Shown: positions 1-2,313 of the stretch, in pieces | Position numbering within the stretch: position 1 is the first letter of the stretch | How the letters are laid out: each line of letters begins with the position of its first letter | Source: Escherichia coli | GTDB lineage: Bacteria; Pseudomonadota; Gammaproteobacteria; Enterobacterales; Enterobacteriaceae | Length of the DNA: 2,313 bases | Reading direction: 5' to 3' (one strand) | Assembly: GCF_024223415.1 (NCBI RefSeq) | Contig: NZ_CP100508.1 | Made by a program: the position numbers and the translations under genes | Notes under the pieces: model-generated | Told to the model about the DNA's origin: nothing | Seen by the model: the letters and a program-made list of their open reading frames with translations, nothing else | Database searches by the model: none

Positions 1-81
1 ACATCGACGGTCTATGACCACCCACCAACCGAGTAGCTGCCCATCCCGTGCAAATGGGCTTTGCAGGGGGCTGGCGCGGTT

Positions 82-139
82 CCTGGCGACCTGAAAGCCC
101 CTAGTTAGGGGTATCGGCGCGCCTGGCCTCCTGAAACCC
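82..139. repeat. Imperfect direct repeat in the GC-rich left flank
   Basis: CCTGGCGACCTGAAAGCCC (82-100) and CCTGGCCTCCTGAAACCC (122-139) are about 15/18 identical with one indel, 40 bp apart. Short hairpins lie nearby: CCCCT-AGTT-AGGGG (98-111) and ATGCCC-TGAC-GGGCAT (165-180). All three forward frames hit stop codons within the first 100 bp. Confidence 0.3.
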
Positions 140-491
140 TCTGTAAGCGTTTTTCGCGCCTTCCATGCCCTGACGGGCATTTAGACCCCGTTTCGTGCGT
201 CTGGGAGGCTCTGAGCGCGTTTAACAGATGACCAGCGACTCGATCGCCTGAGATCAAATCGGGATCATCAACGATATGCGAGAGGTGGCACCGCTCGCCG
301 CAGCCCCAGCGACCGAGCCGCCAGGCTCGCGAGTGGGCGAGGAAGCGGAAGAGAACCGGAAGCTACATTGAGCACGCACGCTCAATATTAAAATTGTCAC
401 TTCGTAAATAGAGATTATGCCTCGTGCTTGTGGATACATTTAAAAATATAAGATATCCGAATTAGGCTACATACGGGCTGATCGCCAATGT

Positions 492-557
492 TGTAACGTG
501 TAGAAGATACACCTGTAACGTGTACAGGATACACCTGTAACGTGTGGGCGGTATTCG
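492..557. repeat. Iteron array: 22-bp direct repeats, two near-identical units plus one degenerate unit
   Basis: Unit 1 at 492-513 TGTAACGTGTAGAAGATACACC and unit 2 at 514-535 TGTAACGTGTACAGGATACACC are head-to-tail and 20/22 identical. Unit 3 at 536-557 TGTAACGTGTGGGCGGTATTCG keeps only the first 10 bp. The array ends about 80 bp upstream of the rep start codon. Confidence 0.8.
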
Positions 558-568
558 CGTAATCTATA

Positions 569-629
569 TTGAGTGACATTTTGTTTTTTGGGCATTATAT
601 TGTTTGTCACCTTTATAAAGTGACAAAGG
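569..629 (+). promoter_or_regulatory. Candidate rep promoter, operator-like inverted repeat and RBS
   Basis: Candidate -35 GTGACA at 573-578, 17-nt spacer, -10 TATATT at 596-601 (alternative: TTGAGT 569-574 with CATTAT 593-598). Perfect 8-bp inverted repeat TTTGTCAC (603-610) / GTGACAAA (620-627) with a 9-nt spacer, placed at the predicted transcript start and abutting the Shine-Dalgarno AAAGG (625-629). No transcription data; positions are from consensus matching only. Confidence 0.35.
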
Positions 630-636
630 CGATAAA

Positions 637-1134
637 ATGAACATTACTGAAAGAACGGATAGCAAGAAAAAAGTTTTAAGACAAAATATTACTGAGGTTA
701 TAGATAGAGAAACTGGAAACGTAACACAAGAAATAACCGATATAACAGTTCAATTTCCACAAGAACCTGCGTATGTGAAAATTTATATTGATAATTTATG
801 TGCTGTCACAAAAGCACCTGATTCTCTAAAAGATGTTTTATTTTTAATTCTTAGGAAATTGGATTATGACGGATATATTGCATTATCAACTAGATACCGT
901 AAGGAGATCTGTAAATTATTGGGAATAAAAGACGGAACATTACGTAACAGATTGTATTCATTATCAAAAATGGGGATTATTGCTAGTTGTGGCGGTAATG
1001 AATATCAGGCAAACCCTAATTTATTTGCTCGTGGTGAATGGAAAAAAATAATTGAACAGCGTCGCGAGTTTGAAATGAGAATTAAATATTCACCTAACGG
1101 TGAAACTATTATAACAACCGAAGAAATAAAATAA
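637..1134 (+). CDS. Putative plasmid replication initiator, small single winged-helix protein, RepL-like (165 aa)
   Basis: Intact ATG(637)..TAA(1132-1134) ORF from the six-frame track. AAAGG Shine-Dalgarno at 625-629, 7 nt before the ATG. Central segment DVLFLILRKLDYDGYIALSTRYRKEICKLLGIKDGTLRNRLYSLSKMGII reads as a winged helix-turn-helix. Overall size and layout (YVKIYI hydrophobic block, HTH, C-terminal NPNLFARGEWKK) resemble the RepL family (Pfam PF05732) as I recall it; this is from memory, not a search. Lies directly downstream of 22-bp tandem iterons. AT-rich codon usage matches the surrounding module. Confidence 0.7.
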   Translation: MNITERTDSKKKVLRQNITEVIDRETGNVTQEITDITVQFPQEPAYVKIYIDNLCAVTKAPDSLKDVLFLILRKLDYDGYIALSTRYRKEICKLLGIKDGTLRNRLYSLSKMGIIASCGGNEYQANPNLFARGEWKKIIEQRREFEMRIKYSPNGETIITTEEIK

Positions 1135-1143
1135 TGCGCACCT

Positions 1144-1173
1144 AAATAAGGTCTTTTTAAAAAGACCTTATTT
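1144..1173. terminator. Candidate bidirectional intrinsic terminator between convergent rep and RHH genes (perfect 30-bp palindrome)
   Basis: AAATAAGGTCTTTTT (1144-1158) is the exact reverse complement of AAAAAGACCTTATTT (1159-1173). It starts 10 bp after the rep stop codon and overlaps the RHH gene stop codon (1168-1170). The hairpin is AU-rich with a weak U-tract, so termination efficiency is uncertain. Confidence 0.5.
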
Positions 1174-1593
1174 GAATAAATCCGAACCTGGATATTTATT
1201 TTTATGTAGCCTTTTTATTATTTTTATTTCATCCTTTATTAAATCCATTTCATTATATATATCAGAAATTCGCTTCGTTACTATTTTCATTTCATCGCAA
1301 AGTAAAATTATTTTATGCATCACCTCGAGGTACTCTTTATCCTTCGGCCGCTTTCCCTTATCAAATAATTTTTTCTGCATCCGACCAAGTCGGATTAATT
1401 CATATAAATACCTGGAAGGTACGCGCTGTTTTATTTCATTATTTAAACTTGCCGTCCTGATATATTCTGAAATTGTCAGTCCTTCGTTCTTCGCTCGCCG
1501 TCTGATTTCGCTTGCAAGTCTGTTATTTACTCTAAGGGTGATAACCTTAGTTCTCTGCCGTACTTCTGAACCACTACGTTTATTTTTAGCCAT
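1168..1593 (-). CDS. Ribbon-helix-helix domain protein, MobC/MbeC-like relaxosome accessory protein or CopG-like plasmid regulator (141 aa from ATG at 1593; the track ORF 1168..1692 uses an upstream GTG)
   Basis: Minus-strand ORF ending in TAA (complement of 1168-1170). N-terminal KVITLRVNNRLASEIRRRAKNEGLTISEYIRTASLN matches the RHH pattern (beta-strand, helix, G, helix with S.SEYIR) typical of MobC/MbeC/CopG proteins. C-terminal half is K/E-rich and helical. Start at ATG 1593 preferred: GGAGAG Shine-Dalgarno lies 8 nt upstream on the minus strand (complement of 1602-1607), whereas the 33-codon extension to GTG 1692 is GC-richer than the gene body and has no properly spaced RBS. Confidence 0.65.
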   Translation of the reverse strand: MAKNKRSGSEVRQRTKVITLRVNNRLASEIRRRAKNEGLTISEYIRTASLNNEIKQRVPSRYLYELIRLGRMQKKLFDKGKRPKDKEYLEVMHKIILLCDEMKIVTKRISDIYNEMDLIKDEIKIIKRLHKNKYPGSDLFK

Positions 1594-1662
1594 CGCAATG
1601 ACTCTCCATTTTGCACGTTTGGGGTGTCGGGGCTTGCCCTGACAGGAGGTATTCTCATGCAA

Positions 1663-1690
1663 GCGAATGTATTCGCGGTATGACGAATAC
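1663..1690 (-). promoter_or_regulatory. Inverted-repeat cluster upstream of the RHH gene (candidate operator)
   Basis: GCGAAT (1663-1668) / ATTCGC (1671-1676) form a 6-bp inverted repeat with a 2-nt spacer. GTATTCG (1669-1675) / CGAATAC (1684-1690) form an overlapping 7-bp inverted repeat with an 8-nt spacer. Located 70-100 bp upstream of ATG 1593 on the minus strand. RHH proteins commonly autoregulate through such repeats, but no clean -35/-10 pair was found. Confidence 0.3.
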
Positions 1691-2160
1691 ACATCCTATC
1701 CCATTTTCCGCTGCAACTTTTCAACGAAAATAAAATACCGCGTCGTAACCTAGTATTTCTGATACAAAAAAATGATGCTTCATTCAATATTATTTATACA
1801 GATTTTAAAAATTATTGATTGTTATTTAATAAATAACACCGAATTAATTGATGTCTTTGTTGTCTGTCGTTTGTAGATTATTAGAGGAATAAAGATTAGA
1901 TCTTCTTGGTTATATAATCCATTGCCTGTTGGTAATGCGGGATTCGTCCAGAGAGCAGGAGGCAAAAGAGCAAGATGGTAGCATATGCATAAAATATAAC
2001 TATGTGAGTTATTGATATCGCGTTTATATATTAAAAATATAACTTAACGTCGCTCCTAATCTTTATTTCATCCTGGCAATGGGAGCATTAATCCCCGTGC
2101 AGTGCTCCGCCAGCTGCTGACAACCTCGACATATAACCATCGATACGATAGAACATCAGG

Positions 2161-2300
2161 GCGCGTTTCCGGCAAGAACTAACCATGGGGATGGTTTGCG
2201 TGCCAACGAACGCCGGAAACGCGCTTCAAACCTACCGAGTCGCCACGGTTCCGGCAGCGCCTTGAGCGCAACCGGAAACCGTCTGGGGAGAACCCCAGAC
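2161..2300. repeat. GC-rich cluster of three hairpin-forming inverted repeats, function unknown
   Basis: Hairpin 1: perfect 13-bp inverted repeat GCGCGTTTCCGGC (2161-2173) / GCCGGAAACGCGC (2212-2224), with a nested hairpin AACCAT-GGGG-ATGGTT (2181-2196) in the 38-nt spacer. Hairpin 2: imperfect inverted repeat CGGTTCCGGCAGCGC / GCGCAACCGGAAACCG (2246-2281). Hairpin 3: 8-bp stem GTCTGGGG / CCCCAGAC with loop AGAA (2281-2300). The motif TTCCGG/CCGGAA recurs four times. None is followed by a T-tract. Confidence 0.4.
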
Positions 2301-2313
2301 CCCCACCGCTGCA

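Follow-up and report, generated by a model that had tools for sequence, protein, structure and literature searches.

A sharp base-composition change in a small Escherichia coli plasmid with RepL and NikA modules and a hairpin-rich non-coding segment

Introduction

When base composition changes abruptly within a 2,313-nt stretch of Escherichia coli DNA (the window, by which we mean the whole stretch analysed here), has a foreign replicon been captured, or can such a change belong to the replicon itself? A first-pass annotation of the window had described an AT-rich two-gene module between two GC-rich flanks, with sharp breaks at about 362–386 and about 2070. These breaks are confirmed: a maximum-likelihood two-segment GC model fitted on the circle placed change points at 384 and 2071, with GC of 0.338 inside 384–2071 and 0.608 outside, and gained 67 log-likelihood units where 200 shuffles gained 5.4 on average and 10.5 at most. 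The same steps appear in a 100-nt GC profile. Because the window is circular, the two flanks are not separate but form one contiguous segment of about 0.63 kb, 2071..2313 joined to 1..384. We conclude that this abrupt shift in composition, though real, is nothing out of the ordinary. The window is a relaxase-less mobilisable E. coli plasmid in which we distinguish three modules (Table 1), and we consider the account of them given below probable on the whole.

A complete and already catalogued plasmid

Full-length matches to 2,313-bp circular records establish that the window is a complete circular E. coli plasmid of this length. It is 99.7% identical from end to end to pPK8275-2.3kb (NZ_CP080170.1), and at least 18 PLSDB records (counted as those covering at least 80% of the window) match it over its full length at 96–99.7% identity. 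About 18 sibling plasmids of 2.31 kb come from E. coli, E. fergusonii and Klebsiella hosts; pPK8275-2.3kb and these siblings are the same plasmid as the window, with RepL and MobA/NikA annotated and point differences only. The replication module was detected in 26 of 5,426 complete E. coli genomes and was plasmid-borne every time. The plasmid is already catalogued in public records, and its novelty is low. A scan of genome contigs returned useful homologues mixed with chance matches in large contigs, and scans of viral contigs returned chance-level 16-mer matches or none.

Table 1. Features of the 2,313-bp plasmid, in the coordinates of the window
Feature	Position	Strand	Details
GC-rich segment, second part	1..384		change point 384
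Small hairpin GCCCAT/ATGGGC	39..59	+	persists in relatives by way of one-sided changes and G-T wobbles (pairs at alignment columns 134-154)
Homologue of ColE1 ssiA (phiX174-type primosome assembly site)	291..353	+	CCGCTCGCCGCAG...GCGAGGAAGCGGAAGAG
Three 22-bp direct repeats (iterons)	492..557	+	start with TGTAACGTGT
rep promoter-like site and palindrome TTGTCAC..GTGACAA	573..627	+	GTGACA-17-TATATT, 10/12 matches; palindrome at 603-627
rep, RepL family	637..1134	+	165 aa; RefSeq name RepL
Perfect palindrome between convergent rep and nikA	1144..1173		inverted repeat
nikA/mobA, ribbon-helix-helix relaxosome accessory protein	1168..1593	-	141 aa
IncI-type oriT	1621..1702	+	GGGGTGTCGGGGC box; 8-bp inverted repeat 1668-1675 / 1684-1691; nick region CATCCTA|TCCC
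AT-rich non-coding spacer	1703..2070		GC down to 0.18; accompanies the nikA-oriT block on other small plasmids
GC-rich segment, first part	2071..2313		change point 2071; circular record; no annotated feature under the match
Long hairpin	2161..2224		13-bp perfect arms 2161-2173 / 2212-2224; conserved loop with CCATGGGGATGGTTTG
Two adjacent hairpins	2249..2300		TTCCGG..GCGC/GCGC..CCGGAA, and GTCTGGGG-AGAA-CCCCAGAC; consensus fold

The replication module

The replication module is low in GC and RepL-type, and runs from an ssi and a spacer through three 22-bp iterons and a likely operator palindrome to rep. Its Rep protein matches the Pfam RepL family (PF05732; E = 1.9e-4, residues 10–138), aligns by tblastn with annotated RepL of Bacillus and Priestia at E values of 1e-11 to 1e-15, and shares 24% identity over 117 aa with RepL of pSN2 (E = 0.004); among NCBIfam profiles, no match to Rep was found. 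Many members of the RepL family are found on Bacillus and Priestia plasmids. The palindrome ahead of rep is likely the rep operator, and that between the convergent rep and nikA genes likely acts as a bidirectional terminator. A single 8/9 match to the DnaA box at 429–437 is at chance level, with one or more such matches in 107 of 200 shuffles.

The ssi of this module is a homologue of ColE1 ssiA, and the block is conserved in ColE1, pPCP1, a 4-kb MOBQ plasmid, IncX4, and plasmids of ~1.5 kb, with CCGCTCGCCGCAG and GCGAGGAAGCGGAA invariant in the alignment. In ColE1, it lies ~100–170 nt beyond the end of RNAII (RNAI at 645–749, the block at about 1300–1367), in agreement with the literature, which places ssiA downstream of the origin of ColE1 (PMC3167613, PMC5935869). 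Compensatory changes occur at three pairs of the ssiA inner stem between two lineages, and minimum-free-energy folds of single variants disagree. Inside ssiA, GCCGCCAGGCTC replaces ACGTAGTGA in the window and in the near-identical record L001, a replacement that is absent from the 2,310- and 2,437-bp variants L003 and L063. The same layout (ssi, ~135 nt, iterons, rep) was found in a relative, L073, whose Rep is 64% identical and which carries three copies of the same iteron core, with the same ssiA ends 110 nt upstream of these iterons.

The mobilisation module

The mobilisation module is low in GC and IncI-type, and is made up of nikA, oriT, and an AT-rich leading spacer. NikA scored 96 bits against NCBIfam MobA (cut-off 80), matched Pfam NikA-like (PF21983) at E = 2e-15, and is 50% identical to IncI1 NikA. 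Alignment with the IncI1 plasmid pEC20-3 revealed that the oriT has the layout of the region upstream of IncI1 nikA, including the nick region CATCCTN|TCCC, and the nick is predicted at 1698|1699. The block 1172–2070 is shared at 87–94% with plasmids of 2.3–3.1 kb that are without the window's rep sequence.

With two genes only and no relaxase (NikB) open reading frame on the plasmid, mobilisation would need a relaxase in trans, which a co-resident I-complex plasmid would supply. In a natural cointegrate, the window plasmid sits in the oriT of the IncK2/Z plasmid pTMSA992, and the crossover falls within 1690–1707. A crossover at the predicted nic site suggests that the oriT may work and is consistent with relaxase-mediated recombination between two oriTs.

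Origin of the composition step

The first-pass annotation suggested that the AT-rich module had been horizontally acquired or recombined, for example as a foreign cassette captured by a GC-rich plasmid backbone, and proposed separate database searches of the two parts. In plasmid searches, the GC segment matched 1,666 plasmid records and the AT-rich core only 42; the two parts are distributed differently and so have different histories. This part of the proposal stands, and the kin of RepL on Bacillus and Priestia plasmids, together with the low-GC-host origin proposed as possible for the distantly related pHW126 family (PMC2831885), also favor the proposed capture. The GC-rich backbone does not stand: the GC-rich part is only 0.63 kb, non-coding, and without a maintenance gene, whereas the core for replication and mobilisation, the AT-rich part, is the plasmid's own. 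Nor did a plasmid search with the GC segment reveal a GC-rich parent that has replication genes of its own and is empty at 384/2071. The composition boundary at 362–384 falls within the replication-module layout, where the ssi upstream of the iterons belongs to the module in L073 and in pHW126-like plasmids alike (PMC6854812). Moreover, rep and nikA are separate modules; the block 1172–2070 is found with other replication regions, and the arrangement is stable across the 96–99.7% identity of the full-length records. That at least 18 independent records match the whole window from end to end as one plasmid family also argues against the reading as a horizontally acquired module. We therefore consider recent capture of a foreign two-gene replicon cassette unlikely.

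Our own reading is that of a modular mosaic, in which low-GC RepL and NikA modules appear to be joined to a portable, structure-constrained strand-initiation module. Two causes may have contributed to the composition step: modules with separate histories could be exchanged by recombination between small plasmids where these have sequence in common, as at ssiA, and the hairpin module could be kept GC-rich by its structure. An abrupt GC shift within a small replicon is not in itself a sign of recent capture or of a chimeric assembly; in the window, it divides the low-GC modules for replication and mobilisation from a non-coding module rich in hairpins.

The GC-rich non-coding segment

As the first reading of the flanks had it, the GC-rich segment is non-coding: no features are annotated in it in RefSeq records, and its longest open frame has no coding signal. 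It is also rich in hairpins. The short similarities reported between the flanks also exist, with ACCGAGCCGCCAGG at 312–325 and ACCGAGTCGCCACGG at 2234–2248 differing by a one-base indel and AACCGGAA present at both 354–361 and 2270–2277. Most of the 1,666 matching records are ~1.5-kb plasmids, and the others include ColE1-like, IncX4, and MOBQ plasmids, in which sub-blocks of the segment recur. The stretch 2234..381 (~460 bp) has 82–88% identity to the ~1.5-kb plasmids, which encode an unrelated Rep.

The segment is also strongly structured. For the + strand of the joined 605 nt, the folding z-score is -5.8; 2151–2300 reaches about -7, and the strongest z-score on the plasmid lies over the two adjacent hairpins. 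When G-T wobble pairs were used to tell the strands apart across the entire module, the minus strand folded no worse than the +. Compensatory or structure-preserving changes were found in the ssiA inner stem and in the hairpins at 2161–2224 and 2249–2277, in few lineages and with few independent events. The long hairpin has a homologue in ColE1-like plasmids and in Y. pestis pPCP1, and its stem shows a compensatory replacement of C-G by T-A. In L028 the tip of the first of the two adjacent hairpins is flipped with the stem kept. In the ColE1-like plasmid L011, the long-hairpin element is opposite in orientation to the neighboring oriT box, so it is not consistently on the transferred strand.

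Homology and shared structure suggest that the GC segment is probably a DNA-priming signal common to many small plasmids, although its functionally characterised homologue covers only ~65 of the 630 nt. Because ssiA aligns with the RNAII-sense strand of ColE1, it reads on the + strand of the window, which we infer to be the nicked, transferred strand as well. This strand may become exposed by displacement during RepL-driven replication, or by delivery into a recipient cell from the predicted nick. Once single-stranded, its hairpins would fold and the putative ssiA would let PriA assemble a primosome, from which complementary-strand synthesis would start. We suggest, tentatively, that the ~460-bp stretch as a whole could act, whatever the replicon, as a portable cassette for establishment or for complementary-strand initiation, moved between unrelated small plasmids by recombination at its ssiA-like ends. 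It would then be what typing reports as Col(MG828), and the label would denote a priming module and not a replication system. A so far undescribed function might reside in the ~400 nt outside ssiA, for example in further priming sites, a structured RNA, or a single-strand promoter.

The segment might instead be the true origin or copy control, for example as a ColE1-like "Col(MG828)" replicon that is primed by RNA or as a structured RNA with a regulatory role, with RepL as an auxiliary. Its strong structure, its inclusion of the ssiA block that flanks the ColE1 origin, and the typing of its carriers as Col(MG828) whatever their Rep would all fit such a role. However, an Rfam search of the window and of a rotated contiguous copy found no family in the GC segment, and RNAI (RF00106) had no match in either copy, whereas a ColE1 control scored 73.8 bits. 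A promoter scan likewise found no site in the segment (the plasmid total is below that of shuffles), and similarity to ColE1 is limited to ssiA, with none to the RNAII region. Each carrier examined in detail has its own rep or ori, and in L073 no more than a compact ssiA-like element accompanies the related RepL gene and iterons. These observations make an origin in the GC segment improbable.

Even less probable is a site for multimer resolution or other recombination. Such sites are usual on small high-copy plasmids, deletion of the ssi in pHW126-like plasmids leads to multimers (PMC6854812), and the module boundaries coincide with the repeated motifs at 312–361 and 2234–2277, but no XerC/XerD core was found with up to three mismatches and a 6- or 8-nt spacer, and we regard this role as very doubtful. 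That the contig is chimeric, or that the flanks conceal a protein-coding gene, is effectively refuted: the same circle has been assembled independently many times, in at least 18 full-length records, and the longest open frame, which spans the record start on the minus strand (2179..180; 104 aa), was rejected as a gene because it shows no codon periodicity, with 23, 20, and 19 variable columns at the three codon positions.

Implications for plasmid typing

In the proposed mosaic, the Col(MG828) call probably tracks the shared non-coding module and not the initiator. The label can mislead typing, as it is common to RepL plasmids, to ~1.5-kb plasmids with an unrelated Rep, and to the IncK cointegrate. 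The plasmid is also typed as non-mobilizable despite a good IncI-type oriT, nikA, and a natural cointegrate at an IncK oriT, and so would add to the cases of hitchhiking on a relaxase in trans that typing tools overlook.

Comparison with known systems

The initiator resembles those of the pSN2-type RepL plasmids of Firmicutes (PF05732), which, like the window, are small and low in GC and have a Rep homologous along its length; compared by sequence alone, the window differs in its Enterobacteriaceae host, its IncI-type oriT and nikA, and its ColE1-type ssiA. The ssiA in turn resembles that of ColE1/pBR322 (n'-pas) as a block of ~60 nt with the same ends and the same orientation, though it adjoins a Rep and iteron origin in the window and an RNAII origin in ColE1/pBR322, and the inner sequences differ.

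In size (2.3–3 kb), low GC, and enterobacterial hosts, the window is like pHW126, pIGRK, and pIGMS31, and in pHW126-like plasmids, too, the replication module is paired with interchangeable mobilisation modules (PMC2831885, PMC6854812, 10.1101/2022.12.05.519187). Their layout runs from ssi through a conserved region, 20+2-bp iterons, and an inverted repeat to rep; their Rep is distantly related to RepL, and their ssi is dispensable but stabilising (10.1101/2022.12.05.519187; PMC6854812). The low GC of this distantly related family is already published. In the window, the order is ssi at 291–353, 22-bp iterons at 492–557, palindrome at 603–627, and rep from 637, and its Rep gave no significant pairwise alignment with pIGRK RepR as taken from a machine-read paper supplement. 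The window has three iterons and not four, and in length its GC-rich segment far exceeds the palindromic ssi of these plasmids.

The ~1.5-kb Col(MG828) plasmids (for example NZ_CP081198.1), which are presumably pKL1-like, share 2234..381 including ssiA, as well as an IncI-like oriT, with the window, but have an unrelated Rep, no nikA, and two inversely oriented oriTs. Finally, the window is like the NikA-bearing relaxase-less small plasmids pCERC7, NTP16, and pU302S and the pBuzz-type oriT hitchhikers, which are mobilised via nikA and/or an IncI-like oriT with a relaxase in trans (PMC9282650); those are ColE1-like or rolling-circle replicons, whereas the window joins a RepL replicon to a different variant of NikA.

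Identity and composition of the plasmid

The window is a complete plasmid: 2,313-bp circular records from E. coli and E. fergusonii match it over its full length at 99.7%, and 18 records span 80% or more of it with identities of 96% or higher. The best match, pPK8275-2.3kb (NZ_CP080170.1), has two annotated genes, RepL and MobA. This is an already known small cryptic plasmid, whose replication module we detected in 26 of 5,426 complete E. coli genomes, plasmid-borne every time. The full-length matches to circular plasmid records exclude a chimeric contig, and because the plasmid is complete, the two GC-rich flanks described in the first-pass annotation are one contiguous segment of ~0.63 kb spanning the record start.

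The sharp change in composition reported at the edges of that segment is real. A two-segment model of the circular sequence placed boundaries at 384 and 2071, with a GC content of 0.338 inside and 0.608 outside; the log-likelihood gain was 67, whereas none of 200 shuffles exceeded 10.5, and the same steps were visible in the 100-nt profile of the window. The annotation had proposed a foreign replicon cassette captured by a GC-rich backbone, and had named a full-length match to one plasmid family, such as we found, as speaking against it. The proposal was right in part, in that the plasmid is mosaic, its modules differing in history, but the picture of a foreign cassette inside a GC-rich backbone is wrong.

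A 96%-identical copy of 2,310 bp is recorded from a Pasteurellaceae host, Actinobacillus pleuropneumoniae (NZ_CP031857.1), which points to a broader host range or to contamination. In a 2,836-bp variant from APEC IMT5155 (NZ_CP005932.1), the rep region matches at two places, which suggests its partial duplication. A scan of genome contigs also recovered 0.4-2.4 kb contigs with the GC-rich module in assemblies of unrelated taxa, including Streptomyces, Bradyrhizobium, Streptococcus, Mycobacterium, and Flagellimonas (L028, L033, L036, L041-L046, L059, L061, L063, L065-L067, L069, and L071). These often comprise a whole ~1.5-kb or 2.3-2.4-kb plasmid, with coverage below 1 in some, and are probably laboratory or sequencing-run contamination by E. 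coli small plasmids.

Features of the plasmid, in window coordinates (two dots mark intervals that cross the record start)
Feature	Position	Strand	Remarks
Block a, homologue of the ColE1 ssiA primosome assembly site	291-353		homology on to 381
Three 22-bp direct repeats (iterons)	492-557		
Promoter-like site	573-601		
Palindrome	603-627		follows promoter-like site
rep	637-1134		165-aa Rep; Pfam RepL match
Perfect 30-nt palindrome	1144-1173		between convergent rep and nikA
nikA	1168-1593	minus	141-aa ribbon-helix-helix protein; NCBIfam MobA, 96 bits; Pfam NikA-like
Block c, long hairpin	2119-2231		13-bp perfect arms and conserved loop
Arginine-rich open frame	2179..180	minus	104 aa; stays open in several relatives
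Block b	2234..381		~460 bp; 82-88% to ~1.5-kb plasmids typed Col(MG828)

Mobilization module

The nikA product is 50% identical to IncI1 NikA, and upstream of its gene we detected an oriT laid out like that of IncI1, in which a GGGGTGTCGGGGC box is accompanied by an inverted repeat and by CATCCTA|TCCC as the nick region; the plasmid encodes no relaxase. The block 1172-2070, comprising nikA, oriT, and an AT-rich spacer, matches 2.3-3.1-kb plasmids at 87-94% that have no match to the window's rep region, so rep and nikA are separable modules. One conjugative plasmid, the IncK2/Z plasmid pTMSA992 (L074, NZ_KR905387.1), contains a complete integrated copy of the plasmid at 2501-4830. The insertion site is pTMSA992's own oriT, adjoining its nikA and relaxase genes. 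Hybrid oriTs form both junctions, and the crossover falls within window positions 1690-1707, at CATCCTG|TCC. This cointegrate looks like the product expected of relaxase-mediated oriT-oriT recombination, and as such would lend independent support to the window's oriT.

GC-rich segment

The GC-rich segment is non-coding: RefSeq annotates nothing in it, and no Rfam family was found in it, either on the window or on a rotated copy with the segment contiguous. Its degree of structure is unusual, with fold z-scores of -5.8 for the joined 605 nt and about -7 for 2151-2300. The segment alone matched 1,666 plasmid records vs 42 for the AT-rich core. In an alignment of 17 copies, three kinds of change keep the structure: the inner ssiA stem varies by compensatory substitutions, the 39-59 hairpin varies through wobble pairs, and one copy has a flipped hairpin tip. 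A coding role was considered for the arginine-rich open frame and rejected: variable sites are even over codon positions, with no periodicity, and the frame most likely arises incidentally from conserved sequence of high GC content.

Across ColE1, Y. pestis pPCP1, a MOBQ 4-kb plasmid, an IncX4 plasmid, and the ~1.5-kb plasmids, block a has invariant ends, CCGCTCGCCGCAG and GCGAGGAAGCGGAA. The ColE1 copy lies ~100-170 nt beyond the RNAII end, the place at which the ColE1 single-strand initiation site (ssi) has been located (PMC3167613, PMC5935869). The interior at 317-328 reads GCCGCCAGGCTC in the window and the near-identical L001, ACGTAGTGA in the 2,310- and 2,437-bp variants L003 and L063, and ACGTTAGTGA in the ~1.5-kb plasmids. 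The short similarities noted between the flanks do exist at the coordinates given, the first pair differing by a one-base indel, and the GCCGCCAGGCTC replacement gives rise to the one with 2234-2248 (317-328 vs 2239-2248). This replacement, which also creates a new 6-bp hairpin, may be a conversion between these two repeat units.

Block c is common to ColE1-like plasmids and pPCP1, with a compensatory C-G to T-A change in its stem. In ColE1-like plasmids, an inverted GGGTGTCGGGGC-type oriT box stands directly before the 2161-2224 hairpin element (2985-3015 in L011, one such plasmid); window 2100-2130 resembles this box only weakly (CTGACAACCTCGACA vs CCCGACACCCTCGACA) and may represent a second oriT, inverted and now decayed. 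In a ~1.6-kb relative (L028, ~1560-1590, equivalent to window 2255-2271), an exact inversion at the tip of the 2249-2277 hairpin turns GCGCCTTGAGCGC into GCGCTCAAGGCGC, with the stem kept.

Block b is shared with ~1.5-kb plasmids whose Rep is unrelated to the window's, and part of it (133-350) is also found beside replication genes in IncX4 and in a 24-kb plasmid. The MOB-suite/PlasmidFinder label Col(MG828) falls on the RepL plasmid NZ_CP080170.1, on ~1.5-kb plasmids with the unrelated Rep (NZ_CP081198.1), and on the IncK cointegrate NZ_KR905387.1. The GC-rich non-coding module is the only sequence that NZ_CP081198.1 has in common with the window, and a related RepL plasmid of K. aerogenes without the module (L073) received no replicon call. 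We infer that the label seems to mark the non-coding GC-rich module, not an initiator. Two oriT-like sites in opposite orientations are also present on NZ_CP081198.1, an IncI/R64-like one right after ssiA and a ColE1 bom-like one, an arrangement reported for pBuzz-type hitchhiker plasmids.

The ssiA homologue aligns with the RNAII-sense (displaced) strand of ColE1, which would make the + strand the active one here; in a wobble-pair comparison of the two strands over the whole module, the minus strand folded at least as well. If the nick follows the pattern of IncI and IncP regions, the + strand would be cut at 1698|1699 and enter the recipient 5' end first, with the AT-rich spacer leading, the GC-rich segment following, and nikA last. 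The segment would be single-stranded in the correct sense after conjugative entry, and also during replication, should RepL displace the + strand; in either situation, it could prime the complementary strand.

Replication module and comparison with known plasmids

The window's Rep matched RepL genes annotated in Bacillus and Priestia (tblastn, E 1e-11 to 1e-15) and is alignable with pSN2 RepL along its length; no significant similarity was found to RepR of pIGRK, from the pHW126 clade. The 30-nt palindrome beyond rep is likely a bidirectional terminator; its match to a snoRNA family in Rfam is a meaningless chance hit (E = 0.71). Rep of L073 is 64% identical to the window's and the iteron core is the same; a compact ssiA-like element that shares the conserved ends of block a stands 110 nt upstream of the L073 iterons.

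In the window, as in L073, an ssiA homologue precedes the iterons, and for pHW126-like plasmids the succession of ssi, conserved region, 20+2 bp iterons, inverted repeat, and rep has been described from experiments (PMC6854812; 10.1101/2022.12.05.519187). These layouts place the composition boundary at 362-384 inside a functional replication layout, and it is not a cassette junction. The boundary coincides with the end of the sequence common to many plasmids, and is therefore likely a recombination point. The Rep of pHW126-like plasmids is a distant relative of RepL, and these plasmids can replicate without the ssi, although lacking it leads to a higher copy number and to multimers (PMC6854812; 10.1101/2022.12.05.519187). 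The strikingly low GC content of this family has been noted earlier, and an origin in Gram-positives or other low-GC hosts has been discussed as possible (PMC2831885).

Follow-up and report, generated by a model that had tools for sequence, protein, structure and literature searches.

A probable RepL-family replicon with in-phase 22-bp iterons on a 2.3-kb cryptic plasmid of Escherichia coli

The window, i.e. the whole stretch of E. coli DNA that was analysed, is a complete circular cryptic enterobacterial plasmid of 2313 bp. Its replicon is best explained as a RepL-family module belonging to the pSN2/pHW126 superfamily, which would replicate as proposed below without a DnaA box, a reading to which we give a probability of about 0.7. 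It is highly probable that RepL and the iterons upstream of its gene are together the replicon, while the odds that initiation is rolling-circle-like rather than purely theta are about even. As read from the letters and from comparison with relatives, the module has a fixed order consisting of an AT-rich region, iterons with a half-site, a predicted sigma-70 promoter, a putative operator and repL. The preliminary description had regarded a protein of RepL size paired with iterons as a less characterised arrangement. However, the arrangement is a normal one that was already described for RepL-type replicons, with the origin mapped in pIGRK and pIGMS31 and the pairing reported for pHW126 (PMC6854812; 10.1101/2022.12.05.519187).

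A circular E. coli plasmid, pPK8275-2.3kb, is 99.7% identical to the window over its full length and is annotated with two genes only, RepL and a MobA accessory protein. Eighteen plasmid records matched the window over 80% or more of its length; their hosts are E. coli, E. fergusonii, Klebsiella and Actinobacillus, and all are 2310-2313 bp in size except for the 2836-bp p25155 and one 79.8-kb plasmid. The possibility that p25155 is a natural two-origin plasmid was ruled out, as the record contains a 524-bp untrimmed assembly overlap. The repL gene ('replication/maintenance protein RepL'; ORF list and annotation) lies on the plus strand at 637-1134 and codes for 165 amino acids, and a 141-aa ribbon-helix-helix 'MobA' relaxosome accessory protein (NCBIfam NF041264, E 1e-27) is encoded on the minus strand at 1168-1593. 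No relaxase gene was found in the 2313-bp plasmid by ORFs, annotation or family models. Since only RepL and the mob accessory gene are encoded, RepL is the sole candidate replication gene of this very small plasmid, and RepL with its upstream repeats is the sole plasmid-specific candidate for the replicon. Rfam, run at permissive thresholds, detected no RNAI or other replication-control RNA in the window, the sole match being a sub-threshold snoRNA. GC and AT skew were found to track gene orientation only and are uninformative on the replication mode. Literature searches did not find an experimental paper on this plasmid clade.

The guess that the 165-aa winged-helix protein is a RepL was confirmed by profile searches. 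Residues 10-138 match Pfam PF05732 with an E value of 1.9e-4, and 21 of 28 clade members match the same family at E<=0.001 (best 8.5e-10). In a comparison by hhalign the clade profile aligned end to end with a pSN2-type RepL alignment (99.7% probability, E 1.6e-26, 155 columns), whereas the match to the pHW126/pIGRK/pIGMS31 Reps was weak (85.5% probability, E 5.7e-6, 117 columns). In pairwise blastp the window RepL reached an E value of 0.008 with a pHW126-group Rep, and the kinship with that group appears distant, at the superfamily level. The Pfam search gave no match to PF01051 (Rep_3) or to Rep_1, Rep_2 or Rep_trans, no NCBIfam or PHROGs family model matches RepL, and a sequence search of the PDB returned nothing below E 0.05. 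Structure prediction by AlphaFold2 gave one winged-helix domain, with a core at residues 45-135 (pLDDT ~90) and poorly defined beta-hairpin termini, and structure searches returned solely wHTH, transcription-factor-like neighbours. Profile matches and predicted fold together identify the 637-1134 product as a genuine RepL protein with a single winged helix. The protein had also been called an unusually small initiator, which did not hold, since RepL proteins are ~18 kDa (PMC5703833) and a length of about 160 aa with a single winged helix is usual in the family; pSN2 RepL has 158 aa.

The RepL sequence also bears on how the protein might act on DNA. There is no histidine in the 165-aa RepL, which makes an HUH motif impossible, and no invariant tyrosine was seen across the 28-sequence clade alignment; a nicking mechanism is thus left with no sequence basis. 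In the Rahnella paper only two invariant residues were reported across the wider Rep superfamily (PMC2831885). The motif TLRNRL of the recognition helix is invariant where the half-site of the iteron is TGTA(A/C)C and becomes TFKN or TFNN in plasmids with a changed half-site, a covariation which, as a correlation only, fits recognition of the half-site by the helix.

Tandem 22-bp iterons were described right upstream of repL, and they are indeed there, as three units at 492-557 followed by a half-site. TRF reported a repeat at 492-545 with a period of 22 and 93% matches, and a repeat search of the window found one more copy, at 536-562. Read directly, the sequence shows TGTAAC beginning at 492, 514 and 536, and cGTAAT at 558. 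Iteron 1 (TGTAACGTGTAGAAGATACACC, 492-513) and iteron 2 (TGTAACGTGTACAGGATACACC, 514-535) were found by both searches and iteron 3 (TGTAACGTGTGGGCGGTATTCG, 536-557) by the repeat search, all on the plus strand, and they are followed in phase on the same strand by a fourth half-site, CGTAATC, read directly at 558-564. The 'degenerate' third copy, TGTAACGTGTGGGCGGTATTCG, is letter-identical to the iteron that is repeated three times in the 81%-identical relative L008, and it can therefore be taken as a bona fide unit. Counterparts of the half-site in six relatives read TGTAACC, CGTAACC, TGTAATC, TGTCATC or TGTACC. A GGATACA core had been placed in the iterons at 505-511 and 527-533, of which the second is present, but 505-511 reads AGATACA. 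The array immediately precedes the promoter and repL, and ends 9-15 bp from the -35 element.

Between the array and repL a promoter is predicted, with a -35 element (GTGACA, 573-578), a 17-nt spacer and a -10 element (TATATT, 596-601) on the plus strand. It is the best sigma-70 match of the consensus scan (10/12), and its -35 element starts 9 nt past the end of the half-site. The motif (A/G)GTGACA is kept in the relatives L008-L011, which is explained by its being the -35 element of this match. A putative inverted-repeat operator, TTGTCAC-N9-GTGACAA, was read directly at 604-626, between the -10 element and the ribosome-binding site. The two arms of the operator are similar to the TGTAAC half-site of the iterons, and inverted repeats likewise related to iterons are known in pIGMS31 (bioRxiv 10.1101/2022.12.05.519187). 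The conserved form TGTCA(C/T)-N9-GTGACA occurs in L008 and L013, and L009, L010 and L002 have variants of it. Downstream, between the convergent repL and mobA genes, a perfect 30-nt palindrome (AAATAAGGTCTTTTTAAAAAGACCTTATTT, 1144-1173) probably serves as a terminator in both directions and marks the right edge of the replicon cassette.

Upstream of the array, an AT-rich tract of 18 nt with 6% GC (TTTAAAAATATAAGATAT, 439-456, plus strand) is followed by a conserved stretch (CCGAATTAGGCTACATACGGGCTGATCGCCAATGT, 457-491, plus strand) that adjoins iteron 1. Over this conserved region a 62-nt ungapped alignment was obtained from seven plasmids whose RepL proteins are 54-81% identical and whose iterons differ, and 439-491 is a candidate site of opening or nicking. 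It occupies the place that the 'CR' has in pHW126-type origins, with another sequence. When the clade profile of the conserved region was searched with nhmmer against distant RepL plasmids, no significant match was obtained, L007 giving E 0.044 at the expected place and Priestia E 3.1, and deep conservation of the AT-rich element is for this reason not claimed. A conserved hairpin in 457-491 was considered and rejected, as the stems differ between relatives.

The same upstream layout is found, ungapped, in six closer relatives (L008-L013; RepL 54-81% identical), although the sequences of their repeats differ, for example TGTACCGTGGGGGCGTTACTCA and TGTAACTCCCCCAAGGTACGGC. In these six the order is a C-rich run, which the window is without, TTAAnAATATAAGATA, GAATCAGGC...GGCCTAGAGCC, three 22-mers followed in phase by a half-site, (A/G)GTGACA, and, right in front of the start codon, the inverted repeat TGTCAC-N9-GTGACA. 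Arrays of other sequence with the same 22-bp period precede rep in L002-L005 and L007 (Aeromonas, Pseudomonas, Shigella and E. coli plasmids of 2.2-2.46 kb), in Arsenophonus, B. cereus, Selenomonas and L022, in pIGRK, pIGMS31 and pHW126, and in S. aureus pSN2; in Priestia the array was recognised by eye. Such repeats are thus found upstream of rep in most of the RepL-type plasmids sampled, while the L006/L026 RepL subgroup has no regular tandem repeats and carries dispersed dyads instead. Many units have an internal dyad, often centred at 10.5, such as GTACCGT-gggg-ACGGTAC, GTTATAG-attc-CTATAAC and TGTCACT-gtgag-AGTGACA; that of the window iteron is imperfect (GTAAC...GATAC). At 90% identity the RepL cluster comprises 241 member sequences. 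The RefSeq records of pHW126 and pIGRK were recovered by tblastn, with Rep queries taken by OCR from the supplement of PMC2831885. Two plasmids proposed as relatives, pKL1 and pIGWZ12, were rejected, as the part they have in common is the ssi-containing backbone segment only and not Rep.

In addition to the iterons, the plasmid carries a putative single-strand initiation site. The segment 290-353 on the plus strand resembles a ColE1-type ssiA, or n'-primosome assembly site, with GAGGAAGCGGAAGAG at 339-353, and the core AAGCGG is typical of n' sites. Its match in ColE1 is the same-strand segment 1308-1367 (76% identity over 66 nt, E 7e-6). As RNAI occupies ColE1 645-749 on the minus strand, the matching segment falls ~110-170 nt downstream of the ColE1 origin and belongs to the displaced strand, which has the sense of RNAII; the location and role of ssiA/n'-pas in ColE1 have been described (PMC3167613). 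Twelve enterobacterial RepL plasmids carry GAGGAAGCGGAA on the strand that has the sense of rep, at a distance of 250-385 nt upstream of the ATG, and the ssi segment is present in 1521 plasmid records of several replicon types. In the window ssiA is a part of the shared backbone, immediately upstream of the replicon cassette and ~90 bp upstream of the conserved region, on the repL-sense strand. From this polarity it follows that the plus strand must become single-stranded, and ssiA would be the last element exposed by a fork that travels from the conserved region and iterons through repL; single-strand origins usually have such a location, upstream of a rolling-circle origin. Nonetheless, the same ssi geometry is seen in L023 upstream of an unrelated gene that is annotated, by name, as 'replication initiation protein', and the geometry therefore does not discriminate rolling-circle from theta replication.

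Taken as a RepL-family module, the replicon might work as follows. RepL, probably as dimers, would occupy the in-phase iterons, and the internal dyad of many family iterons suggests one dimer per iteron, with the TGTAAC half-sites lying on one face of the helix because their spacing equals two helical turns. The RepL array would then open or nick the adjacent AT-rich 439-491 with no need of a DnaA box, and leading-strand synthesis would run through repL and displace the plus strand. On the displaced strand ssiA may recruit the PriA primosome, leading to synthesis of the complementary strand, in a cycle that would be rolling-circle or strand-displacement-like, as was proposed for pHW126, pIGMS31 and pSN2. 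Occupancy of the iterons and of the operator (604-626) would repress repL and set incompatibility.

The best surviving alternative, which we consider unlikely, is a classical iteron theta origin, in which RepL and host DnaA bound at 429-437 melt the AT-rich tract and replication proceeds as a bi- or unidirectional theta. Tandem iterons, the 18-nt AT-rich tract and an iteron-related operator are canonical iteron-plasmid anatomy, and pIGMS31, a distant relative, gave bubble arcs of the theta type (10.1101/2022.12.05.519187). The DnaA site on which such an origin would depend is present as described, TGTGGATAC being found at 429-437 with an 8/9 match on the minus strand (GTATCCACA), but its use by host DnaA is not favoured. 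At least 8/9 matches are expected 0.71 times per window and occurred at least once in 107 of 200 shuffles, the site falls outside the relaxed consensus TTWTNCACA, and in the 97%-identical plasmid pB771_2310 it is mutated to TATGGATAC (7/9). None of 12 relatives checked has a DnaA box at the corresponding position, where relatives have a C-run. The box is accordingly judged a chance match with no statistical or comparative support, and the DnaA-assisted theta origin that it had implied has no such support either. The overlapping GGATACA at 432-438 had also been considered an extra half-iteron. This heptamer is kept in pB771_2310, yet it does not share the phase of the array, and with ~0.3 seven-letter matches expected by chance it may or may not be such a half-site. 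Further arguments against this alternative come from RepL, which has one winged helix instead of the two of Rep_3, RepA or pi and no PF01051 match, from the literature, in which RepL plasmids are classed as rolling-circle (PMC5703833, PMC2831885), and from ssiA, whose active strand and position match the usual single-strand origin upstream of a rolling-circle origin.

A second and considerably less probable alternative is that the repeats are mere operators of an autoregulating winged-helix repressor, with the origin elsewhere, for example inside repL, as was proposed for the oriL of phage P1, or in the AT-rich backbone at ~1750-2050. Repeats located 9-15 bp from the -35 element would repress transcription anyway, the structural neighbours of RepL are transcription-factor-like, and the backbone does hold an ORF-free stretch at 18-23% GC. 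On the other hand, RepL and the relaxosome accessory protein are all that the plasmid encodes. In pIGRK and pIGMS31 the repeats are required in cis and work with Rep supplied in trans (PMC6854812; 10.1101/2022.12.05.519187). The parallel with an origin inside repL is likewise not favoured, as a tblastn search of 50,697 phage records did not return P1 and detected no similarity to P1 RepL.

A further argument against the repeats being operators only is provided by plasmids that exchange the whole module. Comparison of backbones delimits an exchangeable cassette at ~385-1161 on the plus strand, comprising the conserved region, iterons, promoter/operator, repL and terminator, with 33% GC against 45% in the backbone. 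The backbone (1162-2313 and 1-384) is 84-94% identical to that of L006, which has a different RepL cassette, and the same was found for L026. In E. coli B771 two such plasmids, pB771_2310 and pB771_2328, are co-resident; their backbones are 80-93% identical, but the RepL of the former is 99.4% and that of the latter only 25% identical to the window RepL. Coexistence of plasmids with like backbones and unlike RepL proteins places replicon specificity and incompatibility in the cassette. The earlier proposal that iterons and winged-helix gene make up a single replication module is supported. Plasmids that carry unrelated RepL cassettes all receive the type 'Col(MG828)', the marker for which apparently sits in the shared backbone. 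Since plasmids with unrelated cassettes share the type and coexist, Col(MG828) is uninformative on replicon or incompatibility.

That the repeat array is a functionless product of chance or of recent slippage duplication can be given next to no credence, since, although TRF counts only 2.5 well-matched copies, an adjacent pair of 22-mers with at least 20/22 identity is expected ~3e-7 times in 2313 bp, and period, position and phase are kept across relatives with unrelated repeat sequences.

A wider proposal, which is possible but rather doubtful, is that RepL proteins from pSN2 to E. coli share one mechanism of initiation that is neither HUH rolling-circle nor DnaA-assisted theta and relies on single-winged-helix dimers bound to dyad 22-bp iterons. 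Under such a shared mechanism RepL dimers alone would open or nick the adjacent AT-rich element, and a host PriA-type ssi would complete the cycle. If it is true, this native E. coli plasmid of 2.3 kb, which stands nearer to pSN2 than do the pHW126-group plasmids, would be a convenient RepL model. Small RepL plasmids are very common, and near-identical 2.3-kb ones occur in E. coli, E. fergusonii, Klebsiella and Actinobacillus. Across the RepL superfamily, arrays with a 22-bp period recur upstream of repL and often have an internal dyad; those of enterobacteria are regularly accompanied by a ColE1-type ssiA whose polarity is fixed. As a practical warning, the Col(MG828) type does not report the replicon or the incompatibility of a plasmid.

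Among known systems, the RepL of phage P1 resembles that of the window in name and in its role as a replication initiator in E. coli, but P1 oriL has been assigned to the inside of repL with an AT-rich region (PMC9948254) and not in upstream iterons. Classical iteron theta replicons such as pPS10, R6K, pSC101 and pIGWZ12 resemble the window in their tandem in-phase iterons of ~22 bp next to an AT-rich tract, in an inverted-repeat operator at the rep promoter that is related to the iterons and, likely, in having incompatibility based on iterons. Their Rep_3, RepA or pi initiators have two winged-helix domains in 250-350 aa and usually need DnaA boxes, whereas the window has a one-domain protein of 165 aa, no PF01051 match and no credible DnaA box.

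Like the window, the pHW126-like plasmids (pHW126, pIGRK and pIGMS31) have an ssi, a conserved region, repeats with a 22-bp period, promoter repeats and rep, the order ssi-CR-iteron-rep of pIGRK and pIGMS31 matching that of the window, and they too have enterobacterial hosts, sizes of 2.3-2.9 kb and a low-GC replication module. The origin of pIGRK consists of CR and IT1-4 (PMC6854812), and that of pIGMS31 of CR, IT1-4 and IR1 (10.1101/2022.12.05.519187). In both plasmids two-plasmid assays mapped the origin to a short CR and four 20-bp repeats with 2-bp spacers, and it was shown that Rep binds the iterons and related promoter/operator repeats and regulates its own synthesis, and that an ssi upstream of the origin is dispensable and prevents multimerisation (PMC6854812; 10.1101/2022.12.05.519187). 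The RepL relatives studied are taken to replicate as rolling circles or in a mixed rolling-circle and theta mode, and are not grouped with Rep_3-type theta replicons; pHW126 lost one of two tandem origins, a rolling-circle behaviour (PMC2831885, PMC6854812, 10.1101/2022.12.05.519187). In pIGMS31 both sigma-type and theta-type intermediates were seen, and nicking by its RepM in vitro was also non-specific, occurring on pUC18 (10.1101/2022.12.05.519187). The window has the same 22-bp period, made up of 20 bp and a 2-bp spacer in pHW126-like plasmids, but three and a half repeats against four in pHW126 and pIGRK, and an ssi of another sequence type than those of pIGRK and pHW126. The pHW126-like Rep, an autoregulating protein with one wHTH (PMC6854812; 10.1101/2022.12.05.519187), is 200-250 aa long and only marginally similar to the window RepL, and plasmids of this group carry MOBV or MobK relaxases. 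A CR of ~20 bp (...CTTGATATTACT...) was seen in pIGRK and pHW126, with a variant in pIGMS31. The pHW126-type CR, (C)TTGATATTACT, is absent from the window, where its sole match has three mismatches, lies inside repL and is at chance level.

The pSN2-family RepL plasmids (pSN2 and pIM13; PF05732) have in common with the window full-length homology of RepL, a single HTH/winged helix and very small plasmids, and pSN2 also has a 22-bp-period array of 2.7 copies located 50-110 nt upstream of repL. These plasmids are classed as rolling-circle and are little studied, the class being for pSN2 more inferred than demonstrated (PMC5703833). They differ from the window in that pairwise identity between the pSN2 and window RepL proteins is only ~24%, that the window plasmid has a Gram-negative host and a mob accessory gene, that its ssi is of the ColE1 PriA type and not an ssoA, and that a common conserved region adjacent to the iterons could not be demonstrated between the two. 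Because it has no pHW126-type CR and is closer to pSN2, the plasmid is, on present sequence comparisons, filed in the RepL family and outside the strict pHW126-like family.

The plasmid type Col(MG828) is given by MOB-suite and PLSDB to plasmids with unrelated RepL cassettes (RepL 16-25% identical), namely L006 and L026, which have a similar backbone, and the distant RepL-type plasmid L007. Because these unrelated cassettes all receive the same type, the Col(MG828) typing marker seems to be positioned in the shared backbone (window 1162-2313 and 1-384) rather than in the replicon. Two Col(MG828)-typed plasmids with unrelated RepL cassettes were also found living together in E. coli B771. Within the shared backbone, positions 1750-1900 have a GC content of 18-23%, contain no ORF and hold several imperfect inverted repeats.

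On its right side, the exchangeable cassette ends at a perfect palindrome of 30 nt (1144-1173), which separates the convergent repL and mobA genes and is probably a bidirectional terminator. The mobA gene (1168-1593, minus strand) is an orphan, encoding a ribbon-helix-helix relaxosome accessory protein while the relaxase gene is absent. A perfect 13-bp inverted repeat (GCGCGTTTCCGGC / GCCGGAAACGCGC), with arms 38 nt apart, was mapped to a GC-rich region at 2161-2224 and might belong to an oriT that is used in trans.

The ColE1-type ssiA segment (290-353) is common to 1521 plasmid records, its carriers including plasmids of about 1.5 kb (pKL1-sized), plasmids of 4072 bp (pIGWZ12-sized) and L023, a plasmid whose annotated replication initiation protein is unrelated. 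The segment looks like a portable module for host priming, located upstream of many different rep genes.

In p25155 (L025, NZ_CP005932.1, 2836 bp) positions 1-524 are identical to 2313-2836; an origin duplication was rejected, as the actual plasmid is 2312 bp and the excess is an untrimmed circular-assembly overlap. A 7.7 kb Salmonella contig (L009) carries a partial second RepL-like gene with a weak PF05732 match about 1.1 kb upstream of the RepL used in the comparison; two RepL replicons may have formed a co-integrate here.

An isolated TTGTCAC/GTGACA half-site, having the same letters as the half-site of the repL operator, was located at 394-400. This half-site is again found in the upstream regions of the relatives L008, L011 and L013, approximately 90-100 nt 5' of the iterons and close to where the cassette begins on the left, and may be an additional site for RepL. 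The operator itself is overlapped by a weak divergent promoter-like match on the minus strand (599-626; TTGTCA-16-AACAAT, 9/12), which recalls the divergent Rep-repressed promoters reported for pIGMS31 and pIGRK.

Follow-up and report, generated by a model that had tools for sequence, protein, structure and literature searches.

Candidate Rep-binding operator dyads in the control region of a RepL-family rep gene from a 2.3-kb cryptic plasmid of Escherichia coli

Introduction

The principle by which a plasmid initiator represses its own gene via an iteron-related inverted repeat is a textbook one. In the systems of pSC101 RepA, pPS10 RepA, and R6K pi, iterons are combined with an inverted-repeat operator derived from them, and the initiator represses its own gene. 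These classical initiators are of the Rep_3 type with two winged-helix domains; their monomers bind the iterons, and their dimers bind the operator. The F plasmid has tandem iterons of ~22 bp upstream of rep and an inverted repeat made of a partial iteron at the promoter and leader, and its initiator is self-repressing, the RepE dimers binding to inverted repeats in the stretch that separates repE from the promoter (PMC13028717).

A second group of described systems is formed by the pHW126-like plasmids (pHW126, pIGRK, and pIGMS31), small plasmids of enterobacteria in which four 20-bp repeats are arranged at a 22-bp period and whose Rep proteins have been called distantly related to RepL by their authors (PMC6854812; bioRxiv 10.1101/2022.12.05.519187). 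The RepR and RepR' proteins of pIGRK bind inverted or direct repeats located beside the 22-bp-period repeats and repress a very strong rep promoter (PMC6854812). The RepM protein of pIGMS31 likewise binds inverted or direct repeats beside its 22-bp-period repeats and represses a very strong rep promoter (bioRxiv 10.1101/2022.12.05.519187). The pSN2-type RepL plasmids of Firmicutes are regarded as rolling-circle replicons, and a 2017 review stated that no copy-number control had been identified in them (PMC5703833). We did not find the iteron-plus-operator layout described for pSN2-type RepL plasmids in the accessible literature.

Small RepL plasmids typed as Col(MG828) abound in E. coli, Klebsiella, and Salmonella. 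Our literature search with the terms pKL1, MG828, and RepL found no study of the plasmid type analysed here. The control region of this plasmid probably represents a familiar type of control element, here with an initiator from the RepL family, which has received little study. As in F, ~22-bp tandem iterons lie upstream of rep, and inverted repeats resembling them are found at the predicted promoter and leader. As in the pHW126 group, short inverted repeats that share the sequence of the iterons stand directly before a gene for a winged-helix Rep (one or two such repeats in that group). Meanwhile, the pHW126-like Reps are longer (~30 kDa in the case of pIGRK RepR), pIGRK makes a second in-frame Rep, and these plasmids are further equipped with a conserved region (CR), an ssi element, and relaxases of the MOBV or MobK type, whereas our plasmid has only a MobA accessory protein. 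With the pSN2-type plasmids it shares the initiator family (PF05732), the similar Rep size of ~18 kDa, and the HTH. In contrast to classical iteron plasmids, our plasmid has a RepL-family initiator of 165 aa with a single winged-helix domain, and the candidate operator dyads are two.

Materials and Methods

The relatives were gathered by a tblastn search with Rep against a plasmid collection, by a scan of metagenomes for the iteron pattern, and by a protein search with contig look-ups. The metagenome scan returned 53 loci; only 10 of them encode a relative of Rep, and the others are unrelated repeats. The chance expectations were estimated using dinucleotide shuffles of the 266-bp control region. 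A strict motif-sharing test recorded whether a 5-mer repeat arm from the last 70 nt recurs exactly upstream.

Results

The Plasmid and Its Rep Protein

The window, i.e., the whole stretch of DNA analysed, is a complete circular cryptic plasmid of E. coli, 2313 bp in length, of the pPK8275-2.3kb type. The pPK8275-2.3kb plasmid and about 18 other records match it over the full length at 96-99.7% identity, and these records are typed as Col(MG828). The plasmid has two genes, one coding for Rep and the other for a NikA/MobA-like ribbon-helix-helix (RHH) protein. A relaxase gene is absent, and MOB-suite classified the plasmid as non-mobilizable.

637-1134, plus strand: rep, coding for an initiator of the RepL family (165 aa, one winged-helix domain), which is proposed to bind O1, O2, and the iterons
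1171-1593, minus strand: mobA, coding for the NikA/MobA-like RHH protein, an accessory protein without a relaxase partner on the plasmid

The assignment of Rep to the RepL family was examined by several methods. The Pfam RepL model (PF05732) matched it marginally, at 21.7 bits against a cut-off of 20.3; there was no Rep_3 match and a single winged-helix hit. The hhalign comparison of the Rep family profile with pSN2 RepL gave a probability of 95% (E = 1.7e-8), the tblastn search with Rep reached the RepL proteins of Bacillus and Priestia, and the RefSeq (PGAP) name of the protein is RepL. The AlphaFold2 model contains one winged-helix core (residues 51-125) with high pLDDT and low-confidence beta hairpins on both sides of it. 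A Rep_3 initiator with two winged-helix domains was considered and rejected, given the RepL match in Pfam and the one winged-helix core of the model. In the Foldseek search of the PDB, the hits were all generic dimeric winged-helix regulators without significance (E > 0.01), and there was no solved RepL relative among them on which DNA contacts could be modelled. The hhalign comparison with pHW126 Rep, for which the template was an OCR-recovered sequence, gave a non-significant probability of 3.3% (E = 0.013) with a collinear alignment over the winged-helix region. As each chain is modelled with one winged-helix domain and the candidate sites are dyads, Rep probably binds as a dimer.

Inverted Repeats in the Control Region of rep

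The features found upstream of rep are as follows.

394-408, plus strand: isolated half-site, TTGTCAC and the following 8 nt; 13 of these 15 positions agree with the inverse of 612-626 (repeat search)
492-557, plus strand: iterons, three 22-bp repeats, TGTAACGTGTAGAAGATACACC and variants of it (repeat search), kept in the relatives
558-578, no strand: candidate operator dyad O1, CGTAAT (558-563)-N9-GTGACA (573-578) (repeat search and dyad scans)
573-601, plus strand: predicted rep promoter, -35 hexamer GTGACA (573-578), 17-bp spacer, -10 hexamer TATATT (596-601)
603-627, no strand: candidate operator dyad O2, core TGTCAC (605-610)-N9-GTGACA (620-625), reaching from the predicted +1 region to the Shine-Dalgarno (SD) sequence
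626-629, plus strand: SD sequence AAGG, overlapped by the right arm of O2, 7 nt before the ATG at 637

The preliminary description had placed an inverted repeat with perfect 8-bp arms between the rep promoter and the ribosome-binding site, and this was borne out in all coordinates. The arms TTTGTCAC (603-610) and GTGACAAA (620-627) flank the 9-bp spacer CTTTATAAA (611-619), the repeat spans the predicted +1 region, and its right arm overlaps the AAGG of the SD sequence. It should be noted that the outer T/A pairs lengthen the 6-bp core to 8-bp arms in this allele. As position 604 is C (TCTGTCAC) in 7/7 near-identical metagenomic relatives, the conserved perfect core is 6 bp long, namely TGTCAC-N9-GTGACA, and the 8-bp perfection is allele-specific. 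The GTGACA at 573-578, proposed earlier as the -35 hexamer, is indeed part of the best, and the only strong, sigma-70 match found by the promoter scan of the window (GTGACA-17-TATATT, 10 of 12 positions). The positions of both hexamers are kept in the relatives. The left arm of O2 begins 2 bp past the -10 hexamer, and in the relatives a purine-rich SD sequence stands directly 3' of the right arm.

O1 has the same form as O2 and lies 47 bp apart from it. The left arm of O1 is the truncated head of a fourth iteron located at exactly 536+22, that is, in the 22-bp register of the array, while the -35 hexamer GTGACA doubles as its right arm. The iteron head TGTAAC agrees with the operator half-site at five of the six positions, and this holds for TGTCAC as well as for CGTAAT. 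The preliminary description saw the copy at the -35 hexamer but missed both its pairing with the iteron head and the kinship between the half-sites and the iterons. The four hexamer copies that it counted, among them the TTGTCAC at 394-400, are where it put them; a fifth TGTCAC is present inside rep (804-809). In its general form, TGTMAY/RTKACA, the half-site occurs seven times in the region 371-636, once in the rep open reading frame, and not at all in the remaining 1549 bp of the window. Tandem iterons by rep, inverted repeats over the predicted promoter and leader, and the likeness of the arms to the iterons are thereby all found in the window.

The isolated half-site at 394-408 is situated at the left edge of an AT-rich stretch, 97 bp before the first iteron. 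It is kept at -244 in L062, whose Rep is 81% identical, but not in the more distant lineages. This half-site may be an auxiliary site for Rep.

Of the shuffles of the control region, 7.6% had a perfect repeat of 8 bp whose spacer measured 0-15 bp. At least one hexamer reached four copies in 13.7% of the shuffles, whereas this particular hexamer did so in 0/5000. On the evidence of the window alone, the O2 repeat is therefore suggestive and only marginally beyond chance, so that the case for it rests on its conservation across the relatives. In the exact-match sharing test, the observed sharing was reached by no more than 3.1% of the shuffles in 9 of the 18 loci. The test was not significant for the window and five other close-clade loci, because the arms differ there from the iteron heads by one base (TGTCAC versus TGTAAC in the window).

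Conservation of the Dyads among Rep Lineages

The Rep proteins of the relatives are 81%, 64%, and 54-63% identical to that of the window, with a more distant set at 23-51%. All eight lineages with 54-81% identity have both dyads in the form TGTMAY-N9/10-RTKACA, located about 80 and 32 bp before the ATG (the ranges are -75 to -85 for O1 and -29 to -41 for O2). The TGT and ACA are invariant in these dyads, while the spacers and flanks drift. In O2, the arms have a mean pairwise identity of 82.5%, compared with 53% for the spacer and 42% for the flanks; for O1, it is 87.5% in the arms versus 61% in the spacer, and the flanks of the two sites range from 42 to 54%, values that describe homologous lineages and do not amount to independent replication.

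The arms vary independently of each other within TGT(A/C)A(C/T), giving such pairs as TGTAAT/GTGACA, TGTCAC/ATTACA, and TGTAAC/ATTACA. In three lineages (L064, L067, and L068), the operator arms match the iteron heads exactly. In L065, the heads of the iterons and the four operator arms have all shifted in concert, to TGTACC/GGTACA. L066 departs from this pattern: its iterons have TGTACC, its operator has TGTCAC, and the dyad lies further upstream (-72); the co-variation of operator and iterons is therefore not universal.

The putative recognition helix of Rep contains T-L-R-N-R in all eight dyad-bearing lineages. It is kept in the lineages with TGTNNC half-sites, that of the Aeromonas Rep included, and differs in those with other half-sites. 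The Aeromonas plasmid L002, whose Rep is 35% identical, has T-V-R-N-R at this place; the repeat unit of its origin is TTTGTCAC-N7-GTGACAAA, and a TGTCAC-containing dyad precedes its ribosome-binding site. This comparison shows that the positions and half-sites of the candidate operators O1 and O2 are conserved and that the putative sites co-vary with Rep and the iterons.

The same layout with other motifs was found in distant RepL plasmids, whose iterons are 22 bp long and whose own iteron motif recurs as an inverted repeat located between the promoter and the ATG. The motifs shared by the iterons and this repeat are listed below, together with the findings in Bacillus, Priestia, and Scytonema.

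L002 (Aeromonas): TGTCAC
L004/L005: AGTACT
L006: GGTATCA
L007: TACCG
L008: GTAGCTCAAAA
L070: GTACTC
L071: ATACTC
L073 (Bacillus), 368-566: 22-bp iterons and, ahead of the ribosome-binding site, a perfect palindrome of 19 bp, the motif sharing being only loose
L074 (Priestia), 389-552: 21-22-bp iterons followed by a palindrome, with ATTCCT present both in the 22-bp units and near the ribosome-binding site
L075 (Scytonema), 354-509: 21-22-bp iterons followed by a palindrome before the ribosome-binding site with the iteron motif CTACTC

As judged from the sequences of the Bacillus, Priestia, and Scytonema RepL plasmids, the iteron-plus-palindrome layout is family-wide across phyla.

In L070 (401-712), two divergent RepL genes flank a long perfect palindrome of GAGTAC-containing repeats. 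The arrangement is either an assembly artefact of the inverted-dimer type or a genuine head-to-head replicon.

Discussion

The dyads O1 and O2 are probably the binding sites through which the RepL-family Rep represses its own gene; we put the probability of this reading at roughly 0.7. We infer Rep binding, the dimeric stoichiometry, the start of transcription, and the repression itself, in the following form. A Rep dimer would bind each dyad, each subunit reading one TGTMAY half-site, the same sequence as the iteron head. The occupancy of O1, which is fused in register to the iteron array, would cover the -35 hexamer, while that of O2 would cover the region of the transcription start and reach the ribosome-binding site. 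With either site occupied, the binding of RNA polymerase or its escape from the promoter would be blocked. A rise in the concentration of Rep, and hence in the copy number, would in this way lower the synthesis of Rep. Because O1 is fused to the iteron array, the occupancy of the origin and repression would be physically coupled. The preliminary description had considered autorepression either by Rep or by the RHH protein; the operator layout that it proposed is now tied to Rep by comparative conservation, while the alternative with the RHH protein fails on co-occurrence.

The sites might also serve Rep mainly at the origin, in an extended Rep-iteron complex or in handcuffing, with any effect on rep transcription being incidental. 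The position of O1 in the 22-bp register of the array speaks for this, as do the isolated half-site at 394-408 on the far side of the AT-rich stretch and the minimal origin of pIGMS31, which includes IR1 (bioRxiv 10.1101/2022.12.05.519187). We nevertheless consider a mainly origin-related role unlikely, since in every lineage the sites are placed around the -35 hexamer and around the +1/SD region, which repression needs and an origin does not, and those analogues that were studied by experiment act in repression. The two roles are compatible with each other. A repeat acting as the operator of the MobA/NikA-like RHH protein (1171-1593, minus strand), which would then repress rep, deserves hardly any credence. 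RHH proteins commonly bind short repeats, and such a gene is present on the same plasmid; however, L006, L007, and L008 encode a MobA 86-96% identical to that of the window and a Rep only ~23% identical, and they lack the TGTMAY dyads, their repeats matching their own iterons. Conversely, both dyads are kept in L001 (2334 bp), which has rep and a MobV relaxase but no RHH gene, and the same TGTCAC half-site is found in L002, which has a MobV relaxase and no annotated RHH gene in the 1.6 kb examined. A different, 8-bp perfect repeat, TGTATTCG-N8-CGAATACA, stands upstream of mobA (1668-1691, ~75-100 bp from its start) and is a more plausible candidate for the RHH target or for a part of oriT than the rep repeat. 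The sites follow Rep and not the RHH gene, and on this co-occurrence the RHH protein was rejected as the repressor.

A hairpin formed by the leader RNA of rep, which would mask the SD sequence or affect mRNA stability, was weighed because the right arm overlaps the SD sequence and the RNA 603-645 folds at -8.3 kcal/mol (z = -2.8). The transcript, however, probably starts inside the left arm of O2, the -10 hexamer ending at 601, and the fold from 608 has only -2.5 kcal/mol (z = -0.6). In addition, the relatives have no stable fold (z about 0 against shuffles), and the arm changes, TGTAAT/GTGACA, TGTCAC/ATTACA, and TGTAAC/ATTACA, are not compensatory; the hairpin is thus extremely improbable. 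The Rfam search of the window (E <= 1) gave only a spurious snoRNA match elsewhere and no family at the repeat. A palindrome arisen by chance in AT-rich DNA finds some backing in the shuffles described above, with their 7.6% for an 8-bp repeat and 13.7% for some hexamer at four copies, but the position and the half-sites have been kept while the flanks diverged to about 42-54% identity. A site for a host factor such as CRP or LexA belongs to the same group of readings, which we regard as very improbable. A CRP site has the form TGTGA-N6-TCACA, and a LexA box the form CTGT-N8-ACAG. The arms TGTCAC...GTGACA have TCAC before GTGA and a spacing of N9, in disagreement with a CRP site, and a LexA site was rejected on the order and spacing of the half-sites by inspection of the sequence.

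Repression by Rep through O1 and O2 leaves room for a further idea about how the protein distinguishes its sites. The spacing of the half-sites is about N8 inside the 22-bp iterons versus N9 in O1 and O2, and in several relatives the origin repeats are dyads themselves, so that the monomer/dimer switch of classical iteron plasmids may not apply. We tentatively suggest, at a good deal less than even odds, that RepL proteins, having a single winged-helix domain, bind as dimers in the same way to the repeats of the origin and to the operator of rep, so that only the quality of the half-sites and 1 bp of spacing would distinguish the two kinds of site. If this were true, it would provide simple occupancy-based control of copy number for a family usually filed as rolling-circle, with a range extending from Enterobacteria to Bacillus and cyanobacteria.

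The TGTMAY half-site, the two candidate operators, and the iteron array make up a testable model of copy-number control. This model bears on the incompatibility among the many co-resident plasmids of 2-3 kb as well as on the divergence of specificity, as the changes in the recognition helix accompany those in the half-sites. It also adds to the evidence that RepL-type replicons, traditionally regarded as rolling-circle, have the regulatory anatomy of iteron plasmids.

Other Features of the Plasmid

Inside rep, a predicted antisense promoter, GTGACA-18-TAAATT (780-809, minus strand), has the fifth TGTCAC (804-809) as its -35 hexamer. Such a promoter could give a counter-transcript across the 5' end of rep; it shows no conservation outside the close clade, and for this reason it probably arose by chance. 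A perfect palindrome with 15-bp arms, AAATAAGGTCTTTTT and AAAAAGACCTTATTT, occupies 1144-1173 between the convergent stop codons of rep (1134) and mobA (1168-1170). It is probably a bidirectional terminator and was absent from the output of a simple terminator scan of the window.

A GC-rich block (2051-2313 and 1-370) has 57-61% GC versus 31-38% elsewhere in the window and contains a 13-bp perfect repeat (2161-2173 and 2212-2224). The window is matched partially by 885 plasmid records, and its rep region by only 20. Much of the non-rep backbone, including the GC-rich block, appears to account for the 885 partial matches, and the difference between the two numbers points to a backbone of modular build on which various RepL replicons are exchanged.

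A copy 96% identical to the window was deposited as Actinobacillus pleuropneumoniae (NZ_CP031857.1); this points to a wide host range or else to contamination. The entire 2.3-kb plasmid is also present as an insertion in a 79.8-kb plasmid of E. coli (NZ_KR905387.1, 18116-20445).

What the first reader, a model, noticed from the sequence alone, without database searches (positions are those of the whole stretch)
637..1134. Divergent RepL-like protein assigned only at motif level
The assignment rests on length, the winged-HTH segment and context. The N-terminal 50 residues (MNITERTDSKKKVLRQNITEVIDRETGNVTQEITDITVQFPQ) are polar and low-complexity and may be a poorly conserved extension. The protein may be a distant family member and needs a sensitive search.
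Basis: inference. Interest (0 to 1): 0.4.

Follow-up and report, generated by a model that had tools for sequence, protein, structure and literature searches.

The report
RepL plasmid initiator with iteron origin
The gene is an ordinary, already-annotated member of the RepL family of small plasmid replication proteins, sitting beside its own repeat-containing origin on a 2.3-kb cryptic E. coli plasmid; how RepL proteins start replication is still not settled.

Summary
The ORF at 637-1134 (+, 165 aa) is real. The window is a complete 2,313-bp cryptic E. coli plasmid, and RefSeq already names this protein "replication/maintenance protein RepL". The query alone reaches Bacillus RepL (BLASTP E=6e-20, residues 11-160). 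The family profile matches archetypal pSN2 RepL at 97% probability over residues 14-135. 20 of 24 relatives hit Pfam RepL. The "low-complexity N-terminal extension" is a conserved, confidently modelled beta-hairpin (TGE motif, G27) shared with pSN2 RepL. The fold is one winged helix flanked by N- and C-terminal hairpins; no nuclease fold was found. Upstream lies a conserved origin: a 55-bp conserved block, three 22-bp iterons (492-557), a promoter, and a palindromic operator (603-627). The operator half-sites track the iteron hexamer across five related plasmids, and the recognition helix is identical in those five. I infer that RepL binds the iterons to fire the origin and binds the operator to repress itself. 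Rolling-circle versus theta replication cannot be decided here. A separate 552-bp GC-rich module, shared with ~1.5-kb Col(MG828) plasmids, remains unexplained. Low novelty.

The parts
637..1134 (+). repL coding sequence (165 aa plus stop): N-terminal beta-hairpin (aa 15-37), EPxYVKxYxxD motif (aa 43-53), winged HTH (aa 51-125; recognition helix 99-111, wing 115-125), NPxxFARGxW motif (aa 126-135), helix 135-142, C-terminal beta-hairpin (aa 145-163)
   Evidence: ORF; RefSeq annotation; Pfam RepL; hhalign to pSN2 RepL; BLASTP to B. cereus RepL; AF2 model pLDDT 89.3; conserved positions
492..557 (+). Three tandem 22-bp iteron-like direct repeats (492-513, 514-535, 536-557), each starting TGTAACGTGT. 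Inferred RepL binding sites of the origin.
   Evidence: the repeat finder. The same 22-bp period at the same distance from the ATG (-145, -123, -101) occurs in four relatives with Reps 59-81% identical. 21/22-bp repeats with unrelated sequence lie upstream of repL in Klebsiella/Shigella and B. cereus plasmids.
437..491 (+). Conserved A+T-rich block immediately upstream of the iterons (TTTAAAAATATAAGAT..GAATTAGGCTACATACGGGC). Candidate unwinding or nick region, analogous in position to the 'CR' of pHW126-like origins.
   Evidence: Alignment of five upstream regions, invariant columns. The analogy to the CR described in PMC6854812 and bioRxiv 10.1101/2022.12.05.519187 is inference only.
573..601 (+). 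Sigma-70-like repL promoter: -35 GTGACA (573-578), 17-nt spacer, -10 TATATT (596-601)
   Evidence: Promoter scan, 10 of 12 matches. The -35 GGTGACA is conserved in four of five relatives. Function not tested.
603..627 (.). 25-bp palindrome TTTGTCACCTTTATAAAGTGACAAA between the -10 element and the RBS. Inferred RepL operator for autorepression; its half-sites TGTCAC/GTGACA are a 1-nt variant of the iteron hexamer TGTAAC.
   Evidence: Inverted repeat I25. TGTCAC occurs 5 times vs 0.51 expected, 0 of 200 shuffles reach 5. Half-sites track the iteron hexamer in relatives: L013 TGTACC in both, L012 TGTAAC/GTTACA.
395..400 (+). Distal TGTCAC half-site within AAAATTGTCACTTCGT, also conserved in relative L010
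1144..1173 (.). Perfect 30-bp palindrome (AAATAAGGTCTTTTT/AAAAAGACCTTATTT) between the convergent repL and mobA genes. Probable bidirectional terminator.
   Evidence: Inverted repeat I6, 15-nt arms, 100% complementary, no spacer. Function inferred.
2143..2313 (.). First part of a 552-bp GC-rich (~60% GC) non-coding module that continues across the circular junction
   Evidence: 83-88% identical to ~1.5-kb Col(MG828) plasmids; composition; single-strand fold z about -4 to -5 against mononucleotide shuffles
1..381 (.). Second part of the GC-rich module. It ends where the A+T-rich origin region begins. Function unknown; ssi/sso-like lagging-strand or stability element suspected.
   Evidence: 868 plasmid records match 1-380. 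Absent from other RepL plasmids L002-L007 and L011-L013. Col(MG828) typing is shared with a plasmid that has only this module in common.

Best explanation
The ORF encodes a RepL-family (Pfam PF05732, pSN2-type) plasmid replication initiator. It is the only replication protein of a 2,313-bp cryptic enterobacterial plasmid. The protein is a single winged-helix DNA binder clamped by an N-terminal and a C-terminal beta-hairpin.

Inferred mechanism: RepL recognises a TGTA(A/C)C-type hexamer through its recognition helix (IKDGTLRNRL). It binds the three 22-bp iterons at 492-557, which are spaced two helical turns apart and so lie on one face of the DNA, next to a conserved A+T-rich block at 437-491, and there starts replication. 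A RepL dimer also binds the palindrome at 603-627, which lies between the -10 element and the ribosome-binding site, and so represses its own promoter and sets copy number.

What is shown: family membership, the fold, and the conserved cis-architecture with operator half-sites that track the iteron hexamer. What is inferred: the binding events, autorepression and origin function. Whether initiation proceeds by nicking (rolling circle, the traditional classification of RepL plasmids) or by melting (theta) is not decidable from sequence.
For: Family membership:
- Identical protein named RepL in RefSeq.
- Pfam RepL 21.7 bits against a cutoff of 20.3, residues 10-138; 20 of 24 relatives hit RepL, best E=3.8e-09.
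- tblastn with the query alone hits Bacillus and Priestia RepL genes at 1e-11 to 1e-15 over about 80-90% of its length.
- BLASTP to B. cereus RepL E=6e-20 over residues 11-160.
- hhalign to pSN2 RepL 97% probability, E=1.2e-10, 117 columns.

Fold:
- AF2 pLDDT 89.3, pTM 0.74: one wHTH plus two hairpins.
- crAss-like phage 'replication protein' models align over 134-144 columns.

Cis elements:
- 3 x 22-bp repeats at fixed positions -145, -123 and -101 in five plasmids.
- 21/22-bp repeats upstream of repL in unrelated RepL plasmids from Klebsiella/Shigella and B. cereus, the latter with a perfect 38-bp palindrome just before repL.
- TGTCAC enriched 10-fold and clustered upstream of the gene.
- Operator half-sites track the iteron hexamer.
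- The recognition helix is identical in the five plasmids with TGTA(A/C)C iterons and different in plasmids with other iterons.

Other support:
- Complete RepL plasmids exist whose only other annotated genes are a MobV relaxase and small ORFs, for example L002 and L006.
- In the distantly related pHW126, pIGRK and pIGMS31 Reps, iteron binding, origin trans-activation and autorepression were shown experimentally (PMC6854812; bioRxiv 10.1101/2022.12.05.519187).
Against: - No experiment on this plasmid or this RepL subgroup was found.
- The query's own Pfam score is only 1.4 bits above threshold.
- The pSN2 sequence used was recovered by OCR from a supplementary PDF and may contain errors.
- The window's operator half-site (TGTCAC) differs by one base from its iteron hexamer (TGTAAC), so recognition of both by one protein is plausible but unproven.
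- Co-variation rests on five plasmids and three hexamer types.
- A second conserved element, the GC-rich module, carries the Col(MG828) typing signal and could contribute to or provide origin function.
- RepL plasmids are traditionally classed as rolling-circle (PMC5703833), and iterons are atypical for that mode.
Confidence: 0.75

Rival explanations
1. RepL is a classical rolling-circle initiator. It nicks one strand at a double-strand origin in or beside the conserved block and iterons, leading-strand synthesis displaces a single strand, and the GC-rich structured module acts as the single-strand origin. The repeats serve only as the binding part of the dso.
For: - The pSN2/RepL family is classed with RCR plasmids, and a dso and ssoA are reported for pSN2 (PMC5703833).
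- Relaxase activity and origin-deletion behaviour are reported for pHW126 Rep (PMC2831885), and nicking plus RC intermediates for pIGMS31 RepM.
- K48 and Y50 are invariant in 132 sequences, with E43 and D53 nearly so, and could form a Tyr/metal active site.
- The GC-rich module folds more stably than shuffles as single-stranded DNA (z about -4 to -5) and lies directly upstream of the origin.
- The plasmid is very small.
Against: - There is no HUH or Rep_trans Pfam hit and no nuclease fold. The model is a single winged helix.
- The Tyr aligned with Y50 is Val in pOM1 and pONE430 in the published alignment.
- pHW126-type Reps are not significantly related at the depth tested, so their biochemistry may not transfer.
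- RepM also nicked pUC18 non-specifically, and theta intermediates were seen too.
- The GC-rich module is absent from close relatives that have the same iteron-repL cassette.
- repL and mobA are convergent.
Confidence: 0.35
2. RepL here is mainly a transcriptional regulator or copy-control and partition-like DNA binder. The plasmid actually replicates from the GC-rich Col(MG828) module using host functions only, as in RNA-primed ColE1-type replication.
For: - The module is the only sequence shared with about 850 small Col(MG828)-typed plasmids, and the typing label follows it.
- The module is highly structured.
- Pfam HrcA_DNA-bdg scores 23 bits on residues 89-121.
Against: - No RNAI/RNAII or any other Rfam family was found in the window at E<=1, apart from one chance-level snoRNA hit.
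- Both module-bearing 1.5-kb plasmids examined (L008, L009) also carry a small wHTH protein; L009 has a pair of 23-bp repeats upstream of it and L008 a 20-bp-arm palindrome.
- Complete RepL plasmids lack the module entirely (L002, L005, L006).
- Close relatives L011-L013 keep the iteron-operator-repL cassette without the module.
- The HTH-family hits cover only about 33 residues and 1-3 of 24 members.
Confidence: 0.08

Closest known systems
RepL of Staphylococcus pSN2-family plasmids (pSN2, pIM13, pE12; Pfam PF05732)
   Same: - Size: about 158 versus 165 aa.
- Collinear homology over about 120 residues (97% hhalign probability). It covers the N-terminal D-x-E-(S/T)-G-E hairpin, the (F/Y)VKxY motif, the wHTH and the NP..(R/K)G motif after the wing.
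- Carried on very small, mostly cryptic plasmids.
   Different: - Gram-negative host.
- Only about 21% identity.
- The window protein has an extra conserved C-terminal beta-hairpin region (aa 145-163) that was not aligned to pSN2.
- The plasmid carries a mobilisation accessory gene, whereas pSN2-family plasmids are said to carry none (PMC5703833).
RepL of Bacillus/Priestia small plasmids (e.g. B. cereus pMRY14-0074_7, WP_001182216.1)
   Same: - 31% identity over residues 11-160, E=6e-20.
- Same layout: 21/22-bp tandem repeats, then a palindrome, then repL.
   Different: - Repeat and palindrome sequences are unrelated.
- The recognition helix differs.
- The partner mobilisation gene is a MobV relaxase.
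pHW126-like plasmid Reps (pHW126 Rep, pIGRK RepR/RepR', pIGMS31 RepM)
   Same: - Gammaproteobacterial small cryptic plasmids with low-GC rep modules.
- REP module order: accessory/ssi element, conserved region, iteron-like repeats of 20 bp plus a 2-bp spacer (22-bp period), inverted repeats, then rep.
- wHTH Rep proteins that bind iterons and autoregulate, reported as distantly related to RepL.
   Different: - Sequence relationship was not significant here (hhalign probability 1.3%; 7-11 bits).
- Those Reps are longer (201-248 aa), with different N-termini and coiled-coil tails.
- pIGRK makes a second in-frame product from an internal GTG. Here the corresponding Val47 GTG is not conserved (Ile in several relatives).
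Iteron-type theta initiators (Rep_3 family: pPS10 RepA, pSC101 RepA, F RepE, R6K pi)
   Same: - Works-like resemblance: tandem 22-bp iterons next to an A+T-rich block, plus an inverted partial iteron over the rep promoter for autorepression.
   Different: - Those proteins have two winged-helix domains; RepL has one.
- No Rep_3 Pfam hit.
- The only DnaA-box-like site is at chance level and is not conserved.

Membership tests
RepL (Pfam PF05732; pSN2-type plasmid initiators) | Scores at or above the Pfam gathering threshold over most of the domain | tested here: met
   21.7 bits vs 20.3; residues 10-138 to profile 4-128 of 164. 20 of 24 family members hit, best E=3.8e-09.
RepL (Pfam PF05732; pSN2-type plasmid initiators) | Collinear homology to the archetype pSN2 RepL and to annotated Firmicute RepL proteins | tested here: met
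   hhalign 97% probability, E=1.2e-10, 117 columns (pSN2 sequence from OCR of a supplementary file). BLASTP to B. cereus RepL E=6e-20. tblastn hits to Bacillus and Priestia RepL.
RepL (Pfam PF05732; pSN2-type plasmid initiators) | Small (~18 kDa) protein with a single HTH/winged-helix DNA-binding domain | tested here: met
RepL (Pfam PF05732; pSN2-type plasmid initiators) | Encoded on a small plasmid as its replication gene, next to the origin | tested here: met
   Whole 2,313-bp circular plasmid with two genes. Conserved repeat/operator region directly upstream.
RepL (Pfam PF05732; pSN2-type plasmid initiators) | Required in trans for replication of the cognate origin | not testable with these tools
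   Needs a two-plasmid complementation experiment.
Rolling-circle initiators (HUH Rep_1/Rep_2, Rep_trans) | HUH metal-binding motif or Rep_trans fold with a catalytic tyrosine | tested here: not met
Rolling-circle initiators (HUH Rep_1/Rep_2, Rep_trans) | Site-specific nicking and single-stranded replication intermediates | not testable with these tools
   Requires nicking assays, ssDNA Southern blots or 2D gels.
pHW126-like plasmid family | Rep protein significantly similar to pHW126, pIGRK or pIGMS31 Rep | tested here: not met
   hmmsearch 7-11 bits. hhalign probability 1.3% for pHW126 Rep. Sequences were OCR-derived, so weak similarity could be under-estimated.
pHW126-like plasmid family | REP module: ssi, conserved region, about four iterons of 22-bp period, inverted repeats, then rep | tested here: inconclusive
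   The same order and period are seen (three iterons, conserved block, palindrome). Sequence identity of the CR and ssi to the pHW126 family could not be checked because the reference plasmid DNA is not in the collections.
Iteron-type theta initiators (Rep_3 / RepA-RepE-pi) | Two tandem winged-helix domains (WH1 and WH2); Rep_3 Pfam domain | tested here: not met
   Single WH in the model. No Rep_3 hit.
Iteron-type theta initiators (Rep_3 / RepA-RepE-pi) | Tandem iterons plus an inverted partial iteron overlapping the rep promoter | tested here: met
Iteron-type theta initiators (Rep_3 / RepA-RepE-pi) | DnaA box(es) in the origin | tested here: inconclusive
   One site with one mismatch (429-437), expected by chance in 107 of 200 shuffles and not conserved in relatives.
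   The HrcA_DNA-bdg hit covers residues 89-121 only. HrcA, MarR and HTH_36 hits occur in 1-3 of 24 members, against 20 of 24 for RepL. Homologues lie on plasmids.

The most novel reading that the evidence does not exclude
RepL-type proteins, textbook 'rolling-circle' initiators, may actually be minimal single-winged-helix iteron binders. On this reading they work like theta-type Rep proteins: iterons for initiation and an inverted half-iteron operator for autorepression, possibly with a hybrid nick/melt mode. In enterobacteria such cassettes would be swapped against a common 552-bp structured GC-rich cis module, the Col(MG828) 'replicon', which serves different unrelated small wHTH initiators as a shared priming or stability element.
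Probability: 0.3. Interest if true: 0.55.

Novelty: already known. Interest (0 to 1): 0.22.

Why it matters
For annotation, nothing changes: the protein is a RepL and is already named so. There are three points of modest value.

1. The 'divergent, motif-level' label can be dropped, because the whole protein including its N-terminus is homologous to archetypal RepL.

2. RepL is one of the least understood plasmid initiator families. It has no solved structure and no defined active site, and its rolling-circle classification is largely historical. The conserved iteron, operator and recognition-helix correspondence found here gives concrete, testable binding sites for a Gram-negative RepL in a genetically easy host.

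3. The replicon label Col(MG828), widely used in E. coli genomics, appears to follow a non-coding GC-rich module and not the initiator gene. Plasmids with different initiators therefore receive the same replicon type.

Tried and rejected
- **pHW126-like membership.** The literature suggested it, but the Rep sequences recovered from Rozhon 2010 Additional file 2 score only 7-11 bits and hhalign gives 1.3% probability. Rejected as membership; kept as a functional analogy.
- **Fetching reference plasmids.** pHW126 (FN429030), pIGRK (AY543071) and pIGMS31 (AY543072) are not in the collections.
- **DnaA box in the origin.** One 8-of-9 match, at chance level and not conserved. Rejected as evidence for theta replication.
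- **ColE1-type RNA control.** An Rfam E-value scan of the whole window gave only a chance snoRNA hit.
- **Sequence search of PDB.** With the protein and with the profile, nothing was significant beyond HTH-local matches.
- **NCBIfam and PHROGs.** No family hit for the protein.
- **afdb50 fold search.** The library was unavailable.
- **P1 RepL relationship.** No P1-type phage appeared among the tblastn hits. Only plasmid-like prophages did (Sodalis phiSG1, Erwinia, Vibrio, Pseudoalteromonas).
- **Second in-frame product, as in pIGRK RepR'.** The only internal GTG candidate (Val47) is Ile in several relatives and Met111 is not conserved. No support.
- **ORFs crossing the circular junction.** A 104-aa Arg-rich ORF (minus strand, 180 to 2179) lies in the GC-rich module. 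The equivalent 'rep protein' annotation in NZ_CP019004.1 has no Pfam hit. I regard it as a composition artefact.
- **First AF2 run.** With 24 sequences the model was poor (pLDDT 67.5). It was superseded by the 132-sequence run.

Full report
**What the window is.** The 2,313-base window is a complete circular cryptic plasmid. PLSDB holds 18 records that cover at least 80% of it at 96-99.7% identity, most of them 2,310-2,313 bp long. They come from E. coli, E. fergusonii, Klebsiella pneumoniae and one Actinobacillus record. The best match, pPK8275-2.3kb (NZ_CP080170.1), has two annotated genes. One is 'replication/maintenance protein RepL' (WP_023156898.1), which corresponds exactly to window 637-1134. 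The other is 'plasmid mobilization protein MobA', which by the 385-bp coordinate offset corresponds to window 1168-1593 on the minus strand.

**Checking the observation.** The ORF is at 637-1134 on the + strand and encodes 165 aa with the quoted N-terminus. An AAAGG ribosome-binding site lies 7 nt upstream of the ATG. The gene is real and conserved. A word-indexed search found 28 clusters down to 44% identity, mostly on contigs of 1-8 kb. An exhaustive profile search of 1.84 billion representatives found 2,130 proteins at E<=1e-3 and 972 at E<=1e-10.

**Is the RepL assignment only at motif level? No.**
- The query's Pfam RepL score is marginal (21.7 bits against a 20.3 cutoff), but it spans residues 10-138 against profile positions 4-128 of 164.
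- 20 of 24 family members hit RepL independently, best E=3.8e-09. The competing HTH families (HrcA_DNA-bdg, HTH_36, MarR and others) cover only about 33 residues and appear in 1-3 members.
- tblastn with the query alone reaches annotated RepL genes of Bacillus and Priestia plasmids at 1e-11 to 1e-15 over about 80-90% of its length.
- BLASTP against the B. cereus protein gives E=6e-20 and 31% identity over residues 11-160.
- I recovered the archetypal pSN2 RepL sequence from the supplementary alignment of Rozhon et al. 2010 (PMC2831885; OCR text, so minor errors are possible). The 24-sequence profile aligns to it over profile positions 10-132 (28 bits). hhalign with the 132-sequence alignment gives 97% probability, E=1.2e-10, over query residues 14-135.

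**The N-terminus.** In fact G27 is invariant in the 24-sequence alignment and at least 90% conserved in the 132-sequence one. E43, P44, K48 and Y50 are among the most conserved positions in the family. The motif (I/V)D-x-E-(S/T)-G-E-(V/I), followed about 15 residues later by (F/Y)VKxY, is shared with pSN2 RepL ('LIDEESGEVIEV...NFVKAY'). With a 132-sequence alignment AlphaFold2 gives a confident model (pLDDT 89.3, pTM 0.74). In it residues 15-22 and 29-37 form a beta-hairpin; mean pLDDT of the 10-residue blocks covering residues 11-40 is 76, 91 and 85. Only about the first ten residues are variable.

**Fold.** The model has these elements:
- N-terminal beta-hairpin (15-37);
- the EPxYVKxYxxD linker;
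- a winged HTH (helices 51-57, 62-72, 85-95 and 99-111; wing 115-125);
- the NPxxFARGxW motif;
- helix 135-142;
- a C-terminal beta-hairpin (145-163).

**The origin next to the gene.** Upstream of repL are three tandem 22-bp repeats (492-513, 514-535, 536-557), each beginning TGTAACGTGT. There is also a promoter-like site, GTGACA-17 nt-TATATT, at 573-601, and a 25-bp palindrome, TTTGTCACCTTTATAAAGTGACAAA, at 603-627 between the -10 element and the RBS. The hexamer TGTCAC occurs five times in the plasmid against 0.51 expected (0 of 200 shuffles reach five), and four of the five lie in 395-625.

I fetched the contigs of four relatives whose Reps are 59-81% identical. All have 22-bp-period repeats starting at -145/-146, -123/-124 and -101/-102 from the ATG. 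All share a conserved ~55-bp A+T-rich block just upstream (window 437-491). Four of the five have a conserved GGTGACA -35 element, and all have an inverted repeat between about -41 and -15.

The inverted-repeat half-sites track each plasmid's iteron hexamer:
- L013: TGTACC in the iterons, and TGTACC...GGTACA in the operator.
- L012: TGTAAC in the iterons, and TGTAAT...GTTACA in the operator.
- Window, L010 and L011: TGTAAC in the iterons. The operator is TGTCAC...GTGACA in the window; in L010 and L011 the left half-site is degenerate (TGTCAT, TGTAAT).

The recognition-helix segment IKDGTLRNRL is identical in these five proteins. It differs in RepL proteins whose plasmids have unrelated repeats (L005, L006, L007). 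More distant RepL plasmids repeat the plan with different sequences. There are 4-5 x 22 bp in the Klebsiella/Shigella 2.4-kb plasmids. In B. cereus there are 4-6 x 21/22 bp plus a perfect 38-bp palindrome immediately before repL.

This is the logic of iteron plasmids: direct repeats for initiation and an inverted partial repeat over the promoter for autorepression. The binding itself is inferred, not shown.

**What is known about mechanism.** RepL (pfam05732) is listed with staphylococcal rolling-circle initiators. However, the review by Kwong et al. notes that the family is little studied, the protein is only ~18 kDa with an HTH, and no copy-control mechanism has been identified (PMC5703833).

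The pHW126-like plasmids of Gammaproteobacteria were described as distant relatives of RepL. Their origins are ordered ssi, conserved region, iteron-like repeats (20 bp plus a 2-bp spacer), inverted repeats, then rep. Their Reps bind the iterons and autoregulate. pHW126 Rep and pIGMS31 RepM relax supercoiled DNA, and pIGMS31 shows both rolling-circle and theta intermediates (PMC2831885, PMC6854812, bioRxiv 10.1101/2022.12.05.519187).

The window protein is not a member of that group by sequence (7-11 bits; hhalign probability 1.3%), so I use it only as a functional analogy. K48 and Y50 are invariant in 132 sequences and could be catalytic, but the aligned Tyr is Val in pOM1 and pONE430. Rolling circle versus theta therefore stays open.

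**A second element, and the rival it raises.** The plasmid is a mosaic. The repL/mobA part is about 30% GC, and a 552-bp stretch (2143-2313 plus 1-381) is about 60% GC. Window 1-380 matches 868 plasmid records, mostly ~1.5-kb E. coli and Klebsiella plasmids, at 83-88% identity. Those plasmids lack this repL but carry other small wHTH proteins. These have sub-threshold RepL similarity (15.8-17.7 bits). hhalign gives 71% probability over the recognition helix, wing and 'NP..KG' segment only.

A 1.5-kb plasmid that shares only the module with the window is also typed Col(MG828), so that label evidently follows the module. The module folds more stably than shuffled sequence as single-stranded DNA (z about -4 to -5 against mononucleotide shuffles). 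It has no Rfam match.

Could the module be the true origin and RepL a mere regulator? I consider this unlikely, for two reasons. Complete RepL plasmids lack the module (L002, L005, L006). Close relatives L011-L013 keep the iteron-operator-repL cassette without it. More probably it is a separable accessory cis element, such as a single-strand initiation or stability site like the 'ssi' of pHW126-type origins. This is not shown.

**Verdict.** The RepL interpretation is correct and already in the databases. Two qualifiers, 'only at motif level' and 'poorly conserved N-terminal extension', are wrong. Novelty is low. The useful by-products are a concrete, comparative definition of the origin and operator for this enterobacterial RepL subgroup, and the unexplained GC-rich module.

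Noticed in passing
window 2143-2313 + 1-381 (across the circular junction): A 552-bp, ~60% GC, non-coding and highly structured module is shared at 83-88% identity with about 850 small (~1.5-kb) Col(MG828)-typed plasmids that carry different small wHTH proteins. It is absent from other RepL plasmids. Its function is unknown (ssi/sso, stability site or RNA?). The Col(MG828) replicon label appears to follow this module and not the initiator gene.
   Followed up: partly
window 1168-1593 (-) and ~1619-1645: mobA encodes a NikA-like ribbon-helix-helix relaxosome accessory protein (Pfam NikA-like 2.2e-15; NCBIfam MobA 1.3e-27), but the plasmid has no relaxase gene. Upstream lies GGGGTGTCGGGGCTTGCCCTGACAGG, an imperfect inverted repeat that from memory resembles the ColE1 bom/oriT region. 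This looks like an orphan oriT plus accessory protein that depends on a relaxase in trans.
   Followed up: partly
window 1144-1173: A perfect 30-bp palindrome (15-nt arms, no spacer) lies exactly between the convergent repL and mobA stop codons. It is probably a bidirectional terminator. The terminator scan missed it because the stem is A+T-rich.
   Followed up: no
window 780-809 (-): A promoter-like site on the antisense strand inside repL (GTGACA-18 nt-TAAATT) has the fifth TGTCAC copy as its -35 element. It could drive a countertranscript across the repL 5' end, or be a further RepL site. Its conservation is confounded by the strongly conserved YIDDLC coding sequence.
   Followed up: no
window 492-557 vs L010 1282-1353 and L011 1356-1434: Only the third iteron of the window (TGTAACGTGTGGGCGGTATTCG) matches the repeat unit of relatives L010 and L011. 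Iterons 1 and 2 share a different 3' half (AGAAGATACACC / ACAGGATACACC). This suggests recent turnover or homogenisation of the repeat array while the 5' TGTAACGTGT core is kept.
   Followed up: partly
window ~1700-2080: An A+T-rich (~25-37% GC) stretch of about 380 bp between the mobA upstream region and the GC-rich module has no convincing ORF. It contains an exact 11-bp repeat, AAAATATAACT, at 1991-2001 and 2034-2044. Function unknown.
   Followed up: no
L008 (NZ_CP019004.1) 960-1514; window minus strand 180 to 2179: A CDS annotated 'rep protein' in a 1.6-kb plasmid lies on the GC-rich module and has no Pfam hit. The corresponding 104-aa Arg-rich ORF in the window crosses the circular junction. 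It is probably a spurious ORF produced by GC-rich non-coding DNA.
   Followed up: partly
L009 1229-1276; L008 548-588: In the 1.5-kb Col(MG828) plasmids the region upstream of their own wHTH gene carries two 23-bp near-palindromic units 25 bp apart (GTTGTCGCATCCAGGATGCGACA; L009), or a 41-bp palindrome of two perfectly complementary 20-nt arms around one central base (L008). These are probably the binding sites of those unrelated small wHTH proteins.
   Followed up: no

Follow-up and report, generated by a model that had tools for sequence, protein, structure and literature searches.

In the IncI1 plasmid R64 and other I-complex plasmids, the transfer region is arranged as oriT-nikA-nikB, and both nikA and nikB are essential for transfer of R64 and pCTX-M3 (PMC6112013). 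The core of the R64 oriT consists of the nick region and the NikA-binding repeat A, which has to lie at a precise place (Furuya & Komano 1997, as cited in PMC4743918). MOBP relaxases, whose core sequence is ATCCTG, need this core for cleavage in vitro and cut just 3' of it (PMC3772185). Plasmids that receive their relaxase in trans have been described in general as pOriT (PMC10123127). Two of these, pBuzz and pEC156, have oriTs of the R64 or B/O type but no gene for an accessory protein, and they need a conjugative helper for both relaxase and type IV secretion system (T4SS). They mimic the helper's NikA-binding repeat, and repeat A of pEC156 is almost identical to that of R64 (PMC4743918). 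The pCERC7/NTP16/pU302S/pEC34A group comprises small, relaxase-less plasmids that bear nikA (Moran & Hall 2017, as cited in PMC9282650 and PMC10123127). These carry nikA beside an R64-like oriT without nikB, so that the accessory protein is their own and the relaxase is borrowed; NTP16, a nikA-only plasmid, is mobilised by R64 (Moran & Hall 2017, as cited in PMC9282650). The MobC and MbeC proteins of ColE1-type (MOBP5/HEN) and MOBQ plasmids are likewise ribbon-helix-helix (RHH) accessory proteins encoded beside oriT, but they are members of another Pfam family (PF05713), and a relaxase of their own is encoded with them.

The plasmid described here is of this known kind, a relaxase-less plasmid with nikA and oriT, and is a separate lineage with a RepL replicon, an extended NikA and repeats of its own. 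A literature search found no paper on the transfer module of its family. The window, by which we mean the whole 2,313-nt stretch of Escherichia coli DNA that was analysed, corresponds to a complete circular plasmid of 2313 bp, because it is matched over its full length, at 99.2-99.7% identity, by several records of this same length from E. coli and E. fergusonii. Another dozen or so records, of 2310-2312 bp, are 96-97.5% identical to it, and the closest relative, pPK8275-2.3kb, shows 7 differences. RefSeq annotates two genes on near-identical plasmids, one encoding a RepL-like replication protein and the other given as 'mobA, plasmid mobilization protein MobA'; nikA is one submitter's name for the mobA-annotated gene. 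Beyond rep and nikA, the circle contains no conserved or annotated ORF longer than about 60 aa. The features referred to below are as follows, in window coordinates, with a slash marking the nick site (nic).

492-562, plus strand: three 22-bp iterons upstream of rep, given for context only
637-1134, plus strand: rep, encoding a RepL-like protein of 165 aa (Pfam RepL, E 1.9e-4; RepL in RefSeq), outside the transfer module
1144-1173, not assigned to a strand: palindromic hairpin between the convergent rep and nikA, with a 14-bp stem (-15.1 and -16.2 kcal/mol)
1168-1593, minus strand: nikA (annotated mobA), encoding a relaxosome accessory protein of 141 aa with no partner relaxase (profile matches, identity to IncI NikA, dN/dS)
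1171-1284, minus strand: family-specific C-terminal extension of NikA, aa 104-141, about 38 residues (alignment, dN/dS, AlphaFold2)
1306-1404, minus strand: NikA C-domain, aa 64-96, with the motif ELxRLGxxQKxLF..GKR..DKEY, the best-conserved part between lineages
1441-1578, minus strand: RHH DNA-binding domain, aa 6-51 (match to PDB 2BA3; AlphaFold2 helices 24-36 and 41-49)
1625-1644, plus strand: outer GC hairpin of oriT, GTCGGGGC..GCCCTGAC, common to all I-complex oriTs
1648-1690, plus strand: inner inverted repeat of oriT, putative NikA binding site (conservation, paired arm changes, spacing, fold)
1648-1660, plus strand: distal arm of the inner repeat (oriT alignment)
1663-1676, plus strand: central palindrome of the inner repeat, GCGAATGTATTCGC (oriT alignment)
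1677-1690, plus strand: proximal arm of the inner repeat, ending 8 nt from nic (oriT alignment)
1690-1701, plus strand: nick core CACATCCTA/TCC, nic predicted at 1698/1699 (MOBP core ATCCTG; cointegrate crossovers)
1699-2060, plus strand: AT-rich leading region with no ORF longer than 47 aa

The minus-strand gene that a preliminary description of this DNA had identified as an RHH gene convergent with rep is present as the same CDS in the RefSeq annotation of near-identical plasmids. It runs from an ATG at 1593..1591 to a stop codon at 1170..1168, with GGAG 10 nt upstream of the ATG; a mechanical ORF list starts it at a GTG at 1692, but conservation and all annotations favour the ATG. The ORF is unbroken in all family members, and its dN/dS of about 0.15 (range 0.15-0.25 overall, in relatives with dS from 0.05 to 1.15) indicates purifying selection and hence a real gene. 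A consensus promoter scan of 1100-1800 called no sigma-70 promoter for nikA. The gene faces rep across the hairpin at 1144-1173, a perfect palindrome between the two stop codons (z = -5.3 on the plus strand and -4.1 on the minus strand) that is probably a bidirectional terminator for both genes. A simple terminator scan of 1100-1800 left this hairpin uncalled because it fails the GC and T-tract rules of that scan.

Profile searches assign the protein to the NikA/MobA family. The NikA-like Pfam model PF21983 matches with an E value of 2.1e-15 over model positions 1-70 of 72, and the NCBIfam model MobA NF041264 gives 96.1 bits, above its cutoff of 80. MobC (PF05713) is absent from the Pfam matches at E <= 10, and the earlier label 'MobC-like' is consequently inaccurate, although the confident match is still to an RHH family; unlike MobC and MbeC, this protein neither belongs to PF05713 nor is encoded with a relaxase of its own. 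The marginal Pfam matches are CopG_antitoxin (9.7e-4) and DUF6290, and among NCBIfam models RelB_antitoxin reaches 22 bits against a cutoff of 50, with TraJ and others also far under their cutoffs. Residues 6-51 align with the solved N-terminal RHH domain of R64 NikA (residues 1-51, PDB 2BA3; E 1.4e-6), and by BLASTP the protein is 50% identical over aa 6-103 to NikA of an IncI-gamma/K1 plasmid. In a translated search of the 72,556 plasmids of PLSDB, homologues were found in about 2,800 records, mostly as nikA of conjugative I-complex plasmids, and no NikA of these conjugative plasmids exceeds about 50% identity.

Conservation within the protein is uneven. All 8 invariant columns of a 23-sequence NikA alignment are retained in the 141-aa protein, and the invariant residues L69, G70, Q73, L76 and Y88 lie in the C-domain, where the family motif LGxLQKxLF...EY is present. 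Between lineages, identity is 55-64% in the C-domain, 39-52% in the RHH domain and 17-25% in the linker; the C-domain may thus serve as a surface for a partner (NikB) or for oligomerisation. In the AlphaFold2 model, the two RHH helices come after a strand-forming segment, and the beta-strand KVITLRVN is encoded at 1528-1551 on the minus strand. In RHH proteins, the beta-strand is the element that reads DNA. It reads KVITLR throughout the window family and differs in the IncI, IncK2 and ColE1-group proteins.

An IncI-type oriT occupies 1621-1701, directly upstream of nikA and in the same arrangement as in IncI plasmids. Its plus strand reads GGGGTGTCGGGGCTTGCCCTGAC AGGA GGTATTCTCATGC AA GCGAATGTATTCGC GGTATGACGAATAC ACATCCTA/TCC. 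We aligned it with the oriTs of IncI-gamma/K1, IncK2, one pCERC7-type ColE1-like nikA plasmid and another plasmid typed as IncK2/Z. All of these lineages have the outer GC hairpin and the nick core CACATCCTG/TCC in common, and in every one the proximal arm lies 8 nt from the nick. Between GGGGTGTCGGGG and nic there are 76 nt in IncK2 and 78 nt in the window plasmid, in IncI-gamma/K1 and in the pCERC7-type group. The sequence of the inner repeat, by contrast, is distinct in each lineage, such that NikA and the inner repeat vary jointly from lineage to lineage around a constant nick core. The plus strand folds into the two expected hairpins (z = -3.6, compared with -7.3 for the IncI reference). 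Inverted repeats flagged earlier at 1663-1690 are real and belong to the inner repeat.

The inner repeat is probably the binding site of NikA, as judged from its pattern of conservation. It is the best-conserved 40 nt of the module, at 100% and 95% identity in two relatives, compared with 72-97% and 60-85%, respectively, for 40-nt segments of their coding sequence. In the two most divergent members the distal arm changes from GTATTC to GTATTT and the proximal arm from GAATAC to AAATAC, which preserves the inverted repeat. The leading region is also retained: it is 86-98% conserved even in a member whose rep region is only 34-44% identical, and it accompanies nikA-oriT onto plasmids with different rep genes.

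Compared with R64 and other I-complex plasmids, the window plasmid has a NikA of the same family (50% identity), the same gene position, nick core, outer hairpin and spacing, but no nikB, coupling protein or T4SS; its inner repeat (repeat A/B) sequences differ, and its NikA is longer by a predicted C-terminal helix of about 38 residues. Its oriT is built like that of the pCERC7 group, which shares its nick core and its spacing of 78 nt between GGGGTGTCGGGG and nic. In the pCERC7 group, however, the replicon is ColE1-like, with RNA I/II and Rop, whereas the window plasmid has a RepL-like Rep and 22-bp iterons; NikA of that group is 36-42% identical, about 108-115 aa long and without the extension, and its inner repeats differ in sequence. 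An Rfam scan of the window gave one sub-threshold snoRNA match only and no RNA I/II, which rules out a ColE1-type replicon. Where pBuzz and pEC156 copy the helper's repeat, the window plasmid combines divergent repeats with a matching NikA.

No relaxase accompanies nikA. None is encoded in the whole 2313-bp circle, and the position directly downstream of nikA, taken by nikB in I-complex plasmids, holds the hairpin and then the convergent rep. The absence of a relaxase noted earlier thus extends beyond a limited view of the locus, since the window is the whole circle and no sequence lies outside its ends. In a search of 5.8 billion proteins, close homologues (at least 73% identity) were found on contigs of at most 8.7 kb whose other genes are only a small Rep or unknowns, and no contig carrying a homologue encodes a relaxase. 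P0045, a relative with 43% identity, lies on contigs of about 2.8 kb that likewise encode no relaxase and whose oriT is built in the same way. Because dS exceeds 1 among members, the relaxase-less state is old, and it is maintained.

Taken together, nikA, the IncI-type oriT and the leading region are best read as a relaxase-less mobilisation module, in which the plasmid supplies its own NikA and borrows NikB, the coupling protein and the T4SS from an I-complex plasmid; we give this reading a probability of about 0.8, on sequence grounds. Given a NikA and an IncI-type oriT without a relaxase, the plasmid most likely spreads by means of a relaxase and a mating channel borrowed from a large plasmid of the IncI complex. 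NikA would bind its own inner repeat through the RHH domain, bend or open the DNA, and present the conserved nick core to a NikB-type MOBP relaxase given in trans by a co-resident I-complex conjugative plasmid. The helper NikB, recruited through the NikA C-domain (aa 64-96), would cut the plus strand after CATCCTG, at 1698/1699. The coupling protein and MPF_I type IV secretion system of the helper would then export the strand, with position 1699 onward entering first and nikA last, making the AT-rich leading region the first DNA into the recipient. A plasmid-borne NikA is understandable on this mechanism because the inner repeats differ from those of every helper while the nick core, the same in IncI1, I-gamma, K and B/O, is shared. 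Here, we infer the binding of NikA to 1648-1690, its cooperation with a foreign NikB and transfer itself.

The strongest support for a helper comes from two natural cointegrates with IncK2 plasmids. In pTMSA992, a conjugative IncK2 plasmid with blaCMY-2, a MOBP relaxase and MPF_I, a whole small plasmid lies between the nikA-relaxase operon and a yggA-like gene. With 2312 bp, the insert amounts to one unit length, and it is 96.6% identical to the window rotated at nic. At its left junction, IncK2 nikA and IncK2 repeats are followed by CACATCCTG and then the small-plasmid leading region; at its right junction, the small-plasmid nikA and its own repeats are followed by CACATCCTG and then the IncK2 sequence TCCCGTTTTTCA. 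A second IncK2 plasmid, p5312.29, carries at the same position a 2328-bp unit of a different family member, which is 68.5% identical to the window and whose NikA is 72.5% identical. All junctions of both inserts fall inside the same 12-nt nick core, and by their sequences the two inserts are independent events. The insert-free IncK2/Z plasmid L025 has yet another inner-repeat variant and was set aside as the parental site; the empty site was therefore rebuilt from the cointegrate halves. At least 25 plasmids without an insert, among them five IncK2 siblings from the same study, contain this rebuilt site as one contiguous 279/279 match, so the exchange was precise, with no bases gained or lost. 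A compatible oriT junction is shared by about 1,900 conjugative PLSDB records.

Both IncK2 blaCMY-2 plasmids were described with a '2.3 kb fragment between yggA and nikA', and the authors reported having confirmed insertions and deletions by PCR and Sanger sequencing; the text of that paper never mentions oriT (PMC5350095). NikB of R64 catalyses oriT x oriT recombination (Furuya & Komano 2003, as cited in PMC4902927). The cointegrates could, in principle, have arisen by recombination on the 12 bp of microhomology rather than by a relaxase. For RecA-dependent exchange, however, 12 bp of identity is very short, and two independent events at the same site, as read from the junctions, favour relaxase action. 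Mobilisation in trans by a relaxase encoded elsewhere, one of the explanations offered in the preliminary description, is thus well supported by the IncI-type oriT upstream of nikA and by two IncK2 cointegrates joined exactly at the nick core, and the latter provide indirect but strong support for the action of a helper relaxase, here of IncK2, on this oriT. The two published resistance plasmids are now readable as precise oriT x oriT cointegrates. On this reading they form a natural record of relaxase-mediated recombination between helper and hitchhiker, and indicate a route by which small cryptic replicons join resistance plasmids, adding a second replicon.

The C-terminal extension sets this NikA apart from its relatives. 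Residues 104-141 have no counterpart in IncI, IncK2 or ColE1-group NikAs, while P0045 is likewise C-terminally extended. Within the family the extension carries a conserved motif, EMDL..EIKIIK...KNKYPGS.LF, and the last 38 codons alone have a dN/dS of 0.13-0.20. AlphaFold2 (mean pLDDT 85 overall) models the extension as prolonging the last C-domain helix into a single helix, aa 86-133, with pLDDT of about 81-96 there in 10-residue block means. The model suggests a longer helix for oligomerisation or partner binding. A more speculative proposal, to which we give little weight, is that the extended NikA marks an old relaxase-less lineage distinct from the pCERC7 group, that relaxase-catalysed insertion into helper oriTs is a regular event in this lineage, and that the extra helix is adapted to capturing a foreign NikB or competing with the helper NikA. 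If insertion of this kind does occur, it would yield a conjugative cointegrate in which each of two hybrid oriTs has a different NikA as its partner, and the small plasmid would be carried along.

Other roles for the protein have to be weighed against the mobilisation module. RHH proteins include antitoxins and ParG, and the preliminary description had accordingly also considered a CopG-like regulator of the replicon and the remaining half of a partition or toxin-antitoxin pair. A protein acting mainly as a CopG-like transcription or copy-number regulator, or only as an autorepressor, with no part in transfer, would fit the RHH fold, the weak CopG_antitoxin, TraJ and RelB matches mentioned above and the PGAP GO term, regulation of transcription. 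It could also draw on a 9-mer of oriT, GTATTCGCG, that recurs at 551-559 in the third iteron. Regulation of rep through this second copy was rejected, as the copy is missing in the 97%-identical p25155 and in all other members, and as chance alone should place some oriT 9-mer elsewhere in the plasmid (mean 1.1 hits, P about 0.56). Moreover, nikA is convergent with rep rather than upstream of it, nikA-oriT moves onto plasmids with unrelated rep genes, and the NikA/MobA family scores are far above those of CopG or RelB, making a purely regulatory role very unlikely. We consider it still harder to credit that the protein is what remains of a toxin-antitoxin or partition pair, as its antitoxin or centromere-binding member, after loss of the partner. 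The RelB_antitoxin and DUF6290 matches hint in that direction, but all such matches are sub-threshold, none of about 30 contexts examined holds a partner gene, and the C-domain motifs of NikA are conserved; the strong purifying selection on nikA also argues against an orphaned antitoxin.

Two further explanations accept the protein as a NikA and doubt its present function. The gene might be a decaying, non-functional remnant of a nikAB operon after deletion of nikB, and pOriT plasmids have been proposed to arise often through deletion of the relaxase gene (PMC10123127). Decay is, however, difficult to reconcile with a dN/dS of about 0.15 and dS above 1 between members, which make the nikB-less state old and the gene maintained, with an ORF intact in all members, or with oriT repeats more conserved than coding sequence; no conjugative plasmid in PLSDB has a NikA closer than about 50% identity either, and we regard this explanation as highly improbable. 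The other concerns the window copy only. The nick core reads CATCCTG in 28 of 29 modules, and all helpers likewise read ATCCTG; the window is the sole exception, with A1698 in place of G giving ATCCTA, one of its differences from pPK8275-2.3kb. Because A1698 alters the base immediately 5' of the cut, the window copy may be impaired. The family module would then work while this copy is transfer-defective or weakened, with nikA stranded there, in keeping with the requirement of MOBP relaxases for ATCCTG in vitro (PMC3772185). On the other side, A1698 could be a sequencing error, and the remaining module is intact in the window plasmid. A defect confined to this copy is a real but lesser possibility, and the mobilisation module remains our preferred reading for the family.

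The divergence among lineages offers a natural specificity experiment, in which four to five sets of NikA beta-strand and inner repeat surround one invariant nick core. The family also illustrates a risk of mislabelling by mobility tools that rely on relaxases or on limited oriT libraries: MOB-suite types all 34 free family plasmids in PLSDB as non-mobilizable, whereas plasmids of the pCERC7 group are typed as mobilizable or pOriT, and the sequence evidence points to a family wired to ride IncI-complex plasmids. In both poultry and human E. coli, IncI-complex helpers count among the principal carriers of ESBL and AmpC genes.

The observations against mobilisation in trans include the non-mobilizable MOB-suite typing, the lack of a sigma-70 promoter call, A1698, and strain EC21Z-147, the one strain in which a co-resident helper was sought, which carries three family members and has no IncI1/K/B/O plasmid among the nine plasmid records checked. 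The plasmids of EC21Z-147 include IncF and IncI2 (both conjugative), MOBQ and MOBP types, and its 128-kb IncF plasmid is typed with a MOBP relaxase. An IncK2/Z plasmid, NZ_CP101225.1, was dismissed as a co-resident helper since it belongs to the sister strain EC21Z-144. IncI2 was likewise discounted as an obvious helper, since it relies on MobC and the oriT region of the EC21Z-147 IncI2 plasmid is without the nick core. Across 5,426 complete E. coli genomes, the module is found in 45, always on small plasmids, and some strains hold two or three different members.

Around the predicted nic site and across the junction of the circle, four features of the window are considered here:

1698, final base of the ATCCTG nick core, directly 5' of the predicted cut
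1699-2060, AT-rich leading region, just past the predicted nic
2161-2173 / 2212-2224, perfect 13-bp inverted repeat, just upstream of the GC-rich segment
2234-2313 plus 1-381, GC-rich segment of ~460 bp that spans the circle junction

The window carries an A at 1698, a position occupied by G in 28 of the 29 related modules in the module comparison and by the matching G in all oriTs of the I-complex, the IncI-related conjugative plasmids proposed as helpers. This base is one of only seven differences (103, 593, 1011, 1698, 1752, 1797 and 1875) that separate the window from its closest relative, pPK8275-2.3kb. In the conjugative plasmid pEC21Z144-85K (L025, 2190-2290), typed IncK2/Z, the nick core is the same and the inner repeat is a further variant, GGTAATCGTATAGCC...GGTTATACGATTAC; a shared Inc type among I-complex plasmids therefore does not guarantee identical NikA-binding repeats. 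A more distant extended NikA, P0045 (152 aa, 43% identical to the window NikA), is encoded on contigs of ~2.8 kb (L023 and L024) representing a small relaxase-less plasmid that also bears a DUF29 gene. The outer arms of its oriT resemble the ColE1 and IncI groups, and the central palindrome, GCGAATGTATTCGC, is identical to that of the window. Within the window, the oriT 9-mer GTATTCGCG occurs again at 551-559, inside the degenerate third iteron upstream of rep; this copy is not conserved in relatives and is consistent with a chance occurrence.

The leading region contains no ORF longer than 47 aa, and it is 86-98% conserved even where the rep region of a family member is only 34-44% identical, which places its conservation above that of nikA itself. 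Priming sites, single-strand promoters or other signals that act on the strand as it enters may lie here.

The GC-rich segment, in which CCGGAAAC motifs are repeated, has a GC content of 58-77%, compared with 23-40% over most of the plasmid. Hundreds of ~1.5-kb E. coli plasmids share it at 85-89% identity and encode a different, HTH-type rep gene. Because both kinds of plasmid are typed Col(MG828) despite their different rep genes, the typing marker probably lies in the GC-rich segment and not in rep.

Four longer contigs with family NikAs, from metagenome and draft-genome assemblies, join two or three different NikA and Rep units head-to-tail (L012, 8665 bp; L017, 5155 bp; L018, 4322 bp; L019, 4043 bp). 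They could be either assembly chimeras formed via shared modules or real heteromultimers arising from exchange between oriTs. The 8.7-kb L012 also carries an extra IncI-like oriT (CAAACGGAATATCGTCGCGGGTGACGGTATTACATTTGCACATCCTG) around 2776 on the minus strand, without an adjacent nikA. Near-identical 2310-bp copies are filed under Klebsiella pneumoniae and Actinobacillus pleuropneumoniae (plasmid record matches H13 and H15), and a related 1.5-kb plasmid under Corynebacterium renale. Either the plasmids have a broad host range or those records are contaminated with E. coli.

Follow-up and report, generated by a model that had tools for sequence, protein, structure and literature searches.

The DNA analyzed here, a window of 2313 bp, is a complete circular cryptic plasmid of Escherichia coli with two genes in convergent orientation. 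Its closest named match is E. coli pPK8275-2.3kb (NZ_CP080170.1, 2313 bp, circular, replicon type Col(MG828)), which is 99.7% identical over its full length, and approximately 18 further plasmids of 2310-2313 bp with 96-99% identity are found in E. coli, E. fergusonii, Klebsiella and Actinobacillus. The two genes and the features that lie upstream of them are as follows:

492-557, upstream of repL: three tandem 22-bp direct repeats, TGTAACGTGTAGAAGATACACC, copies 93% and 70% identical
573-601, + strand: promoter-like site GTGACA-17-TATATT upstream of repL, by consensus match only
602-627, between the promoter-like site and the repL start: inverted repeat TTTGTCACCTTTATAAAGTGACAAAG
637-1134, + strand: repL-like replication gene, 165 aa, matching Pfam RepL and a winged-helix domain
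1168-1593, - strand: nikA/mobA-like ribbon-helix-helix (RHH) relaxosome accessory gene, 141 aa, start ATG at 1593
1665-1701, approximately 75-100 bp upstream of nikA: inverted repeat TGTATTCG (1668-1675) / CGAATACA (1684-1691), then CATCCTATCC

The product of the first gene carries the RefSeq name 'replication/maintenance protein RepL'. The second had been taken for an RHH gene in the original prediction, and its product indeed matches the Pfam NikA-like family PF21983 (E=2e-15) and the NCBIfam MobA model NF041264 (96 bits against a cutoff of 80 bits); the gene is already called nikA in one record. Its reading frame can be extended upstream (1594-1692, - strand) to a GTG at 1692, which would give 174 aa, and the records differ on the start codon: a longer nikA is annotated in OY754451.1, against the ATG at 1593 (141 aa) in RefSeq.

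The upstream features suggest how the two genes might be organized. The direct repeats at 492-557 look like the iterons of a replication origin, and the inverted repeat at 602-627, with further GTGACA/TGTCAC copies nearby at 394-401 and 572-578, may be an autoregulatory operator. On the nikA side, the layout at 1665-1701 resembles an oriT of the I-complex (R64 type), in which a NikA-binding repeat is combined with a nick region (PMC9282650); MOB-suite types these plasmids as non-mobilizable. The site at 573-601 is presumed, from its match to the promoter consensus, to be the source of + strand transcription into the gene junction. On the opposite strand no convincing sigma-70 promoter was found for nikA, the best sites in a relaxed scan having 8/12 matches and lying approximately 200 bp upstream, and convergent transcription into the gene junction is thus an assumption.

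A perfect palindrome at the convergent gene junction

Between the two genes, positions 1144-1173 read AAATAAGGTCTTTTTAAAAAGACCTTATTT, with halves AAATAAGGTCTTTTT and AAAAAGACCTTATTT, and the 30 bp are identical to their own reverse complement. The symmetry is exact over 15+15 bp and ends at 1144 and 1173, with the flanks CACCT and GAATA not being symmetric. The stop codon of repL (TAA, 1132-1134) lies 9 nt before the palindrome; that of nikA (also TAA, + strand positions 1168-1170) lies within its right arm, such that the non-coding gap between the genes amounts to 33 bp (1135-1167). The exactness of the palindrome, its overlap with the RHH stop codon and the 33-bp spacing had all been pointed out in the original prediction, and they hold in every detail. 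Furthermore, the palindrome is not a product of chance: it is the only perfect palindrome with a half-length of at least 6 in the whole plasmid, and none of 2000 dinucleotide-preserving shuffles reached its half-length of 15, the longest being 11 when the whole plasmid was shuffled and 14 when the AT-rich core was.

It is informative to examine where this sequence occurs. A survey of 5426 complete E. coli genomes found it in 26, every time in this plasmid family and never in the chromosome, and an exact search of viral contigs with its 22-nt core gave 0 matches. No change in the 30 bp is seen across 25 E. coli genomes and six metagenome contigs of the same plasmid type, with variation at the nearby position 1139; this invariance is statistically uninformative, given that the overall divergence is just 2.5-4% (close relatives are 96-99.7% identical).

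This distribution leaves no room for the palindrome being a copy of a dispersed REP-like repeat, of which chromosomal copies would be expected, and the related idea that it forms part of a dif/cer-like Xer multimer-resolution site is effectively refuted as well. The latter has one point in its favor, namely that GGTGCGCATTA (1133-1143, - strand), directly adjoining the palindrome, matches at 10/11 positions the XerC arm of dif, GGTGCGCATAA. However, a match to the XerD arm is absent at the right spacing and the XerC-like motif varies in close relatives, being GGTGCACATTA in L002 and GATGTGCATTA in L003 (pEC21Z147-3K-3, described below), and so the match is probably due to chance. Taken together, we give this pair of explanations a negligible probability.

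Fold and terminator-like features of the palindrome

When transcribed from either strand, the palindrome is predicted to fold into a stem of 13-14 bp closed by a 4-nt loop, with a free energy of -13.1 to -15.1 kcal/mol and z = -5.0 to -5.8; the folding calculation that had been proposed as a check of the hairpin thus bears it out on both strands. The anatomy of this fold can be described by three segments:

1144-1149, left arm: A-tail AAATAA, the U-tract template for the - strand (nikA) transcript
1150-1167, both strands: hairpin core, GGTCTTTTT/AAAAAGACC, the actual stem of the presumed two-way terminator, which holds all G-C pairs
1168-1173, right arm: T-tail TTATTT, then GAAT, the U-tract for the + strand (repL) transcript

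The stem contains three G-C pairs, all of them in the core GGTC/GACC (G-C, G-C, U-A, C-G). The outer six pairs of the palindrome set AAATAA against TTATTT; because each strand's T-tail is complementary to the A-tail of the opposite strand, the tails are able to pair as a lower stem. Pairing of this kind is described for two-way terminators in the TransTermHP paper, where it is masked on purpose (PMC1852404). Hence, the 30-bp perfect palindrome is best read as a hairpin of 18-22 nt with complementary tails, in which the central TTAA is the loop. For hairpin formation this center needs no palindromic symmetry, and one relative does carry a substitution there. The same segments also have a coding aspect, in that on the - strand the T-tail corresponds to the last nikA codon, AAA, and the stop TAA, and positions 1144-1149 in the repL frame read AAA-TAA, a second in-frame stop 9 nt past the first that mirrors the nikA end in the right arm.

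How much this hairpin resembles an intrinsic terminator was assessed with a discriminant of the d'Aubenton-Carafa type, which adds a weighted T-tail score to the hairpin energy per nucleotide and has its threshold at 0. The best decomposition of the palindrome scored -28.5 on the + strand and -28.6 on the - strand, with the tails UUAUUUGAAU (+ strand) and UUAUUUAGGU (- strand), and is therefore below threshold; the controls rrnB T1, trpA t, T7 Te and the his attenuator scored +22 to +70. The low values are explained by the AT-rich stem and by the U-tract, which is interrupted (UUAUUU). Likewise, the palindrome was not listed in a consensus terminator scan of the plasmid, likely because the stem was extended through the A/T tails and the T-poor tail GAATAAAT was left to be scored. 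Both results set it apart from strong intrinsic terminators of the canonical kind. It is nonetheless worth considering these scores in the context of the plasmid itself: when all of it was scanned with the discriminant on both strands no candidate came up to the threshold, and the palindrome ranked first among the candidates of the - strand and second among those of the + strand, and it is the only one of these top candidates that sits at gene ends.

Measured against what is typical of intrinsic terminators, the palindrome thus gives a mixed picture. It has the stable stem-loop with a short loop, and it is placed just downstream of a stop codon on both sides, 9 nt past that of repL and overlapping that of nikA; it lacks the G+C-rich stem, the uninterrupted U-tract and a score above threshold. 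The features associated with bidirectional terminators are more fully represented, as the two genes are tail to tail with a spacer of only 33 bp and a single hairpin serves both strands with an A-rich tract on its 5′ side and a T-rich tract on its 3′ side.

It is also worth asking whether the hairpin acts as DNA rather than as RNA. As single-stranded DNA the palindrome folds with -10.2 kcal/mol and z = -6, which invites the idea of a priming hairpin, either as a rolling-circle single-strand origin or for initiation of the complementary strand after conjugative transfer. The Pfam RepL family takes its name from small Firmicute plasmids, and some small Firmicute RepL plasmids are regarded as rolling-circle; moreover, with nikA and the oriT-like repeat the plasmid looks mobilizable, so its entry into a recipient would be single-stranded. 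However, known single-strand origins are approximately 150-200 nt long, imperfect and orientation-specific, with conserved motifs such as the TAGCGT loop of CS-6. The palindrome, at 30 nt, fully symmetric and lacking a motif of the TAGCGT type, does not look like one when judged by these features. In addition, the three 22-bp iterons that precede repL suggest replication of the iteron type, the palindrome matches no Rfam family and no other structured element (Rfam scans of the plasmid and of a rotated copy across the circular junction returned a single chance match to a snoRNA, E = 0.71), and the hairpins of related plasmids, described below, have no sequence motif in common. We consider a role in priming to be very improbable. 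Extrusion of the AT-rich palindrome as a cruciform in duplex DNA is conceivable, but by twin-domain reasoning the positive supercoiling between convergent transcription units would disfavor it.

The equivalent junction in related plasmids

In a distant-mode search with positions 1050-1300, the matches to other small E. coli plasmids covered only the nikA side, starting at 1162-1172. Comparing six plasmids that share nikA (L003-L008) reveals that NikA is 86-100% identical and that the rep genes are unrelated or just 24% identical, and in the alignment the DNA homology does not extend past the nikA stop codon. What lies beyond that point in each of them is listed here:

pEC21Z147-3K-3 (L003): NikA 96%; a different repL plus a remnant of a repL 3′ end of the type found in the 2313-bp plasmid; the same palindrome with one loop change
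pSTEC2018_166-e (L004): NikA 94%; no detectable similarity in rep; hairpin AAGCCCGTCAA..TTGGCGGGTTT
pSCU-106-10 (L005): NikA 89%; no detectable similarity in rep; hairpin AGCCGATATATC..GATATATCGGCT
pSCU-171-4 (L006): NikA 88%; no detectable similarity in rep; hairpin AGCCGATATA..TATATCGGCT, of a type common with L005
pPK8241-2kb (L007): NikA 86%; rep 24% identical to RepL; hairpin ATAGGTCTT..AAGACCTAT with a 12-nt loop
pEC21Z147-2K-1 (L008): NikA 94% (partial); no detectable similarity in rep; hairpin AAACCCGCCAA..TTGGCGGGTTT, of a type common with L004

Four non-homologous types of hairpin are therefore found beside a nikA that is 86-100% identical. In five of these relatives (L003, L004, L006, L007 and L008) the best fold of the 44-nt junction is at least as stable as that of 99-100 of 100 shuffles; L005 was folded without shuffles. 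The tail on the - strand is T-poor in L005/L006 and in L007. Near-canonical terminators of the A-tract/GC-stem/T-tract kind are found at the equivalent place in RepL plasmids that are more distant and have a convergent mobV (relaxase) gene. These are Klebsiella aerogenes pC51827_2k (L009), which has the closest RepL homologue (64% identity) and the junction AAACCCGCAGCAATGCGGGATTTTTTT, and Arsenophonus paPv18 (L013), in which the junction AAAAAACCAGCC..GCTGGTTTAAAAA scores above the discriminant threshold on the - strand. In the GC-rich junctions of L009, taken overall, and of L010, the folds were indistinguishable from shuffles.

From this sequence comparison, the junction hairpin is conserved as a structure while its sequence is freely replaced. 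Retention of a hairpin at the orthologous junction in spite of sequence replacement fits what is predicted of a terminator, and it is not the behavior of a sequence-specific protein site. This bears directly on the suggestion, made in the original prediction, that the palindrome could be a protein-binding site, that is, a dyad-symmetric DNA site for a dimer of NikA, RepL or a host factor. There is some appeal in this, since the plasmid encodes two DNA-binding proteins, the dyad symmetry is perfect even at the central TTAA where an RNA hairpin has no use for it, and the core AGGTCTT/AAGACCT recurs in pPK8241-2kb. However, in that plasmid the arms are 12 nt apart as opposed to 4 nt, which speaks against the fixed footprint of a dimer; the central position varies in pEC21Z147-3K-3; and plasmids whose NikA is 86-94% identical have entirely different hairpins at this place. 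Within the 2313-bp plasmid the motif is not recurrent, as the half-site TAAGGTCTTT occurs four times when up to 2 mismatches are allowed, the palindrome accounts for two of the four, and as many are found in 56 of 200 shuffles. The palindrome is also unlike the iterons (492-557), the operator-like repeats with GTGACA (602-627) and the inverted repeat that resembles an oriT (1668-1691), and it is located at the 3′ ends of genes, not at promoters. The binding-site suggestion thus finds no support in the comparison and strikes us as highly unlikely.

The plasmid pEC21Z147-3K-3 is instructive in several respects. The sole substitution found within the palindrome occurs in this plasmid and in a metagenome contig (L014), and it affects the loop, TTTTT|AAAAA becoming TTTTTT|AAAA. 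The plasmid also has an 8-bp duplication, GTTTATTT, which shifts the nikA stop codon out of the stem, lengthens the T-tract of the + strand and raises the discriminant of that strand from -28 to -3. This variant shows that the hairpin can do without overlapping the stop codon and that the center of the palindrome is not constrained. In the same plasmid (1458-1640), as in L014, a different repL comes first, and downstream of it lie a remnant, frameshifted, of the repL 3′ end of the 2313-bp plasmid type (aa 124-165), the palindrome and the 8-bp duplication. This layout is a visible trace of the replacement of a rep module within the plasmid family.

In light of such exchanges, one may wonder whether the palindrome is above all the mark of a module boundary, a scar or hotspot of recombination perfected by template-switch mutation (quasi-palindrome correction), with the hairpin being under little selection. 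The homology of the nikA module between plasmids does end at or within the right arm (1162-1172), pEC21Z147-3K-3 shows a rep replacement with a repL remnant and has its duplication beside the palindrome, and perfection that extends to the center of the loop exceeds what an RNA hairpin needs. However, the break falls exactly on the nikA stop codon, where any boundary between gene modules would be expected, and the joint in pEC21Z147-3K-3 lies inside repL rather than at the palindrome. Furthermore, five module combinations carry hairpins at this junction that are independent of one another and non-homologous, which argues that a hairpin is selected. An origin of this kind would also be compatible with a function as a terminator and not opposed to it. 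As the main explanation, we regard it as quite unlikely; the palindrome nonetheless marks the boundary across which the rep and nikA modules were shuffled.

Metagenomes add few new arrangements to those already described. A scan anchored on the conserved 3′ end of nikA yielded 11 contigs, of which one (L018) is without any known junction type and looks unrelated and the rest repeat types already seen; neither among these contigs nor among the close relatives were there compensatory double changes in the stem to score. One contig (L020, OMAY01003693.1, 5351 bp) contains two nikA junctions, at 2568-2590 and 4878-4900, one of the pPK8241 type and the other of the type found in the 2313-bp plasmid, and it represents either two small plasmids fused into a cointegrate or a chimeric assembly.

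Candidate mechanism and known bidirectional terminators

The symmetric and stable fold, the A/T tails, the position at the two stop codons, the rank among the terminator candidates of the plasmid and the hairpins of the relatives all point in the same direction, and we consider it probable that the palindrome acts as one RNA hairpin on both strands, a bidirectional terminator or pause site for transcription where repL and nikA meet tail to tail. We infer that both genes are transcribed into this hairpin and that RNA polymerase stops there. The proposal, contained in the original prediction, of termination in both directions that limits antisense read-through is accordingly the reading best supported by the sequence evidence, with a refinement: the two-way hairpin stands, but the strength of a canonical terminator does not, the element being weak and AT-rich with a discriminant of -28.5.

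Specifically, the transcript of either gene would fold into GGUCUUUUUAAAAAGACC, which can be extended to 13-14 bp, and would continue with UUAUUU, with the outer 6 bp of the palindrome supplying the A-tail and its complementary T-tail, both of which two-way termination requires. Termination by the hairpin alone would probably be inefficient, given the AT-rich stem and the interrupted U-tract, and the hairpin would more likely work in the manner of the pause/collision-type bidirectional terminators found between convergent E. coli genes. It may also stabilize both mRNAs as a 3′ structure. The outcome would be that read-through from repL does not run antisense to nikA and that read-through from nikA does not run antisense to repL. 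Both stop codons lie within one ribosome footprint of the stem, and ribosomes positioned at the ends of repL and nikA might interfere with folding of the hairpin.

A class of bidirectional terminators between convergent gene pairs of E. coli was reportedly described by Ju et al. 2019. Such elements are reported to be unlike strong intrinsic terminators, to perform poorly when they are transcribed from one side only and to be hairpin pause sites at which collisions of head-on and trailing polymerases complete termination, a mechanism that was studied on the ynaJ-uspE element (bioRxiv 10.1101/2022.10.23.513370). The palindrome is similar to these in its short tail-to-tail spacer, in the use of one hairpin for both strands and in being weak as a stand-alone intrinsic terminator, and the role proposed for it, which is to define both 3′ ends and to block antisense read-through, is the same. 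It differs from them in lying on a 2.3-kb plasmid and not on a chromosome, in being exact with a stop codon in its arm, and in that convergent transcription is assumed here. Compared with canonical or two-way intrinsic terminators (TransTermHP, PMC1852404), the likeness is in a stem-loop that leads into a T-rich tract on either strand and lies directly after the stop codons; the differences from a canonical one are the AT-rich stem with 3 G-C pairs, the short and interrupted U-tract and the discriminant of -28.5.

The comparison can be extended to the hairpins of the sister plasmids (pSTEC2018_166-e, pEC21Z147-2K-1, pSCU-171-4, pSCU-106-10, pPK8241-2kb, pC51827_2k and paPv18), which occupy the same place, where a rep module meets a convergent nikA or mobV, and in most cases have A-rich 5′ and T-rich 3′ flanks as the palindrome does. 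In contrast to the palindrome, they have their stop codons outside the stem, and most have longer loops or GC-richer stems; their sequences are unrelated to it, with the exception of the core shared with pPK8241-2kb.

A more specific version of the mechanism deserves mention. It is possible that the hairpin is too weak to act alone and is a programmed pause/collision site, with an efficiency set by simultaneous transcription from both sides and by ribosomes that stop within a footprint of the stem, with the effect of coupling the expression of repL (copy number) to that of nikA (mobilization). We view this as unlikely. If it were true that the element works only with convergent transcription, the 2.3-kb plasmid would be a compact, natural and minimal model for collision-driven bidirectional termination, and one could also use it as a test bed for how small plasmids insulate the control of replication from transfer functions.

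Returning to the reading as a bidirectional terminator or pause site, literature searches found no paper on this hairpin or on this exact plasmid family, and the palindrome is a previously unannotated instance of a well-known type of element on a known family of plasmids. The reading attaches a function to a feature so far without annotation in a cryptic plasmid family that is present in approximately 0.5% of complete E. coli genomes; its practical value is modest, and current understanding is not challenged by it.

A separate part of the plasmid is also of interest. Positions 2090-2313 and 1-360, contiguous on the circle, form a segment of approximately 0.6 kb with a G+C content near 60%, in contrast to approximately 30% in the rep-nikA core. 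An Rfam scan of this segment gave no match. It contains a perfect 13-bp inverted repeat (2161-2173 / 2212-2224), and it is 85-93% identical to several hundred cryptic plasmids of approximately 1.5 kb from E. coli, Klebsiella and Salmonella, an example being the 1549-bp plasmid of O104:H4 2011C-3493.

Follow-up and report, generated by a model that had tools for sequence, protein, structure and literature searches.

On the evidence of its sequence, the stretch from position 1594 to 1692 of the window (the whole DNA analysed, 2,313 nt), continuing to approximately position 1702, is a transfer origin (oriT) belonging to the IncI-complex (R64) type, and the adjoining minus-strand gene for an RHH protein is a nikA/mobA gene which, judging by its homologues, starts at ATG 1593 and gives a protein of 141 aa. 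The initial annotation had met this gene as an open reading frame beginning at GTG 1692, and had inferred that translation begins at ATG 1593 and that the 33-codon extension upstream of it is not translated; this is supported by the N-termini of homologues, by protein family models and by conservation of the extension of a kind typical for DNA. We hold the combined reading, in which the gene starts at ATG 1593 and the extension is an IncI-complex-type oriT, with high confidence. It settles the annotation of the gene as 141 aa from ATG 1593, with the database versions of 172 to 204 aa being over-extensions into the oriT. There is nothing conceptually new in the module, as relaxase-less plasmids with nikA and oriT have been described since 2017: a small plasmid without a relaxase that has nikA and an R64-type oriT is a known combination, here on a replicon family of which our literature search found no description, and the same search found no experiment on this plasmid family.

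The window (positions 1-2313) is a complete, circular cryptic E. coli plasmid encoding RepL and a NikA/MobA-type RHH protein; over its full length it is 99.7% identical to other E. coli plasmids of 2,313 bp, among them pPK8275-2.3kb, which has replicon type Col(MG828). An AT-rich module (approximately 400-2060) holds repL (637-1134, plus strand) and the RHH gene in convergent orientation, and a segment with 60% GC and no annotated gene runs from 2061-2313 into 1-370. Approximately 450 bp of this GC-rich segment are common to hundreds of E. coli plasmids of about 1.5 kb (85-89% identity), which have few or no annotated genes, and the segment may be the actual Col(MG828)-type replicon, alongside repL. 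The nikA-oriT region was present in 51 of the 5,426 complete RefSeq E. coli genomes (approximately 1%). The plasmid family is typed as non-mobilizable by MOB-suite in PLSDB (e.g. NZ_CP080170.1, OY754451.1, NZ_CP005932.1 and relatives), a label carried by 39 of 60 records among the listed PLSDB matches to the leader region.

The RHH gene occupies positions 1168-1593 of the minus strand (426 nt, start codon ATG at 1593-1591), and by homology its product is a NikA/MobA relaxosome accessory protein: it scores 56.3 bits with the Pfam NikA-like model PF21983 (cut-off 27) and 95.3 bits with the NCBIfam MobA equivalog NF041264 (cut-off 80), while its RHH domain is homologous to the solved R64 NikA(1-51), with phmmer matching residues 6-51 of the chain in PDB 2ba3 (E = 1.8e-6). 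The C-terminus of the 141-aa protein is approximately 30 residues longer than that of R64 NikA (110 aa) or of the NikA of plasmid L004 (107 aa), and a Salmonella homologue (P0035, 148 aa) is likewise long. This C-terminal tail (window 1168-1299) is among the least conserved parts of nikA, with 73-86% nucleotide identity between lineages.

Read along the plus strand, the oriT comprises a short inverted repeat, GGGGTGTCGGGGC-TT-GCCCTGACA (1621-1644, 9 bp with one mismatch), a long imperfect inverted repeat (1649-1690, with a 17-bp stem, a 4-nt loop and one bulge) and a nick-region motif, CATCCTAT (1692-1699). In R64 the oriT lies directly upstream of nikA and has two sets of repeats, of 17 and 8 bp, for recognition (PMC3817090), and the short repeat of the window is the counterpart of these '8-bp repeats'. 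The conserved block begins 39 nt before ATG 1593 (26-39 nt in other lineages). In an alignment of 14 oriT types, no variation was seen at positions 2-12 of the GGGGTGTCGGGGC block or anywhere in GCCCTGAC, and the same short-repeat block is found outside this alignment in the R64-type conjugative plasmid L007, our stand-in for R64, the accession of which (AP005147) is absent from PLSDB; residues 6-51 of the L007 NikA are identical to those of R64 NikA. When folded as DNA, the long repeat forms 17 pairs (-10.4 kcal/mol, z = -5.0), and a single nucleotide separates its end from CATCCTAT. All 14 oriT types have a hairpin of 14-18 bp at the same position, ending 1-2 nt before CATCCTG or CATCTTG and with arm sequences that differ between types, and the retention of the hairpin despite differing arms is covariation in all but formal count; the MAFFT alignment puts the left arm of the window one column out of register at the bulge, and each sequence was folded separately. 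By analogy with R64, the nick-proximal arm (1672-1690) is presumed to be the equivalent of the NikA-binding 'repeat A'. The suggestion in the initial annotation that the leader could hold regulatory structure thus stands as far as the presence of structure is concerned, but this structure consists of oriT inverted repeats acting as DNA and not primarily of an RNA leader, and the oriT extends approximately 10 bp beyond the right-hand end first given for the leader, through the nick motif at 1692-1699.

MOBP relaxases have the nick consensus (C/T)ATCCTG(C/T), preceded by an inverted repeat, and need its core ATCCTG for cleavage in vitro (PMC3772185). All 12 aligned siblings and most of the other oriT types contain CATCCTGT, an exact match to this consensus, while the window sequence CATCCTAT matches it at 7 of 8 positions, the mismatch being the base adjoining the predicted nick. 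The position of this nick (1698|1699) is predicted solely by homology to the MOBP consensus, and the spacing between repeat and nick is not uniform across the family (L007 differs). The mismatched base is an A at 1698 on the plus strand (position -1 relative to the predicted nick, inside the ATCCTG core), where relatives have G, so that the window reads CATCCTA versus CATCCTG in the relatives examined, with CATCTTG or TATCTTG in three oriT copies. The equivalent of position 1698 is a G in 12/12 family loci, 13/13 other oriT types and 19/19 metagenome matches, and a 41-mer with A at 1698 had no match in any PLSDB or RefSeq E. coli record. The G-to-A change also converts CAGGAT into a better -10-like sequence, TAGGAT, on the nikA strand.

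It is conceivable, and to be taken seriously without being the reading that we favour, that this is an oriT by descent which in this copy is dead or crippled through the change at 1698, leaving the plasmid with vertical maintenance only, or that the A is a sequencing error. Invariance of the G in all other oriT copies examined, the private nature of the A allele and the requirement of MOBP relaxases for the ATCCTG core in vitro (PMC3772185) argue for a loss of function, but natural oriTs tolerate C-to-T at position -3 (CATCTTG, in L024 and L020), which indicates some flexibility; as for an error, the window differs from the nearest record at six further positions, which are scattered and give no hint of poor sequence quality. 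We put forward only tentatively that the plasmid is a natural nick-site mutant, in which the G-to-A change would either abolish mobilisation of an otherwise intact nikA-oriT plasmid or shift which relaxase cuts it.

Related oriT sequence was found in 2,754 PLSDB plasmids, 1,576 of which are typed as conjugative. Two conjugative plasmids, L007 and L025, show the same order and spacing directly upstream of nikA-nikB, and a third, the pESI-like L022, shows them upstream of a nikA-like ORF. The element also occurs without an adjacent nikA (L019-L021, L023, L024 and L026-L037), sometimes as two inverted copies, and therefore cannot be merely the leader of nikA. The tiny plasmids L016, L019, L020 and L024 have two inversely oriented oriT copies, with L016 also having its own nikA, and we take L019, L020 and L024 to be likely pBuzz-type plasmids (our own assignment).

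A reading in which the stretch is not a transfer origin and serves mainly to regulate nikA as RNA leader or operator, via mRNA hairpins or autorepression by NikA, is in our view unlikely. The hairpin does form also when 1700-1575 is folded as RNA (-33.8 kcal/mol, z = -2.4), autoregulation is described for RHH accessory proteins such as RA3 MobC (PMC4175270), and L007 and L025 have a TATAAT shortly upstream of the oriT (with TTGACC before it in L007), so that the oriT there would be transcribed as nikA leader, but an exclusive role as RNA or operator fails on the copies of the same element without a downstream nikA, some of them inverted pairs. The presence of a MOBP nick motif at constant spacing from the hairpin and the homology to the R64 region published as oriT (PMC3817090) likewise argue for a transfer origin. 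No promoter was found upstream in this plasmid: a consensus scan of 1100-2100 and a lenient -35/-10 scan of the nikA strand from 2060 to 1594 located no σ70-like nikA promoter, the latter giving only weak AT-rich matches far upstream. A search of the whole window against Rfam 15 (E <= 1) gave only a chance snoRNA match elsewhere, and no cis-regulatory RNA family over the leader. Autoregulation is possible as an added role beside transfer.

With the stretch read as an oriT, a transfer mechanism can be modelled on R64 and RP4, and this applies to binding, nicking, the identity of the helper and the activity of the copy with A at 1698; the nick position and NikA footprint of R64 are taken as background, in part from secondary citations. 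Dimers of the plasmid's own NikA would bind the nick-proximal arm (1672-1690) and recruit a MOBP relaxase of the NikB type, which an I-complex conjugative plasmid in the same cell would provide in trans, and this relaxase would cut the plus strand after the G of CATCCTG|T (1698|1699). The cut strand would be transferred 5' to 3', and nikA would therefore enter the recipient last, while termination and recircularisation would be served by the distal arm of the long repeat together with the short repeat, GGGGTGTCGGGGC/GCCCTGACA. Possession of an own nikA fits with repeat arms (the presumed NikA site) that are lineage-specific, as opposed to the nick motif and short repeat, which are common to the lineages. 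The wording of the nick region adjoining the repeat, CATCCTG|TCCC, is that of L025 (IncI-gamma/K1) and L022, whereas in the R64-type L007 the nick-like motif (AGCCTG|T in our reading) is 9 nt further from the repeat, and our guess is therefore that the helper plasmid is B/O/K/Z-like.

With regard to the start codon, we confirmed the ORF from GTG 1692 (minus strand 1168-1692, 174 aa) with ATG 1593 as the next in-frame ATG, and its first 33 residues are MYSSYREYIRLHENTSCQGKPRHPKRAKWRVIA, exactly as described in the initial annotation. In our reading the extension (1594-1692, minus strand) is untranslated and consists of a ribosome-binding spacer (1594-1620) and most of the oriT. The A at 1698 changes a minus-strand CAG to TAG (1698-1696), which closes the frame just upstream of GTG 1692, and it is because of this TAG alone that the ORF appears to start there; in siblings the frame runs further upstream. 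A ribosome binding site had been described as well placed for ATG 1593, and a Shine-Dalgarno GGAG is indeed present (1607-1604, minus strand), with 10 nt between it and the ATG. Pairing of this GGAG with the anti-Shine-Dalgarno sequence gives -6.4 kcal/mol, a value reached by only 4.6% of minus-strand positions, versus -4.0 kcal/mol for GTG 1692, where an AGGA is just 1 nt from the codon; the site for ATG 1593 is thus decent and not ideal. GGAG or GAGG was found 6-11 nt upstream of the nikA start in every lineage compared, with the spacer itself not being conserved.

The protein homologue search with the 174-aa ORF returned nearly only the immediate family and one homologue with 45% identity, and the N-termini of distant NikA proteins were gathered via DNA searches. 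When R64 NikA (PDB 2ba3) is aligned with the long ORF, its residues 6-51 pair with ORF residues 39-84, and ATG 1593 therefore corresponds to M1 of NikA. The 45% identical Salmonella protein P0035 starts with MAAKNKRSGS, and this protein and the L004, R64-type and IncK-type NikA (40-47% identical) all have at most 8 residues before the (K/R)RSGS/KKS motif. Similarly, position 1 of the MobA model corresponds to residue 12 of the ATG form, versus residues 10-13 in homologues and residue 45 in the GTG form. PGAP uses ATG 1593 in all but one of the examined RefSeq records annotating the gene (the exception being a 172-aa call in L015), and most RefSeq matches have no feature over 1594-1760. Versions predicted by gene callers measure 141, 172, 174, 175, 182 (in OY754451), 191 and 204 aa, and there are several such lengths because siblings differ in how far upstream the frame stays open (33 to 58 or more codons).

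The initial annotation had also pointed to homologues as the place to look for the extension, and here the outcome is divided: close relatives do keep the peptide, with 24/33 residues identical in the 2.18-kb lineage (L005, L014, L015), since what is conserved is the DNA, as a site acting in cis, whereas distant homologues start at the position of ATG 1593. The core at 1620-1692 is 93% identical to the 2.18-kb lineage versus approximately 75% for nikA, and the 26 bp adjoining ATG 1593 are poorly conserved between the 2.3-kb and 2.18-kb lineages. Substitutions relative to the divergent lineage are distributed over the three codon positions as 4/5/3 in the extension and 24/20/59 in the gene body (binomial P = 0.025), while with only 12 substitutions in the extension the Fisher tests are weak alone (P = 0.06 for codon position, P = 0.10 for synonymous versus nonsynonymous changes). 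Depending on the lineage, the most conserved block, CCCCGACACC, is offset by 0, 1 or 2 (modulo 3) from the nikA start, and in L025 (typed IncI-gamma/K1) there is an in-frame stop codon inside the oriT, 10 codons upstream of the nikA start. An open frame of 33 codons is unremarkable, with 22% of shuffled leaders being open in that frame, and there is a long ORF from GTG 1692 only because this frame happens to be open across the oriT DNA. That the leader is GC-richer than the gene was noted correctly at the outset (51.5% for 1594-1692, versus 33.8% for the gene body at 1168-1593, 31% for repL and 31% for 1693-2060), and only 1% of the 99-nt windows in the AT-rich module (400-2060) reach its GC content; the leader is GC-richer because it is a conserved, sequence-constrained module common to conjugative plasmids of approximately 50% GC.

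A true start at GTG 1692, or use of both isoforms with the oriT DNA doubling as coding sequence for the 33 residues, is very unlikely: the frame is open for at least 33 codons in every examined member of the 2.3-kb and 2.18-kb lineages, long forms stand in some annotations (172 aa by PGAP in L015, 182 aa in OY754451) and are common among predicted proteins, and there is a weak GGGA/AGGA upstream of GTG 1692, but the long forms come from gene callers and have no experimental weight, the AGGA has a spacing of only 1 nt, all distant homologues (P0035, L004, R64-type and IncK-type NikA) start at the ATG position and are without extension, the conserved oriT DNA is in other frames or interrupted by stops in other lineages, the substitutions in the extension show no third-position bias, open frames arise readily in shuffled leaders, and how far upstream the ORF reaches varies from sibling to sibling, its limit being set here by a private point change.

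Compared with R64 and the I-complex (B/O, K and Z), the window has the same order of nick region, long repeat, GGGGTGTCGGGGC/GCCCTGAC repeat, Shine-Dalgarno sequence and nikA, and transcription of nikA likewise leads away from the nick. The conserved block is nearly identical in the two, while the window NikA is 47% identical to the R64 type and the repeat arms read GTATTC.../...GAATAC with a bulge, versus GTAATTG.../...CAATTAC in the R64 type. In contrast to these conjugative plasmids, the window plasmid is without the nikB relaxase gene and the transfer genes, and it therefore requires a helper plasmid. For the pCERC7 type we took the 3.1-kb ColE1-like plasmid L004 as representative, an assignment of our own. 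L004 is 77% identical to the window over 1620-1701, in a match just outside its annotated gene, and its nikA starts at the same relative position. It differs in replicon (RNAI/RNAII with Rop in L004 and the pCERC7 group, versus RepL and a Col(MG828)-type segment in the window), in the length of the long repeat (20 bp in L004 and the pCERC7 group, versus 17 bp and imperfect in the window), and in NikA, with the window protein being 42% identical to that of L004 and longer.

The pCERC7/NTP16/pU302S group, with its 'pEC34A-type' oriT, is presented in PMC9282650 as following the same strategy, i.e. a relaxase-less small plasmid with its own NikA and an R64-like oriT directly upstream. PMC9282650 also describes small plasmids with nikA and an R64-like oriT but no relaxase, and cites Moran & Hall 2017 for the mobilisation of NTP16 by R64. 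According to PMC11389934, pCERC7 and pBuzz acquired their oriTs from R64 and a B/O plasmid. The oriT-only plasmids of the pBuzz type have the same oriT architecture and nick motif as the window (Moran & Hall 2019, as cited in PMC11389934), but are presented there as having two inversely oriented oriTs and no nikA, whereas the window plasmid has one oriT and its own nikA. With regard to RP4 (IncP), the window family matches the MOBP consensus and has the inverted repeat directly 5' on the nicked strand (PMC3772185), whereas there is no sequence similarity to the RP4 oriT outside the nick core, and the accessory protein of RP4 is TraJ and not NikA.

The common 2.2-3.1-kb E. coli plasmids considered 'cryptic, non-mobilizable' may thus be mobilisable, as they contain a complete I-complex-type nikA-oriT module, and standard typing (MOB-suite in PLSDB) misses this module. 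This 2.2-3.1-kb plasmid family probably hitch-hikes on IncI1/B/O/K/Z plasmids.

Some further features were observed in the plasmids compared and in the remainder of the window. In L007, a 23-nt stretch that includes the long-repeat arm on the nikA side (CACGCGACGCTATTACAATT...) is found a second time, in direct orientation, upstream of the nick region (449-472 and 517-540), and a promoter-like TTGACC...TATAAT pair overlaps the nick-like motif. The human-gut metagenome contig L040 (3829-3851 and its left flank) has the window-type long repeat and nick region, with the short-repeat block replaced by unrelated sequence; the long repeat marks the breakpoint with its left edge, a pattern suggestive of recombination within the oriT. 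In the window, tandem 19-bp direct repeats, GATACACCTGTAACGTGT(A/G), are located approximately 90 bp upstream of repL (506-524 and 528-546, with a partial copy at approximately 491-502 and a period of 22 bp), and these look like iterons. Finally, a perfect 30-bp palindrome, AAATAAGGTCTTTTTAAAAAGACCTTATTT, lies at 1144-1173 between the convergent repL and nikA genes and overlaps the nikA stop codon; the consensus promoter and terminator scan of 1100-2100, which found nothing, did not flag it, and it is probably a bidirectional terminator.

Follow-up and report, generated by a model that had tools for sequence, protein, structure and literature searches.

Conserved elements in the presumed leading flank of an R64-like transfer origin on a small cryptic Escherichia coli plasmid

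The window, by which we mean the whole 2313-nt stretch of DNA analysed, is a complete circular cryptic plasmid of E. coli of the Col(MG828)/RepL type. It is 99.7% identical, end to end, to 2313-bp plasmids of E. coli and E. fergusonii, which PLSDB/MOB-suite typing assigns to replicon Col(MG828) and calls non-mobilizable. Its gene content is limited to repL and a nikA-like gene (Table 1). The product of the latter, which the first-pass annotation of this DNA had described only as an RHH protein, matches the NikA-like Pfam family PF21983 (E=2.2e-15) and aligns by tblastn with IncI1 NikA at 50% identity (aa 7-104); by these similarities the gene belongs to the NikA family of relaxosome accessory genes, and in relatives it is annotated as mobA or nikA. 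Plasmids of 2.2-3.1 kb from this family were present in 45 of 5,426 complete E. coli genomes (~1%). The module 1162-2313 plus 1-384 is common to ~40 plasmids, among which the repL/iteron segment is swapped, and a divergent subgroup of 2.18-kb (2182-bp) plasmids encodes a NikA that is 73% identical. Our literature search found no experimental work on the family. Near-identical copies also occur as small contigs in assemblies of Pseudomonas sp. A-RE-19 and Parendozoicomonas haliclonae, where contamination rather than host range is the most likely explanation. Between the convergent repL and nikA-like genes, at 1144-1173, lies a perfect 30-bp palindrome (AAATAAGGTCTTTTT/AAAAAGACCTTATTT) that is probably a bidirectional terminator.

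Table 1. Features of the 2313-bp plasmid, in window coordinates. Nucleotide diversity (pi) was computed among 14 family members; a slash in a sequence marks the presumed nick.
Feature	Coordinates	Strand	pi	Remarks
repL-like gene	637-1134	+		Pfam RepL, weak match
nikA-like ribbon-helix-helix relaxosome accessory gene (assigned by homology)	1168-1596	-	0.131 (third codon positions)	ATG at 1596, 142 aa; third positions serve as synonymous-site proxy
oriT core, interval used for diversity	1597-1698		0.015	
Trailing (nikA-side) core of predicted IncI1/R64-type oriT	1621-1698	+		Homology to nikA-upstream DNA
Nick region, ACATCCTA/TCCC	1691-1702	+		From alignments; crossovers fall inside; nic placed by analogy between 1698 and 1699
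Block A	1699-1835		0.045	Conserved non-coding DNA directly 3' of the nick
Site A', candidate NikA-type site	1752-1766	+		Second GGTAT-N5-ATACA copy, 75 bp from the nick-proximal copy
Family-restricted ORF	1772-1876	+		68-69 codons in the family, 34-codon remnant in the window; not a credible gene
Middle, fast-evolving spacer	1836-1965		0.188	At or above the synonymous-site proxy
Palindrome GCATATGC and first AAAATATAACT copy	1981-2001	+		Present; not conserved in most relatives
Block B core	2005-2053		0.026 (2005-2048)	Nearly invariant in the family

Upstream of the nikA-like gene, which runs from 1596 to 1168 on the minus strand, lies the interval 1694-2070. The first-pass annotation had correctly placed it there, describing it as AT-rich non-coding DNA with one palindrome and one direct repeat, and the sequences and positions that it gave are right (GCATATGC at 1981-1988, AAAATATAACT at 1991-2001 and again at 2034-2044). 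The interval is indeed AT-rich (30.8% G+C), but it does not stand out from its neighbours: both repL (31%) and the nikA-like gene (34%) have the same composition, and AT-richness is therefore not itself a signal. The first-pass annotation rightly called the repeats weakly significant: among 2000 dinucleotide-preserving shuffles, 5.4% had an exact direct repeat of at least 11 bp. The 11-bp repeat does exist, though its significance is marginal, and conservation extends to its second copy, not to its first. Likewise, the palindrome is present but not significant: the region has five 8-bp palindromes where 3.0 are expected (P=0.18). Most relatives have GCATGTAC in place of the palindrome and AAAATATAAAT in place of the first repeat copy. 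Neither the flagged repeat nor the flagged palindrome is among the functional features of this DNA, a mostly clarifying outcome.

The absence of a credible gene in the interval was borne out. The only sizeable ORF (68-69 codons in the family, starting at 1772) is uninterrupted in 6 of 12 relatives, the others having lost it in various ways; in the window, a substitution at 1875 cuts it to 34 codons. Its variable sites fall 30/29/26 on the three codon positions, with no third-position bias. A homology search, which could have revealed a conserved coding gene, returned 18 homologues, all of them on the same 2-4 kb E. coli plasmid family, and the ORF has no Pfam domain. Two further candidates, a minus-strand ORF of 42 codons that spans the nick and carries a frameshift in the divergent subgroup (L037), and a 27-codon plus-strand ORF, were rejected, no ORF being conserved.

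The DNA on the nikA side of the interval resembles a known transfer origin. Positions 1621-1707 match at ~75% the unannotated DNA of hundreds of 80-130 kb IncI/IncK-type conjugative plasmids and of small ColE1-type plasmids; in the large IncI/IncK plasmids the matching DNA is intergenic and directly upstream of nikA-nikB. The core carries GGGGTGTCGGGGC..GCCCTGAC and an inverted repeat (GTATTCG at 1669-1675, CGAATAC at 1684-1690), from which 8 nt (1691-1698) lead to the nick. A repeat-A-like motif, GGTATGACGAATACA at 1677-1691, ends 7 nt before the nick. In R64, repeat A is the NikA site and has an 8-bp spacing to nic, which is also seen in the pEK204 sequence; the motif in the window is positionally equivalent to it, and NikA binding is predicted there. 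GGTAT stands 22 nt before the nick in the window and at the same distance from nic in pEK204. The conserved MOBP nick-region sequence (C)ACATCCTG/T is present too, 1690-1702 reading CACATCCTATCCC. The core has the lowest diversity of the module and a conserved consensus hairpin (z=-4.4). By homology and position, then, 1621-1702 is an R64/IncI1-type oriT directly upstream of the nikA-like gene. An oriT was among the functions that had been suggested for 1694-2070, and one does exist, with its core at 1621-1698 and its nick region straddling the first bases of the interval, but it does not include the flagged repeat and palindrome (1981-2044).

Strand and direction follow from the biochemistry of RP4 and R64: by this analogy the plus strand would be nicked between 1698 and 1699, the relaxase would stay on the 5' end at T1699, and transfer would proceed 5'->3' with 1699 onward as leading DNA. 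Such a nick and such a direction would make 1694-2070 the leading-side flank of the oriT, and probably the first DNA to enter the recipient. No cognate NikB relaxase is encoded in cis; since repL and the nikA-like gene are the only genes of the plasmid, the relaxase must come from a helper. On the leading side, similarity to R64/IncK DNA stops ~10 nt after the nick, and blastn matched the interval only within the window's plasmid family.

Natural recombinants are consistent with use of this site. Two IncK2/Z conjugative plasmids, p5312.29 (NZ_KR905385.1, 3405-5930) and pTMSA992 (NZ_KR905387.1, 1420-3900), each hold a whole small plasmid of the family at their own oriT, and both junctions of each cointegrate lie inside CACATCCTG/TCC. 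The two inserts differ in their NikA and RepL proteins and thus represent independent events. In addition, the mosaic 2328-bp plasmid pB771_2328 (NZ_CP120561.1) matches the divergent 2182-bp subgroup at ~100% identity on the nikA side, and its leading side is 92-100% identical to that of the window's group; the switch between parents falls between 1686 and 1702 (window-equivalent), a 17-bp interval containing the nick. The crossovers of the two cointegrates and of the mosaic are hence all inside a 12-17-bp nick region, as would be expected from relaxase-catalysed oriT-specific recombination, homologous exchange within so short an identical tract being a less likely alternative. The cointegrates are indirect natural evidence of an IncK2 relaxase having acted on a window-type oriT. 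As they formed at nic, relaxase-mediated recombination could fuse these plasmids with large plasmids, or shuffle them.

We then looked at how the flank varies among relatives. Block A and the block B core are 3-5 times less diverse than the third codon positions of nikA (Table 1). Homology to the divergent subgroup covers nikA, the oriT, and block A up to ~1827 at 78%, and is then lost: the middle is not alignable there, and between block A and the GC backbone only 2016-2053 (82%, L037) can be aligned. Low diversity together with survival in the divergent subgroup suggests that block A and the block B core are under constraint and that the DNA between them is not; part of the low diversity may, in turn, reflect recombination rather than selection. 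In the block B core, which includes the second repeat copy, TATCGCGTTTATATAT-N3-AAATATAA-N-TT is kept in the divergent subgroup. Searches of genome contigs and metagenome contigs did not find this core outside the window's plasmid family: the two genome-contig matches to the invariant block are the same plasmid, in the Pseudomonas and Parendozoicomonas assemblies mentioned above, and the ten metagenome-contig matches all come from the same plasmid family or from assemblies joining related copies. A resemblance of the core to 385-402 and 440-451 is within chance for A/T-only strings, by our own arithmetic. At the right end of block A there is a 17-bp palindrome, GTTATTTA-A-TAAATAAC (1821-1837), which is largely invariant in the main family and lost in the divergent subgroup.

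Within block A, relatives carry GGTATTTCTGATACA at 1752-1766, across the nick from GGTATGACGAATACA. We refer to this second copy of the GGTAT-N5-ATACA motif as A'. The window's own A' reads AGTATTTCTGATACA because of a substitution at 1752 that is absent from its closest relatives. The motif, which was defined post hoc from these same sequences, is exact at +75/76 bp in 27 of the 32 family oriT copies, and 0 of 200 shuffles contained even one exact match. In the divergent subgroup all ten arm bases of A' are kept, and four of the five spacer bases differ. No second GGTAT-N5-ATACA copy was found on the leading side of IncI1 or pOSAK1. From this duplication we infer that the NikA-like protein may bind both 1677-1691 and the candidate site A'.

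We consider it reasonably likely that the interval forms the leading-side flank of an IncI1 (R64)-type mobilisation module whose relaxase acts in trans. In such a module, the plasmid's own NikA-like RHH protein would bind the repeat-A-like sequence just left of the nick, and a NikB-type relaxase from a co-resident IncI, IncK or IncB/O plasmid would cut the plus strand between 1698 and 1699 and pilot it 5'->3' into the recipient, with 1699-2070 first and nikA last. Block A would be a constrained cis-acting part of the module, and A' a second NikA-type site, its 75 bp from the first corresponding to ~seven helical turns. Block A also holds the most easily melted DNA of the plasmid, which would be compatible with a DNA unwinding element, another of the functions originally suggested. 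NikA on both sides of nic might bend or bridge the DNA and help to open the nick region, and/or repress nikA transcription. The middle would be a neutral spacer with a decaying ORF, and the ~40-bp block B core a second conserved duplex-DNA site for some putative partner. The MOB-suite call of these plasmids as non-mobilizable speaks against this model.

A more ambitious version of this proposal is an extended, two-sided oriT, in which mobilisation or establishment would require, in cis, both A' and the block B core, the latter lying 300 bp into the leading region. We put it forward tentatively, and as the less probable outcome. The functional oriT of R64 lies on the nikA side of nic, so that a leading-side requirement would be without precedent in R64 itself. 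If true, it would represent a new architectural variant of MOBP-type origins without counterpart in R64, on plasmids which current typing tools call non-mobilizable.

Some of the same observations could be explained if the interval were mainly the promoter/operator of the nikA-like gene, with transcription starting in block A and running leftward through the nick, and with A' as an autoregulatory operator. This reading overlaps with the mobilisation module rather than excluding it, and we regard it as possible though rather unlikely. It would account for the constraint on block A, RHH proteins are commonly autorepressors, and the 102 bp from the nikA-like ATG to the nick are already filled by oriT repeats. 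There is also a weak minus-strand candidate, TTGAAT-17-TATCAG (1787-1759), whose -10 would lie inside A'. Nevertheless, a consensus scan of both strands of 1694-2070 found no promoter-like site, our own position-weight scan gave only weak scores, and none of the minus-strand candidates in block A is shared by both subfamilies. A conserved sigma-70 promoter was thus not found on either strand of the interval, though a weak or atypical one may be present; a promoter needs ~60 bp, not 370.

Alternatively, the interval could be a functionless leftover, a decayed 68-codon ORF plus spacer carried along with nikA-oriT from an AT-rich ancestral plasmid. The state of the ORF, intact in half of the relatives and free of codon-phase bias, speaks for this, as do the middle 130 bp, which evolve at or above the synonymous-site proxy, a composition equal to that of the neighbouring genes, and the lack of excess structure and of any scanned motif (iteron, IHF, XerD, DnaA) above chance. 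As an example, the XerD-arm consensus TTATGTTAAAT of a cer-like site had two 2-mismatch matches against 2.4 expected. What a leftover does not explain is that block A and the block B core are far less diverse than the synonymous-site proxy and the sole survivors of the flank in the divergent subgroup, nor that the arms of A' are fixed while its spacer changes, and we therefore hold this explanation to be improbable.

Even less support was obtained for a small protein, a small RNA, or an ssi/Frpo-like single-strand initiation/promoter signal acting on the incoming T-strand, a reading that we judge very unlikely. The leading region is where single-strand signals sit on large conjugative plasmids, and in most relatives (not in the window) the variable spacer contains AGGAAGCGGAAGAG, an exact 14-bp copy of the core of a ColE1-like segment (340-353). 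On the other hand, the interval folds no better than shuffles as a single strand (z=-1.1 and -0.8), consensus folding of 1699-1965 gave z>-1.2 on both strands, and in relatives, uncompensated changes break a 12-bp inverted repeat (1888-1899/2056-2067). No ORF is conserved, and an Rfam scan in E-value mode returned only noise, with no family matched. A second long-range inverted repeat (1825-1836/2024-2035) is broken in the same manner, and for a hairpin at 2073-2113 our reading of the alignment is that the substitutions in relatives are not compensatory. In L007, the two AGGAAGCGGAAGAG copies lie at 380-393 and 1996-2009 (window-equivalent 340-353 and 1956-1969); the window's lineage reads AGGAGGCAAAAGAG at 1956-1969. 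The GC-rich segment around 340-353, at 282-381, includes GAGGAAGCGGAAGAG; more than 1000 ColE1-type plasmids match it at 75-82%, and in three of these plasmids the match lies ~60-150 bp past the origin position expected from RNAI, at what we take to be the ColE1 primosome assembly site; no RNAI was found in the window.

A second origin, also among the functions originally suggested, or an unwinding element serving vegetative replication is extremely unlikely: the interval does hold the least stable duplex DNA of the plasmid (40-bp window 1788-1827, 100-bp window 1750-1849) and relatives carry a DnaA-box-like (A/T)TTTACACA at 1792-1800 (a perfect relaxed-consensus match in L037, by our reading of the alignment), but there are no iteron copies in the plasmid outside 489-545, DnaA boxes (8 against 5.4 expected) and IHF consensus matches (4 against 4.6, the two inside the region not being conserved in the divergent subgroup) are at chance level, and the usual arrangement of a DnaA box, an AT-rich tract and iterons is found at 429-562. 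Moreover, the interval is missing altogether from 1.5-kb Col(MG828) plasmids, which have the GC-rich backbone (2234-2313 plus 1-381) in common with the window and possess a RepL-like gene; it is thus not needed for replication, and it is always found with nikA-oriT, whatever the repL/iteron variant. By its layout, the segment 429-601 resembles a vegetative origin with the control region of repL: it has the DnaA-box-like TGTGGATAC (429-437), an A/T-rich tract, three 22-bp iterons (492-562) and, at 573-601 upstream of repL, the plasmid's best promoter-like site (GTGACA-17-TATATT).

Returning to the mobilisation module, we compared it to known systems. In RP4 (IncP), TraJ acts on the trailing side, and leading-side DNA bound and bent by TraK aids relaxosome formation. 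The window would resemble it, by analogy only, in having an AT-rich region on the leading side predicted to be bound by an accessory protein; unlike in RP4, no TraK homologue or sequence similarity was found, and A' resembles the site of the plasmid's own NikA. The likeness to the oriT-nikA-nikB region of R64 is much closer: GGGGTGTCGGGGC..GCCCTGAC, the inverted repeat, GGTAT and CACATCCTG/TCCC come in the same order and spacing, and the trailing side has a nikA-family gene whose start is ~100 bp from the nick. In contrast to R64, whose MOBP relaxase is NikB, the window has no nikB in cis. Its NikA is longer (142 aa against 110 in the R64 type, at 50% identity), its inverted-repeat arms are shorter (7 bp against 17), and the second GGTAT-N5-ATACA site and the block B core occur only in its own family.

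Among small plasmids, the window is comparable to the NTP16/pCERC7/pU302S/pOSAK1 group, in which nikA and an R64-like oriT are also found without a relaxase. It differs from this group in its NikA lineage (42-43% identity to the pOSAK1/pU302S type) and in its replicon, RepL/iteron instead of ColE1-type with RNAI, and in the group neither an AT-rich flank nor a second site follows the nick. The window is accordingly not a member of the NTP16/pCERC7 group proper, for which an identical NikA and a ColE1-type backbone have been reported. PMC9282650, citing Moran & Hall 2017, treats NikA-only small plasmids as a recognised class, and states that NTP16 was mobilised by R64 and that the group is expected to be mobilisable by I-complex plasmids. 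Mobilisation by R64 of small plasmids with R64-like oriTs has been shown experimentally, e.g. for pEC156 (PMC4743918). The latter, an oriT-only plasmid of ColE1 type, is like the window in having an R64-like oriT, used in trans by R64, and unlike it in its additional F-type oriT, the lack of a reported nikA, and an unrelated replicon.

The combination of an R64-type oriT and NikA predicts that plasmids of the window's family can be mobilised by IncI/IncK/IncB/O resistance plasmids. The type of transfer origin is already known; what is new here are two small novelties, the block B core and a second repeat-A-like site that is specific to this family. As a whole, the interval is a rather ordinary feature that contains two conserved sub-elements of putative function, block A with A' and the block B core, and these elements offer cheap targets for asking what a relaxase-in-trans oriT needs beyond the nick region and repeat A.

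The window's own copy deserves a separate comment. Compared to its closest relative it has seven private substitutions, at 103, 593, 1011, 1698, 1752, 1797 and 1875, four of which (G1698A, G1752A, C1797T and the change at 1875 that shortens the ORF) are clustered within 1698-1875. Four out of seven in 8% of the plasmid corresponds to P ~0.001 by our own binomial arithmetic. G1698A is at nick position -1: an A here is unique to the window, 31 of 32 family copies having G, as do IncI1, IncK and pOSAK1. G1752A affects an arm of A'. Given its uniqueness among 32 copies, G1698A may render the window's copy transfer-defective, and with G1752A added the molecule may be impaired for transfer.

Two further observations concern the backbone and its smaller relatives. 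At 2161-2224, two perfectly complementary GC-rich arms of 13 bp flank a loop of 38 nt; this hairpin is strongly conserved where present (consensus-fold z=-10) and is deleted in one relative (L011). In two longer metagenome contigs (L027 and L035) the plasmid is joined to unrelated GC-rich DNA near this hairpin, and these contigs are probably assembly chimeras. Among the 1.5-kb plasmids, in which the RepL-like gene is an HTH gene, CP125080.1 (1549 bp) carries at 1067-1150 and 1263-1320 an R64-type oriT of its own without nikA, plus a ColE1 bom/nic-like sequence.

Follow-up and report, generated by a model that had tools for sequence, protein, structure and literature searches.

What kind of element is the dense cluster of hairpins at 2161–2300 of this DNA, and what might it do for the molecule that carries it? 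The window, by which we mean the whole stretch of 2,313 nucleotides analyzed here, is a complete 2313-bp circular Escherichia coli RepL plasmid, as BLAST against PLSDB reveals. It has 99.7% identity over 100% of its length to 2313-bp plasmids from E. coli and E. fergusonii, such as pPK8275-2.3kb, and near-identical plasmids of this kind receive the typing label Col(MG828) replicon. A sequence-only reading had placed the cluster in a GC-rich right flank near a mobilisation-like gene, and had proposed an origin of transfer, a single-strand initiation (ssi) signal, a REP-like element or a structured non-coding RNA.

One non-coding module on a circular plasmid

The GC-rich character of the region is confirmed, with 58–61% GC in the two "flanks" against ~30% in the genes, but the region is not a flank. 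The plasmid is circular, and 2100–2313 continues into 1–385. The two GC-rich stretches therefore form one contiguous non-coding module of ~600 bp (~2119..2313 + 1..385), and the three stem-loops make up its 5' third. Three 22-bp iterons on the + strand (492–557), the presumed origin, locate upstream of repL (637–1134; Pfam RepL, E 1.9e-4). The nikA-like gene mobA lies on the − strand (1168–1596; NCBIfam MobA NF041264, 96 bits vs a cut-off of 80), convergent with repL, and a palindromic terminator is found between the two genes. In plasmid pKL1 (NC_002145), oriV is upstream of rep and not in the equivalent module (PMC3832669).

The structures described by the sequence-only reading are present on the + strand. 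Hairpin 1 (2161–2224) has a perfect 13-bp stem, whose arms GCGCGTTTCCGGC (2161–2173) and GCCGGAAACGCGC (2212–2224) are 100% complementary and 38 nt apart; its 38-nt loop contains a nested hairpin at 2181–2196, in which AACCAT (2181–2186) and ATGGTT (2191–2196) enclose GGGG. Two further stem-loops follow within the 140 bp. The outer stem of hairpin 2 (2245–2282) is formed by ACGGTTCCGG (2245–2254) and CCGGAAACCGT (2272–2282) with one bulged A, followed inwards by an internal loop CA/AA, an inner stem of GCGC (2257–2260) with GCGC (2266–2269), and the loop CTTGA. Hairpin 3 (2281–2300) pairs GTCTGGGG (2281–2288) with CCCCAGAC (2293–2300) in an 8-bp stem closed by the 4-nt loop AGAA. The motif said to be common to the stems is indeed found, as TTCCGG at 2167 and 2249 and as CCGGAA at 2213 and 2272, and also at 356.

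Such an arrangement had been called very unlikely by chance, and the calculations agree with this view. DNA folding of 2150–2313 gives −44.8 kcal/mol for the + strand (z −5.82) and −46.7 kcal/mol for the − strand (z −5.68), and none of 200 shuffles folds as stably on either strand. Of 300 dinucleotide shuffles of the window, only one contains a perfect inverted repeat of 13 bp or longer around a loop of 3–60 nt. Nor are the stems intrinsic terminators, as had been argued from the lack of T-tracts: no T run follows any stem on either strand, and a terminator scan of 2161–2313 is empty.

Hairpin 1 is preceded by the 5' part of its block (2119..2160, + strand, CCTCGACA..TCGATACGATAGAACATCAGG), which is 78–85% identical to ColE1-like plasmids, and the stretch just upstream (~2100–2124) is what remains, in degenerate form, of an inverted R64-type oriT at its repeat-A end. 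On the 3' side of hairpin 3, an unstructured conserved block on the + strand begins with CCCCACCGCTGCA (2301..2313), where the CTG at 2308–2310 is invariant, and continues over the circle junction as ACATCGACGGTCTATGACCACCCACCAACCGAG (1..38). Residues G66 C67 T68 G69 do not vary across 32 distinct sequences, and pSTEC2018_607-f, which lacks hairpin 3, yet keeps the unstructured block as CTGTAAC.

Four further hairpins and one familiar element fill the rest of the module, all on the + strand. The hairpin at 39..59 pairs GCCCAT with ATGGGC around a 9-nt loop. Its commonest form, GCCTGT/ATGGGC, has two wobbles that are valid on the + strand only, and in covarying forms the T·G becomes T-A and the G·T becomes G-C. 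The compound hairpin at 73..123 has a weakly supported outer stem (GGCGCG/CGCGCC) and an inner stem CCCCTA GT TAGGGG (98–111), which in 77 sequences reads CCCCTG/TAGGGG and then has G·T on the + strand. The hairpin ATGCCC TGAC GGGCAT (165..180) belongs to block D, described below; in IncX4 plasmids its stem has GGGTAT, again giving G·T on the + strand. A last hairpin, TTGAGC ACGCAC GCTCAA (368..385), closes the GC-rich module on the right.

The familiar element is a homologue of ColE1/pMB1 ssiA at 267..368, which carries GAGGAAGCGGAAGAG on the + strand. It aligns at 75% over 103 nt with pPCP1 565–663, and at 76% over 66 nt with ColE1 1308–1367, between ori and rop. In ColE1 replicons, ssiA is the PriA-dependent site of lagging-strand primosome assembly (PMC3167613, PMC5935869). 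The segment at 267–368 thus adds one more ordinary member to a family already known.

Conservation of pairing and the folded strand

Comparison of relatives reveals that base pairing persists while the letters vary. In an alignment of 10 plasmid variants, the outer helix of hairpin 1 is 100% paired, vs 30–45% when the partners are slid. Compensation is seen at two of its pairs, one having gone from G-C to A-T in a single case and the other from C-G to T-A in 4 sequences; at two more pairs only one side is altered, which gives T·G each time. Three positions of the nested helix carry G·T. Altogether, 12 cells of this alignment are G·U on the + strand, and the four non-standard cells, read by eye, are gaps or A·A, not A·C. 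Further members of the family (pPCP1, the ColK plasmid and pFHI_NMBU_10_05) have one wobble each, also by eye, on the + strand.

For hairpins 2 and 3, we compared 32 distinct sequences from a metagenome pattern scan and from plasmids, a set in which the search pattern itself fixed part of hairpin 2. Here 89% of cells are paired, vs 23–46% when slid. Pair 42-55 of hairpin 3 occurs as T-A in 29 sequences, with one sequence each for C-G and G-C, and the stem of this hairpin is kept under the loops AGAA, AGAC, TTCT, GTCT, AGAG, AGTA and CACG. The internal loop of hairpin 2 closes in some variants as T-A + A-T or as T·G + A-T; in pB379_5 the bulge is gone and the stem is a perfect 10 bp. The covariation score of these two hairpins is only 0.026 vs 0.017 for shuffles, because the relatives vary little. 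The compensatory changes nevertheless indicate that the stems are kept by selection on pairing.

Wobble pairs can tell which strand folds. Hairpins 2 and 3 contain five one-sided changes, each of them a G·U when read on the + strand; for these two hairpins alone the wobble bias is modest, at ~10 vs 4 in a hand count from variant lists. When the five downstream stems are added and hairpin 1 is left aside, 30 wobbles fit the + strand and 13 the − strand, counts that are not independent of each other. In view of this excess, the folded strand is most probably the + strand. Meanwhile, we notice that template switching can homogenise the arms of an inverted repeat, which imitates compensatory change.

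Mosaic distribution among replicons

The module is widespread. It occurs in 551 of 5426 complete E. coli genomes, about one in ten, and also in Klebsiella, Shigella and Salmonella, while hairpin 1 reaches plasmid pPCP1 of Yersinia pestis. It is also a mosaic, in which four overlapping or adjoining blocks have their own relatives. Block A (2119–2231), containing hairpin 1, has a counterpart of 74–86% identity in ColE1-like and other small plasmids, among them pPCP1 (~420 bp upstream of rop), a plasmid for colicin K and those whose Rep has 332 aa. Block B, containing hairpins 2 and 3, extends rightwards (2234 to ~381) with 85% identity over 464 bp to the 1.5-kb plasmids of pKL1 type. A 24-kb plasmid has block C (~2301 to 165), without hairpin 3, on the downstream side of its repA at a distance of ~400 bp. 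Block D (~134–368) is found in IncX4 plasmids, ~780 bp upstream of the rep gene.

The upstream contexts differ as well. In pKL1 the module follows rep, in the window it follows an AT-rich spacer, pSTEC2018_553-i has a 75-nt insert, and IncX4 plasmids have block D alone. Intact hairpin 1 is missing from pKL1-like plasmids and the CTG block from one contig, so no single hairpin is indispensable.

Orientation is kept in spite of this shuffling. Across four Rep lineages with no more than 19–25% amino-acid identity, rep and the + strand of the module run in the same sense. In three ColE1-like plasmids, whose contexts are syntenic and count as about one observation, the + strand of hairpin 1 is opposite to rop and is thus the RNA II-sense strand, i.e. 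the lagging-strand template of unidirectional ColE1 replication.

Scanning genome contigs with the 16-mer of the hairpin-1 loop, CCRTGGGGATGGTTTG, gave only chance matches in unrelated phyla, and a gapped hairpin-1 pattern had 0 matches in viral contigs. Matches in the phage collection are mis-filed small plasmids, or vector sequence covering the ssiA-like part only. The hairpin sequences are absent from the full-text literature searched. Where papers mention the 1.5-kb plasmids of Col(MG828)/pKL1 type, these are termed "cryptic" and the module goes undiscussed; we found no description of it in the searchable literature. The hairpin cluster thus appears to be without a characterised homologue that we could find.

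Candidate functions of the hairpins

The plasmid does have a transfer origin, but at another place than the sequence-only reading had suggested. An oriT of the I-complex (R64-type, MOBP) is recognised by the nick consensus ACATCCTG|TCCC, an inverted repeat, the NikA-binding repeat A (GGGGTGTCGGGG..CCCTGACC) and an adjoining nikA. The nick region, inverted repeat and repeat A are all absent from 2161–2300, and all are present at 1619–1705, directly upstream of the nikA-like mobA: repeat A reads GGGGTGTCGGGGCTTGCCCTGAC, the inverted repeat is formed by GAATGTATTCG..CGAATACA, and ACATCCTATCCC is the nick region. Of this oriT, the + strand of the window is the nicked, transferred one. The segment aligns with the oriT that precedes nikA in a conjugative plasmid of IncI-gamma/K1 type, and also with the matching stretch of pKL1, and the elements in common are repeat A (GGGGTGTCGGGG..CCCTGAC), the inverted repeat and the nick region ACACATCCT(G/A)TCCC. 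Small plasmids with nikA and such an oriT, and without a relaxase, exist; NTP16, for one, is reported to be mobilised by R64 (PMC9282650, citing Moran and Hall 2017). On the other hand, the block of hairpin 1 does associate with oriT units in other plasmids, though the hairpins do not form the core for nicking or recognition.

Several other identities were tried. A cer-type XerCD site is rejected: the best match to an XerCD core anywhere in the plasmid is 15/22, no homology to the accessory sequences of cer is present, and the likeness to cer is limited to the short motif GCGCTGAGCGCGTTT. A single-stranded promoter of Frpo type is rejected as well, since no long imperfect stem with −35 and −10 boxes is found. 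Conjugative complementary-strand priming by hairpin 1 is weakened, because the favoured folding strand beside an oriT is the non-transferred one. With respect to the ABC type of ssi signal, no DnaA box (TTATNCACA, at most 1 mismatch) occurs in 2100–2313 or 1–400, and the nearest similar site is GTATCCACA at 429–437 on the − strand.

Compared with characterised priming sites, the hairpins share architecture more than sequence. Like ssiA and ssiB (n'-pas) of ColE1/pMB1, they are non-coding, hairpin-forming, strand-specific and near a plasmid origin. A true ssiA homologue lies on the same strand of the module, and hairpin 1 of the ColE1-like plasmids is on the ssiA strand. Stable stem-loops in one strand, expected of a phiX174-type signal, are found here (z −5.8, covariation, + strand wobble bias). 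However, 2161–2300 itself has neither BLAST similarity to ssiA nor AAGCGG, and the sequence features of this type appear at 267–368; the hairpins are 300–450 nt away from the homologue and in some plasmids present without it.

The complementary-strand origin of G4 and the plasmid G sites are similar in having three stem-loops in ~140 nt, an unstructured stretch and a CTG 3' of the last stem, at a distance of 8 nt here vs 3 nt in G4, where the primer begins at this CTG. In contrast, sequence similarity is not significant: the best local alignment of the G4 origin (3860–4030) with the + strand scores below the shuffle mean, and the 10-mer CTGCAAAGCC, common to the G4 origin and the − strand at 66–57, is at chance level (z 1.5) in a place where wobbles favour the + strand. 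Hairpin 1 is also absent from pKL1-like plasmids. Owing to this missing similarity, we do not class the region as a G site, and a CTG after a hairpin is by itself a weak sign.

The pHW126 family (pIGRK, pIGMS31) offers a third comparison, together with the single-strand origins of rolling-circle plasmids, which we group with its ssi-like palindrome as a close system. These are small enterobacterial plasmids with a winged-helix Rep, in which a structured element, iterons and rep follow in the same order as here. Their palindrome is dispensable, and its loss raises the copy number and causes multimers (PMC6854812; bioRxiv 10.1101/2022.12.05.519187). Both that palindrome and our module appear dispensable and orientation-specific; the comparison is one by description, and a difference is that the pHW126 type has a single palindrome resembling the ColE1 ssi.

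On the basis of these observations, we suggest that the hairpins are ssi signals for priming of the lagging or complementary strand, a tentative reading to which we assign a probability of about 0.45. The corresponding proposal of the sequence-only reading is favoured by the covariation of the pairs, the + strand wobbles and the ssiA homologue on the same strand at the module end, while the function itself is what we infer. Pieces of the module adjoin replication genes or origins of unrelated replicons (IncX4, the 24-kb plasmid, ColE1-like plasmids), the sense of the + strand is fixed relative to rep and corresponds to RNA II in ColE1-like plasmids, and the layout of ssi-like element, iterons and rep matches that of the pHW126 family; these points, with the exclusion of rival identities, argue for the same reading. 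Counting against it, 2161–2300 resembles no characterised ssi sequence.

If the hairpins are priming signals, the + strand would become exposed in one of two ways: as the template for the lagging strand at a fork that travels in the direction of repL, a role that we assume for this RepL plasmid, or as a displaced or transferred strand. SSB would coat the strand while the GC-rich hairpins persist and serve as entry sites for host priming, where PriA-PriB-DnaT may load DnaB-DnaC and then DnaG. For hairpins 2 and 3, DnaG might instead bind directly and start at the invariant CTG (2308–2310). Synthesis of the complementary strand would follow, and the hairpins may cooperate with the ssiA-like primosome assembly site at 267–368 on the same strand. 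The recruitment of priming proteins, their identity and the fork direction are inferred.

Three other explanations deserve weighing against the priming reading. The module may be transcribed in the + sense, with the hairpins acting in an RNA, either a pre-primer like RNA II of ColE1 or a regulatory or leader RNA running toward the iterons and repL. The G·U wobbles of the + strand suit RNA as well as DNA, and in ColE1 the structured RNA II has the same sense and lies immediately upstream of ssiA, as blocks A–D do here. The 11-mer CGGTTCCTGGC at 78–88, which may match the pMB1 origin region, can be counted on the same side. Yet Rfam gives no match to the module even with E allowed up to 10 and with the circle junction covered, no sigma-70-like site is found in or just upstream of it in the window or in pKL1, and independently shuffled blocks with varied upstream contexts fit poorly with one long transcript of defined start. 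A structured RNA, which the sequence-only reading had listed as an alternative, is therefore unlikely. A little less likely still are double-stranded sites, e.g. half-sites of a dimeric protein, or recombination-prone boundary palindromes kept symmetric by template switching, neither having a single-strand function. Hairpins 1 and 2 and copies elsewhere do have common arms (GTTTCCGGC or GGTTCCGGC; CCGGAAAC) with different loops, the boundaries of the mosaic blocks fall between hairpins, and a related motif, CTGAGCGCGTTT, stands beside the XerC arm of a cer site. But the arms alter (CCGG to CTGG, GCGCG to GCGCA) while pairing is retained, where hairpin 1 changes on one side only the result is a wobble that holds for a single strand, which a duplex site would not favour, the XerCD core is missing, and hairpin 3, with unrelated arms, has an identical conservation pattern.

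The block of hairpin 1 could also be an accessory or leftover of an orphan I-complex oriT, serving conjugative processing (relaxosome architecture or termination) or having no role here. In the ColK-type pSTEC17_183-d, in pFHI_NMBU_10_05 and in p2_0.3, three plasmid types, a complete R64-type oriT in inverted orientation ends, with its repeat A, exactly where block A begins; the relic at ~2100–2124 is the trace of such a unit in the window, and the module of pKL1 also adjoins an R64-type oriT. As for R64/IncI1 oriT itself, then, the adjacency and the nikA-like gene are likenesses, but the nick region, inverted repeat and repeat A of this plasmid lie at 1619–1705, 450 bp off, where the functional-looking oriT is complete without the block. 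In those three plasmid types, the strand that tolerates wobbles is the non-transferred strand of the adjoining oriT, pPCP1 and the inspected RepL plasmids with hairpin 1 (pSTEC2018_553-i and the window) have no complete inverted oriT beside the block, and hairpins 2 and 3 lack such linkage. We consider this origin of the block improbable, slightly more so than the duplex sites. To read the region as an intrinsic terminator, as a piece of a coding gene or as a REP-like element of the host is scarcely credible. The copy count speaks against REP-like dispersal, with 697 of 701 E. coli places on plasmids, 4 chromosomal and a median of 1 per genome. A terminator-like site on the − strand uses the left arm of hairpin 2, but in pKL1 only, and T-tracts are missing. 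In a few 1.5-kb plasmids the homologous region bears a PGAP annotation for a "rep protein" on the − strand; the frames differ between the window and pECAZ155_4, no NCBIfam model matches, and the homologues are thrown out of frame by indels, namely 1-nt deletions, a deletion of 8 nt and a poly-C run whose length varies. Comparing these sequences, we reject the ORF as spurious, and with it a location of 2161–2300 inside a conserved protein-coding gene.

A wider proposal may be drawn from the mosaic, and we hold it to be doubtful. Hairpins 1–3 and the CTG block might constitute an undescribed class of host priming signal, exchanged as cassettes among very small plasmids of enterobacteria (RepL/pKL1-type, ColE1-like, Col(MP18)-type, IncX4) and setting the start of the lagging or complementary strand; or the + strand module might give a structured primer-like RNA, which would provide RepL plasmids with a second, ColE1-like priming step upstream of ssiA. 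Should the hairpins be priming signals, they would explain how lagging-strand synthesis is completed in plasmids of 1.5–2.3 kb with a single Rep gene, and such signals would be shuffled as cassettes between unrelated replicons.

Despite its spread, the module is unannotated or mis-annotated as "rep protein". The present analysis corrects that spurious ORF, the position of the oriT, which brings in I-complex helpers as possible mobilisers, and the typing of this plasmid as "non-mobilizable". The module also probably contains the sequence typed as "Col(MG828)", because it is the sole DNA common to the differently encoded RepL plasmids that bear this label.

Transfer origins in the plasmid and its relatives

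A complete I-complex (R64-type) oriT lies at 1619-1705 of the window, upstream of the nikA-like mobA gene. A plasmid identical to the window is typed as non-mobilizable by MOB-suite; IncI/K/B/O helpers could probably mobilise the window plasmid. Between this oriT and the GC-rich non-coding module, a gene-free spacer of about 380 bp (1713-2090) is AT-rich, with a GC content of 27-32%.

Further transfer origins were found in the relatives. The pKL1-type plasmid of 1549 bp (L004), in which a mob gene is absent, carries two different orphan oriTs at 1065-1150 and 1258-1320. They are an R64-type oriT on the + strand and an oppositely oriented ColE1-type bom. The hairpin-1 block of ColK-type and Col(MP18)-type plasmids lies immediately next to an inverted R64-type oriT, touching its repeat-A end, as seen in the regions 505-600 of plasmid record L005, 722-815 of L231 and about 170-260 of L223. 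At about 2100-2124 of the window, only a degenerate relic of this repeat-A end remains.

The ssiA homologue and the origin region

The segment at 267-368, the right end of block D in the module of this RepL plasmid, is homologous to ssiA, the primosome assembly site of ColE1/pMB1. The same segment was found again upstream of the rep gene in the IncX4 plasmids L008 and L009. A DnaA-box-like GTATCCACA is located at 429-437 on the - strand, within the AT-rich DNA that separates the iterons from the ssiA-like site; this fits an origin at about 390-600.

On the - strand at 66-57, following a compound hairpin, CTGCAAAGCC exactly matches the decamer where the primer starts in the complementary-strand origin of phage G4. 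Statistically, this match does not rise above chance (E 0.08, z 1.5), and the wobble pairs favour the + strand instead.

The hairpin-1 family and its shared motif

Hairpin 1 belongs to a family present in two to four copies per plasmid, all in one orientation and with differing loops, as seen in the relatives L005 (639-790 and 1035-1100), L003 (1672-1745) and L231 (1080-1150). The arms read GCGCGTTTC[CT]GG with CC[GA]GAAACGCGC, enclosing a loop of 38-45 nt. Another motif, CTGAGCGCGTTT, is found repeatedly: in block D (window 210-222), in the hairpin arms, and at 1940-1960 of L005, where it directly flanks the XerC arm of a genuine cer site, next to the cer core at 1957-1990.

Annotation of module-bearing records

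In some 1.5-kb plasmids, a PGAP ORF named "rep protein" or hypothetical spans the GC-rich module, as on the - strand of L227 (84-500) and likewise in similar records. The ORF is probably spurious, because it is Arg-rich, has no protein-family match and does not keep its frame. Several "Escherichia phage" entries, 1.4-1.9 kb long (e.g. OX638291.1, OR844749.1), share 85-88% identity with the plasmid module and appear to be pKL1-type plasmids that were filed in error. A terminator-like site on the - strand at hairpin 2, composed of the hairpin 2 left arm, the upstream GCCGCC and an A-run, is confined to pKL1 (L004 626-607); the window has no T-run there.
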